A stretch of 64,000 nucleotides of DNA from Neoconidiobolus thromboides FSU 785 (taxonomy: Eukaryota > Fungi > Entomophthoromycota). Each line of letters starts with the position of its first letter. The first letter of the stretch is position 1. Made by a program: the position numbers and the translations under genes. The notes beneath the pieces were generated by a model. That model worked only from the letters and a program-made list of their open reading frames with translations. It did no database searches and was not told where the DNA came from. The stretch is from positions 64,732 through 128,731 of the forward strand of contig MU626299.1 in NCBI GenBank assembly GCA_025603075.1, read 5' to 3'. Shown in pieces: positions 1 to 64,000 of this stretch.

Positions 1-254
1 TACTCTTTAACAGTCCACCAGCGACGGGTAAACTAGCTAATAATCGTCCATTACCATTGGATTTAGACATAGGAATTTTGACCTGTTGAGTAGATTCAGG
101 TAAGAAATTAGGATTGATTAAAGCGTTGGACTAAGAAAAAAGGGATTAGTACATTTGAAGGAATACTATATTAAAACAGTTGACTTACGTTAGCTCTAGA
201 CTGCAAGGTAAAAGCATTAATAACAAGTAGATTAATTAAATAATATAATTTCAT
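1..254 (-). CDS. Small secreted protein of the (L/I)PxxG-tail family; 3' end runs off the window
   Basis: Not in the ORF track. ATG at 254. Exon 254-189 encodes MKLYYLINLLVINAFTLQSRAN, then a 58-nt GTAAGT..TTAG intron (188-131), then exon 130-1 encodes SNALINPNFLPESTQQVKIPMSKSNGNGRLLASLPVAGGLLKS. It has a hydrophobic N-terminus and the LPVAGGLL family motif. Confidence 0.75.
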
Positions 255-1688
255 GGGGATTTTAAGTGAGTTAATAATTAAGATTTTTTATGATTTTAAA
301 AAAAATGATAGTTCTTCTTCTTTTATACTCTAAGCTATGTTTATATTTATTTAATTAAAGTTTAATAGCCATAAAACCGCTTATTAAAAACAAAAAATAA
401 AGAGATTGCCTTATTTGTGTGGTACTTAAGGATATTAATATCTCATTTTTGTTTATTTTTAATAGGGTACCCAGCCTAGCTAAAAAGTGGCTTAATTTTA
501 AAGAAGTTTAAGTATAGCTGTTAAAGTTTAATTATGTAAGAATAAATTGTTTATTTTGAAGTAAAGTTTTACATGTCAAGCTGTAGGTCACCAAGATAAT
601 GTAAATCATTAGTTTTATAAATTATTACTAATTTTTACATAAATAAACTTTAATAGCTACATTAATTTTGACTTGTGAATAGTATTTGTAATAGTTAAAT
701 AGTAAAGTTAAAATTCATCACAGCTGATTTTGCTAATTATTCCAAAAAGGCGAAATAAATCACCTTATTTTTTTGTTATTGTGAGCTTTATTTGGTTTAT
801 CATGCAGATATTACTTAAATTACAACTCAAACTAATAAAATCCTTCTTGTAGTTTTAAATAAAGAAATTCAGTATTCTATCATTTTCCTATTTTTTACTT
901 TTAGCTTTATTTTAAATAGGTATTAATTTTAATGCTTATTTTTCTATATGTTTTAGAACTTCGGAGGATATTGCTATTAACTTAAGTTATTTTGATTTTA
1001 AAATAAGGATAAAGCTTATAAAAACATCAATTTTTTTAAAAGAAAAAATTAAGTGATATTGCATCCTGAATTTTATAAGGATAACGTTACTATTATAAAT
1101 TCACTGCAAAATTATTTCTTTGAATACCCCATTGTAGTTCGAAAATTATTGCAACAGAAATGAACTTAAAGCGCATAGTTTTTGTTACAAACGGCAATAG
1201 TTTGCATAATCGACTGTATTGGTATTGTTATTGGATCTATATCACTTATAAATTGATACTATATCATTATTTTTTAAATATTACAAAGGATCATATAATC
1301 AAACCGTATGTATAACAAAATAACGAATATAACGTTTAATTGGACCAAAGGCAATCTGATCCACGTGCTTTTCTATGAAAATATTCTATCAAGTTGACTT
1401 TTAGATTGTGAAATTTAAAACAATGTAAATAGCTCTTTAGCCTTTGTTACTTCCATTAATCTCGTATCCAATTTAGTTGATGAAAATTGTCAACAATCAG
1501 ATTTTTTACATTAAAATTATTGCTCATAAACTATAATTTCTATATATGGGATGCCCAAATCGGTTTCATTTTTTTTATCTAATTTTAAATATTTTAAATA
1601 TTTTTTATTTTTTATTTTTTATTTTTTATTTTTTATTTTTTATAGACTTTATAATTTTAATTAAAATTATATCACTTTTTTTAGCCTA

Positions 1689-2151
1689 TGTGAAATCTGG
1701 TACTCAGTGTTTGGAGTCAAAAACAGCTATTACTGGGTTGACTATACTATAAGTCGAAAGGTCTTAGTTTATGTGACCAAGATGGACTTGTATTATGAAT
1801 AATAGTAAGTGATATGCTAAGATTATGTAAAACAAATAGAATAGACAGTACTAATGTAAAATCTACATAAAATAATATTAAGTAAACTTAGTAGCTTTAT
1901 TAAATCTACGAGATATCAGGGAATAATTCAGTTAAAAAGCCTCAAACTACTATACTCTGAAAACTCTTTCATACTCTGAAAAGTATAAATATCAAAATGA
2001 GAAGATAATATTTTTTGGGATGGAGCTAGAAATTCTCATAACAAACCAAACTAAGAACATGGGATTGATTTTCTCTGAACTTAAGGACACAACAGCTTAG
2101 GCGATTATTATGCTATAATTAACTATGAGACTGACAAAGCGATATTTCACA
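1689..2151 (+). mobile_element. ~463-bp solo-LTR-like dispersed element, copy 1 (orientation arbitrary)
   Basis: Termini TGTGAAAT...ATTTCACA, flanked by a CCTA/CCTA 4-bp duplication. Homologous over its full length to 34148-34611, 35593-36054 and 56478-56943. Confidence 0.8.
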
Positions 2152-2354
2152 CCTATTAAATATTAAATAATAATATAATTTATTGTTATGTTTAATAAAA
2201 TATAAATGTTTTTCAATACCTCGTATCTTTGTTATTTTTTTGTATTTTTGTATTTTCGTACTTTTTAAAAATTATATTTGTTTTTTATTATTAACAATTA
2301 AGTTATTAATTTTACTACAATTATGAATAAAAATTTCGAAATTAGTTAATATTT

Positions 2355-2452
2355 GGGTATGTTTTTTTGATTTCATTACTTTTTCCATTTTTTTAAGCGT
2401 TATTTGAGTGGAAAGGTTGTTAGTAAATTCCTAAACAAAAAAATACATCCCT
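2355..2452 (+). mobile_element. ~98-bp MITE copy
   Basis: Matches the family consensus GGGGATGT-T(n)-GGCTTCATTACTTTTTCC...GTTAGTAAAATTCTTAAA...AAAAATACATCCCC. Confidence 0.75.
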
Positions 2453-2545
2453 ATATACTTGAAAAATATTAACTTAGCTACTGCTCAATCTTTTAAATTT
2501 TTAAAATATTGCCATGTATTATTTCTTTACTTTTATTTAATATAT

Positions 2546-2643
2546 GGGAATGTATTTTTATGTTCAAGAATTTTACTAATAATTTTTCCACTCAAATAGT
2601 GCTTAAAAGATGGAAAAGGTAATAAAGCCAAAAAAACATCCCC
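2546..2643 (-). mobile_element. ~98-bp MITE copy, inverted
   Basis: Reverse complement of the MITE consensus. Confidence 0.75.
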
Positions 2644-3287
2644 GTATATTATCTGATAAATACTTATTGCTGTTTCTTTTATTGAACCTTGACAAAATAG
2701 TTTAACTATTAAATAAATGTATAATGTTTTTAATTTGATCATTTTTTATATTTTTTATATTTTTTATATTTTTAATAATAAATTATAACATTCATATTTT
2801 TGTTATTGTTAATTATTTTTGAATAGCTATATTAATTTTTATTCACGTTGAATCCAAAAAAATTATATTCATCAAAAAAACATATTAAAACTATAGTTGA
2901 CAATAATGCTATTTGTTAGTTTTTATTTCCTGTTCTCTTTAAAGTATTAATTTTGTACATTATTTGATTAACAATAATAATAATAAACTTTAGTTTTTCA
3001 TTGTTGCAAAATTCTATAAGCTCTGGGTTATTATAAATAGTTGTTAATATTAATGTATATGAATTATAATGTTCGTATAATATGCTTATTATATTAAAAT
3101 TTTTAAAAACTCCATTAAAGTTTAACTGCAAAAACTTGTTTTTTATTTTAATTTTAATAAAAAATGAAGTCAAATAACTATATATAAATATATTGTGTAT
3201 CTATTAAACATTTAATAATAAAAGAATTAAAATGGATATTTTAAAGTAAGTTTATTTATTTTAAGCTTTTTAAATTTAATAATATAT

Positions 3288-3386
3288 GCGAGTGTTTTTT
3301 TTGACTTCATTATTTTTTCCATTTTTTAAGCACTATTTAAAGCGGAAAAATTGTTAGTAAAATCTTAAACCCAAAAATACATCCGC
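3288..3386 (+). mobile_element. ~98-bp MITE copy
   Basis: Consensus match with ATAT on both flanks. Confidence 0.75.
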
Positions 3387-4913
3387 ATATTGAGAACTTA
3401 TAGATTTAAAAACTTAAAATTTAGACTAGTTTTTAACTAAATTCTGAAACCAATTCGAACATTTCCATATTATAAGGTTGATATATATATAACATGGCTT
3501 GATAAGCTCTTATTTTAACTAAAAGGCTTTAATAATTAATAACTAAGAGCTATTTATTTGTTGACTATAAGCACATCCTCTCACATAAATTTTATTAATA
3601 TCATCATCAAGTTTGAATGTACTGGGATGTCTTAGTAAAACACACTAAATACAACCAACTCTTATTTATATAAAAAGTTTTGTTTTTGACAAATATATTA
3701 TTATGAATAATAACTAAATTCAAGCATTATTGTTTATAATATAATAAAATAAATTGTACCTAATTTAGTGTTCTAAGATACAGCCATTGAATTATCCTGG
3801 CTAATTATTAAAGTTTAATTTGTTCTATACCATATGGGGGTATAATACCAAATTATTACTAAACTGAGCAGAAAATGTTATCGATTATATATTTAAAAGT
3901 TGGATCATACAAATGTAAAATATACAGATAATGAATCAAGAGGATATTAATATTGCTTAATTCTAAAACTCTGGATTGTAACATTTGAAGTTAAAATTTA
4001 ATGACAAACTTAAAGCTATAAATATCGAAGATATATTAATAGTCAATATAATTGAAGCTACTGAATTTTGGTTTCTATTTTTACTTTATTTAGCAGTATC
4101 AAGCCTAGAATCGAGCTTTGATTAATTAATATATCTTTGAAAGGTAGATTGAAAATTAAAACTTAAATTGAAACTTAAATTAAAACCGAATTCTATTAAG
4201 CTTTATTTGGAAATTTTAGCTTATTATTATAGTATTGGAAGGCATTATAGTCTATGTAAAGGATAAATAGCAACGAAAATAGGTTTATCCGGGAGAGGAG
4301 AACCTAACACAATTTATAATTGAGGGTTAAAAGAAGAATAAGTGCTAGATATGAATGAGGTAAAAATAGTTAATTATACATATTTATTTAGGCATTAATT
4401 AAAGTAAAAGTTTGAATATCATAGTCATTAATTTTAATATCTATCCTTTTAATAAACTGAAGGTAGAATCAAATTGAAGATTTAGAGCATCTAAATTTTT
4501 AATAAAATATGATTGTTTTACATACTCGTATTAGGGAGCTTCATTATTCTTAACATTGAATTTAAATCCGTGGATAATTATAAATGCATATAAACAAGAC
4601 AAATTCTGAGTGAAATCATATTATTAAATAAACAATTATTGGATAAAGGTAATATCGAGTAGAATTTATTAATATACTTTAATATTAATTTAAGGACATA
4701 ATTAATTGAAACCTCAAAATGATAATGAAAGTCTTGAGTTTATTAATAAACTTGAAAAACAAAAATAGTAATATAGTTTAATAAAAGGTATAGTAACTAT
4801 TAGACTAGTGTTTATAACAGTTTATTAACGTGATACTTTGGTAAATAGTATAAATAATCCAACATAAAAGTAAATGGCAATAAACAAAACGAATAATAAT
4901 TTAAACTTCAAAA

Positions 4914-5231
4914 ATGAGATTTGATGTAAATCGACTACTTTTAATGGCTATTACTTTTAGTATAGTTAATTGTTTTCTAGTGGAATTAGGTAATTTAAAA
5001 CAAGATGGTTTTAATAACGTACCCAAAGAAGCTGTTGATGGAATCACTTTTGACAATGATGCTGTTGTCGCTTTGTTCATAAATAATGAACAGGAGTTAG
5101 AAAAGGAGAGCATTGAAAAAAGGATTCTAGTCAAAAGAGACGGTGGCGGCCTTAATATTCCCATTGTTGGTGATGTGCTATCACTATTAAATATTGGCTC
5201 TTGGTTTGGAATTCAAGGGTTAGGATTATAA
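4914..5231 (+). CDS. Secreted prepropeptide (signal, acidic spacer, KR, 30-aa amphipathic C-terminal peptide), (L/I)PxxG family
   Basis: Hydrophobic N-terminus, acidic segment, then EKR-ILV-KR followed by DGGGLNIPIVGDVLSLLNIGSWFGIQGLGL. TATAAATA at 4849-4856. Confidence 0.75.
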   Translation: MRFDVNRLLLMAITFSIVNCFLVELGNLKQDGFNNVPKEAVDGITFDNDAVVALFINNEQELEKESIEKRILVKRDGGGLNIPIVGDVLSLLNIGSWFGIQGLGL

Positions 5232-6363
5232 TTAATTAGGGTTAGATAATTTTATTTATAATGCTTAATATTCATAACCCTTATAATTTGGAATTCTAAT
5301 TTGGAGTTTCGATATTTTTACAATAAACAACGTTCAAATCTACTTTCTTTACAATTTTATAACCTTTTACATTTTATTAATTACTTACTAATATTTTACA
5401 ATATTGAAATGTGTATGAGAAACAGAACTTTTGAGAAACAGTGTAATTGTCATAAAAACAGTAAAAAGATAAACAAAACTGATAACCCAGTAAATTAACT
5501 GATTCTCAATTATAAACCATTTCTTTATAAAATTAAGTAAAATAAAACTCAAAGAACATTAATGAAAAATAAAACTTTCAAAATATCTACTTCTAGATAA
5601 AGGTGTTATATTTACATGCAATCATTTAATACATAAACAAGAACATCACAGGCGACTTTAAAGTTGATAGTGTATTTTCCTATAAAAATATACCTATCGT
5701 AATTAAAACATTTATTCATTACATAACTAAAATTTCAAATATGTATATCGGTAATGTTTATTTGAGAAAAAAATCAGTTCAAAATAATAACAATGAACAT
5801 AACTATAAAATCTACCTGTAATAAATGCTTGAAAATTAGTAGACAAATGATAATGATTAATATAAAAAGTTAATATTTTTCAAAATTCTCATAATTTATA
5901 ATAATAAAGATCGCAGATATATAAAATTAAAAAATTCGTTATAGCCGTCATTTATTTTAGCTGTAGCAATCTTCGTCATTATCATTTGCCTTTACTAAAG
6001 TATACAATATTTAAAAAATTTGTCCTAAAAAGTGAAGGGGTAAACTTTTTAGAACGAACCTTTTAAGCACTGTAGATATGCTATATAATTAAGGCTAAAT
6101 TGTTATATTGACTTTATATCTGTTTTATTATATTTGCAACTGTCTTTCTAAAAAATCAGGGCTTTTGTTGCATATTGGAATAGCTCAAAACCTTATACAT
6201 CAAAATTATCGTTAGTAATATAAACTTTTTTAACATTAAATCAAGTTTCCAGTAAGATTATATGCCTTAGGGGATAGGTTTGGTAAATAAACTTAATAGC
6301 AAGTATTGAAATATTTTCTAAAAATGTCAATAAAATAAATCATAAATTTCAACCATACAATAA

Positions 6364-7881
6364 CTATTTATTTTCAATTTCAATGTCAAATTTGCCCTGC
6401 TTTGGTTTTAAGACTAAAAAGAAATAAGGTTCTAATTCTTCATACTTTGGCCTCAACTTAAAATTAAAATTCTTAAACATGTAAACCAAAGTAAGGTACA
6501 TAGCCATCCAAGCGAATTCTCTACCGATACAAGAACGTGGGCCATTTAAAAAGGGTAAATAGTTCAATTTTTTATCTTTAGCATCTTGACCTAAAAATCG
6601 TTCAGGTATAAACTTATTAGCATCATGCCATAATTTTTCATTTCGATTATAAGCATAGCTACCAATCCCTACCTCCATATCTTTCGGTATAAAATAGGAG
6701 CCTAAGACTGCTCCTTCTTTAGGCACTACCCTTGGTAAAAAGCCTGCTCCAACAGGGTAGAGGCGCATAGCTTCATACAATACAGCTTCTAAATAAGGAC
6801 ATGCTTGTTTGATTTGTGAATAACTGATATCTTCATCATTCATATGACTAAAATTGGATTCGATTTCCTTTTGTATTTTCTCATAAACTTGGTCTTCTTC
6901 TAAAATGCATTTTAGTGCCCAAGTTAAAGTATTTGCGGTGGTATCTGTACCAGCAATAAAGCCAGTAATTATTTCAGCAGTTAAAGTATTGATGAGATTT
7001 GGATCAGTGCTAATGACTTCTGAATTCAAAAAAGCTTGTAAGATATCATTGTAGTCACTTGGCTTCTTATTTAAAGTCAATTGTTTCATTCTCAGCTTTA
7101 CTTTGTCTTTACAAAAGTTAATGAATTGAGTGTAACTATTATATCCAGTACTTTGTTTATTATGATTGAAATATCTTATTATTGGATATTCATATTGCAT
7201 TATGCCATAAACCTGGGCTTCTTTTAACCATTTCAATATTGGCAATTCGTTATTTTCATTTAATAAACCTAAATCTTCACTCAGTAAAAGTTGACCATTA
7301 ATATTAAATAAAACCTTATGAATTAATTCATAAAAATCGACAAAATTCTGCTTATTATCGATCTTTTGCTTTATGAAATTTTTGAAAGGCAAAAAGCCAG
7401 TGTGTTTCATAACTGGTTCCAGTTGTTGAATATTTTTATTGCTAATAATTTTACCAATAATCTTTTTACGTTCGGTATGTACGGTACGTTCATCAGTACT
7501 GAAAATATTAGCTGCTCCATAATCAAATGCTTGATAAAAGACAGATTTTTTAAACTTATACGAAGAGTAAATGGTGTCAGCTGCATTCTTTTCATTAAAG
7601 ATGATACGGTTTGGTGCAAAATGAACAACAGGACCATAAATATCATGTAAACGCTTTAAGTGTTCATGATATTTACCAATTGTTATATAGTATTTGATAT
7701 ACAATCCACTTAGTTTACCTAAAAATGGACCTGGGATGTGTCTTAATGGGGAGAAATAAAGAGTGTATGTTATCTATTTGAACTTTTGTTAATTTCATTC
7801 ATTTATTTATACATTTTTATTTACCTTAGTAATTAGTATTACTGTACTCAATACAAGGAAATAACCAATTAGTTGTATCAT
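6364..7881 (-). CDS. Cytochrome P450 (2 exons: 7881-7825, 7773-6364)
   Basis: N-terminal TM anchor MIQLIGYFLVLSTVILITK, 51-nt GTAAAT..TAG intron, SPLRHIPGP hinge, I-helix AGTDTTA, ExxR (EAMR), PERF and heme motif FLNGPRSCIG. Confidence 0.95.
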
Positions 7882-8957
7882 ATTAAAATTATATTTATAA
7901 TTAAGCAGTAAAATAGAACGATAGAATAAGATATGGAAGTATAAATCACCAGGATTTAAAAATTAAAGTATAATAATAAATGGAATTTTATTTTTTTATC
8001 TTATATATATGTTAGATTCAACTATATTACGACTAGTATAATCTATTGTAGTTTAAAAGATTGATTGCTTTTTTAATGCTCAATACAGTCGTTTCATCTC
8101 ATCTCCGAATTGTTTAGCAAAGATTTTTACGGGTAAGTAATTTGCCCAACTAACTTTAAGCCTTGATTCTAATACTCTATAGAGTTCCGGCATACAAATT
8201 ATTGTTAAAATGAAAGGTTATATAATCTGAAAAGAGATAAAACAATTATATTTATTTTTAAATTTATTACTCAACATGGATGCATAAATAATAAAATTTC
8301 AAGTGGATAAATTATCAAGTGTAAGAAAATAGCGGGTCAAAAAAATTAGACGGTATTTTTTTAAGTTTTAGTTTCTCGTAGGGATCTAAGATTTCAAAAA
8401 AATCGAGTTTATTTTATGAAACTTAATATGGTAGTATTATTATTATAAATACGGGTCTATCTATTATATCTTAATTTTTTAAAATTCGTAGTGAATAACT
8501 TACATACAAAAGCCTTATTAGCAATTAATAACTATAGTTTAAATAAGCTCAGTAGATCTAATATACAATAACTATAGTGTAAAACTATGGCTTATTTAGT
8601 TTTTAATCTATTAAAATACTAAATAATAATACCAACGATTATTATAAGGTTTTAAAACAATTATTATAGGGGTTTTAAAATAATCAGTACTATGCTTAAG
8701 TCTCAAAGCAATTGATTATAAACAATAATGGAAAAATATTTATTAAATAAAGGCTAAAAGCTAAAAATAGCACCTTCTATACAGCCGTATTGAAATCTGA
8801 TATATTGCTTATTACAAATAATAAAGATTTCTTAAGGAACCCCAGTAACTTAAAAAAGGTATAAAAGCCGTTGAAAGGACCCAATATCTTTAAACAATCA
8901 ATTTTTTTTCTGGTAAAAAAAACTACATTTACATTTACATCTATATCTATATCAATA

Positions 8958-9296
8958 ATGAAATTTTCCTCCTTTATCTTTATCACTACTATTGTTTCCT
9001 TAACAAATGGAGCCGCCATCCAGTTAGAACGTCGTAAATCGTTTATTGAAACTCATCAAGAACATGGACATTTACCCGGTGGTAGTAACAATCCAGGTAT
9101 TACGGCTTTAATTCCACAACTGATGGCCATGATAGGTGGTAAAAATCCAGCTCAAGTACTCAATGAATACAATCAAAAAGCTGATGAAAAGAATGGTAAA
9201 GAGTATGGAGGTTCAGGCTCAGATGGGGGTTCTAAGGGTGGACTTATGTCTTCTTTAGGTCTTGAAGATATCCCTATCGTTGGTGGGTTAATGTAA
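8958..9296 (+). CDS. Secreted peptide precursor (112 aa), (L/I)PxxG family
   Basis: Likely start is ATG 8958, in frame with track ORF 8871. MKFSSFIFITTIVSLTNGA signal, LERR dibasic site, GSGSDGG motif and C-terminal LGLEDIPIVGGLM. Confidence 0.8.
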   Translation: MKFSSFIFITTIVSLTNGAAIQLERRKSFIETHQEHGHLPGGSNNPGITALIPQLMAMIGGKNPAQVLNEYNQKADEKNGKEYGGSGSDGGSKGGLMSSLGLEDIPIVGGLM

Positions 9297-11633
9297 CGGG
9301 TTTATTATTATACTTCAATAAATTTTTACTTATATAATAGCAAGGACCTTTTTTATGATTTCATTTCAATTCTAAATTAGCCAGGGAATAATTTTATTTC
9401 ATTCTCAATATTATTAATGGATTTGAAGATTTATTATTTAAAATAGATTGGATTAAACTAGAATGGTTTATAGGTTATTATAGCTAAATCACAATTTTCA
9501 ATTTAAATTTAAATTATTTAATAAAACTAATACTATTGTTATTCTTTGTGAAATTATTTTACTATAAGCTACAATGACTAATAACTTTTTTGGCATTTTA
9601 CCAAAACAGTGCATGCTTATAAAAGTATGATGAAAAAATTCAATTGACAAGCATTATCTTAGACACATATCTATAAAAAAAAATTAACTATAGGAATATA
9701 CAGAAAAGCTTAGCCAATCTAATCAGTTAGAAAGTTTGTTTTGAGGTGTCTTTTGTTTCACATTTTTGTCCATTTTTTGACAAATAAATAAAAAATGACT
9801 TGAGATTCTGCGGAAACTTGTCATTTTTCAATTAAACTGCTAATATTGTCTTTAAACTTAAAAATTAAGATCAAAAAGCGTTAAAATCTATAATATATAT
9901 ACTATTTATGTATAAGGTTGTAAAGTAAAATGGAGGTGCCAATGCAGTTTGGTAAATATTAATCGTACTATATGTAATAAGCTGTTCCCATATCTCTTCT
10001 GTGGTTTACACTAGTGTTCATGAAATCCTTTTGCTTTTATAACACTTTTGATCCATTCTTTAAGGTACAATGCCCAACATTTACATCAACTACTATTTTA
10101 TTTAGGGGCATCTTACATAAACTAAAGCTAGGGAATTTCTAAAATATCACTTAAATCGGTTCTTAATTAGACTATTAGTGCTTTCGTGCTGTTTATTTTG
10201 AGACTTTAGTATCTTTAGATAGAAGATTCGATAAGACTATCGAAAGAATAAAAGTAAAAATATACTAATGTAGTCTCTATTAAATAGTGTATTTTATATT
10301 ATATATAGTTGGAGGATAGGCGAGTATAGAACTAAAACAGAGGAGGATATAGTATTTAATAAAAGATTAATTGATATAGACAGTTTGTACTAACTTATTA
10401 TTAACCGTCTATTACTTGTTTTGTTCAGTTAATTGTTTTATTTTCATCAACATGAAAGGCTTTGAATTCTTTGGATATTTGGGCTTTTGTTAATACCTTA
10501 GAAAAAAAGTGGGGCTGTATTTCGAATGATCTGATATTAATGAAAGTGAAAGTTTGGATACTGGATTAGTGTCAGCGGATAATCCAGATAATGAATCATA
10601 TTTTCGAATCTAATGTATCAAAAAAATGGTTATGAAATTGTATTTCATGTGAGGAATTGATATAAAACTAAAACAATAATGGTAATAGTAACAGTAGAAT
10701 CGAAAAGAGTATCAAAAACGATATTCAGTCAAGTAAATCAATAGATTAATTAAATCTAGATTATAAAGGAGCGGTATAGAATTGTACTTCATGTGATAAA
10801 TCAATAGTTATAGACTATAGAAATAATAATAAGATGATTTGAAAAAAGATTGAAGATAATGGGTAATCAAATAGGCAAATAGTTGATCCGAATTCGGGGT
10901 ACAGAAGATAGAGGTTGCTGCAATGTATTTTATACAACAGAGCTATAATTAGAAAACACAATATAATAAAAATTTAAAGAGAGGGTTTAACCATCGAGTA
11001 ATTAAATAGTTATTTAAGTAAACAAATGAATTAATGCAGTCTAGAATAAAGAATAAATTTACATAAATAAATATATGACATAATAAGAAAAAATAACATG
11101 TTTTTATAAATGATATAATAAGATAAAAATATCTAATTATTTTTAAAGAGGATTCCAACCATCAAATAATCGGGGATATGATTAAACCTTTTTAAAATCG
11201 ATATAATTTACTTAATTTGATAACTTCAGCACAATGATTTTGACTAAAATTTAATGCATTCACATAATATAACGTTAATAAAGTTATTAATAAAAGTTTG
11301 ACTTTGATGAGCAATAATTAATATGAATGATAGTGGCTTCCAATTCTAGAATCAATCGATGAAATTAATTAATATCAACAGTAATACAATTCAATTCATT
11401 ATTACAATTTATTATGTTTAAATTTGTTTTTAGATTAAACCTCTGAATTTCAAAGTTGACTATTAAACCGCAAGTCAACTATTTTTAGTTGATTAATAAA
11501 GGACTAAAATTATGGTATAAAAACATCTTCAAATAACATTAAATTCAGTATAAAAATAACATCTATCTATTGATTAGATATTACTTAATAAACAATCATC
11601 TTTTTGACAAAGATCTTTATACAGCCAACTAAT

Positions 11634-13040
11634 ATGGATTATTCATTACAAGTAATTAGCCCAACTCAAGCTACCTTCTTTCCTTCTCCAAAGCAGAAAA
11701 AGACAAGCAATTTAAAATTATTAGACCCAAGTTTATTTTCTGATCCTGGCTTAAAAGAATCTGTTAAACGTACCTTTTCCGCTTTATTAAGTGAAAAACC
11801 AAGTCTTAAATCTTACTTCAATAACCTACCAACATGTGATGCTTTAACCATGATTAAAAAAGAACTCGAAAATGGTATGGAAGATTCCTTCTTAGTCGGA
11901 GATTTAGGCGAAACATATCGTATGTATAAGTTATGGACAGAAAATTTACCTATGGTCAAGCCTTTTTATGCAGTGAAATCGAATCCAGATAGTAGTATGT
12001 TGAAGTTAATGGCAGCTATTGGGATTGGATTTGATTGTGCTAGCAAAAAAGAAATAAACACCATGTTACAACATGGAGTTAAACCAGAGGATATCATCTA
12101 TGCTAATCCATGTAAACAAGTATCTCATCTCAGATTTGCTAGACAAAATTCAGTAAAAAAGATGACCTTTGATAACTTGGAAGAATTACATAAGACCCAT
12201 AAATACTATCCCGATGCTGAATTATATTTACGTATATTACCAATGGATTGTAACTCTAAAGTACCTTTTGGCGAAAAATTTGGTGCTGAAGTGAATGGAT
12301 CTTGCGTTGATTTATTAAAAACAGCCAAAGAATTAAACTTGAATGTTACTGGTATTAGTTTTCATGTAGGTAGTGATTGTTTAAACCCACAGTCTTATGT
12401 AGAAACTATTAGAAGATCAAAATTAGTATTTGATCAAGCCAAAAAATTAGATATTAATATCAAAGTATTAGATATTGGTGGTGGTTTCCCAGGACATCAA
12501 AACAAGAAGGAATTTATTGAAATCGCCAAAGCAGTAACTGAAGCTTTAGATTTATATTATCAAAAAGAAGACGTGTCATTTATTGCTGAACCTGGTAGGT
12601 TCTTTGCTGCTTCTTATTTCACTTTAGCTACAACTGTTATTGGTAAACGTGTTTGTGAATCCAATGATGATTATAAATCTAAAAGTATCATGTATTATTT
12701 AAACGATGGTGTATTTAAATCCTTTGCTGAAGGTGCATTTATACCTCAAATTTTATATAAGCCTAGGATCTTAAAAAGAGGTGATGAAATCTATCCAAAG
12801 ATTGAATCTACAGAAAATGATGTCGAATGCTCTTTATGGGGTCCTGCTTTAGGTGCTAAAGATAAAATTAATATTGAAAAAGGATTGAAATTACCAGAAC
12901 TCAAATTAGAAGATTGGCTATATTTTGAAAATATGGGATCATATTCTACTTGCTTTAATATGGAATTTAATGGTTTTGAACAATCGCATAAAGTTTATAT
13001 TAATACCGAGAAAGAAGGAATTAACAAACTTTTAAAATAG
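11634..13040 (+). CDS. Ornithine decarboxylase-like fold-type III PLP protein with substituted catalytic Cys/Asp
   Basis: First in-frame ATG at 11634. PFYAVKSN (PLP Lys), FDCAS, IIYANPCK, SFHVGS, LDIGGGFPG, AEPGRFF and YYLNDG are present, but WGPALGAKD replaces WGPTCDxxD. Confidence 0.9.
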   Translation: MDYSLQVISPTQATFFPSPKQKKTSNLKLLDPSLFSDPGLKESVKRTFSALLSEKPSLKSYFNNLPTCDALTMIKKELENGMEDSFLVGDLGETYRMYKLWTENLPMVKPFYAVKSNPDSSMLKLMAAIGIGFDCASKKEINTMLQHGVKPEDIIYANPCKQVSHLRFARQNSVKKMTFDNLEELHKTHKYYPDAELYLRILPMDCNSKVPFGEKFGAEVNGSCVDLLKTAKELNLNVTGISFHVGSDCLNPQSYVETIRRSKLVFDQAKKLDINIKVLDIGGGFPGHQNKKEFIEIAKAVTEALDLYYQKEDVSFIAEPGRFFAASYFTLATTVIGKRVCESNDDYKSKSIMYYLNDGVFKSFAEGAFIPQILYKPRILKRGDEIYPKIESTENDVECSLWGPALGAKDKINIEKGLKLPELKLEDWLYFENMGSYSTCFNMEFNGFEQSHKVYINTEKEGINKLLK

Positions 13041-14528
13041 GAGTAGTTTTATAGTTTAATAAATAGTTTTATATGTTTAATTGATTTGTCTTAATTTTTG
13101 ATTAAAATAATGTGCTACTATTTTTAAAGAATCTTCTTATACAACACTACCCACTTTCAATAATTAACATAGTTAAAGTTATGATAAAGCTTTATAATAT
13201 ATTTATATTTTAATCTACTGAAATAAGTTAACATAAAAGCCTTTTAAAACAGTTATTAAAATCAAATTATGTACTACTTGATTAATACACAATGTAAACA
13301 TGTAATGAACTAATGTATATTAAGTAACTTAATAGTTTAAATAAAAAGTTAATTTACTATCTTATATAATAGTAACAACGGCTTTTAAGTATAGTTTGTT
13401 ATCATATTTTAAGGTTTTAGAACTATTACTTGTTTACATCAGAAAAAAGCGCAATCAGACATCCACCTCTATTCAATAGATGAAGGCCTTTAGGGCTAAC
13501 AATTAGAACTCAACAAAAATAGACCTACTAGGCCCCAATCATCATCGAGGATTAACAATATGCACGAGGCACTCAGTTTTAACTATAAATTGCTCTAGCT
13601 CGTTGATGATAGCAAAGCATTAGCTTAAACTAATGCAATAGCTCACCAGGACTTTCATCACGGCCAAGTAGCCCAGGACTGAGTTCAATAAAGAACAAAA
13701 ATATTAAGTTTATTATTCAGTTATTGTAAATATATTAATATGTTATATTATATTAGACAAAGCTACTTAAAATAGCTATAAATACCTTAGCCAAATAATT
13801 TTTTTAAATTAATTCTAATTCAATTACTAATATATTTCCTTAGTACTAGTATTTCTATATTTAGTTACTTTAATATATAAGAATGATTTTTTATTTGAGG
13901 GATTTATTAATGTTTTTCCGCTTAACAGCAATAAACCAAAGATGATATCCTCATGTGCTTATTGTTATTGTATCAAAGATAAGTATTTTTTGGCATCGCT
14001 TGTTTATATTGAAGATTTGATCTTTTTAAGATAAAAAGTAAAATGAGGAAGACATGAATTCAAATTAGATCAAGACTCAATGAAAAAGTTAGCTTTCTGA
14101 GTTTAACACTTAAATGCTAATATATTATTTTAGTAGGATTTAATGTGTAATTAGTTATGTTTCAGCTTTTCAGGTAAGAGTTTCCACCGTTTCTTAATTG
14201 TTGTTTATACCCAAGGATGGATTAGTTTTATAGTAAAGACTAAGAAAAACTTGGTAAATAATCTCAATAATATAGGATCCAAAGTTGAGAATTTTCAAAG
14301 TTGTCAAGTCAACGCAACAATAAAAGATTCAAATACTTGATATTAGGGAATATTAAATTCTAATTACAGTTTTAATTAATAATATCAATCTAATAAAATT
14401 ATTGTTATATAGCTAACTCCTTATTACCAAACTTCAATCTTTCCAAATATCACAGAAAACAAACTTAAATATTTAAAAAAATTTAGAATTAGTCTTTATT
14501 TATTAATTTAATATAATCAATCCTTTTT

Positions 14529-16028
14529 TTAAATCTTAGGTATAACCCATTTTAATAAATACCTAGGATCAACCATAGATAATGGATCTCCGACTATTGG
14601 AATTTTAACAGCTGGCATCTTCATTTTAGACATATCAATTCCCTTTTTCCCTTCCCCAGCAGTACCATGACCAATTTGGGTATCTGCTTTTTGATCTTGG
14701 GATTGTTTAGATTCATCGATATTATTGTAGGTTGGGTTTGCTGGGTATTTATTGTTATTTTGATTACTGCCCTCATAATTAGGATTGGTAGGGTATTTGT
14801 TTTGGTTATTGTTATTGTTTTTATTATTATTGTCATTTTGATTATTATTCCTACTATCAACCCCATAATCCGCTTTACATTTATAAATCCCATTAGAATT
14901 GGTATAAATTGGATAATCTTCAATTTTATCTGACATAGTAACAGCTGCCATTGGAGCATTATTTGGCATTGGCATATTAGAATGATCTTGTGTAACAGCT
15001 TTGTTGGGCATTGGCATATTAGAATGGTCTTGTGCAACAGCTTTGTTGGGCATTGGCATAGCAGAGTGATCTTCATCTCCATGACGGCGTTGCAATTTAG
15101 AATGTTTACATGGGGTTTTAATATCCATATTTGCCATATTTGAATGATCTTCAGTAGTTTGGGACTCGATTGGAGCACTGAAAGCAGCCATGTTAGGCAT
15201 CGAGGCACTGTTATCTCCCATGTTCTTTATTGCAGCATCACCAGACATCATATTACCATTCATTTCAGTGTTTTGACTCATGCTTGGAATATTGGGCATA
15301 TTTTCCATTGAAGCATCACCAGACATCATAGTACTTTCCATTGGGGCACTATCACTAGCCATATTTTCCATTCCTGGCATATCTGGCATATCTTCCATAG
15401 TATCCATATTTTGCATAAACGCTTCATTTGGCATATTAACATGATTTTCATCACCATGACGACGTTGTAATTTAGAGTGATCACATGGCTGTTTAATATT
15501 CATCTCAGACATATTAGAGTGGTCTTGATTAGATTGAGATCCCATTGGACTATTATTGTTCATAGTAGGCATCTCTTCCATATTAGTCATACTTTCCATA
15601 CCAGGCATTGATGAATGATCTTCTTCACCATGACGACGTTGTAATTTAGAGTGATCACATGGCTGTTTAATATTCATCTCAGACATATTAGAGTGGTCTT
15701 GATTAGATTGAGATCCCATTGGACTATTATTGTTCATAGTAGGCATCTCTTCCATATTAGTCATACTTTCCATACCAGGCATTGATGAATGACCTTCTTC
15801 TCCATGACGACGTTGTAATTTAGAATGATCACATGGTTGATTAGTAGCCATATTAGACATCATTGAATGTCCAGCATCACTATTTGATTCCATTGGATTA
15901 TTATTATTCATATTCGACATAGTAGAATGATTTTCATTTCCATGGCGACGATATAAACTCAATGGTGAAGAGCTGGCTTCAGTTATGAGTAAGTATAATG
16001 ATATTAATTTTAAACCAGTTAAATTCAT
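14529..16028 (-). CDS. Secreted Kex2-repeat polyprotein with His/Met-rich units; (L/I)PxxG family
   Basis: Signal peptide, five RRHG(N/E/D)E(N/G/D)H unit starts (four preceded by PC(D/K)HSKLQ), Met-rich bodies, YPIYTNSNGIYKCKADY motif, Asn-rich segment and C-terminal KIPIVGDPLSM. Confidence 0.9.
   Translation of the reverse strand: MNLTGLKLISLYLLITEASSSPLSLYRRHGNENHSTMSNMNNNNPMESNSDAGHSMMSNMATNQPCDHSKLQRRHGEEGHSSMPGMESMTNMEEMPTMNNNSPMGSQSNQDHSNMSEMNIKQPCDHSKLQRRHGEEDHSSMPGMESMTNMEEMPTMNNNSPMGSQSNQDHSNMSEMNIKQPCDHSKLQRRHGDENHVNMPNEAFMQNMDTMEDMPDMPGMENMASDSAPMESTMMSGDASMENMPNIPSMSQNTEMNGNMMSGDAAIKNMGDNSASMPNMAAFSAPIESQTTEDHSNMANMDIKTPCKHSKLQRRHGDEDHSAMPMPNKAVAQDHSNMPMPNKAVTQDHSNMPMPNNAPMAAVTMSDKIEDYPIYTNSNGIYKCKADYGVDSRNNNQNDNNNKNNNNNQNKYPTNPNYEGSNQNNNKYPANPTYNNIDESKQSQDQKADTQIGHGTAGEGKKGIDMSKMKMPAVKIPIVGDPLSMVDPRYLLKWVIPKI
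15455..15829 (-). repeat. 174-bp (58-codon) near-identical tandem duplication inside the polyprotein gene
   Basis: The motif tc(a/t)ccatgacgacgttgtaatttag recurs at 15451, 15625 and 15799, exactly 174 bp apart. Confidence 0.9.
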
Positions 16029-16508
16029 TAGTTTTATTTTTTATAATTTTTTATTAATATTATAGAGTTGCCATGGGCTGTTATATACCCTTTTGAATTA
16101 GCTTGAGTTATTTATTATGTATATTTTTAATCATTGTTATTAATGTCATTATCCTTTCCTTCATTTATTACTGGATTATTTTATAGCGGGTTGACAATTA
16201 ATAGTCCAATTTCAATACCTTTGGTAATTTGATATAAAATATTACAAATTTATATTTTATAATAAAACTATTTTTGGATCAAATTTATTAGAATTGAGGA
16301 AAGATATTCTAGCAATTACAAGTGTTAAAATCATGCTAATAAATTAATCTAGAAATCTTTCTAAAAACCAATGTCGGGTTTAAAGTTCGTATTGTTAATA
16401 TTATAAATAAAATAAATTGTAATAAAATAGCAAAATTATTAATCATCCTCAGTTTTTATTTTTATTTATAACTATATTGATGAATTGTTTAAAAAACAAG
16501 TACCATAT

Positions 16509-16607
16509 GGGGCTGTTTTTTTTGGGTTCATTACTTTTTCTACTTTTTAAGCACTATTTGAGTGGAAAAATTGCTAATAAAATTCTTAAATACAAAAATA
16601 CATCCCC
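16509..16607 (+). mobile_element. ~98-bp MITE copy
   Basis: GGGG...CCCC ends with ATAT/ATAT TSD. Confidence 0.85.
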
Positions 16608-16876
16608 ATATCTTGAAATTCTTGAAAGAAAAATTCCTAAGTGGTTGATTAGTTGAAAAGAATTCCCAATAATTAATGGGAAGCGGAAACAACTTAAGGC
16701 CTTAGCCCTTTACTTTCTTAATTATCCATGAATGTTTCAATGGCGGCCCAGCCGAAGCATCATATCATATGATCTTTCCTTCAACAAAAATAATATTATT
16801 AAACATAAAATAAACATATTAATAAGCTTTGTAACTCAAAGCTCATTTATCACCTTAAAACAGATATTCTACCAAT

Positions 16877-18947
16877 TTACATGAAATCAGGCTTCAATTG
16901 ATTCATCATAATAGGTTCATGATATTCACTTCTCAATAATTTTTGAATAATAATTAAGGAATCCTCTTTCACTCTGGACCTCTTATTTTTTAAATATTCC
17001 TTCTGTTTTTCCTCCATAAAACTTGAAGGAGCAGGCAGCTGAAAGCTTGGAAATAACGGAAAAGAATTCGATTTATCGTTACCCATCGCTTTAACGCCAT
17101 AGTGTAAATTGAAATTATTTAGTTTTTCATACTCTTTTTGTAACTCTTTGTTGGTGGGATCAATACTAGCTAATTGTCGATAATCCTTTTTACTTTGTTC
17201 ATGTAAGGTGTTAGGGTCTAATTCTCTAACATCTACTTCAATTTTCTTTCTTTTCTTATTTATCGCTGGTCTATTTACAATATTATTAATATATCCCTCC
17301 GTCTTTTTAGAATCTCCAAATCCACTGTTCATTTCCAAACAAATTTTTGAAATCTCTAGTAGTGCTCTCGATCTTCCTAATAATCCTTCAAAGTTCAACG
17401 GGCTAATTTCTAAGCATTTACTAAAATTTTCCGTTGCACATTCAAACTCTTTTAAAACCATTTGGCATTTTCCTAATTTTAAATAAAGTAATTCTAACAT
17501 ATTCAAGTACTCTTTTTTACACCCTATTTTTTCAATTTCGATTAAAGCCTTGATAAACCTACTCCTTGCAATTGTTGAGCTCTTTATCGATTCCCCAAAT
17601 ACAAATAAACCCATTTCAAAATGGACTATTGGATTATCATATTCAGGATGCTTTTTTACTCTTTTGTTAAGTAAATTATAATAAAGTATACCCTCCTCTG
17701 TGTTTTTAGTTATTCTATAATATTTAATTAATAATACATATGCCATAATAGTTTCTTTTTCTAATGTTACTATATTTATTAATAATCTTAATACTCTTTC
17801 ATAGCTTTGTAGCTCCATCATAATGTCACTAATAATCAACGATCCCATTATGTAATTTGGATATTTGTCTATTATCATTTCAAAATAATCATAACATTTA
17901 TCACACCTTTCATTAAATTTAAAAATAATTCCATTAACTAATAAATATTGAGCTGAATTTTCATCTGTATCATGTATTAATTGTCGAATCCTGATCAATC
18001 CTTCTATATCCTTTAAATAATATAGACAATAAATAAATTCATCCAAGCTTTCTATGTTAGGTGTATATCTATTAATATATACTTCATATATATCTTGACA
18101 TTTTTTAAAATCTCCTTTTTTAAACGCTATTTTACCTATAGTTAATATTAGATTATTGTCATATTCCCCATTGTTGATATCAAACTCCAAATACTCTTTC
18201 TCCTCCATTTCATTTAAAAAATAAATCAAATACTCTTTCCTCCTCTCTAAAAATTTTTGCTCATCATCTTCCATACTTTGATGCCAATTATTTAAAGTGA
18301 TTAATTCCCTTATCGAAGTTCTATCCAATAACTTATATTTCATTAAATAAGTTAATGGCTCTCGATTAAAATAGTTCATTTGGAATCCTTTAGTTAAATT
18401 ATTTTTACCCCTGAAGAGCGCCCTTTTAGAAATAAATGCCAGACCACGTAATACATACAATTGACTTATATTCTGTCTCTCCTCTATTCCATAATCATTA
18501 TTATTGTTTATACTTTCCAAAAACTTTCCACTCCCAATCACTTTATCATATTGTTTTAATCCAAGATAACATTTCCATTCTAGAATTAAATCCTCAATTT
18601 CATACTCTTTCATACTTTCTAAACACTCTTCATACTTATCTAACTTATAATAGATATCACATACAAATAATCGGTCGTTAAAATTACAATGTTCTAAAGT
18701 TATTATATGAGTTGCCGTGGCTAATGCTGAAGTGTAATCAGCTTTTTTCATTTTTATAACCCTTTTGAGTCGTAATCTATCCATATGATTTAGTTGATTT
18801 ATACTTGTTGTTAACGAATGAATATCATTATCATCATAATTGTCATTGAGCTCTGGATAGACGTTTTGATCATATTGTTGTTCGGACACTATGGGTTAAG
18901 GTTAGATAAATGCACTGATTATAATGGGTTTTATGTTGGGACTTACT
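16877..18947 (-). CDS. TPR protein, divergent APC/C subunit Cdc16/APC6-like; start codon apparently split by an intron
   Basis: TPR-like helices. YVLRGLAF..FQMNYFNREPLTYLMKYKLL and NPIVHFEMGLFVF resemble Cdc16/Cut9 segments (recalled, not searched). The track's GTG start at 18889 is the last base of a GTAAGT..CTAAC..TAG intron (18946-18889); A18947 plus TG gives ATG. Confidence 0.6.
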
Positions 18948-19728
18948 TTTCCAAAATTGGAATTTGAGCAGTAAAGAATAATAATAAAAAGTACAAAAAC
19001 AAAGTGTAAAAAAATTAACTCATAACTAAGTGTGAAATAATAGTACATTTAGATCTAACCCCCTAAGTACAATTTTTATTTAAAAAATAAGGGTCACCAC
19101 CAATTGAGTTTATAAATAATGTGTTTAAATACTTAATTGGGTGCTACTATTTTTATAAATTATGAATTCTAATTAAAAAAGTCAATGTGCTCATTATTTG
19201 GCACTTGGTTCATGAAAGTTTAAATTGAGTTAAAATTAAAAGGGATTTCGATCTATTATTAAAAATTGAATTAGTTAATAAAGTTAAGAGAAATGAGTTT
19301 TAAAAGTAAATAAAGGGACGCATTTTTAACAAATCCATCTTTCTTTAACTTGTAAAAATACTCTGGACCCCTTCAAGTTTATTTACTTAAGTGTCCCTCT
19401 CTAAAGAATTTATAAAAATTACTGGAATTTAAAAACAATACTAAAGGATTTAAAAATTTTACTTTAAATATTAAATAAAGTTTGATATTTGGATCTATTA
19501 AACTATATTCAATTTCACCTCTGAAAGAGAATAGCTTGAACCACAATAAACATCTAGATAGTATACTTCACACATAATTTAACCAAAATCATAATATTAG
19601 AATCAATACATTATGTTTTGTTTTTATTAAAAACTAAAATTTTATTCCATCTTCTCATAAAATTATATGCACTCTAAATTTATTATTATCCTCGCTTATC
19701 ATAAGAAATTTCTATATCCAGCTCCAAT

Positions 19729-20145
19729 TTACTCTAAGCTACCCTTCTTTTCAGAATCTTGTTCAATTTTCTCCACAATTCTACCTGCAATACCTTCCTC
19801 TTCTCTGTCTTGAACAATCTCATCCCCAGGTTGCATTTTAGCCAAAGCAACTTTAATGCTTCGACCCTTAATGTAAGCCCCGTTTAATTCCTCTAACACT
19901 TTATCGGCTACACTACTTTCATAGTTAACAAAAGCAATACCTTTGAATCGACCTAATGGATCTGTTGGATAACTTAAGCGATAAATGGTACCATATTTAC
20001 TGACTAAATCTTCTAACTCTTCACGTTGTAAATTAAAGGGTATGTTACCAAGATATAACGCTTTTTGTTGTAAGCTACGGAAGCTGGTGTACAATGGTGT
20101 TTGAAAGCTGGACTTCAATAATGGTAATTTAGTGAATAAACTCAT
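19729..20145 (-). CDS. Single-RRM RNA-binding protein with a probable mitochondrial presequence
   Basis: RNP2 LYLGNI and RNP1 KGIAFVNY. The first ~28 residues are Ser/Leu/Lys/Arg-rich with no acidic residues. Confidence 0.85.
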   Translation of the reverse strand: MSLFTKLPLLKSSFQTPLYTSFRSLQQKALYLGNIPFNLQREELEDLVSKYGTIYRLSYPTDPLGRFKGIAFVNYESSVADKVLEELNGAYIKGRSIKVALAKMQPGDEIVQDREEEGIAGRIVEKIEQDSEKKGSLE

Positions 20146-20479
20146 TGAAATTTTATTTTTGAATATTATAGTAAATAAACTTGGAACTTAATCTATTTGA
20201 ATTATCAGTTTACAAGTGATTGGATTGAATTTTATGGGATAATTGAACTTTACATAGTTTCTTTTTGATTGGATTTTTTTTTAAAAATTAAGCAAATTAA
20301 GAATAATCTGAATGAAGATCTAAGAGTGAAATCCAGAAATCTTTGGGCAAATCTTGAATTTAGTTAAAACTGGATTCATTGGATAATCAAGTAATAACTA
20401 CTAAATATTATCTCATACAATATTTGATATGACAATTTAGGTATTCAGCGATTTAAGTTGGGATCTAATAAATTTATAT

Positions 20480-20578
20480 GGTGATGTATTTTTTGGTTTC
20501 ATTGCTTTTTCCATTTTCAAAGTGCTATTTGAGTGAAAAAATTGCTAGTAAAATCCTTAAACAAAAAAATGCACCTCC
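20480..20578 (+). mobile_element. ~98-bp MITE copy, diverged
   Basis: Consensus match. Confidence 0.7.
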
Positions 20579-20949
20579 ATACACAAATGAAATTATATAA
20601 TAAGCCATGGTAATCAACCAATATGTTAATATTAAGCATCGATTTCAAAGTGAATTGGTAATATGTTTTAAAGAAAGCAGAAGCAGCAGAGTAATTTAGT
20701 ATTTTAATAAGATTACTTAAAGAATATACTTGATCACAAAACAGATAATTGAACAGAATTTAATCAATAAAAAAATCCAAAGTATTTGTATTAATTCTTG
20801 TAGTACTAGAGTCATAAAAAAGGTCAAGAAATTAAAAAAGAGAAGTGAAAGCGATAAAGTCAAAGGGAAAAAAGTAAGCTTTATAAAAGCAAGTTGATTA
20901 AATCAGACTTTTTAAATATCCGGTTCAATATACTAAATTTGAGAATCTT

Positions 20950-21135
20950 TTTGATTTCATCACTTTTTCCATTTTTTAAGCACTATTTTAATGCAAAGAT
21001 TGTTGATAAAATTGTTAAGCAAAAAAAAATTCCATTTGGGAGTGTTTTTTTAACTTCATTATTTTTTCCATTTTTTAAGCGCTATTTAAGCGGAAAATTT
21101 GTTAGTAAAATTCTTAAACACAAAAATACATCCCC
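20950..21135 (+). mobile_element. Tandem MITE pair (degenerate copy to ~21033, full copy 21038-21135)
   Basis: Two consensus matches. The second has an ATTT/ATTT TSD. Confidence 0.75.
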
Positions 21136-21387
21136 ATTTATTGTTTATTTAAATTATTATTACTTTTTTTAGGCAACAATAAATTAATTAAGTTTTAAAC
21201 TGTAATTTTTTATAAAATATGGAGCAGCTTAATTAAAAGCATGCAAAACATTGTTAAGTCCTGCTGGAAAACCCTGTAAATAAATGATAAAATCCACCTT
21301 ATCTTACTAATCTTAACATAAATATTTAAAAAAATTCTTCAATACAGCATTGATTTTTTTATTAAACTTGAAAAACTATTAAACAGC

Positions 21388-23109
21388 TTAATGCCCATAA
21401 ACTGGTAAAACATACGTTGGTTGATTATCAGGCTTAGTATGATGCTTAGTATGGTGTTTTTTATGCTTACGCTTGGATGATGCGGATATGACTTGATCAC
21501 AATCTTGAGTGCCTGTTGGGGAATTAGAGTCATAATTTGAAGCAGAAGTTGGAGAAGTATCATAATCTGAAGTGGAAGTAGGATAACTATTATCATTCTC
21601 TGGAAGACTGATATTGGGATTATAATTAGGATGAGCAAAGGGGAGGGGCTTAAGAATGGGAAGATTGATGATTGGTAATTTGATATTTAAATGAGAAGAA
21701 AGATCTGGACGTTTAGCTAAACAGACTGGAGATTTAAATCCAATTTGATTATAAGCGGAAATAACTTGAGCCAATTTAGATTCTTGTTCACGTACTAAAG
21801 TTAATGGGTAATTGTTCATTCTAGCCCAACTTTCAGGCAATGGTTTAGGTAACCTTAATTTATATGGATCTTGACGATCATTATAAGTTGGTCCTGTGAT
21901 AGGGATGTTGTTATAAATTGGAACACCAACTCCGATTGTAATGTTAATATTGAGCTGATTGTATTTGATTGGTAAGTAGCTTGGAATAGGAATATAAGAA
22001 CTATAAGTGGGATAAGATCCATGGCTACTAGTGCTCGATGATGGAGTAGATGAGGCTGATCCGGAAGATGAAGAAGTAGAGGTATTTGATCCAGAAGTAG
22101 TAGAGGAGCTGCCGCTTGAGCTTGAAGACGATGCGACACTTGAATTTGAGGAAGGTAAAGTAGAAGTAGGAGTGGCACTTGAACTTGAAGAGGAAGAAGT
22201 GGGATTAGGCATTGTATTGTTAACTTGAGGTGGTTTAGTAATATCAACGCCATCTTGGGTATAAGTATAACAGAGGGAGTTAATATTCAAGCCCGCAGAA
22301 GAAGGAACATTAAAAGGTGCTTGTATGTCATTAAGACCTACATCACGGTTATTTTGATTTTTGCCGCTAATAGTATTAGCTAAACTTGGGTTTGCCTGCT
22401 GCCAATCATGGTATATTTTATCAATAAAAGCATGATGGAGCCAAAATAATGGATCGTTAGTGCTAGCCATTGTTTGCATATCACCACCAACTCCATTATG
22501 AACTGAACCGTGTGGTGCGTATTCAATTTGTTGCCTCAATTGATCATAAGTTTTTGAGTTTGTAATAAGCGATTGGATAGCTTCTGGGGAGTAAAAGGCA
22601 GATATTGTTCCATCACCTCCGTTAAACTTACGAGCTAAGCAATGTGGGCTGGCGTTGATATTATAGTCATAATAACATTGCCAGTTAGCAAATTGGCCTT
22701 TAGTAACACAGTTATTTTGGCCAGTGCCTTCACCACCAAAGTAGTTATCTGAAAGGACACCACTTAACTCTGGAGCTTGGGAATCATATGACCAGTTCCA
22801 ATAAGGTAAGGCTACATTTGGATTTACAGCTTGTAATGCTTTCTCAAACTCACGTAAGAACAAGCGATGCCATACTAAAAAGTTAGCAGTACCATGGTTA
22901 TTTGGAGCATAAGTTAAATGAGTTTTAACAAAACTGGCATATTTGCTGGGCTGATTACCAGAATTTAATGTTCTCACAGCTTGAAAAAATGCTTGGATTT
23001 CAGCACTACTTAGCTGTCTTATTTCTTTTCTTTGGTAAACAGTATTACATTGACCATCAATTGAAGCTGAAAGATAAAGGAATGCGCAGAGGATAGATTT
23101 CAAACCCAT
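21388..23109 (-). CDS. Secreted tyrosinase (type-3 di-copper) with Ser/Thr-rich linker and C-terminal domain
   Basis: Signal peptide, CuA region (HLTYAPNNHGTANFLVWHRLFL), CuB region (PHGSVHNGVGGDM...NDPLFWLHHAFIDK) and LPYWNW motif. Confidence 0.95.
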   Translation of the reverse strand: MGLKSILCAFLYLSASIDGQCNTVYQRKEIRQLSSAEIQAFFQAVRTLNSGNQPSKYASFVKTHLTYAPNNHGTANFLVWHRLFLREFEKALQAVNPNVALPYWNWSYDSQAPELSGVLSDNYFGGEGTGQNNCVTKGQFANWQCYYDYNINASPHCLARKFNGGDGTISAFYSPEAIQSLITNSKTYDQLRQQIEYAPHGSVHNGVGGDMQTMASTNDPLFWLHHAFIDKIYHDWQQANPSLANTISGKNQNNRDVGLNDIQAPFNVPSSAGLNINSLCYTYTQDGVDITKPPQVNNTMPNPTSSSSSSSATPTSTLPSSNSSVASSSSSSGSSSTTSGSNTSTSSSSGSASSTPSSSTSSHGSYPTYSSYIPIPSYLPIKYNQLNINITIGVGVPIYNNIPITGPTYNDRQDPYKLRLPKPLPESWARMNNYPLTLVREQESKLAQVISAYNQIGFKSPVCLAKRPDLSSHLNIKLPIINLPILKPLPFAHPNYNPNISLPENDNSYPTSTSDYDTSPTSASNYDSNSPTGTQDCDQVISASSKRKHKKHHTKHHTKPDNQPTYVLPVYGH

Positions 23110-24204
23110 TTTTAATTAGTTTAGTTAATATGGGAAAGTAGTGAATTAAATAAAATTAGGTAGAATAAAAAGAATTAAGTAAACTAAATCAAAGTAGTCA
23201 TTAAAACTGTTTGCCTTTCTTATTTATATACAATGGCCTTACTTGTTTTCTATGGATCCTTTGAAACATATTCATTTTCCCCCACGAAATATAGAATTTT
23301 GATCTATTTGATATCTCTTAATATAATATTATTAAAATTTCATAAAATTATTTGAGAATGCGCTATTAATTGATTGGTTGATGTTTAAACTTTGACTACA
23401 AATGATAGTTAAATATGGTTGTAAAATTAATTGGCCAAGATATAGTGGAGAAAACTTTTTGTTTATTACTCCCGACTAACCGAAAATGGCCAAAAAGCTA
23501 TTAACAGTTTACTTTCATTTTATTTCTACTGTTATATCGTTATGCCCTTAAACCGATAATACATTATTAAAAATAAGGTTTTTTACTTCCTTGACTAAAT
23601 GCTATTTATCTTCTCCTTTTATATTGCAAGCCAATTTTAATTAATTATTAAAAAGTGCCATTTCTATTTTTTAAAATTTTTAATACTTGATAATCTCTTT
23701 CTATTCTAAATTATTAAAATCATAAAGCTATAGCATATGATTTATTTATCTTTAAAACTATTATGTGTATTAATAGCTGTTCTTGATAGCTTGATAGATC
23801 ACTTTATATCCTATCAATATTCTATCAAGCTTAAAACTATAAATCAATCTAAGTACAGTTAAAACTTTAACACATTTTTGAAAAATCCCCTAATAGTTCT
23901 TTATTAAAAGCTGGAGGCTTTTATGAATTTAGTTTATTTTTTAATTTGTTTATTATGTTTTAAAGATATTTTTTGTTAAACTGTAGTCATAATTGAACTG
24001 TTAAAAAGCTAACTGAAAAAAAATACAAAAAGCAATAAAGCTAAAACTTATGCATAGTTTACCATGTATAAATAGTTATAATGCCAGGTTTGTATTAAGG
24101 TTGTTTAAATGATAAGAATTATTTTTTACCAAACAAAATTGTGATTGACTTTTTACTTTAGTGTAATTTATTTATAATTTTAGATCTTAACGGCTGATTT
24201 AAGC

Positions 24205-24276
24205 GGTTGCGTAGTGTAATGGCTAGCACCCAAGATTCTGATTCTTGTAATCCGAGTTCGAGCCTCGGCGTGACCT
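24205..24276 (+). tRNA. tRNA-Gln: tRNA-Gln (anticodon CTG)
   Basis: 72-nt cloverleaf: acceptor stem GGTTGCG/CGTGACC, anticodon stem CAAGA/TCTTG with loop TTCTGAT, T-loop GTTCGAG. No intron. Confidence 0.95.
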
Positions 24277-24280
24277 TTTT
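24276..24280 (+). terminator. RNA polymerase III terminator (T5 run)
   Basis: TTTTT at the tRNA 3' end. Confidence 0.7.
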
Positions 24281-25056
24281 ATAAGATCATCTTTTAAATG
24301 GTAAGTATAGTTAGCCGAATAATTAAAATTAGTAGGGGATACTAAGTAGGTAGTAGTTTTTGCTAAAGTAATTGAGTTTTATCGAAAAAGTCACTGGTTA
24401 AATTTAATTAAATATGAACACTAGCTCCAACCCTAGCCCTAACATTATTATAGTATATAATAGCTGTATCCAAATCCCAATCCTAGTTATTTTTTACTTG
24501 AAATAAGATTTTATCCAAAATAGAATTTTTTTACAATGAAAAAACTACTGCCTACTCAGTCAGTACCTTTCATCATAATTTTATTTAAGTTTTATCAATA
24601 ACAGTTTTCAAAGCCTTTCAAATATATAAAAGTAAACTGTAAATACAGTTACCTATATTCAGGTTCTAAAAAGATTACATAGATATAGTTTTATCAACGA
24701 ATTAGCTACATTCGAATACCTAATTTGTATGATAAAACTTAACAAGTGATTTTACGAAATATTTATGTAAATAAAATCAACATGTCTAGTTATGCAGATT
24801 CACAAAACTTTAGAAAAATCATCTTATATTGATCTCAAATGTTTTGTAATATTCTTTCAATCAAAGTATGATATAAAGCAACAAATAGTAAAATAATAAA
24901 ATGATCCATTTAATAACTAAAGCAATAAGAGACCAATCTCGAGCTTTGTTGTGTAAAAACCCTGGATTTCTTTACTAATAGGAAGCTATTTGGTACATAA
25001 TTAAACTTCATAAGATGCTATAAAATTTTCGACTATTAAAAATCTAACCAGTTTAT

Positions 25057-26079
25057 TTAACTACTATTTTGCTGAATCCATTGAGCATAAGTATTTACAC
25101 GTGCAAATACAGAAGGATAATCTGGATTAAGACATTTTAAGTCCTTAACAAAAGAAGTAACGCCAATAATAGTGTTATCAATAACAAGTGGACCTCCAGA
25201 GTCACCTTGACAAACAGATGAGCGGCCTTCACGATAACCAGCACACAAATGATGAGACTTAGTTAAACCTTGATAGGCAGCATTACAAGACTCAAAAGAA
25301 TATACAGGGAGATTAGCTTCTTGGAGCTTTGAAGCCAATTTTTGTTGATCGTTTGAATCAACCCTTCCCCAACCTGCAAATTTGGTTGAAGTACCTTCGC
25401 GATCACCTGTATTTTGGGTATCAATTTGGTAGAAATTACGTGTACTAACTGGGGCCGCTAATTTCCATATCGCAACATCATATTGAATAAAGCCGGCTGA
25501 GGTATAACTAGGATGCTTAATGATTTGGCTCACTCTATGTTCGGTGTATGAGCCATCTGGCCCACCTTTGATCTGCCCTTGGCCTTGGCCTTGTTTTGGC
25601 TGCTGCTGTCCTTGTGGAATTTGTGGTTGTTGCTCATGTGGTTGTTGCTCTTGTGGTATCCACGGCATTTGTGGTTGTTGCTCTTGTGGTATCCATGGCA
25701 TTTGTGGTTGTTGCTCTTGCGGTATCCATGGAATTTGTGGTTGTTGTCCTTGTGGTGGCCATTGACGCCTTTGTAGGTTTCCACCGGCATATGCCCACAC
25801 AGAGACAGAGGCAGGAGAATGTTCGGAACAATGGGCAGCAGTTAAAACAGTGTTAGCATTCAAGAGAGCACCACCGCAGGAATGTCCTCCATTAACACGT
25901 AATGAAACCAAAGATGGATAGTTTGCCCATGAACCGTCAGAGCCATTGATGATTTTGCTAGATGGAGTGTCATTCGATTTTGTTGAATTTCTATCGGCTG
26001 GTGCTGCTTGTGAAAATGCAGTTAAAGTAGCAATAACAACAACTTCAAGTGTTTTCATCAAAATTTCCTTCTGTACCAT
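25057..26079 (-). CDS. Secreted S1 (chymotrypsin-fold) serine protease with an internal Gln/Pro repeat insertion
   Basis: Signal and propeptide followed by IINGSDG. Catalytic triad TAAHC, YDVAIW, CQGDSGGP. About 70 extra residues lie between the His and Asp motifs. The start may be the second Met. Confidence 0.95.
   Translation of the reverse strand: MVQKEILMKTLEVVVIATLTAFSQAAPADRNSTKSNDTPSSKIINGSDGSWANYPSLVSLRVNGGHSCGGALLNANTVLTAAHCSEHSPASVSVWAYAGGNLQRRQWPPQGQQPQIPWIPQEQQPQMPWIPQEQQPQMPWIPQEQQPHEQQPQIPQGQQQPKQGQGQGQIKGGPDGSYTEHRVSQIIKHPSYTSAGFIQYDVAIWKLAAPVSTRNFYQIDTQNTGDREGTSTKFAGWGRVDSNDQQKLASKLQEANLPVYSFESCNAAYQGLTKSHHLCAGYREGRSSVCQGDSGGPLVIDNTIIGVTSFVKDLKCLNPDYPSVFARVNTYAQWIQQNSS
25620..25760 (-). 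repeat. 33-bp coding tandem repeat PQ(I/M)PWIPQEQQ
   Basis: Three full units plus partial units of tgtggttgttgctcttgtggtatccatggcatt. Confidence 0.9.
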
Positions 26080-27274
26080 TTCAATTTAGTATCAAACTTA
26101 ATTGTTTGATGTTTGCATTTGCTTGGCCTTCTCTTTTATAGTATTTGAGGTCCCGTTTTACTATGATGCTATGTGTTATTATTTTATGTTTATTAAGAAG
26201 CAACATGATTTTTCGTCAGTAGCCCCAGCTCCAATGATGACTACTTAGAAGAATTTTAAAGTTTATAAAGCAACATTAATGAAATTTAATATAAATCTGG
26301 GACTTTTAAAAAAGGAGTAAAATGATAAAGAGAAAAAGATTTAAAAAAAGATGCCAGGGTACCAATAATAAATTAACGATACAAACTTCAATTTTTAAAG
26401 ATAAAATAATAGATTTATAACTTATTTACTGTGTGATTTATTTATACTTTATTAAAATTTATATTAATACTGTCTAAATATAAAGGATATTATTCAAATA
26501 AGTGAATTTAAACCAAGGTCCGAGGGTTCAACTTTTTTCCGATTCTATTTATTCCAAAGGTAAATTAAGTATAAATGATAAGCAAAAAGTGATTTCTCTA
26601 TAAAAAAAATTACTAGTAGAATGTTAGATAAAATAATAACTCACGGGTTTTCATTTTTATTTTTTCCTACCTTTTAGTCTTGTAAACTTGCAAGTTCAAA
26701 CATTGATCAAAAATGGGAAAAAATATAAGTTCATTCAACCTGACTTTCAATATTGGTCGTAGCTTTTTTGTAGCCCCATATTTTTTAAACCATAGTATAT
26801 TTGTTCTATAGTTTCATGTAGAGGTTCCAGAGATTATCAAGACAAAGGATATGTAAAAATTAGATTGAAAACTGAGTACAGTTTTCTAATGTAGCATGAG
26901 AAAACCGTAAGTTGTATCTGCTATATTCCAAAGTAAAGTCTTAATAAGAAGCTGCATTTTTGACCTTTGGTAAAGAGCAACTATTCGATTGAAGCCACTA
27001 AACAAATGGACCTAGCTACTCTCTAAAAAAGTGCAATTTTATATGTTTTTTTTAGAACAACAACATAAGAAGCAGCTCGACCTTTATTTAGAACAGTGGG
27101 ACTACTATTTAATTCTTCGTCAATTCATTTAAGGATTAAGTGAAATCATAATAATAAAACAAAAATAGTAGAATTACATTAGCCAATAAATCAGAGCCAA
27201 TATTCTGAAGCATAAAAATAATGATGATATATAAAATGATTAAGTAGTTAAATAAAGGTGTTTGTTTATAAAAG

Positions 27275-28144
27275 ATGTTACAAAAATACAGTAAAATAGC
27301 ATTTATAGGAGGAGGTAATATGAGCGGAGCGATCGTAGGCGGTCTATTAAAGGCAAAGTATCCGGCTAACAAAATAAGTATAAGTGAGCCAAATGAGAAC
27401 AGAAGGAAGGAATTAGAGACTTTATTTAGTGGAGTAACTATAACTGACAATAATTTGAAAGCAGCAGACAACAGTGAAACAATAGTATTAGGAGTAAAGC
27501 CTAATATAACAAAAAAAGTATTGACTGAAAATGGGCTCTCAGACTTATTAAATGAACAAAGTAGTATATTAGTTTCCTTAGTAGCGGGAGTTAAAGTTGA
27601 TTCTATGAAAAAATGGTTAACAAATTATGAAAAATTGAAGATTGTTAGATGTATGCCCAATACCCCAGCTTTAGTAGGGCAAGGGGCTTTAGGTTTTTAT
27701 TATGAAAATGAAGATCAAGGTTTAAGAAACAAAGTGGAATCGATCATGGGATCAATAGCTGGTGAGGGAGGTATGGTTTGGGTAACCAGAGAAAACTTGA
27801 TGGATAGCATAACTGCTATTTCTGGTTCCGGTCCTGCTTACTTTTTTTATATGTTGGAATGTATGGAGAAAGAAGGTGTACGCCTTGGATTAGAGCCTTT
27901 ACAAGCCAGAAGACTAGCCACGGTTACTGCGCTAGGTGCTTCTAAAATGGTTCTAAATCAATGCTTCGATGGTGAAGTAGATCCTAAAGAATTAAGAAGA
28001 AGAGTTACTAGCCCCAATGGTACTACTTATGCTGCAATTCAACAGCTTATTAAAGACGATTTTGAGACTGTCATTAAAAATACTTTAAATGCATGTAGTG
28101 AGAGATCCAAAGAAATTGGCATTGAGATGGAGAATCAAAATTAA
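27275..28144 (+). CDS. PRO3: Pyrroline-5-carboxylate reductase
   Basis: IAFIGGGNM Rossmann motif, VLGVKP, VRCMPNTP, TAISGSGPAY and VTSPNGTT. Confidence 0.97.
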   Translation: MLQKYSKIAFIGGGNMSGAIVGGLLKAKYPANKISISEPNENRRKELETLFSGVTITDNNLKAADNSETIVLGVKPNITKKVLTENGLSDLLNEQSSILVSLVAGVKVDSMKKWLTNYEKLKIVRCMPNTPALVGQGALGFYYENEDQGLRNKVESIMGSIAGEGGMVWVTRENLMDSITAISGSGPAYFFYMLECMEKEGVRLGLEPLQARRLATVTALGASKMVLNQCFDGEVDPKELRRRVTSPNGTTYAAIQQLIKDDFETVIKNTLNACSERSKEIGIEMENQN

Positions 28145-28353
28145 CATTATATTTGTAAAGTTCTTTATAATAAAAGTCGAATATAATATAAAGTTTATTC
28201 CTATTTATTCTTTTAGTTAGCTTTGAAAATAATTCAGGGGGGGTACAATAATTTAATAAAAAGGCTCAATTGACAATTTAATATTATGCTTAAATAAGCA
28301 CCAATAAAATCCATAAACAATAAACAAGAACTTACAAACCTTTTTTTTACTAA

Positions 28354-28902
28354 ATGTTGGAAGATAGCTCAGCACTCACTAAAGATTCTTATCGTTTAGA
28401 AGCTATAAATGAAGTTAATTTATCGAAGTTAAAGCTTTTAAATAGTATCCTATTTCCAATCTCATATTCGCCTATATTTTATAAAATGGTGTTACTTATA
28501 GGGGATTATTCCCGTTTATGTAAGTAAATTTATTTTAATTTAAATATGATTTGACAATTGCTAGGCTTTTATAAAGACAATTGCGTAGGTGCAATTTGCT
28601 GTCGAGTAGACACAAGTGAGTTGGATGACACTTTAGAAGAAGGAGAATGTTCAATCTATTTAATGACGTTAGGGGTTTTATCGCCTTATCGTAGGCTAGG
28701 ATTAGGTGGTGCTCTATTAGAATATATACTAGAAAAAACTAAGGATAGTCAGTTTAAAAGGATTTATTTACATGTACAAATCAACAACGATGAAGCTATT
28801 CAATTTTATTTAAAGTATGGATTTAAGATTTTGGAAAGAGTGGGTAACTATTATAGGAATATTGAGCCTACTGATGCATATATTCTTGAATTACAACTGT
28901 AG
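28354..28902 (+). CDS. NAA50: N-terminal acetyltransferase Naa50-like (2 exons: 28354-28519, 28565-28902)
   Basis: Exon 1 encodes LKLLNSILFPISYSPIFYK, then a 45-nt GTAAGT..CTAG intron, then VGAICCRVD, YLMTLGVLSPYRRLGLGG, IYLHVQINN and YYRNIEPTDAY. Confidence 0.9.
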
Positions 28903-28985
28903 CTGTTTTGTAAGATTCTATTTTATTGTTTAATTAAAAATGTATTTCTTTTGTTTTAATTCTTTATTTCATTCTTACTGTTTTA

Positions 28986-29294
28986 TTAACCTCCCGATAC
29001 TGGTGGAATGAATGCCAGAATATCCTTTTCATTGAGTTTTATATGCCCATAATAATATTTCAAAAAGCGCTCTAGCTCATCTACCTTTATTTCTTGATTA
29101 ATATCAACTTCCTCAATGTAATTCTGATTGAGAGCTAATTTAACTGAAGGAAATCTAACCATAAAGTAGTCTTTAAATGCTGGATTTTTGGTAAACAAAT
29201 GTAAAAGAACCAAGTCTAACTTATCTTCATTTAAGGTTTCTTCATAAGAATCGTATTTTTCTGCAGCTTCAGCAAAGAATTGAATAGTCACCAT
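28986..29294 (-). CDS. MOCS2A: Molybdopterin synthase small (sulfur carrier) subunit, MoaD/MOCS2A
   Basis: N-terminal VTIQFFA, ALNQNY and C-terminal LAFIPPVSGG (di-Gly). Confidence 0.85.
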   Translation of the reverse strand: MVTIQFFAEAAEKYDSYEETLNEDKLDLVLLHLFTKNPAFKDYFMVRFPSVKLALNQNYIEEVDINQEIKVDELERFLKYYYGHIKLNEKDILAFIPPVSGG

Positions 29295-29385
29295 TGTAAG
29301 ATACTTAAGTAAAGTAATTAAAAAAGAAGTTCTGCGAAATTTGCAAAATTAAATGACAAAATTCTATACAATCCTTTATTTGAGT

Positions 29386-30111
29386 TTAGTTCCTGAATCC
29401 AAAATGATTAAATAATGAGCTAAATCCCTCAAAGATTCTATTAATACCACTATTATTCTCAACCAGTTCATCAAAATTGCTTAAGGGGGCAATGTAGGAG
29501 GCAGGATCATTTTTAGATTTAAAACTCTCCTCAATTTTTTCATTACCATCTGAATCTTTAGTAACTTTCTTTGTGTGAACGTTACCATCGCTGTCTTTAT
29601 AGCTTGTCATAGTATAAGAGTAACTAAAATTTTTATTGTTCATCGAATTTAATCCATTTAATGCTGTGTTTAAGCTTTGAAATGGATTAAATAGAAATGA
29701 ATCGGTATTGCTTGAAGCAATAACTTGCTCTCTTTCGTCTAAATTTCGCTGTTCTGGTTCATTCAGCACATCAAAAGGGGATTCTTTATTAAGAAATATA
29801 TCTAATAAACTAACTGGATCAGGATTCATATCTATTAAGCTAAGTATAAATAACTATAGATAAAACAAAATTACTTTGAGGCCTTTTACCTTCTCGCTTC
29901 ATCAAACTATCTCTTGGGGAATTCTAAAATAACATATTTAGAAATAAACATCTCATCTTAATATAATTACCTTAGTTGTATTCTCATCGCTTAACAGAAT
30001 TTCCCTTGGGTTTATATTGTTTGGTTCTTGATTAAAAGTTCTATCATGAGAGTTGAAAATGGTCTCTACAATGTTGTTAAAAAAGTGGAAAAATTCGTCG
30101 TTGCTATTCAT
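29386..30111 (-). CDS. 206-aa HAX1-like protein (3 exons: 30111-29971, 29923-29890, 29831-29386)
   Basis: Two GT-AG introns (47 and 58 nt) extend the track ORF in frame to ATG 30111. SPRDSLMK and FSYSYTMTSYKDSDGNVHTKKVTKDSDGNEKIEE resemble HAX1 motifs (recalled, not searched). Confidence 0.6.
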
Positions 30112-30307
30112 CTTAAAAAAATCATTTTATGATTTAGAAGACGTTGCTTGTTATGCTGAAATGCTTATGTTTACCCAAAGATATTAGTCAAACTTCGACT
30201 ATCAATTTATTATCCAATAGAATCTATAATTGTATATATACCTATTTTCATTGGTTTTTTGATATTTCAATGAACTCATCGCACAAAATTTTAGTAACCT
30301 AAAGTGA

Positions 30308-30322
30308 AGAAACTTCCAGAAA
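30308..30322. promoter_or_regulatory. Perfect three-unit heat shock element
   Basis: aGAAa-cTTCc-aGAAa between the divergent HAX1-like and Hsp20 start codons. Confidence 0.75.
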
Positions 30323-30460
30323 ATTAACGAGTTGAACAGGAAAAAGTAGTCACTACTATAAACACAAAGAAAAATGCTAAGGTAGAAAAAAAAAAGTATA
30401 AAAGATGAACAATAAAACAATGAAATAATAAGAAAGAACATTAAATCTATAACACAAAAC

Positions 30461-30925
30461 ATGTCTACTCAATACACTATTACTGATTTATTTGATCAAT
30501 ACTCTCCAGTTGAGCTCCTTATGCTCAGCCATTTGAACCCAGAGCACAAGAAGGGTAATAAAGGGACACATAAACTACAAAACCGCAGCAAAAATATCCA
30601 AATAAACTTGATTGAAAATGAAAATGAATTTCAGATCCAAGCTTTGACTCCAGGATATGAGAAAAGCGATATTTCAATTGATTATAGCTCTACTAACAAT
30701 AGCATAATCATTGAAACTAAGGTTAAGGAAGCTATCGACTCGGAAAAAGAAAACAAACCAAAATTCTTGGTAAAAGAATTCGAGCCTTCGAAACTTCATC
30801 GTGAAGTCAAGTTGTCCTCTCCTGTAAATCCAGAAAATATCTCCGCTACCCTTGAGCTTGGTGTCCTTAAATTAACTGTACCTAAGCAAAATGTTGAAAA
30901 AGTTCATCGCATCTCTATTATGTAA
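30461..30925 (+). CDS. Small heat shock protein (Hsp20/alpha-crystallin domain)
   Basis: ALTPGYEKSDISI, ISATLELGVLKLTVPK and C-terminal I-x-I (RISIM). An HSE lies upstream. Confidence 0.92.
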   Translation: MSTQYTITDLFDQYSPVELLMLSHLNPEHKKGNKGTHKLQNRSKNIQINLIENENEFQIQALTPGYEKSDISIDYSSTNNSIIIETKVKEAIDSEKENKPKFLVKEFEPSKLHREVKLSSPVNPENISATLELGVLKLTVPKQNVEKVHRISIM

Positions 30926-31603
30926 ATAAAGTTTTTTTATCAGCTTAAATTTTTATTCTAATTATTAAAAATTATCGTCTAACTATGAGTTTACAGATTA
31001 TTTATAAACAAAAGTAGTAGCCAAATAATAGGAAGTTAATTTGGATAAGATAAGATATAAATATAACATGATCGACAAAGATATTAAGTAGCAAAATGAA
31101 ATTCTGGAAATACTGAGTATTTGTATATTTTATAAGCATAGTAGCGAGAAGTGAACCGATGTAAAAATCCAATTTATCATAAATACTGGCAAACCCAATA
31201 TGATAAATTAACACTAATGTTTTTTTGGTTAAAATTATTTTTCTTTAGTTTAAATTAATTATTTTAGATAATAAATTAACAATATAACCTATATTTGTTG
31301 ACTAGTATCATTATCACTTTAAATAAGCTTTATAACGATTGCTACTTTAACTATTAAGTGATAACACCTATAATTTGATCTTAGTATAATATGTTCTATA
31401 AAATCAAATGACTTTTTACAAAATAAGAAGTTTCAGGTTTATATCACACTTATAGTCTTATATACTTATTAGGGAAATTACAACACATTAAGTATAAAAT
31501 TAAACTATGATTTTACTTCTACAATAGATTTATCATATTCCTAAACCTTAAGTATGATTAAATTGAATAATTTATCACTCAAGCAGTGGGAAATTGTATA
31601 TAT

Positions 31604-31690
31604 GGGGATGTTTTTTATTTAAGAATTTTACTAACAATCTTTCCACTCAAATAATGCTTAAAAATGGAAAAAGTAATGAAATCAAAAAAA
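31604..31690 (-). mobile_element. MITE copy, inverted, one end truncated
   Basis: Reverse-complement consensus match. Confidence 0.7.
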
Positions 31691-32114
31691 CGGTTTTATA
31701 TAATATAGCTTAAATGAATGCCATTTTTCATTCGAGTTTTTTGCTCATATTTTAACTAGCTTAAGTTTCAAAAGAAATATTAGCTAAATGTTACACAAAC
31801 ATGTTCCTATTAAATTTAATAAAACTCAAGATAACTAATAATAATACTATAGTTTATAAGTTTGTTTAAAATGTAGCAATTTTAAATCTCAAAGAACAAA
31901 TATTTAGCCATTCCAATTATAGTATTGTAAGAAGAATATCACAATACTTGATAAGGTAATTCGATGAAAACTTGCTTTAGCAAACTGGTTTATAAAATAT
32001 TTTTATATCAAATTAAAGTTTGTTTTTAATATTTAAAAAAATATTTATAATATATAACGATAAAAAAGGTATACTGATTTCTTGATAACTTGGTTTTCAA
32101 AATTAACCAAAAGT

Positions 32115-33740
32115 ATGCTTGGAAGGATATTACACCGCTGTAATAAGTGTAAACATCACAAAAGAAATGATCGTATTTTGTCTAGATGTATTCATTGTCA
32201 ACCGGAAAATCTAAAATGCATTACTATGGGAAATGACAAATATAGTACGAAGCATAAAGGAAGCTTTGAACCGTCTGATTCAATATCAACTAAAAACGTA
32301 TACATAGATAATAACTTCAATTATACTTTTGAAACTAATATGGGTTTATGCACTTCCGTAAAAGCAGCGTCGTCATTAGTATCAATGCTACCCTCAAAAT
32401 TATTAAAAGATAATCTACTATCACTTTTACAATATCCTCCATTAAATAATTTTAATAAAGGGATTGAACTAATGGTATCTTTGGCTGTACAAATGAACAG
32501 ACTAAGTCTACCAAGGTATTTGGCTGAAATAGAACTACTTCCGAAAGTTGAGAAACCTCATTATACCCCTTCACTTATACTTTTAGGGATAAGAAATTAC
32601 CTGAAAACTGAGCATGTTACTATGCCAATATTTAACTTACAAATTTTCAATTTCAATATATGTCACAACACGACTAAACTAGCAATAATTGCATGTGGAT
32701 TAAAATCAAATAGGGATAGGAAAGCAGTTGAGCTAGTTAACTATTGCGAAGTTCATCTGCATTCATATTTTAAAACACCGTACAATTGCAAACCAACTTT
32801 AAATACTCTTCAAAGTATTATTATTTTACTTTTAGAATTACGACAGTTTAAATGGGTAGCTAAGCTTACTACAGAATTTGTCAATTATTTAGTTCAAGCT
32901 AAAAACATTTTAGGATTACAATTTACATGTCCGAAATTGAGTTTAGAAGCGAAGATTGAAAGAAAAATGGTATTTAATTCAATAAACTATATAGTAACTA
33001 TGTTTTCAACTGCATCTTATTTTGTACATCCGGCTATTCAAGATTATCCCAACAAGTTACGTAGTTCAGTGGATTTCAACCTTAAGAAACTAAATTTGAA
33101 ATCAACTCAAAGTGTTATTCATATCTGTTCATTATCATTTAATAGCTTTTTGGAAGAGTTTTCGTACCATTTTGATAAAATAGTATTTATAAAAGCACAA
33201 GTAGCCGAAAAACTAGTCACATTTGAAGACTGCTATATTAATATTCAGTTAATAATTAATGATTTTACTGTTAGTTTCAATAAATACCAAAAATTAATTA
33301 AAAGTTTCAAGTTAACAAGTATAAGCATCCTGTACGCAAATCTTTTAGATATTTACATTTGCCAAGGTTATTGTTTATATAGTTATTTCAAATTCTTTTC
33401 TCTTTCCTTAAAGGCATTCCATATCATCAACGAAACGTCAACTCAAACTTATACCAATTTATTGATTACTAATGCTTTAAATGTGGTCAAATATATTTTG
33501 AAAATGCCTTTAGATTACATCACCCATATTATGATCGCTACCTTATATCATTGTTTGTTATTTCTTCTAAGAAATAGAAACCCAGAATATACTAAACTTA
33601 TTGACTCTGCATTAATATTAGCAAAATCTAAACTTCTTGCTTTGACTTTACCACCTTACAATTCTTCTTCTGCAACCTTTAACTTAAACATGTTGAATAT
33701 TACTGAGGATCTTATTATCCCTCAATATCTGCAACTATAA
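32115..33740 (+). CDS. Fungal Zn(II)2Cys6-like transcription factor with a degenerate cluster
   Basis: First ATG at 32115. N-terminal CxxC-x12-CxxC-x6-C, followed by a long helical region containing TLQSIIILLL. Confidence 0.6.
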   Translation: MLGRILHRCNKCKHHKRNDRILSRCIHCQPENLKCITMGNDKYSTKHKGSFEPSDSISTKNVYIDNNFNYTFETNMGLCTSVKAASSLVSMLPSKLLKDNLLSLLQYPPLNNFNKGIELMVSLAVQMNRLSLPRYLAEIELLPKVEKPHYTPSLILLGIRNYLKTEHVTMPIFNLQIFNFNICHNTTKLAIIACGLKSNRDRKAVELVNYCEVHLHSYFKTPYNCKPTLNTLQSIIILLLELRQFKWVAKLTTEFVNYLVQAKNILGLQFTCPKLSLEAKIERKMVFNSINYIVTMFSTASYFVHPAIQDYPNKLRSSVDFNLKKLNLKSTQSVIHICSLSFNSFLEEFSYHFDKIVFIKAQVAEKLVTFEDCYINIQLIINDFTVSFNKYQKLIKSFKLTSISILYANLLDIYICQGYCLYSYFKFFSLSLKAFHIINETSTQTYTNLLITNALNVVKYILKMPLDYITHIMIATLYHCLLFLLRNRNPEYTKLIDSALILAKSKLLALTLPPYNSSSATFNLNMLNITEDLIIPQYLQL

Positions 33741-34147
33741 AGAAAAATTTTAGAGCTACAACTTTTTAAACAATCTTTTTTCTAGTTCGATTGTGAAAAA
33801 TTCTAGAGCTAAATAAATATTTTGTGATATATTTGTTTTGAAAGATTATATATTGCTTGTTGTTAGCTTACTATATTAATAATAAATAAACACTAAACAG
33901 TATATATAATATTGTATGTCAGTTAGTCTTAAGATGCTGCTTTTAAAATCACTTCATTCATTATGTTACAATGTAAATAGGTTTCAATAGATGATAGGAA
34001 TTATCATTCTACTTTTGTTAAACTTTGAGAAAATATGCATTATAATTGTTCATATCATTACACAACTGTTCAACAAGGATTATTTATTACTTATTTGTTA
34101 TTACTGAAAACAATAAAATCCATTATTATTATAAGCATTTTTACCGT

Positions 34148-34611
34148 TGTGAAATCTGGTACTCAGGGTTTGGAGTCAAGAACAGCTATTGCTGGGTTGA
34201 CTACACTATAAGTTGAAAGGTCTTAGTTTATATGACTAAGATAGACTTGGATTATGAGGAATGGCACGTGATAGGTTACAAGCTATATAAGACAGATATA
34301 ATAGACAATACTAATGCAAAACCTATGTAAAATACTATTAAGAAAACTTAGTGGCTTTATTAAATGTTCGAGATACCAGGGAATAATTCAGTTAAAAAGC
34401 CTCGAACTATTATACTCTGTAAACTCTTTTATACTCTGAAAAGTATAAATATCAAAATGAGAAGATAATATTCTTTTGGATGGAGCTAGAAATTCTCATA
34501 GCAAATCAAAATAAGAACGTGGAACTGATTTTCTCTGAACTCGAGAACACAACATCTTAGGCGATTGTTATGCTATAATTAACCATGGGACTGACAAAGC
34601 GATATTTCACA
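34148..34611 (+). mobile_element. ~463-bp solo-LTR-like element, copy 2
   Basis: TGTGAAAT...ATTTCACA termini with CCGT/CCAT flanks. Homologous to 1689-2151. Confidence 0.8.
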
Positions 34612-34949
34612 CCATATTAGTTGTCTATTACTTTTTAGTATCATTACTTTTTCCATTTTTAAGCATTATTTGAGTAAAAGATTGTTAGTAAAATTCTTAA
34701 ACAAAAAAATACATCCACATCTATTATTTGGGGATGTTTTTTATTTATATTATAAAAAATTTTACTTATTAATATAAAAAATGTTATTTTGACATTTTAA
34801 TATTTATATTTTTATGTAATACTTTAATCTAAAATATAAGAAAACTTTTTAGTATAGTAACTTTCTAAGTTTTATTATATTTAATTTAATAATTTTATTT
34901 TTCAATTATATTTAATTATAATGGTTTATACAACTTTTTAATAACATAA

Positions 34950-35045
34950 GGGAATATATTGTGTATTTGAGGATTCTACTAACAAATTTTCCGCTTAAAT
35001 AGTGCTTAAAAGATGGGAAAAATAATGAAGCCGAAAAACACCCCC
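34950..35045 (-). mobile_element. MITE copy, inverted
   Basis: ATAA/ATAA TSD. Confidence 0.75.
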
Positions 35046-35498
35046 ATAAGTTATTTTTTTGATTACCCATATAATTTGCTTAACTACTATATATATTGTT
35101 TATTTACAAATTTATATTTATATTTATGTTTAAATAAATATTAATAACTTAATGTTTAAACAATTTGATTTTTTATTTTAAAATTTTTAATTATCTTTCT
35201 AATTTAGTTAGGTTTAAAAATATAAAAGCTAGTTAATTTTAAAAAAATATTGATTACTATAAGATTTCAATAGTAAATTTTTTATTTTTTATGCCTATAT
35301 CTGTTTTATAAAAAATAAATTTGTTAACAGTTTTAAAAAATTTTGATTTTTGAAAAACAATTGATAAAATAAACGAAAACTTTACAAAAATTCAAAATAA
35401 AATTTATATAACCTTATGTATTTATAAATTTGTGGACTTATCTATAAAAATCAGTAAATGATATATAAACTTTATTTTTTCAAGTTAAACTTATATTT

Positions 35499-35590
35499 GG
35501 GAGTGTTTTTTTGATTTTGTTATTTTTTCCATTTTTTAAGCGTTATTTAAGGTGGAAAAACTTGCTAGTAAAATTCTTAAATACATTCCC
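35499..35590 (+). mobile_element. MITE copy whose right end is the target of a solo-LTR-like insertion
   Basis: Left flank ATTT. Removing the inserted element and one CCAT restores CCC-ATTT on the right. Confidence 0.75.
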
Positions 35591-35592
35591 AT

Positions 35593-36054
35593 TGTGAAAT
35601 ATCGCTTTGTCAGTCCCATGGTTAATTACAGCATAATGATCGCCTAAGTTGTTGTGTTCTCAAGTTTAGAGGCAATTAATCCCATGTTCTTATTTTGATT
35701 TGCTATGAGAGTTTATATCTTCGTCTCAAAGATGTTATCCCCTCGTTTTGATACATATACTTGTAGGAGTATAAAAGAGATTCTAAAACATAGTAGCTCG
35801 AGGCTTTTCAACTGAACCACTTCCTGATATCTCGAACATTTAATAAAGCTACTAAGTTTTCTTAATAATATTTTACGTAGATTTTACAGTAGTAATATCT
35901 ATTCTATTTATCTTACATAATTCGTAGTCTATTACGTGCTATTCCTCATAATCCAAGTCTATCTTAGTCACATAACTAAGACATTTCGACTTATAGTATA
36001 GTCAGCCAGGCAATAGCTGTTTTTGGCTCCAATCACTGAGTACCAGATTTCACG
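35593..36054 (-). mobile_element. ~463-bp solo-LTR-like element, copy 3, inverted
   Basis: Reverse-complement homologue with a CCAT/CCAT TSD. Confidence 0.8.
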
Positions 36055-36607
36055 CCATTTATAGTTTAAGTTTTAATAGCTTTTATAATAATATCACTTA
36101 TTAAAATATTTCTAATTTAATGACATTTCTAATTTTAATAATGTAAATTAAAAAATTGTTTTAAAAAAGCAAAATAATGTTAACTACTAAATAAAATAAA
36201 AACAGAAAATTATATCCAAATTTATTAAAGATAATATATAAAACTTATTAAAATTAATAAATAAGAATGGTTTTTTTTAGCTTGGTCCTATTGAGTTAAC
36301 ATTTTAATTGCTTTTACTTATTTATTTATTTAACAAAAGATTATGGAAAAAGTTAGAAGCTTTAAAATAAAATTATTTAAAAAACTTTTATGAAATCACC
36401 TTTTCAAGCAATAGTGAAAAATTCATAAATATTGATTGCCAACTCTTATAAACAAATTTATAAATATTAAATACAAAGAGTTATATTGTTTTTCTTTAAC
36501 TTGTCAAAATTATACAAAGTCCACATTCTTTTTTTACACTTTTATAAAGTTGGTTGTAAATGCTAGGATTTCCTACACTTACTTTAATTGGTATTGATAT
36601 TTTAGAT

Positions 36608-36704
36608 GGGAGATGTATTTTTTTGTTTGAGAATTTTATTAACAATTTTTCTGACTAAATAGTGCTTAAAAGATGGAAAAAATGATAATTAAATAAACAT
36701 TTCC
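36608..36704 (-). mobile_element. MITE copy, inverted, diverged
   Basis: Reverse-complement consensus match. Confidence 0.65.
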
Positions 36705-36809
36705 AAATTAAATTTAGTAAAACATTGGATATAAAAGCTTTTTAAAAAGAAAAAAGTTATACATAAAAAATGACTAAACTTTATAATATAATTATAATTT
36801 ATTTTTCAA

Positions 36810-38375
36810 TCAATTATAATTTAATACAAAACTCTTACCCATTACTAAATGAGGATTAATATGGCAATGAGATAACCATTTTCCTGGATTATCAGCTTTA
36901 AGTCGGATAGCATACCAGCCACAGAAAACAACATCTCCCACAGTCCTTGGGTTAGCAAAATGAGTAAACGTATCTTGTAATACAAGATTCTTTTTATGAG
37001 ATAAAATAGTATCTTGAATCTTGATTGAGTCAGTAGAAGGATCATAAGGTAAAGTGCCATTGGAAACTACATAAAAAGAGTGACCATGTAAATGCCAAGG
37101 ATGAGTAACGCAATTACCTCCTATGGGTTGAAAATGTTGTAATATAATTTGTATATTAGTATTATTTTTTATAAAATAATCTTTATTTTCCAATTGATTA
37201 TTAATTAGAAATTTAGGTACATTATTAGCTATTCCATTAGTAATGTTGATAATAATTTCCTGATCAATTTGTTTAGGTACTTGATAAATATGAGTATCTT
37301 GAACATCGATACAATTGCTTCGATAAAATTGTGAATTTTTCAATTTAGGTAAAATCCATAAATTCTCAGTTAAATTTAATCTCTCAGGCACATACAACTT
37401 TTTCTTTAATTTATCTGTTGGTTCTGCTCCATTATAATGTAATATTGCTACTCCATTATTAGGTAATAGAGGATTACTATTACTACCTGTAATTCTAGTC
37501 ATCATATAATAATTATTAATAGGTTGATTCATTTTAACTAATATAGAATATCTCTGTGCTGGATGTAATTCAATTCGATTAGTTAATATAGGTTCAATTA
37601 AAGTGCCATCTACTTCAATTACTTTGAATTCTATATGATTTTGAATTTCAAAGATTAAATTAGATAGTCCATTAGCTGCAATAATTCGAATTCGATAAAT
37701 TTTATTAAAATCTACATTTTTTACATAATAACCCTCATTAAACAAATCCTTTTCTTTAGTGTTAGTATTGTTTTCCCAAACATCAAAAGTTCTACCATTA
37801 GTTAAGATAGATTGGGATGGAAATGGAAACTGAAAGGGTGGATTTAATAAATCATGATAAATTAAACTGGTATTTTTATGCCAACGTTCACTTAAAATTA
37901 AAGTAAATTCCTCATCATAATAATAGTTTTCATTGTATTCAATTAACTCTTTTAGAAACTTCTCTTTGATAATCAATGCCCCATAAATTACTTGAATATC
38001 CAAATCAGTATGAGCATGATACCAATAAGTCCCACTTTGTTTATATACGTTAAATTGATATTTAAATGAACTGTTTGTTAAGATCCTTGCTTGGGTTAAT
38101 TCAGGTACACCATCCATATTGTTACTATTTCTCTGCTCAATTCCATGCCAATGAATAGTTATATTTCGATGACTTTGATTATTAATTAATATATTAACTT
38201 GATCATGTTGTTCAATTTCAATAGTAGGACCTGGATAAACTCCATTAATAGTTATACCTTCAAAATTAAAATTATCTACTGCAATATCTTGATCTTTAAC
38301 TTCCCATGAATAATAATGGACTTTACTATCAAGAGTATTAAGAAAACAGAATAATATTATGATTATGTAATTCAT
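36810..38375 (-). CDS. Secreted multicopper oxidase (laccase/ascorbate-oxidase-like)
   Basis: Signal peptide and all four Cu motifs: HWHG, YWYHAH, HPWHLHGH, HCHINPH. Confidence 0.95.
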   Translation of the reverse strand: MNYIIIILFCFLNTLDSKVHYYSWEVKDQDIAVDNFNFEGITINGVYPGPTIEIEQHDQVNILINNQSHRNITIHWHGIEQRNSNNMDGVPELTQARILTNSSFKYQFNVYKQSGTYWYHAHTDLDIQVIYGALIIKEKFLKELIEYNENYYYDEEFTLILSERWHKNTSLIYHDLLNPPFQFPFPSQSILTNGRTFDVWENNTNTKEKDLFNEGYYVKNVDFNKIYRIRIIAANGLSNLIFEIQNHIEFKVIEVDGTLIEPILTNRIELHPAQRYSILVKMNQPINNYYMMTRITGSNSNPLLPNNGVAILHYNGAEPTDKLKKKLYVPERLNLTENLWILPKLKNSQFYRSNCIDVQDTHIYQVPKQIDQEIIINITNGIANNVPKFLINNQLENKDYFIKNNTNIQIILQHFQPIGGNCVTHPWHLHGHSFYVVSNGTLPYDPSTDSIKIQDTILSHKKNLVLQDTFTHFANPRTVGDVVFCGWYAIRLKADNPGKWLSHCHINPHLVMGKSFVLNYN

Positions 38376-38682
38376 TATTGTTTTATAAATTTAATCATTG
38401 ACTAAATGTTGAGTTTATATATATTATTTTTGAAGATAATTGTATATAATTATCTTTTTTGTTGATATCATATATTAATTTTTAGATAGATAAATTAAGT
38501 ATCTATAAATAAATTTGTATAAAATTCTTTTACTTTAATGTTATTTGAAAAATTAAGTTTAAGATACTTAATATAGTTAAAAACCATAAACATTAATAAT
38601 TTATACCAACTTTTACTTCTTCTAAATATTAATATATCATCTACACAATATCTAATCAGCTATTTAAATAACTCTAATATTT

Positions 38683-38781
38683 GGGAGTGTTTTTTTTGAC
38701 TTCATTATTTTTTCCATTTTTTGAGCGCTATTTAAGCGGAAAATTTGTTAGTAAAATTCTTAGACACAAAAATACATCCCC
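38683..38781 (+). mobile_element. MITE copy
   Basis: ATTT/ATTT TSD. Confidence 0.85.
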
Positions 38782-39685
38782 ATTTGTTTCTTTTATTTCA
38801 TTAAATTTAATTAAACCTCTGAAAAAATTATTAATTGACTTAAATGAATATAAGTTATTTAATTTAATTTATTATCAAATTTAATTTTACTTTGTATTTG
38901 AATTTAACTTTTAACAAAAATATTGGGAACCATTTTGTTTTTTGTTAAATCAAATTAGAAGGTGGAATTTTAAAAGGTCAATATCAGATGTTTTAATCAA
39001 AATATTCCCTTTGAGTTGAATTATTTTATTATATTGAGGTTCATCTATTCGGATTTTTAATTAAAAAAATACTGAATGTTATTGACAATATCAAAAGATT
39101 AATCTTTGTTTGAATTTGTTCCTCCCTAATCACTCCACTTTCATAACATTATAAGCTAATAAACACAAAGCCCTTTGGCTTTAATTTTTAAAACTAATAT
39201 CAAAAGATTAGTTGATTTTAAAAGCTGAGATTGAATGATTTACTATAAATAGAAATTTTTATGTAATAAACTATTTAAATTTCAATTAAGCAAATTCATA
39301 ATTGATTCTAATAAATAATGATAAATTGATATTATTAAGTTAATAAAAAGATATTAAACTTGAAATTGTAATCAAAACAAACAAAATAGTAAAACATTAA
39401 CCATAGATGCTATTGATTTTTAAAAGCTTCGAAACAAATCAAATATTTTAAAAATAAGTTGAAGATACACTGGATGGTTTTTATTAAAGATTTCTATTAA
39501 ATTACTTTTAGAATCTTAACAAAATACATCTACCTTCTTTTACTAAATCAGCAAGTAGACAAAATTAATAATTATCTTAAATAATATCTTTGTGTTTATT
39601 CGAAGCCTATAATACTTCTGTTTCCTAGCCCTATTCCATCACTTTAATCCCCCTTTAATCTATCATATACCCCAACCCACTTCCA

Positions 39686-40756
39686 TTAAAATGTTTCCAT
39701 CTCCACTTTCAATCCACAAATTGTGCATTTGCCTTCAGTTTCCCCTTGAATAAATTGATGTTCATGAACTTGTATTTTTGGACGTTGCTGTTCCCAAGTT
39801 TCAGTACGAGTCCTTTTTCTTAAATCTAAATAAAGAAATAAAAAAATCAATATTAATTTTACTTTGAAGATTGTTGAAAAATTGATTAGTCACCTTTTAA
39901 TTTATTTTTAAATTTATCTGCTTTTTTCTTTTTTTTTACCATTTCTCGACGTTCTAATTCAGCGTCTAAGCCTTCACTACCGCCCCATTTTTTATAGGCA
40001 TACATTTCTACCTTTTATTATTAAAGTATTAATATGGTAATGTTTTATTAATATTATTATAGTTTTATCTATTTATACTATTTACTTGTTCCCTTAAATA
40101 TAACAACATATTATTCCAACTTGATTTTCTTGGATTTGGTTTACTCCAACAATTAAATAAATCTTTATCTCTTAATTCATCTAATAATTTTTGGTTGATT
40201 GTATTAATAAAAAAAATTTCAAAATAAATAGTAATATTTTTATAAATCACCTTCAGTTAACAAATAATCCTAAATAAAAAAATAGCGATTTAAAAAATTT
40301 AAAAACTAAATAAGATGTTATAAATATTTCAAGACTTACTTCTTTTACTTCTGTTTTTGTTAATAAGGAATACTTTTCCGTTACTGATTTTTTACAATCA
40401 CTACAAACTGATACTTTAAATAATTGAAAAAATAAGGGATCAACTCCTAATTTTTGACACTCTTTGCAGCGATCGTTATCTTCAGCTAATTATTGAATTA
40501 TTAATATTCTTCATATAGGAAATTTTGGACTAATATAAATTCAATTGATAAATAAATCATTACGTATATCTTTTAATAAAATAGGTTCGACTTGATTTAA
40601 TTTAACTTGGGGATTTTCTTCTTCAATTAGAAAACCTCCTTTACTATCAACCATTTTACTTAAATCATAATCTATATAATCCGATCGTTGGATTCTTTTA
40701 CTACTCGTTGGGACTTTATTGATACTGCTTGTTTTTTTATTATCTGTTTCGCTCAT
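39686..40756 (-). CDS. RAD14: DNA repair protein XPA/Rad14, multi-exon (5' end and junctions approximate)
   Basis: Exons encode YIDYDLSKMVDSKGGFL, the zinc finger CKEC...VCSDC plus YSLLTKTEVKE, KPNPRKSSWNNMLLYLREQV, KKWGGSEGLDAE and HEHQF...CTICGLKVEMETF with stop at 39686. Confidence 0.9.
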
Positions 40757-41260
40757 ATCTATGAATTATATTTCAAAAAGATTTCAATTTTTTGGATTTT
40801 AGCTTTACTTTTTAGTTTGCTAAGCACTATTTTTAAAGTAAGAATTACTTTTTCCAAAATGATTGAGTTAAAAAGACACACTTTAATTTCAAATCAGCGT
40901 TATTTTGCACTTATTTTGAAAATCAACGATATGTAGTTACACTATCTGTAGTTTAAGATCTAAACCTTATTTTTAAATAAACATTTAGTTAGTGTACATT
41001 TAAACTCAATCATATTTAGTTTTTGACACATTTTTAATTTTTATTTACTCAGCTTTTTCGGAAAAAGGTGTAAAAACATATTTGGTTTGGAATTTAAGGT
41101 AGTATGATAAATTAGAAACTAAAATAGATTAAAGATCGACTATAATATAAGGGATGATATATTTAATATATTGCTTACTAATATCTAGCAACTATTGAAA
41201 ATTTATAAATGTTTGAAAATGTCAACTTTCATAAAAATAGTCTTTATTAAAAAAAACAAT

Positions 41261-42369
41261 TTATCTTTTAACCCTATAGTAAAAATAAGGTTAATATCAA
41301 CTTAATATAATAATTAGTTCAAATTTCTTACCAAGTAAACTTCTTACGTGCTTTAGGTTGACCAGTCTTCTTACGTTCAACCACTCTTGGATCTCTATAT
41401 AATAATTTGGCTAAAGAAATTTTAATGAAACTCCTTAAAAAAATGAAACAAAACCCTTACCTTCCTCTAAAACTGTTTCCAATTCAGGTTCATGAACAAT
41501 CAAAGCTTTAGCAAGAGCTAATGAAGTAGCTTGAGATTGACCTAACCAAAAAATAAATATTTTGTTTAAAAGCCATAAAGAAGTTTACCTGTTGTACCAC
41601 CACCTAAAGCAATTAACCAGGCATTATATTTACTCAAACTATTAGTTAAAGCCAATGGCAAAACAGCATTTTCTCTATCTAAGTATCTACCAAAATACTC
41701 AGCCAATGGAGTACCATTGATCATCAATTTCCCTTCACCTTTAACTAACCAACATCTAACAGAAGCTTCTTTACGATAACCAACGGAATAAGCTCTACCC
41801 ATAGAATCTAATTGGACTACCTTTCTTTGTTGTTCTTGTAAACTACCACTAGCAGAGAGTTTAGCTAAATACTCTCTTAAACTTTGTGGTAAACTTTGTA
41901 AACGATTAACATCATTTTCAGCTATCCTATCTAATCTAGCAATAATGGAACGATATTGGTTTTTGGTTAAATCAGTCTTTAAATAACTTGCCATAGCGTT
42001 ATGAGATAACCAATAAAATTGTCTCTCTTTATAAGGTACAATATCGGTAGGTTGTAATTTATCCGAATAAAATGGATCATTTGGAGTATAATATTCCAAA
42101 CATTGATCTAAACCAACAATTAAATCATAATAAGTAGTATTACCAGTGAAGTAAGACTTGGAACTTGGTCTATCTTCTTCTACACTTTGTTCAATTTTGG
42201 GTGCACTCTTGATGGCCGATATATCAAGTTGAGATGTTAACTTTTTTTCATAGCTATTAGTAAAATTATTTTTTAATAATGGTGTTGATGGGCTGACAAA
42301 ACTTCTGACATCTAACTTTATAGGGTTAAGTTGACGCCTACCAGTTTGTAGTAGGCTTGTTCTATACAT
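41261..42369 (-). CDS. MRPS9: Mitochondrial small-subunit ribosomal protein S9, multi-exon
   Basis: Mitochondrial presequence, GYRKEASVRCW and GGGTTG. Spliced 3' exons give GQSQATSLALAKAL, RDPRVVERKKTGQPKARKKFTW and VKR with stop at 41261. Confidence 0.92.
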
Positions 42370-42713
42370 TTTGAAAGTGAAGTTAAAATGGACAGTGTTG
42401 TTTGAAATCCCATTATAGTTTAGGAGTTATTTTATTGGTCGTAATTTTAAGTGGATTGATTGGCTGGAATTGAGATTAAAATTGTAAGGAAGATAAATCA
42501 AAGTTGCTATCATCGAACGTGAATTGAAAGTTTATTTTGGTTAAAATTTCCAGTCTACCACTCAAGGTAGCATCAATTAACGTTTTTTCCCCTGCTCCTT
42601 TATTGCTTATCTATACTACCACTGTATAGTTTTTTTTAATATGGTCTTTACCTATAACTATTATACATTAGCAAATTTTAAATTTATTATCCAAAGGAAA
42701 TAAAATTATATAT

Positions 42714-42811
42714 GGGGATCTTTTTTTGGCTTCATTACTTCTTTCATCTTTTAAGCACTATTTGAGTGGAAAAATTGTTAGTACAATTTTTAAATACAAA
42801 AACACATCCCC
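42714..42811 (+). mobile_element. MITE copy
   Basis: Consensus match with ATAT/ATTT flanks. Confidence 0.8.
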
Positions 42812-43729
42812 ATTTTATAATAACATCAATTTGCTTTAATTATAGTTTAATAAGTTTAAATATATGGAATATAAGTTAAAAAATAAAAAGTGTTATTATA
42901 TTTAGAAATAAAGTTTTGTTTTTAATTAAAAAAATTCTATAATATTTAAAAGATCAGTTCATTAAATAACTTAATAAAATTATTATTAAACATAGTAACA
43001 TTATTAATACTAAAAGTTTTAATCAATATTTTTAAATAGCAAACAGATAAATTAGACAAAGTAAAAATAATTCAATAAATAGCCAAGTCAGAGTTTAGAT
43101 TTAATACTTAGAATTTATTAACATTAATTTTTATATCATTGATAAAGCAGTAAATTTTTTGTACAAAACTATTAAGATAGTATCTGTGGAACTTTTAAGC
43201 TATATAGACATTATTTATAAAAGCAAAAATTTAAAACAAACAAAGTTTAAATAAGAAGCTAATAAATAAACAACTTAAATAATTAATTTTTTAGTTAATT
43301 ATAAAAATAAAGAGGAGTAGAAATAAAAAATTGCTTTTTACTTTAAATTTTGATAAAAAAAGTTTGAATAAATTATTTAAGCTGAAAATAATTAAAATTC
43401 TACGTTTTTTTTCTTAAAAATGAAGAAATAAATAAAGGTTATTATAAACTATTGAAATAGCATTAAAAAAGAAAATAAAAATCATATTTATAAATCTAAT
43501 ATTTATATAGTAAATGAATAAAAAATATTTTAAATCTTATTTTTGGTTTACGTTGATTTAAAAGCTATGATTTTATTATATTCATAATTTAATTCAAAAT
43601 TTGAAAATTTGTATGTATTAAATAAAAACCAAAAAAATTAATAAGATCAACCTATTTAAGAAAGATTATTTTTTTAAATAAATAACTATAAGTATTCAAA
43701 ATTTAATCGATTTTTAATTTTAGTTAAAT

Positions 43730-43821
43730 GGAAGTGTTTTTTTAGCTTCACTTCTTTATCTTAAGTGCTATTTAAGCGGAAAAATTGTTAGTAAAATTCT
43801 TAAATCTGAAAATATATCCCC
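43730..43821 (+). mobile_element. MITE copy
   Basis: AAAT/AAAT TSD. Confidence 0.75.
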
Positions 43822-43956
43822 AAATAATTTTTAAATTTATGTATAAAATTAATATTATTAGAAAGTTATATATTAATACTTTTTTGCTTGTTTTCAAAGT
43901 ACAATTTAGTAATAACATAAGAGCAAAAGTAATAAATTATGAAAATACTAGTATAT

Positions 43957-44055
43957 GGGGATGTATTTTTGTATTTAAGAATCTTACTAACAAATTTTCC
44001 GCTTAAATAGCACTTAAAGAATGGAAAAAATAATGAAGTCAAAAAAGACACTCCC
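43957..44055 (-). mobile_element. MITE copy, inverted
   Basis: ATAT/ATAT TSD. Confidence 0.8.
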
Positions 44056-44146
44056 ATATAGTAAGGAAAAAAAAAGTAAATTTAGCAATAATAAGTAGAT
44101 TTGTTTTTTTTATTAATTTTCATAATATAAATACTCACTTAACAAC

Positions 44147-44806
44147 TTAAAGTATACCGCCTAATAAAGAATCTAATCCTAAAGATGAAACTAAATCACC
44201 AACAATAGGTAAACCCCCTAACATCCCTCCTTTCTTTTCAGGTATGGCTTTATCGCTTTTGTTAGGACTATAATCACCCTTGGGTTGTTGCTGAGTATTT
44301 ATTTGATGGCCATCCGAGTGTCCAGCTTGTTGGGTTTGGTGTTGTGTCTGTTGGTTATTTTGAGTTTGTCCGTTATTTTGTTGACTTTGTTGTTGATTGT
44401 TCTGATTCTGTTGTTGGTTTTGTTGGTTATTCTGATTCTGTTGGTTATTCTGATTCTGTTGTTGAGTCTGTTGATTATTTTGGCTTTGTTGGGTTGGTTG
44501 ATTACTTCCATCTTCTGGATAAGTAGCTTTACATTTATAAATCCCATTTGGATTAGTATAAATCTGGTAATTCTCTTCTTGGACTTGAATATTAGCATCG
44601 GTATTTAACATTGCGGCATGTGGGGTAGCTGTATTTGGGTTGTTTAGAACAACGCCGTTATTACCGTTGTTGTTTGTAGCCATATCTTGTCCCATTGGCA
44701 TATTACTCATACTACCATGATCTTCATCTCCATGACGTCGAATCAAATCAATTGAACGACTTAAAGTTAAATTAATGAATAACGCTAAAATTAATTTGGT
44801 GTTCAT
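44147..44806 (-). CDS. Secreted precursor, subfamily A (RRHG..H / YTNxNGIYKCKA / Gln-Asn-rich / LPIVG tail)
   Basis: Signal peptide, IRRHGDEDHGSM, YQIYTNPNGIYKCKATY, Q/N run and GGLPIVGDLVSSLGLDSLLGGIL. Confidence 0.88.
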   Translation of the reverse strand: MNTKLILALFINLTLSRSIDLIRRHGDEDHGSMSNMPMGQDMATNNNGNNGVVLNNPNTATPHAAMLNTDANIQVQEENYQIYTNPNGIYKCKATYPEDGSNQPTQQSQNNQQTQQQNQNNQQNQNNQQNQQQNQNNQQQSQQNNGQTQNNQQTQHQTQQAGHSDGHQINTQQQPKGDYSPNKSDKAIPEKKGGMLGGLPIVGDLVSSLGLDSLLGGIL

Positions 44807-45318
44807 TATATTGGAATATTAATTGATATTATTATTATAAGATTAGCTGTTAACTTCAATTTCAAATTGATAGTTTGTTATTATTTTTAGAGATTTAATG
44901 TAGATCAAGTGGGAGTATTTATATTACTGAACTTTAAAGAATAAAAACACAAAGTCTTAAGATCCTTGAATTTTAAAAAACTCTTACGAATTGTATTATT
45001 AAAACCTCCTATTTAGCCTTTAAAATTTAATTAGAATTCTAAAGGTAGTGGACTGTTAATCTAGAATATTTAATTAATATAACACAATTAAAAAATTAAT
45101 AAGTTGGATTTATTTTTAGATGATTTCAAATTCTTAATTTAAGTTGAAATAAAAATAATATTAATGAAAATAAAACAAAAATTTTTAAAAAATTTCGTAA
45201 AAATATTCAACTTCATAAAAACTTTAAAGAAAATACTGTTTTTTAGTTTATAATAATAACTAGTATTATATTTATTTCCTTAAGTTTCAAACTATAAGCA
45301 TCCCACTTCCTGTCATAT

Positions 45319-45960
45319 TTAATAGATTCCGCCTAATAATGAATCAATTCCTAAAGAGGATGCTATATTACCAATCACAGGTATTCCACTTAATAAACTA
45401 GTTTTCTTTTCAGGTAAAGGTGTGGGAGTTTTAGTTGATGTATAAATATCTTTATTTTGTGGTTGATTATCCATTTGATGTCCATCGTAATGCTCTGGAT
45501 GTGGAGTATTTTGATTATTTTGAGTTTGTCCATTATTTTGTTGACTTTGTTGTTGATTTTGTTGGCTCTGCTGATGATCCTGATTTTGTTGTTGATTGTT
45601 TTGAGCTTCTCCGCTATTCTTTTGACTTTGTTGTTGACTTTGCTGTTGACTTTGATTCTGTTGTCGATTATTTGAATCTTTTGTATCTTCTGGATATTCT
45701 GCTTTACACTTGTAAATACCATTAGAATTTGTATACATCTCATACTTATCTTCATGTAGATTAACAATTGGATCACTACTAAATTTAGTTTCATGTGGAA
45801 CAACAGCATTTTCATTACTATTTCCACTTGGACTAATATCTTCTTTAACTGGCATGATACTCATACTACCATGATCCTCACCTTCGTGACGTCGATTCAA
45901 AGCAATAGAACGACTAAGGGTTAATTGAATGAATAAAGCTAGGAGTAATTTTGAGTTCAT
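45319..45960 (-). CDS. Secreted precursor, subfamily A
   Basis: Signal peptide, NRRHEGEDHGSM, YEMYTNSNGIYKCKAEY, Q/N run and SGIPVIGNIASSLGIDSLLGGIY. Confidence 0.88.
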   Translation of the reverse strand: MNSKLLLALFIQLTLSRSIALNRRHEGEDHGSMSIMPVKEDISPSGNSNENAVVPHETKFSSDPIVNLHEDKYEMYTNSNGIYKCKAEYPEDTKDSNNRQQNQSQQQSQQQSQKNSGEAQNNQQQNQDHQQSQQNQQQSQQNNGQTQNNQNTPHPEHYDGHQMDNQPQNKDIYTSTKTPTPLPEKKTSLLSGIPVIGNIASSLGIDSLLGGIY

Positions 45961-47169
45961 TATGTTATTATTGGAAGATTTATATTATATTATATTATAT
46001 TATATTATTATTGGATTAGACAAGTACAAAGTTCAATTAAAAATTGGGCTTTTTTTAATTAAAATTTATGATGAGTGAAGGGCACTATTTATATTTATTT
46101 TTGATTCTTTAAGCTTAACTCCTCCCATTTAACCATAATATTAATTGAGTATATTCATAGTTCCTTGGACTGTGGAAATGTTTTGATTTAATATATAACA
46201 AAATAAACTCATTGATTTTAGTTTAGTTAGTCATAATGCTATCTACTTATTCTACTAATTTTTAAAATGTTTTAGTTTGTTATTTCATTTCTAACTATTA
46301 ATGTTTGCTTTGAATTTCTAGTTATTTTTTTATTAGCATTTATTTTTTGACCCTTTTGTTTTACCGCTAATTGGACCTCTCAGTTTTTTAAAATGAATAG
46401 TTTTTATCAATCCTTTCTTAAATTCTGTTAACTACTAGTTTATGCTATTAAAAATAGGGTCATAAATAGTACTCGATTATTAATTTAATAGATCAAAATT
46501 GAAATTTTAATATCTCAAATTCAATTCTACATCAGCTTAATAAAATATAATTAACTGTAACCTAATCGTAGCCTTAAATTTAATCAATATATTTCAATAA
46601 AACGCAATGTAATAGTTGAAATTCTAGTTTAATATGTCATTAAATTTTTACTTTATAATATAAGATGATTTTTTTACTCATCTTACTCTAATACTATAGG
46701 CCTTTCTTTTAACTCCAACTTGAATTATTTTTATCTCTCATTTCACTTTAAGATTTTAAAGTGATCAAAAAGGACCACTGGTAAAAAGCATAGTCAAATC
46801 TATTATCTAATCCTAGGATCTTATTTATAGGAATTTTTAACTCCGTTAGATATTTACTATTGAAGTAACAAGTGGTTTTCGAAATTTCAAATAAGGTATA
46901 AACTCCCTGTATTTTAGGAATATTTTTATATAAATATCACTTTTAATAACAATAACGCTAGCCATAACCACAATAAAATACATTTGTTATTATAAAGCTA
47001 TATTTCTATCTAATTCAATTTATTTAAAAAAGTAATTTCATTCACAAACACATTGAATATTAATTTTATTATTAAAAAAGAACTATGAAATCTTAGCTCA
47101 ATAAACGAGAGTTCATTTCCGATTAACGAAATGCCTTAAAAAGCATTCTTTTGTTGTATCATCTTTCAT

Positions 47170-47475
47170 TTATCCATCTATTGGAAGTTGATTAACAATT
47201 CCATACCCTTTATTATTATCTGTATTAATAATAGAAACTATATTTGATACCAATTCATCATTATTACTAGTGATACTATTGACTGTGGAAACGATACTAG
47301 TAATCGGATTGCTATTACCAAAGATAGGTTCCATTAATCCACCTTCAGAACCAGAACCAAAAACAGTGTTAACTATATTATTTAATGGAGAATTAGCATT
47401 ATCTCTACGTTGAAGAGGAAGCGAAAAGATAGGGGAGGAAGTAAAGAGGAATAATACTAAAGTGTTGTATTTCAT
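47170..47475 (-). CDS. Secreted precursor, subfamily B (Gly-rich GSGSEGG), tail-less
   Basis: Signal peptide, PLQRR, FGSGSEGGLME and GIVNQLP. Confidence 0.78.
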   Translation of the reverse strand: MKYNTLVLFLFTSSPIFSLPLQRRDNANSPLNNIVNTVFGSGSEGGLMEPIFGNSNPITSIVSTVNSITSNNDELVSNIVSIINTDNNKGYGIVNQLPIDG

Positions 47476-48273
47476 GATATTGAAGTTTTCAATAGAGTAT
47501 TAATTAATAGTTGGAAATTAAATAAATATAAAAGAATTTCAAATAATTTGATTTGTGATAGAAATTGAATTCTTAATGTACTTTTTATATACTATTTTGA
47601 TAGTTTGATTATTATTTTCAATCTTTTTATATCTATCTTTTTATCTATCTATCAACTACTAATACCACTCAGTTTCCTCCAGTTTAATAGATTCAAAAAT
47701 TTATCTAAGGTGTATATTATTTTATGAGTTATTTTTAGGTTTACCAATAGATAAAAAAGGTAATGTTAAGAAAGAAAGGGGATTTATTTGATGATTGGTA
47801 AAGCCAATCGAATAATTATTACTATTTTTATATTGAAGCGGATGTCTATTTGTTATTTTATTTGAGATGATTTGTTATTTAGTGGTATTCTCTTCATTAT
47901 TTGTTTTTTTATATTAAAGTGAAACTTGGAGTTATTTGTTATTATTTTATTTCGAAATATAATTTAAAATATTTCATTGAGATTTTAATATATTTAAAAA
48001 TTTTTCTTTTTATATTAAAATTAATAGATAAATCCTTTTATATTAAGCTACTTTGTTTGACTTATTTGCTATTATTAATTCTTTTATAGATATAATACAA
48101 ATGTTCTATATATATGCTTTTTTAAATTTTACTTATGAGGATAGATTAAAAAGTTCAAAGACATAACTTTTTTGATAAAGTAGGTTTTTTTCATACAAAT
48201 CTAATAATATATAAATATGCCCCATATTGCTTATAAAGTTCTACATCAATTGAATAACTCATTTTTAAGATAT

Positions 48274-48372
48274 GGGGCTGTTTTTTTTGGCTTCATTACT
48301 TTTTCCATCTTTTAAGCGTTATTTGGGTGGAAAAATTGTTAGTAAAATTCTTAAATACAGAAATACATCCCC
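48274..48372 (+). mobile_element. MITE copy
   Basis: ATAT/ATAT TSD. Confidence 0.85.
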
Positions 48373-48925
48373 ATATAGTCATTATTAACAAGAATTTAAC
48401 TTGTTTTTAGCTTGGGACAAAAAAGCTACCTCAATGTAACATATTCAAAGCTTTGATTATATCTCAATAACAACTAATCAAATCAACAATAAGCTTGGCG
48501 TATATATCAGCTATAGTGTAATATTTATCTTTACGAAAAAAACTTTGTTATAATACTAATTGCTCTATTGTATCTTAATTTAGTTCATTTTTACAACAAT
48601 TGAAAAGGTAGTCTTATTATTATCTTATTATCTTACTTCCCTATCTTTGCTTTTGTCTTTTGACTTTTTCATACACCTCGTATTTATCCATTTTTTAATA
48701 TAGTAAAAAATACAATCGATTTGTTATTAAAATTCATTAATAAAAAAACTTCAAAATAGCTTTATTAAAAAAATTCGACACTTAGACTTCAGCTCTTGTA
48801 CCTGAAAGTACATGTTCAACTTTCAAATATACATGTCCAACCAGTGGAACATCCTCATATTCTCAACTCTTATATCTAAAAGTACATATCCAGCCAGTGG
48901 AATCATATTCATTATCCTATCATAT

Positions 48926-49264
48926 TCAGATCGACTGAAAGTTTTCTTCATCCGTTGGTAAACTATTTACAATTCCATTCCCAACTTCTTTCTTATTCCC
49001 TCGGCTTCCACCTATTAACAAATTACCTCGTAATCCATTATTACCACTCCCAACTTCGCCACTAGAGATTCTAGCTGCGTTGAATGCTAAGCCTCCTATA
49101 GGTCCACTCCCGTTAAATAAAATTTCTAATAAACCACCATCGGAACCACCACCCAAGAAAATATTTAGCAAACCACCTCTTGGAGTATTGGCTCTACGTT
49201 GTAAGGGAAAAGGAGAAATGGGAAATACAACAAAAAGGAATAGGATTAGTATAAGAAGTTTCAT
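48926..49264 (-). CDS. Secreted precursor, subfamily B, tail-less
   Basis: Signal peptide, PLQRR, LGGGSDGGLLEILFNGSGPIGGL and GNGIVNSLP. Confidence 0.8.
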   Translation of the reverse strand: MKLLILILFLFVVFPISPFPLQRRANTPRGGLLNIFLGGGSDGGLLEILFNGSGPIGGLAFNAARISSGEVGSGNNGLRGNLLIGGSRGNKKEVGNGIVNSLPTDEENFQSI

Positions 49265-49786
49265 AATAAGAAGTTTCTAAATAATAAATAATAAATAATA
49301 CTATCAAAGTATTAAATTATTTAATTTTGGATATAAAATCCAAATCAAATTTTAGTTTTCTAGTTTTTTATATAGGTTTCAAATAATTTTTATTATTTAG
49401 TTCATTTTTAGTCAACCAATGTTTTTTGATATTAAACCCTCCCAACTATTGACTTCCACTTTTTAATCTATACTAATTGATTGAGCTTTACTAGTCTAAT
49501 ATTATTTCAATATTTTACCAACTAATAAAAAAACTTATATTTATAAATGGAACAAAATTGTTGACGATGCCCAAGTTAATTAATTTTACTTCATTTTAAT
49601 AAAAGGAGCTATTTCAGCCTAAGGCTTGATATTCTTTACATATTAATCTTTGAAAGGTAAAATAGTTATAAATATTATGAAACTCAACTTTTTAGTTGTT
49701 ATATTACAGTCACTTCTACCCTTTTGCAACCTATTTGGTGCTAATTTTTGTTATTAACTAATTTATGAAACTTGCATATAGGGTAT

Positions 49787-50302
49787 AGGTTTATATTGCA
49801 AGGTTTTATGAAATAAAAATACATATTCAACAAATAAAAGATTTACAGCTAAATAAGCAAATATTGATTCTTAATAACTTTGTAACTCTATTACGATCTA
49901 ATTTGCGATAATTTTGAAGCTAAATTAGCAAGCAAAGATTTTTCTTAACTGTAGTAACCTTATAATTGCATTGCGATATACTTAACAGTTTATTCAATAA
50001 ATTTTTGCTAAAATTAAGTAAAGTTAAGACTATATATATTAAAAAGCAAAATTAGCAAGTATTTAGCTTTAAACTTATCACAAATTAGATCATAATAGAG
50101 TTACAAAGTTATTAAGAATCACTATTTGGGAGTGTTTTTTTTGACTTCATTACTTTTTCCATCTTTTAAGCGCTATTTGAGTGGAAAAATTACTAGTAAA
50201 ATTCTTAAATACAAAAATACATCCCCATTTGCTTATTTAGCTGTAAATCTTTTATTTGTTGAATATGTATTTTTATTTCATAAAACCTTGTAATATAGAC
50301 TT
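49787..50302. repeat. Long inverted repeat (foldback, ~140-bp arms) with a MITE inserted in the right arm
   Basis: About 49787-49926 is the reverse complement of about 50070-50127 joined to 50231-50302. Confidence 0.85.
50128..50226 (+). mobile_element. MITE copy inside the foldback arm
   Basis: ATTT/ATTT TSD. The opposite arm has a single ATTT. Confidence 0.9.
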
Positions 50303-50312
50303 AACAGCTTAC

Positions 50313-50406
50313 GAGGCTGTATTTTTGTGTTTAAGAATTTTACTAAATTTTCCACTCAAATAGCGCTTAAAAAATGGAAAAAGTGATCAGGCCAAAAAAC
50401 ATTCCC
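50313..50406 (-). mobile_element. MITE copy, inverted
   Basis: TTAC/TTAT flanks and consensus match. Confidence 0.7.
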
Positions 50407-51252
50407 TTATCTAACCTATAGTTTTATATTTAGTTAAAATTATATTTAGGTAAACAGTCAATTAATTTAAAAAAGTCAAATCAGGTATAAGTCACTTATA
50501 GGCGTTTTATTATTTTGGTATTGCTAAATTCTTTTATTTTAAAGTGCTGTATTTTGCAAGCTACAACCCCTCTTTTATATAACTTTATATAGCTAAATTT
50601 GACTTGACCTTAATTTTTTGCTATATCACCTTTTAAAATTTTTTTAAATTTGAATTTGCTTTAAAAAATCATTGATAGCATTTTTATTAAGATTATTATA
50701 AACTAATAATAGTTGTGAAATGTTGCTTTATCAGCTTTATAATCAATTTAATTATGATTTATATAATATAACTAATTCAGAGTTTTTTATTTTAATTTGC
50801 TATAAAAATATTTACTGTTTAATTACAAGGAACATCGTTTTGTTCTTTTGATATTTATATTTCGTAACTATAATAAAAAATAACTATTATTATGTTTTTA
50901 TATATAACCATTTAGTTAAAGTGTAAGTTTTTTTAATATAACAACTTAATTTTTTTTTAAAGTATTTTCTGATATTGTATTTTTAACAAAGTTGCTAAGT
51001 TTTTCTAATAGTATTTTGTATAGATTTTATAGCAATATATTTTGTTTTATTTGTTCTATATAGCTTGTAATTTATTATATTTGACTTTTTATAATTCAAG
51101 TCTATCTTATACAAATTAGGATTTTTCAATTTATAGCTAGTTAATCAAGCAAAAACTGCTTTTAATTCTAACCACTAGGTATTGCTTTTATATTATGAAA
51201 ACAAATAATTTAAATATTTAAACAAGTTTATTTATTTATTCAACTAACTTAT

Positions 51253-51348
51253 GGGGACGTTTTTTTTGGCTTCATCACTTTTTCTACCTTTTAAACAAAT
51301 TTAGGCGAAAAACTGTTAGTAAATTCTTAAACACAAAAATACATCCCC
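51253..51348 (+). mobile_element. MITE copy
   Basis: TTAT/TTAT TSD. Confidence 0.8.
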
Positions 51349-52306
51349 TTATTACGAATAAAAATTTATTACATTAAAATGGATTGTTATAGAGGTATTA
51401 AACTAAAAGTACGCCTAGGATGTTGATCTTAGAATTTAATATTGACTAAAATTATATAATCAATATTAGTTAATAGTATCAAATTTATAAAATTGTTATT
51501 TAAAATTATAAAACTATAAAATTTCATAAATAAACGATGCTTTTAACTAATTTACTATATTATAATACTATAATATTATATATATTCAAAAGTTTTTATC
51601 TTTGTTTTTAACGAAAGCCAAATCAAGGTTTATTTTAGAATAAATATTTTACATAGCTAATAAAAAAATTTTAAGGTTTTTATAAGGTATGATTTTTAAT
51701 AGATTTATTTTAATAAAAACTTTCAATAGTTAAAATTATTATGGTATACAAATCAAGACAGTACTTAGCATGTTAAATAGAATTTAATAAACTAGTTTAA
51801 AATTAAAATTAAAATTAAAAATACTGATATAAAGCTTTTTAATGAAATGTTATTATTTAATTATAAAAATCAACTAAATATCTACTATATATGTTTGACT
51901 AAACTTAAAGCTTAATTTTAAGTTAATTTACTACAAAGTAAACCAAGCATGAGTATCTAAAAATAGAAAGCTCTTTTATTTGAAAATTTTAGTAAAATTT
52001 TAAATTGTTCTAAAAATAAAAAACAGTGGATAAAAAATATACTTCTCTCATAATTTTTGCCTTAGTTTATCAAAATCAGACGAAATCTCTTTTGAATCAT
52101 AGGCCAGGCAATTTTTTTTGGACTAAAGCAAAAATTGTAGTAGGAAGAATAATAACGCTTATTAGCTTCAAAGCTTAAAAATAGTTTTAATAAAAAAAGG
52201 TTTAAATTAGGTACCAAGCCCAACCACCAATGGCCCATAACGAACTTAATCAAAAATCTCACACTCCTGTCTCTCTTTAAATCAATTGAGAATTTCTTCG
52301 ATTTCT

Positions 52307-52618
52307 TCAAAGATTATTAACAACTCCATTCCCAACTTTGTTATTTCTTTGGCCCTTTCCCACTGATAAGTTAGCTCTTAAACCATGATTGCCACTACCA
52401 ACTTCGCCACTCGATAATTTGGCTGCATTATAAATTAAACTTCCAATAGGTCCATTACCATTAAACAATAGTTCTAATAAACCACCTTCGGAGCCTTGAC
52501 CCATCATCAAGTCAACTAATCCGTTCATAGGGTTTGGATTATTAGCTCGTCGTCCAAGAGGGAAACATATAACGGAATAGAAAGTAAAGAAAACTAAGAT
52601 TATTGAGATCAAGTTCAT
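52307..52618 (-). CDS. Secreted precursor, subfamily B, truncated by an early TGA
   Basis: Signal peptide, PLGRR, MGQGSEGGLLELLFNGNGPIGSL. Closest to 48926-49264 but stops about 9 codons earlier. Confidence 0.75.
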   Translation of the reverse strand: MNLISIILVFFTFYSVICFPLGRRANNPNPMNGLVDLMMGQGSEGGLLELLFNGNGPIGSLIYNAAKLSSGEVGSGNHGLRANLSVGKGQRNNKVGNGVVNNL

Positions 52619-53692
52619 AGCTTTGATACTTGAAATTGAAATGATGTTATTATATAATTAAAAATACTAAGATATTAAGATATTAAGTTGAATACAAATA
52701 TTAACAATAGATATACTAATTAGTTTTCAGTTGATTTTAAAAGTTAAAAGCTTATTTTTAGGTGTATTTATATAGTATTCTAACTTAGTTTAATAATATT
52801 ATTTTTATCTAGTTTTATTATTTTTATTTTTTTATTTGAAGTCAAACCCTCCTAGTTTAGTTAATGCCACTTTTTAATATATAATATTGGATTTAATTTC
52901 CATTAATTAATGCTATTTTAAGTTTTCAATCAATAATAATATACTTTTATTTATTAATAGATATGTATTACTAACAATGGATAAGTTAATATTAATTTAT
53001 TTTTATAGACGGATTAGTTTATCCATAGGTACAATATTTCTCCGATCTTCACTTTTACACAAAACTTAGAATATAGGTGGAAAACTAAAGAAGATGGACG
53101 CTTTTTCAATTGCTTTATTAAAATTCAATAAACTTCAACTTCAGATCCATTTCTTGAATTTTATAATCAAGCATTTAATTTAAAGTGATTTTTAATATAT
53201 GATTTTTACTGGATATAAAAAAGAACAAAAAAGTTCAATAAACAAGAACTACATATATGAATTATCAATGTTAGAACTTTAATAAGATTAAGTAAATTAT
53301 CTTGAATTCGAATTGAGTTTGAATTTTATCTTGACTGAAATAATATTATTATTTAGACTATAATCGGCAATAATTTATTTTCTAGTTTATTTACCCTATT
53401 AATCGTTTTTGAGATTTGTTAATTAGTTTGGATTAATTGATTGTTAATTACAATGTTTTTAAATGTTATGGAATAGTGACCATTTGGTAATCTTTCTGCC
53501 TTGAACTTAGTAACTAAATTAATACTAGGCAAGCTCATATTATATTTAAACCATTCAATCTATTAATAGAATTAAGAAAATAAAGCTTCAAACCCCATTT
53601 TATTAAAAAAAGTTATTTAAACTCCAACCCAATATCAGTCAGTATCTTTCCAGTCAATGAAACTTTACTCTTTAATCTTATTATCCTCATAT

Positions 53693-54007
53693 CTAATGAG
53701 AATTCTCCTCATGTATCAAAAGATCATTAATAACTCCATTGCCAATTTCTTTTTTGTTTAAATTGTTACTAGTTACTAGTAAATTAGCCTTTAATGCTTT
53801 ATTGTCTCCTTGGTTGTTAATATTGGCTATTAATCCTGCAATAGGACCACTACCACCGAACAAGGATTCTAAAACACCACCATCGGAACCCCCACCCATA
53901 ATCATATTTAATAAACCATCCAACGGATTATTGTCTCTATGCTGTAAGGGGATGGAAAAGACGGTATAGAAGGTAGTCGGGATAAGGATTAGATTTTTGA
54001 ATTTCAT
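53693..54007 (-). CDS. Secreted precursor, subfamily B, tail-less
   Basis: Signal peptide, PLQHR (dibasic site degraded), MGGGSDGGVLESLFGGSGPIAGL and GNGVINDL. Confidence 0.78.
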   Translation of the reverse strand: MKFKNLILIPTTFYTVFSIPLQHRDNNPLDGLLNMIMGGGSDGGVLESLFGGSGPIAGLIANINNQGDNKALKANLLVTSNNLNKKEIGNGVINDLLIHEENSH

Positions 54008-54768
54008 GATAATTTAATTAATACTATCAAAGTAAGAATTTAGATGTTTTTAGTACGAAAATAGAAAACTGATTTTTTATTCTTTTGACTTTTTATATAC
54101 TGTTTTTAATATTCTATTAATATTTATTGCATTTATAATATCTTTTCTAATAAGCCTCTAAATGTTGATTTTTACTTAATGGGTCACTTTAATATATTAA
54201 ATTTTAATTTAGTTAGATTACTTTAATAAAAATTTTAAGCCTACACTAGAATGTAGTTTAAGTTAAGAAAGCTAGGGCGTCTAGTAGTGTATCAAATAGT
54301 AATAAAAATTGTTTTAAAAATAACTAAATCACTCAATGATCTAAATCCATTAATTAATTCTAGTCTATTTTCATTAATTAAAATAAGTTGACAGTTGAAT
54401 TCTAAATGTTAATAGCATAGTGTCAACCAATATTTATTTCAATCATAATCTTTTTGAAATCTTGTTGATTATTTAGAGTTTATAGATTATGATGACTTTA
54501 ATTGAAACAATATTAAGAAATTCTCACGACTATTACAAATGCTCAAGGTAAGGGAAGGGGGGACATCTAGAGCTTTCGTTAGTTATGCGTTGAATTAGGG
54601 TGTCATACCAAATAGGAAAGTATATTATCTCTTTTTTTATCACCAATTTGATCTCTTATTTATTTTATTTTTATTATTTTTAATAAATCTTATTCAATTT
54701 AAATAATAAATAATAAAGTCTTGATATTTGTATACAGAAGATAAAACACCAGATTACGAATATTATAT

Positions 54769-54864
54769 GGGGATGTATTTCTGTGTTTAAGAATTTTGCT
54801 AATAATTTTTCCGCTCAAATGGCGCTTAAAAGATGGAAAAAATGAAGCCAAAAAAAACATCCCC
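54769..54864 (-). mobile_element. MITE copy, inverted
   Basis: ATAT/ATAT TSD. Confidence 0.85.
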
Positions 54865-54918
54865 ATATAATATTAGTGAAATTTAAAACAAATATTAATT
54901 TTATTTAAAAAATATTAA

Positions 54919-55410
54919 CTAAACTCCAACTCCAATGTCAGAAAGAATATTACCAGCTACTGGAATCCCTGAAACCAACCCATTATTGCCAGGTCTACCT
55001 AAAATTTCTCCAGCCACTGGAATCCCCCCTAACAATCCATTATTATTACTTCCTCTACCAATTGGTGTTTCATCCATTGGGAGGCTAGTAACAATCCCAT
55101 TACCAACTGTCATTTTGTTTTTATTACCTCCGGTGACTGGTAAATTGGATAATAATCCATCATTGTTACCACCTACAACACCACCAAGTAAACCTCCAGT
55201 CCCCCCAGTCCCTCCAGTTACTCCATTAAGTAGCCCCCCAATTGGCCCGCCCCCACCTGTTAAGGATTCCAATAATCCACCATCGGATCCACCACCTAAA
55301 ACACTGCCTAATAAACCGCCCAATAAACCAGCGTCTGCTTTACGCTGAAGGGGTGAGGCACCAATGGTGCATAAAGTGTAAAGTGTAAAGATTACTACAT
55401 TAAATTTCAT
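54919..55410 (-). CDS. Secreted precursor, subfamily B, full length with two IPVAG repeats
   Basis: Signal peptide, PLQRK, LGGGSDGGLLESL, GNGIVTSLP, GIPVAGEIL and GIPVAGNILSDIGVGV. Confidence 0.88.
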   Translation of the reverse strand: MKFNVVIFTLYTLCTIGASPLQRKADAGLLGGLLGSVLGGGSDGGLLESLTGGGGPIGGLLNGVTGGTGGTGGLLGGVVGGNNDGLLSNLPVTGGNKNKMTVGNGIVTSLPMDETPIGRGSNNNGLLGGIPVAGEILGRPGNNGLVSGIPVAGNILSDIGVGV

Positions 55411-56477
55411 GTTTGTATAGATATTAGAAAATTATTAGAAAATTAAGTATATTAGATAATTATTAAGGACAGTAAGGAGTTAAATACTATAAATGAAATA
55501 AATTATTAGTTCTACTAAATCCCTCTTTATTCTCTTGACTATTTATATAGTTTTGAATTTATCTTTTTTTAAAAGTTTAATTTACTTTTTTTTACCCTAA
55601 TGTTTTTTGTATTTTACTTCCACTTAGTTACCTCTTCTTATAATCGTTTACTCAACACTTATCAAATTTTTATTATTTTTATTTTGAAATAAACCGCTTT
55701 TTTAATCGAGCGGTTTTTGAGTTCAACTTATTTTATTACTACTATATTTTGAACGTGAATTGGGCTTTTAAATTTTGTATTTACTGAATTTATTATCTAA
55801 AAATTTTCTATTTTTGTATCTAACAAATACAAAATTAAAAAGTCCAATCTACGTTTAAAATGTAATAATAGTATATTCTGTTTTGATGTTATGATTGATA
55901 TTTGCTAATTTTGGAAATTAAATTGATTTCAAGTCTAGTTTAATTTGTTTCTAGTTTTGCTTTGAATTAAAATATTATCATTTGGAAACTAAAGTAAATA
56001 ATGAATGAATTCTTTTTTATTTAATAAACAATTTGACCAAATATATTTACTATCAAGTATATCTAAAGGTAGAGCTGAACTTTAGATTTTGTATTTGTTG
56101 AATATAACACAAAAAGTTATGATTAAATTTATGAGTGCAAAATTAAAACGCCAAATTCTGTTTAGGAAAATTTAACAGAAACATGTTAATTATTATGATT
56201 TTGATAATAAAGCCTATTTTTTAAATAGAATTTTTGATAAGTTTAAAACTATTAATAATATTTAAACAATAATGATAAACCATGTTCAAAATGATTTGAC
56301 ATACTACCTATATCCTAAAATAAGCGTTCATTACTGTAGAACATTTTTGTTTCTATTAAAAAATAAAGTAGAAAGAATAATTTTTTAATATCCATATTAT
56401 ATTAATATTTTTTTACACAACAAAATAAATATTTTTCATTATTTATAATAGAGATTATACGTGTCAATATTATATAT

Positions 56478-56943
56478 TGTAAAATATCGCTTTGTCAGCT
56501 CCATGGTTGACTATAGCATAATAATCACTTAGGTTGTTATGTTCTCGAGTTCAGAGACAGTCAATTCCACGCTCTTAGTTTGATTTGCTATGAGAATTTT
56601 TAGCTTTATCCCAAAGAATATTATCTTCCCGTTTTAATATTTGTACTTGTCAAAGTATAAAAGAGATTTTAGAACATAGTATAGCTTGGGGTTTTTTAAC
56701 TAAATTATTCCCTGATATCTCGTACATTCAATAAAGCTACTTAGTTTTCTTGATAGTATTTTACGTAAATTTTACATCAGTACTATCTATTTTATTTGTC
56801 TTACATAGTCTTAGAGCATATCGCTTGCTATTATTCATAATATAAGTCTATCTTAGTCACATAAACTAAGACCTTTCAGCTTACAGCATATTCAATAAAT
56901 AATAATTGCTTTTGACTCCAATCGCTGAGTATCAGATTTCGCA
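56478..56943 (-). mobile_element. ~463-bp solo-LTR-like element, copy 4, inverted and more diverged
   Basis: TGTAAAAT...ATTTCGCA termini with an ATAT/ATAT TSD. Confidence 0.75.
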
Positions 56944-57197
56944 ATATGTGAATTTTAATACTAAGTCGTGTACAAAAAACAGTCTGTTTTAATATTAATA
57001 ATGTATCTGAAGCATATTTTTATAAATATAGCAATATTATAAAAACAACTATTGTTAATTTTAAAAAAAAATTCAAGAGTTGAACATGTAATATAAATTC
57101 ATAAGCTTTATAGCTTTAAACAAAAAATCAAAAAAACTATAAAGCATAAATAAAAAAACTATAATTTAACATAATTTTTAAATCTCAATTAATATAT

Positions 57198-57390
57198 GGG
57201 AGTGTTTTTTTTGACTTCATTATTTTTTCCATTTTTTAAGCACTATTTAAGCAGAAAATTTGTTAGTAAAATTCTTAAACACAAAAATACATCCTCATAT
57301 GGGGATATATTTGATTAATTTGCTAACAATCTTTCCGCTCAAATAGCGCTTAAAAAATGGAAAAAGTAATGAAACTAAAAAAACATCCTC
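57198..57390. mobile_element. Inverted MITE dimer (57198-57296 and 57301-57390) sharing a central ATAT
   Basis: Forward copy, ATAT, then reverse copy. Confidence 0.8.
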
Positions 57391-57684
57391 ATATTACTAA
57401 GTTGAATTAACAAAATTAATTACATTTTAAGACATTAAGTAAAATCACTTTTCAATCATACTAAAATAAGATAAATAAAGAATCCATAAATCATTTGGTA
57501 CATTAAGATATAGGTTTTTATATACAACTATAATTATTAATTTATAATTAATATATAAGTAAAATTTGATCTCTCTAGAATTATTTATTTCCAAGACATT
57601 ATCTAAAATGTGACAATTTTTGACCAAACTTATTTTATAAAATGTAGCGCAAAACAACTATCTAGTTATAATTTTGACTATGTA

Positions 57685-57882
57685 GGGGTGTTTTTTGGTT
57701 TCACCACTTTTTTCCATTTTTTAAGCACTGTTTGAGTAGAGAAACTATTTAACAAAATTCTTAAAAAACATACATCACCATATGGGGATGTTTTTTTTGG
57801 CTTCATTACTTTTTCCACCTTTTAAGCGCTATTTGAGTGGAAAAATTGCTAGTAAAATTCTTAAATACAAAAACACATCCCC
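57685..57882 (+). mobile_element. Direct MITE dimer (57685-57779 and 57784-57882) sharing a central ATAT
   Basis: Two consensus matches separated only by ATAT. Confidence 0.8.
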
Positions 57883-58161
57883 ATATCTTAGTGAAAAGCC
57901 ATTGGATTAATATAATACTCAAAACATATATTAATTAAAGCCTGAAAAATATAACTGTGTAAAAAAATCACGTATCAAATTTCAATTTTATTTATTTGTC
58001 TCATACTTTAAACTTTTTAACTTGCTCTTGTATATTAGTTATCGATAATATTACCAAAAATAGAGTTTTAAAAAAATCAAATAAATATTATGAAACTAAA
58101 AGACCTTGTTAAAATTTATTAATAATAACAGTTATTTTGTTTTAACTATATTAACTGATTT

Positions 58162-58797
58162 TCAATTTACTATAGTATTAACTAAAGAATCTATATTTAA
58201 CGATTGAAGTAAATTACCAACCACTGGTAGCTTAGCTATTAACTCAGGTACCTCTTGTGGTAGGAAGTTGGGGATTTTGGTTGATGTGTAGCTAGGGTTG
58301 GGTTTTGGTTGATTACTCATTTGGTTGGCATTGTATTGATCTGTATGTGGAGTTTTTTGGATGCTTTGGGTTTGACTATTGTTCTGTTGACTTCGTTGAG
58401 TCTGTTGAATGTTTTGGTTTTGTTGTTTGTTATTCTGAGCTTGGCTGTTGTTTTGTTGATTTTGCTGTTGATTACTTTGACCTTGTTGGCTTCGCTGCAT
58501 CTGTTGATTATTAAGTCTATTTCCACCTTCTGAACACCCAGCTTTACAATCATAAATATCATTTGAATTGGTATAAGTTGAAATCTTATTGTCTTGTATT
58601 TGAGCAATAGGAACTTTACTAAATTTAGCTTCACGTAGATCAGCAGCGCTTCCATTATTATTTTCACTAGCATTTATATCTTCATTGAATGGCATAATAC
58701 TCATACTATGATCCTCATTTCCATGACGTCGATTTAAATTAATTGAACGACTTAGAGTTAAATTAATGAATAAAGCTAGGAGTAATTTTGAATTCAT
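58162..58797 (-). CDS. Secreted precursor, subfamily A
   Basis: Signal peptide, NRRHGNEDHSM, STYTNSNDIYDCKAGC, Q/N run and AKLPVVGNLLQSLNIDSLVNTIVN. Confidence 0.85.
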   Translation of the reverse strand: MNSKLLLALFINLTLSRSINLNRRHGNEDHSMSIMPFNEDINASENNNGSAADLREAKFSKVPIAQIQDNKISTYTNSNDIYDCKAGCSEGGNRLNNQQMQRSQQGQSNQQQNQQNNSQAQNNKQQNQNIQQTQRSQQNNSQTQSIQKTPHTDQYNANQMSNQPKPNPSYTSTKIPNFLPQEVPELIAKLPVVGNLLQSLNIDSLVNTIVN

Positions 58798-59753
58798 TAG
58801 ATAATTATTGACGGATTAATTAATAGATTAAGTTAAATTAGATTATATAAATATAATGTTCAATTGAAAATTAAAAATTATTATTTTAGATTCAACTTTA
58901 TGATGAGTGAAAGACATTATTTATATTATTTTTTCATTACTTAAGCTTAAACCCTCCGTTTTACCTTTAAAATTTATTATAATATTCATAAATCCTTCAG
59001 TTATCAATATGTTTTAATTTAACATAACATGAATTGAAGTCATGAAACATCAATTAATAATAACTCCAACTTTGTTATATTGATTTTGAAAAATTATGTT
59101 TTATTCTTATATTTAAAATTGGAATTTAAAATTATTTTTTGTCAATACATTTTGTTTAAAATCTTTCATTTTACCATTGATGTGACCTCTAAATTAATAA
59201 CACATTAATTGATTTATATTAATGTTCCTCAAACTTAAATTAGAGAAAATGATAATCTTAAAAGATAAATCAATTAAAGATCAATTTTCAGTATTTAACC
59301 TCCCATTATAAAATAAAAATTTAAGCTATGAGTTGCAATCAAGCATAATATTGTAAAATGTTGATTATAGAAAACAGCGCTAGACACTACACAGTTGAAC
59401 TTTAATAGCTCTATTATAATATTGAATCATTAGATTTTAATATAAACTATTGTACATAAATTTAGCAACCTATGTTTAAGTTACGAATAAAAGTTCAAAA
59501 TTTGAAATTTATTGACAATGCTATATGCATTTTATTAATAGGAAAAGAGAAAGATTATTAATGATGTTGTTGTTATAAATTTATGCCTTCACAACCTTTA
59601 TTTTATATACAAAAAGTACTTTAAGTCATAAGAGTAATTAATGTCAATTTTATTAAGAAAATACACATTCTAAACATTAACCCAGTATTCAAACCATATT
59701 CCTAACCAGTAGGAATCTTACCATAACTGCATCATTCCTTCACTAACAAACAC

Positions 59754-64000: not shown

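Follow-up and report, generated by a model that had tools for sequence, protein, structure and literature searches.

A gene on the forward strand of Neoconidiobolus thromboides FSU 785 encodes a protein with the fold of ornithine decarboxylase (ODC), in which the cofactor site is complete and the substrate pocket has been rebuilt. The three ornithine-specific residues of ODC (Cys360, Asp361 and Asp332) are all absent and are Leu, Gly and Ile, respectively, in this protein. We give about an even chance to the explanation that it belongs to a lineage-specific family of PLP enzymes, derived from ODC, whose members would act on a non-basic substrate. The initial annotation of this DNA had left two choices, a convergently evolved fungal antizyme inhibitor or a PLP enzyme acting on another substrate. 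The evidence leans towards the second and less towards the first, on the basis of the kept PLP contacts and the fixed pocket. All positions below refer to the window, which is the whole stretch of 64,000 nucleotides that was analyzed (G+C content about 26%).

An uninterrupted gene for an ODC-fold protein

The coding sequence occupies positions 11634..13040 (+ strand) and is complete, consisting of a single exon with the TAG stop codon included. The frame was described earlier as uninterrupted, and the ORF list and the sequence bear this out: it is open throughout its 468 codons, from the ATG at 11634 to the TAG ending at 13040, and an in-frame stop precedes the first ATG. The predicted protein of 468 aa carries two Pfam domains, PF02784 (Orn_Arg_deC_N barrel, 4.4e-74) and PF00278 (Orn_DAP_Arg_deC sheet domain, 1.2e-11). 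The solved structures nearest to it by sequence in HMMER are human, mouse, and Trypanosoma brucei ODC (E about 1e-87). An AlphaFold (AF2) model computed from 60 homologues has a mean pLDDT of 89.5, and its top structural match is human ODC with a target TM-score of 0.90.

The same protein has been deposited in a shorter form (P0001, scaffold MU626299.1 of GCA_025603075.1). This 387-aa model begins at Met82 and is otherwise identical. Residues 1-81 (11634..11876, + strand) form an N-terminal extension that is absent from the deposited model. Within the extension, residues 63-78 (approximately) align with a motif common to two paralogues from the same fungus (P0002 and P0004, see below), and residues 1-28 have pLDDT values below 50.

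The cofactor site is intact

Residues were tabulated from a MAFFT alignment of 15 sequences anchored on a fish ODC, and the lists of critical residues were those quoted in PMC5518511 and PMC5574924. Of the 18 key positions on the PMC5574924 list, 16 are kept in the window protein (K69, D88, R154, K169, G171, H197, S200, G235-237, E274, R277, D364, G387, Y389, and F397), the exceptions being C360 and D361. E94, D233, and N398 are likewise kept. The equivalent of Lys69, the ODC lysine that forms the Schiff base with PLP, is Lys115 in the motif AVKSN (codon AAA, 11976..11978, + strand), and it is invariant in all 15 aligned sequences. The equivalents of His197 and Ser200, for stacking on and contact with the PLP ring, are found in HVGS (12363..12374, + strand). 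The GGG loop at 12477..12485 (+ strand) corresponds to the phosphate-binding Gly235-237, and EPGR at 12588..12599 (+ strand) supplies the equivalents of Glu274 and Arg277. The four motifs reported at the outset as intact (AVKSN, HVGS, GGGF, and EPGR) are thus all present in both the window sequence and the alignment. The carboxylate pocket (Tyr389 and Phe397) is retained, as are the dimer residues K169, D364, and G387. In the seven core sequences of the clade described below, the kept positions are invariant except at R154, where the shorter Massospora model P0010 has a gap.

The substrate pocket is rebuilt

In ODC, Cys360 protonates the C-alpha of the decarboxylated intermediate, and Asp361 together with Asp332 holds the distal amine of ornithine. 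The loop that carries the first two residues reads WGPALGAKD in the window protein (12837..12863, + strand). HMMER pairs it with WGPTCDGLD of human ODC, which gives the substitutions C360L (TTA, 12849-12851) and D361G, flanked by T359A, G362A, and L363K; Asp364 is kept. A second stretch reads NDGVFKSF in place of NDGVYGSF (12702..12725, + strand), so that Tyr323 is replaced by Phe and Gly324 by Lys, and both replacements are fixed in seven of seven core clade members. Both altered motifs had been picked out from the letters alone, and the translation and alignment agree with that reading. The third ornithine-specific residue, Asp332, sits in ILYDHA of ODC, outside NDGVY, according to residue counts on the human chain and the MAFFT alignment. 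Its position in the specificity helix is taken by Ile370 (ATA, 12741..12743, + strand) in the window protein and by Ile in all seven core members. Small insertions follow positions 337 and 366 relative to ODC.

The pocket residues F323, K324, I332, A359, L360, G361, A362, and K363 are identical in the window protein and in P0002, P0005, P0007, P0009, and P0010. The pocket of P0004 deviates, with S359, C360, A361, A362, and I363. The altered positions belong to the two elements that read the substrate side chain, the Asp332 specificity helix and the Cys360-Asp361 loop from the partner subunit, and the new residues form a single fixed set that is non-acidic and for the most part apolar. Leu-Gly at positions 360-361 is confined to the entomophthoralean clade within the 265 homologues retrieved, 180 of which have Cys-Asp there.

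A clade of entomophthoralean paralogues

N. thromboides FSU 785 carries three variant paralogues, each on a separate scaffold: the window gene (P0001), P0002, and P0004. P0002 and P0004, with 62 and 55% identity, respectively, are the two nearest homologues of the window protein among the matches listed. Entomophthora muscae and Massospora cicadina contribute the other close relatives among the matches listed, two clusters each, out of 5.8 billion clustered proteins. Identity to the window protein ranges from 54 to 62% across the core clade. A third E. muscae protein, P0142, groups with the clade and is very divergent and C-terminally short. We considered P0142 as a candidate for the canonical ODC and rejected it: it reads TCASQD, does not have the C-terminal FNGF, has no orthologue, and its branch is 2.4 changes per site long. 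Queries with the window protein, a clade profile, and P0142 gave no canonical ODC of entomophthoralean fungi among the matches listed (best 120 each).

In a maximum-likelihood tree of 55 sequences, the eight entomophthoralean proteins come together in one clade (support 100/99), separate from the canonical fungal ODCs. The stem of the clade is long (0.88 plus 0.63 changes per site) and it is joined weakly (87/48) to a long dictyostelid branch. Forcing all fungal sequences to be monophyletic costs 2 log-likelihood units and is not rejected (AU p 0.45). There is consequently no case for horizontal transfer as the origin of the clade, and the tree is fully compatible with a gene that duplicated within the fungi and then diverged fast. 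The three N. thromboides proteins form their own group (100/98), which indicates that the copies are recent duplicates. The Cys-bearing P0004 nests beside P0002 inside this trio, and a tree that unites the six Leu-Gly sequences in one clade is narrowly not rejected (AU p 0.084). Leu360 is encoded by TTA or CTT and the Cys of P0004 by TGT, two steps away from TTA. The P0004 Cys360 may be a retention or a reversal, judging from the tree and the codons.

A proposed PLP enzyme with a changed substrate

With the PLP machinery unchanged throughout and the new pocket residues fixed in three genera, the pattern argues for a change of substrate and not for decay. Since the residues that hold the distal amine are lost, we infer that the substrate is non-basic. 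The following course of events is proposed. The family would have arisen from ODC in entomophthoralean fungi and then duplicated, giving the three copies in N. thromboides. The protein would keep the homodimer, the binding of PLP, and the action on the C-alpha of an amino acid. It would no longer hold ornithine by its distal ammonium, and the substrate would be a non-basic amino acid or an amino-acid derivative. Without the Cys, the outcome could be a slower decarboxylase with another proton donor, or decarboxylation-linked transamination that yields an aldehyde instead of an amine. The window protein would be distinct from the putrescine-forming ODC of the cell. Replacement of Cys360 by Ala or Ser in T. 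brucei ODC reportedly makes the enzyme slower and diverts it towards decarboxylation-linked transamination.

The missing Cys is also the main difficulty for the reading as a PLP enzyme. According to PMC7857480, all decarboxylases of the alanine-racemase (AR) fold conserve the catalytic Cys, so its loss is what an inactive form should show. By the criteria of Ivanov et al. (2010), in the form in which they are quoted in PMC5518511 and PMC5574924, the window protein would score as catalytically inactive. In addition, no conserved neighbor gene that would indicate a pathway was found at the paralogue loci or at the Entomophthora and Massospora loci.

Strong purifying selection, the growth in copy number, and the varied pocket of P0004 favor the PLP-enzyme reading, and AR-fold decarboxylases are known to have changed substrate through just these two elements. 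In one of them, FigC, Met stands next to the Cys in place of Asp, and the Asp of the specificity helix has been exchanged as well (PMC7857480). LolD and Mur23 are other recruited type III decarboxylases that work outside polyamine synthesis (PMC11350588). The N-citrylornithine decarboxylase FigC/FslC, SbnH, and AcsE resemble the entomophthoralean family in that the same two elements are changed and the role lies outside polyamine synthesis. FigC, however, keeps the Cys and belongs to a different, DAPDC-related bacterial clade. Entomophthorales have been cited as rhizoferrin producers (PMC7857480), and a FigC-like role in rhizoferrin synthesis was considered for the window protein. It was rejected: FigC keeps the Cys, the NCBIfam FslC model NF041039 scores the window protein at 25.1 bits against a cut-off of 500, and no NIS synthetase was found among the ORFs scanned beside the window gene or the called neighbors of P0002 and P0004. 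Mouse Gm853 is an ODC paralogue that decarboxylates leucine and does not serve as an antizyme inhibitor (PMC6313458). Like the enzyme proposed here, Gm853 does not act on ornithine; its substrate is neutral and it does not bind antizyme. Unlike in the fungal clade, none of the 20 critical ODC residues has been lost in Gm853, and C360, D361, and D332 are present (PMC5518511).

A bolder version of the PLP-enzyme reading would make this the first natural AR-fold enzyme family to work without the Cys ascribed to all decarboxylases of the fold, acting on a neutral amino acid in the insect-pathogenic Neoconidiobolus, Entomophthora, and Massospora, possibly releasing an aldehyde by decarboxylation-linked transamination in place of an amine, and serving a lineage-specific metabolite and not polyamine synthesis. 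We regard this full version as rather unlikely.

A possible regulatory pseudoenzyme

A serious though less likely rival is a non-catalytic, regulatory role, either as a sink for antizyme (a convergent fungal antizyme inhibitor) or through crippled or altered heterodimers with a presumed canonical ODC. C360, D361, and D332 are exactly the residues needed for the decarboxylation of ornithine, and their loss fits such a role. Inactive ODC homologues with presumed regulatory roles arose many times, according to Ivanov et al. (2010) as cited via PMC5518511 and PMC5574924. Given that this repeated origin is already published, at least as relayed in those two papers, the antizyme-inhibitor option is less new than the initial annotation implied. 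The mammalian antizyme inhibitors AZIN1 and AZIN2 offer a parallel, as ODC paralogues minus the ornithine-decarboxylation residues including Cys360 (PMC6738921). Antizymes exist in zygomycete fungi (PMC4505036). The region of the antizyme-binding element (ODC 117-140) and Lys141 are kept in the window protein as well as in canonical fungal ODCs, and for this reason they do not discriminate. The conservation of the dimer residues K169, D364, and G387 makes heterodimers with the canonical ODC conceivable.

The cofactor site speaks against a purely regulatory protein. The full PLP site including K69 is retained in all members of the clade, whereas mammalian AZIN1 and AZIN2 are reported to have lost K69 as well as C360 (PMC6738921). 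A protein that only binds antizyme has no use for a cofactor site, and the kept PLP site therefore counts against a regulator. The pocket, moreover, is fixed to one new set of residues and has not decayed, and three to four copies per genome are unusual for a stoichiometric regulator. A PPW upstream frame is a feature of the polyamine-sensing leader of AZIN1 and ODC. None of the forward frames encodes PPW in the 2.5 kb ahead of six loci, namely the window gene and L002, L003, L004, L005, and L006 (the two sister paralogues and the Entomophthora and Massospora copies), in which they differ from AZIN1. The clade also has a descent separate from that of the vertebrate proteins. It does not come from the vertebrate AZIN lineage as far as the tree indicates, and any antizyme-inhibitor role here would be convergent. 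The comparison with AZIN2 made in the initial annotation, that this inhibitor too is without the Cys, is correct for mammals (PMC6738921) and fails for a frog protein labeled AZIN2 (P0097), which reads TCD. Xenopus AZIN2 is an active decarboxylase (PMC6738921).

A possible tailoring enzyme of a local cluster

The surroundings of the window gene resemble a loose secondary-metabolite neighborhood, the arrangement of which is not conserved. In the ORF scan, the gene is flanked by a cytochrome P450 gene upstream (6364-7704, - strand) and by a gene (14529-16028, - strand) for a repeat polyprotein that is secreted and has LQRR cut sites. Within 15 kb are also genes for a tyrosinase (21388-23109), a trypsin-like protease, and a pyrroline-5-carboxylate reductase (P5C reductase), and a TPR protein gene is near. 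The window protein could be the tailoring enzyme of a local cluster. It would then work on a peptide or an aromatic compound alongside the P450, the tyrosinase, the protease, and peptide precursors of the Kex2 type. Peptides and substrates bound to carriers are among the known targets of type III PLP decarboxylases (PMC11350588). LolD, compared here by description, is likewise an ODC-like enzyme outside polyamine metabolism (PMC11350588); it differs in that it belongs to a defined biosynthetic cluster (loline), and no conserved cluster surrounds the entomophthoralean family.

We nevertheless consider the cluster role improbable. The sister paralogues have unrelated neighbors: P0002 lies near genes for a glycosyltransferase, an alcohol dehydrogenase, and an S9 peptidase, and P0004 lies among unrelated housekeeping genes. 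No neighbor common to the three N. thromboides paralogues was found. The Entomophthora and Massospora orthologues stand alone, with no called genes within 10 kb of these copies. The pocket is identical across the genomes, and this points to a small substrate that they share, irrespective of the neighborhood in the window.

A possible unconventional ornithine decarboxylase

It is very improbable that the window protein still decarboxylates ornithine, as the sole ODC or an auxiliary one, through an active site of unusual make-up. In its favor, the top hits by sequence and by structure are ODCs without exception, the Entomophthora and Massospora members bear the name ornithine decarboxylase at NCBI, and no canonical entomophthoralean ODC stands among the matches listed (best 120 per query), although at that depth its absence is weak evidence. 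The likeness to eukaryotic ODC, a group IV PLP decarboxylase of the AR fold (EC 4.1.1.17), extends to the two-domain fold, about 38-46% identity, the PLP site, the carboxylate pocket, and the dimer residues. The difference lies in the active site, where the Cys and both distal-amine Asp residues (Cys360, Asp361, and Asp332) are absent and Y323F, G324K, L363K, and the insertions are found, and in the placement of the protein in a long-stemmed clade of its own. The database name ornithine decarboxylase is probably wrong for the clade proteins.

Selection and expression

The gene is real and under strong purifying selection, and it is not an assembly error. An error at the motif had been raised as a possibility that would undo the observation. 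Contigs from runs with other sample or organism labels (X2, X4, and X5) span 12837-12863, with no indel anywhere in the coding sequence, and no difference falls inside the motif among the differences listed for them (74 further differences lie beyond the list). The listed differences within the coding sequence number 32, of which 28 are synonymous and 4 non-synonymous. Conservation in relatives and the dN/dS ratio, both proposed as checks from the start, point the same way: the pocket is kept in three genera, and between the E. muscae and Massospora orthologues dN is 0.14 and the ratio about 0.05, with dS saturated. An assembly artefact or a decaying pseudogene can practically be dismissed, since the contigs of other samples agree on the motif without indels, synonymous changes prevail, the protein is conserved across three genera, and no supporting point for it was found.

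For transcription of the window gene the evidence is weak. The coverage by one run, which is guessed to be RNA, is restricted to positions 11790-12918, within the coding sequence. Another run that shares the species label of the source has zero coverage of the window gene.

Implications

It is already known that ODC paralogues can have altered critical residues, and the proteins of this clade are present in public databases under generic names. What appears new from the sequences is a clade confined to the Entomophthorales that combines a full cofactor site with a fixed, rebuilt pocket, the loss of a supposedly universal Cys, and multiplied copies. An ODC paralogue that does not pass the 18-residue test is commonly dismissed as an inactive regulator. 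If the window protein and its relatives bind antizyme, they would represent the first antizyme inhibitor in fungi. If they are active enzymes, either the supposedly universal Cys of the fold is dispensable or its loss redirects the chemistry, and the family would point to a new amine or aldehyde made by insect pathogens, a group about whose small molecules little is known.

Gene model and neighborhood of the ODC-like gene

The deposited model of the N. thromboides ODC-like protein (P0001, 387 aa) starts at Met82 of a longer frame. This frame is opened by the ATG at 11634. Its additional segment (11634-11876) encodes a motif that also occurs in the paralogs P0002 and P0004, which suggests that the public model is truncated at the N-terminus. 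In two sequencing runs of other samples (X2 and X4), the region 11300-13300 was found in two contig versions per run: one matched the window exactly and the other differed by ~6-7%, for the most part by synonymous transitions. The paired versions suggest two haplotypes or strains sequenced together.

The ODC-like gene is flanked by genes for a P450 (6364-7704, - strand), a tyrosinase (21388-23109, -), a trypsin-like protease (25057-26079, -), and a pyrroline-5-carboxylate reductase (27275-28144, +). This grouping is not conserved at the loci of the ODC-like paralogs. The window also encodes a secreted His/Met-rich repeat polyprotein with units ending in LQRR (14529-16028, -) and, 9 kb from it, a small signal-peptide precursor (4914-5231, +). 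Close to their C-termini, both have a motif of the IPIVGD(P/V)LS type.

Homologs in Entomophthora muscae and Lingula anatina

The P0005 gene, an E. muscae member of the ODC-like clade, is present twice on contig QTSX02002984.1 in opposite orientation (L004:9964-11270 and L005:9964-11270), with ~20 kb between copies. The 99.9% identity is limited to 1307 bp, comprising the intronless gene and ~35 bp on either side. This is a recent, gene-sized duplicate, possibly retroposed or carried by a transposon. P0142, the third ODC-like protein of E. muscae, is highly divergent (branch length 2.4). The loop sequence is WGPTCASQD, with Ala for Asp361, the Asp332 position holds Pro, and the C-terminal FNGF is missing; no ortholog was found among the database matches listed. 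P0142 could represent either a copy in decay or a wrongly modeled gene.

P0006 is a tandem ODC fusion of Lingula anatina. The second ODC unit reads WGPTLSPTD, with Cys360 changed to Leu and Asp361 to Ser, a change that arose independently, in an animal.
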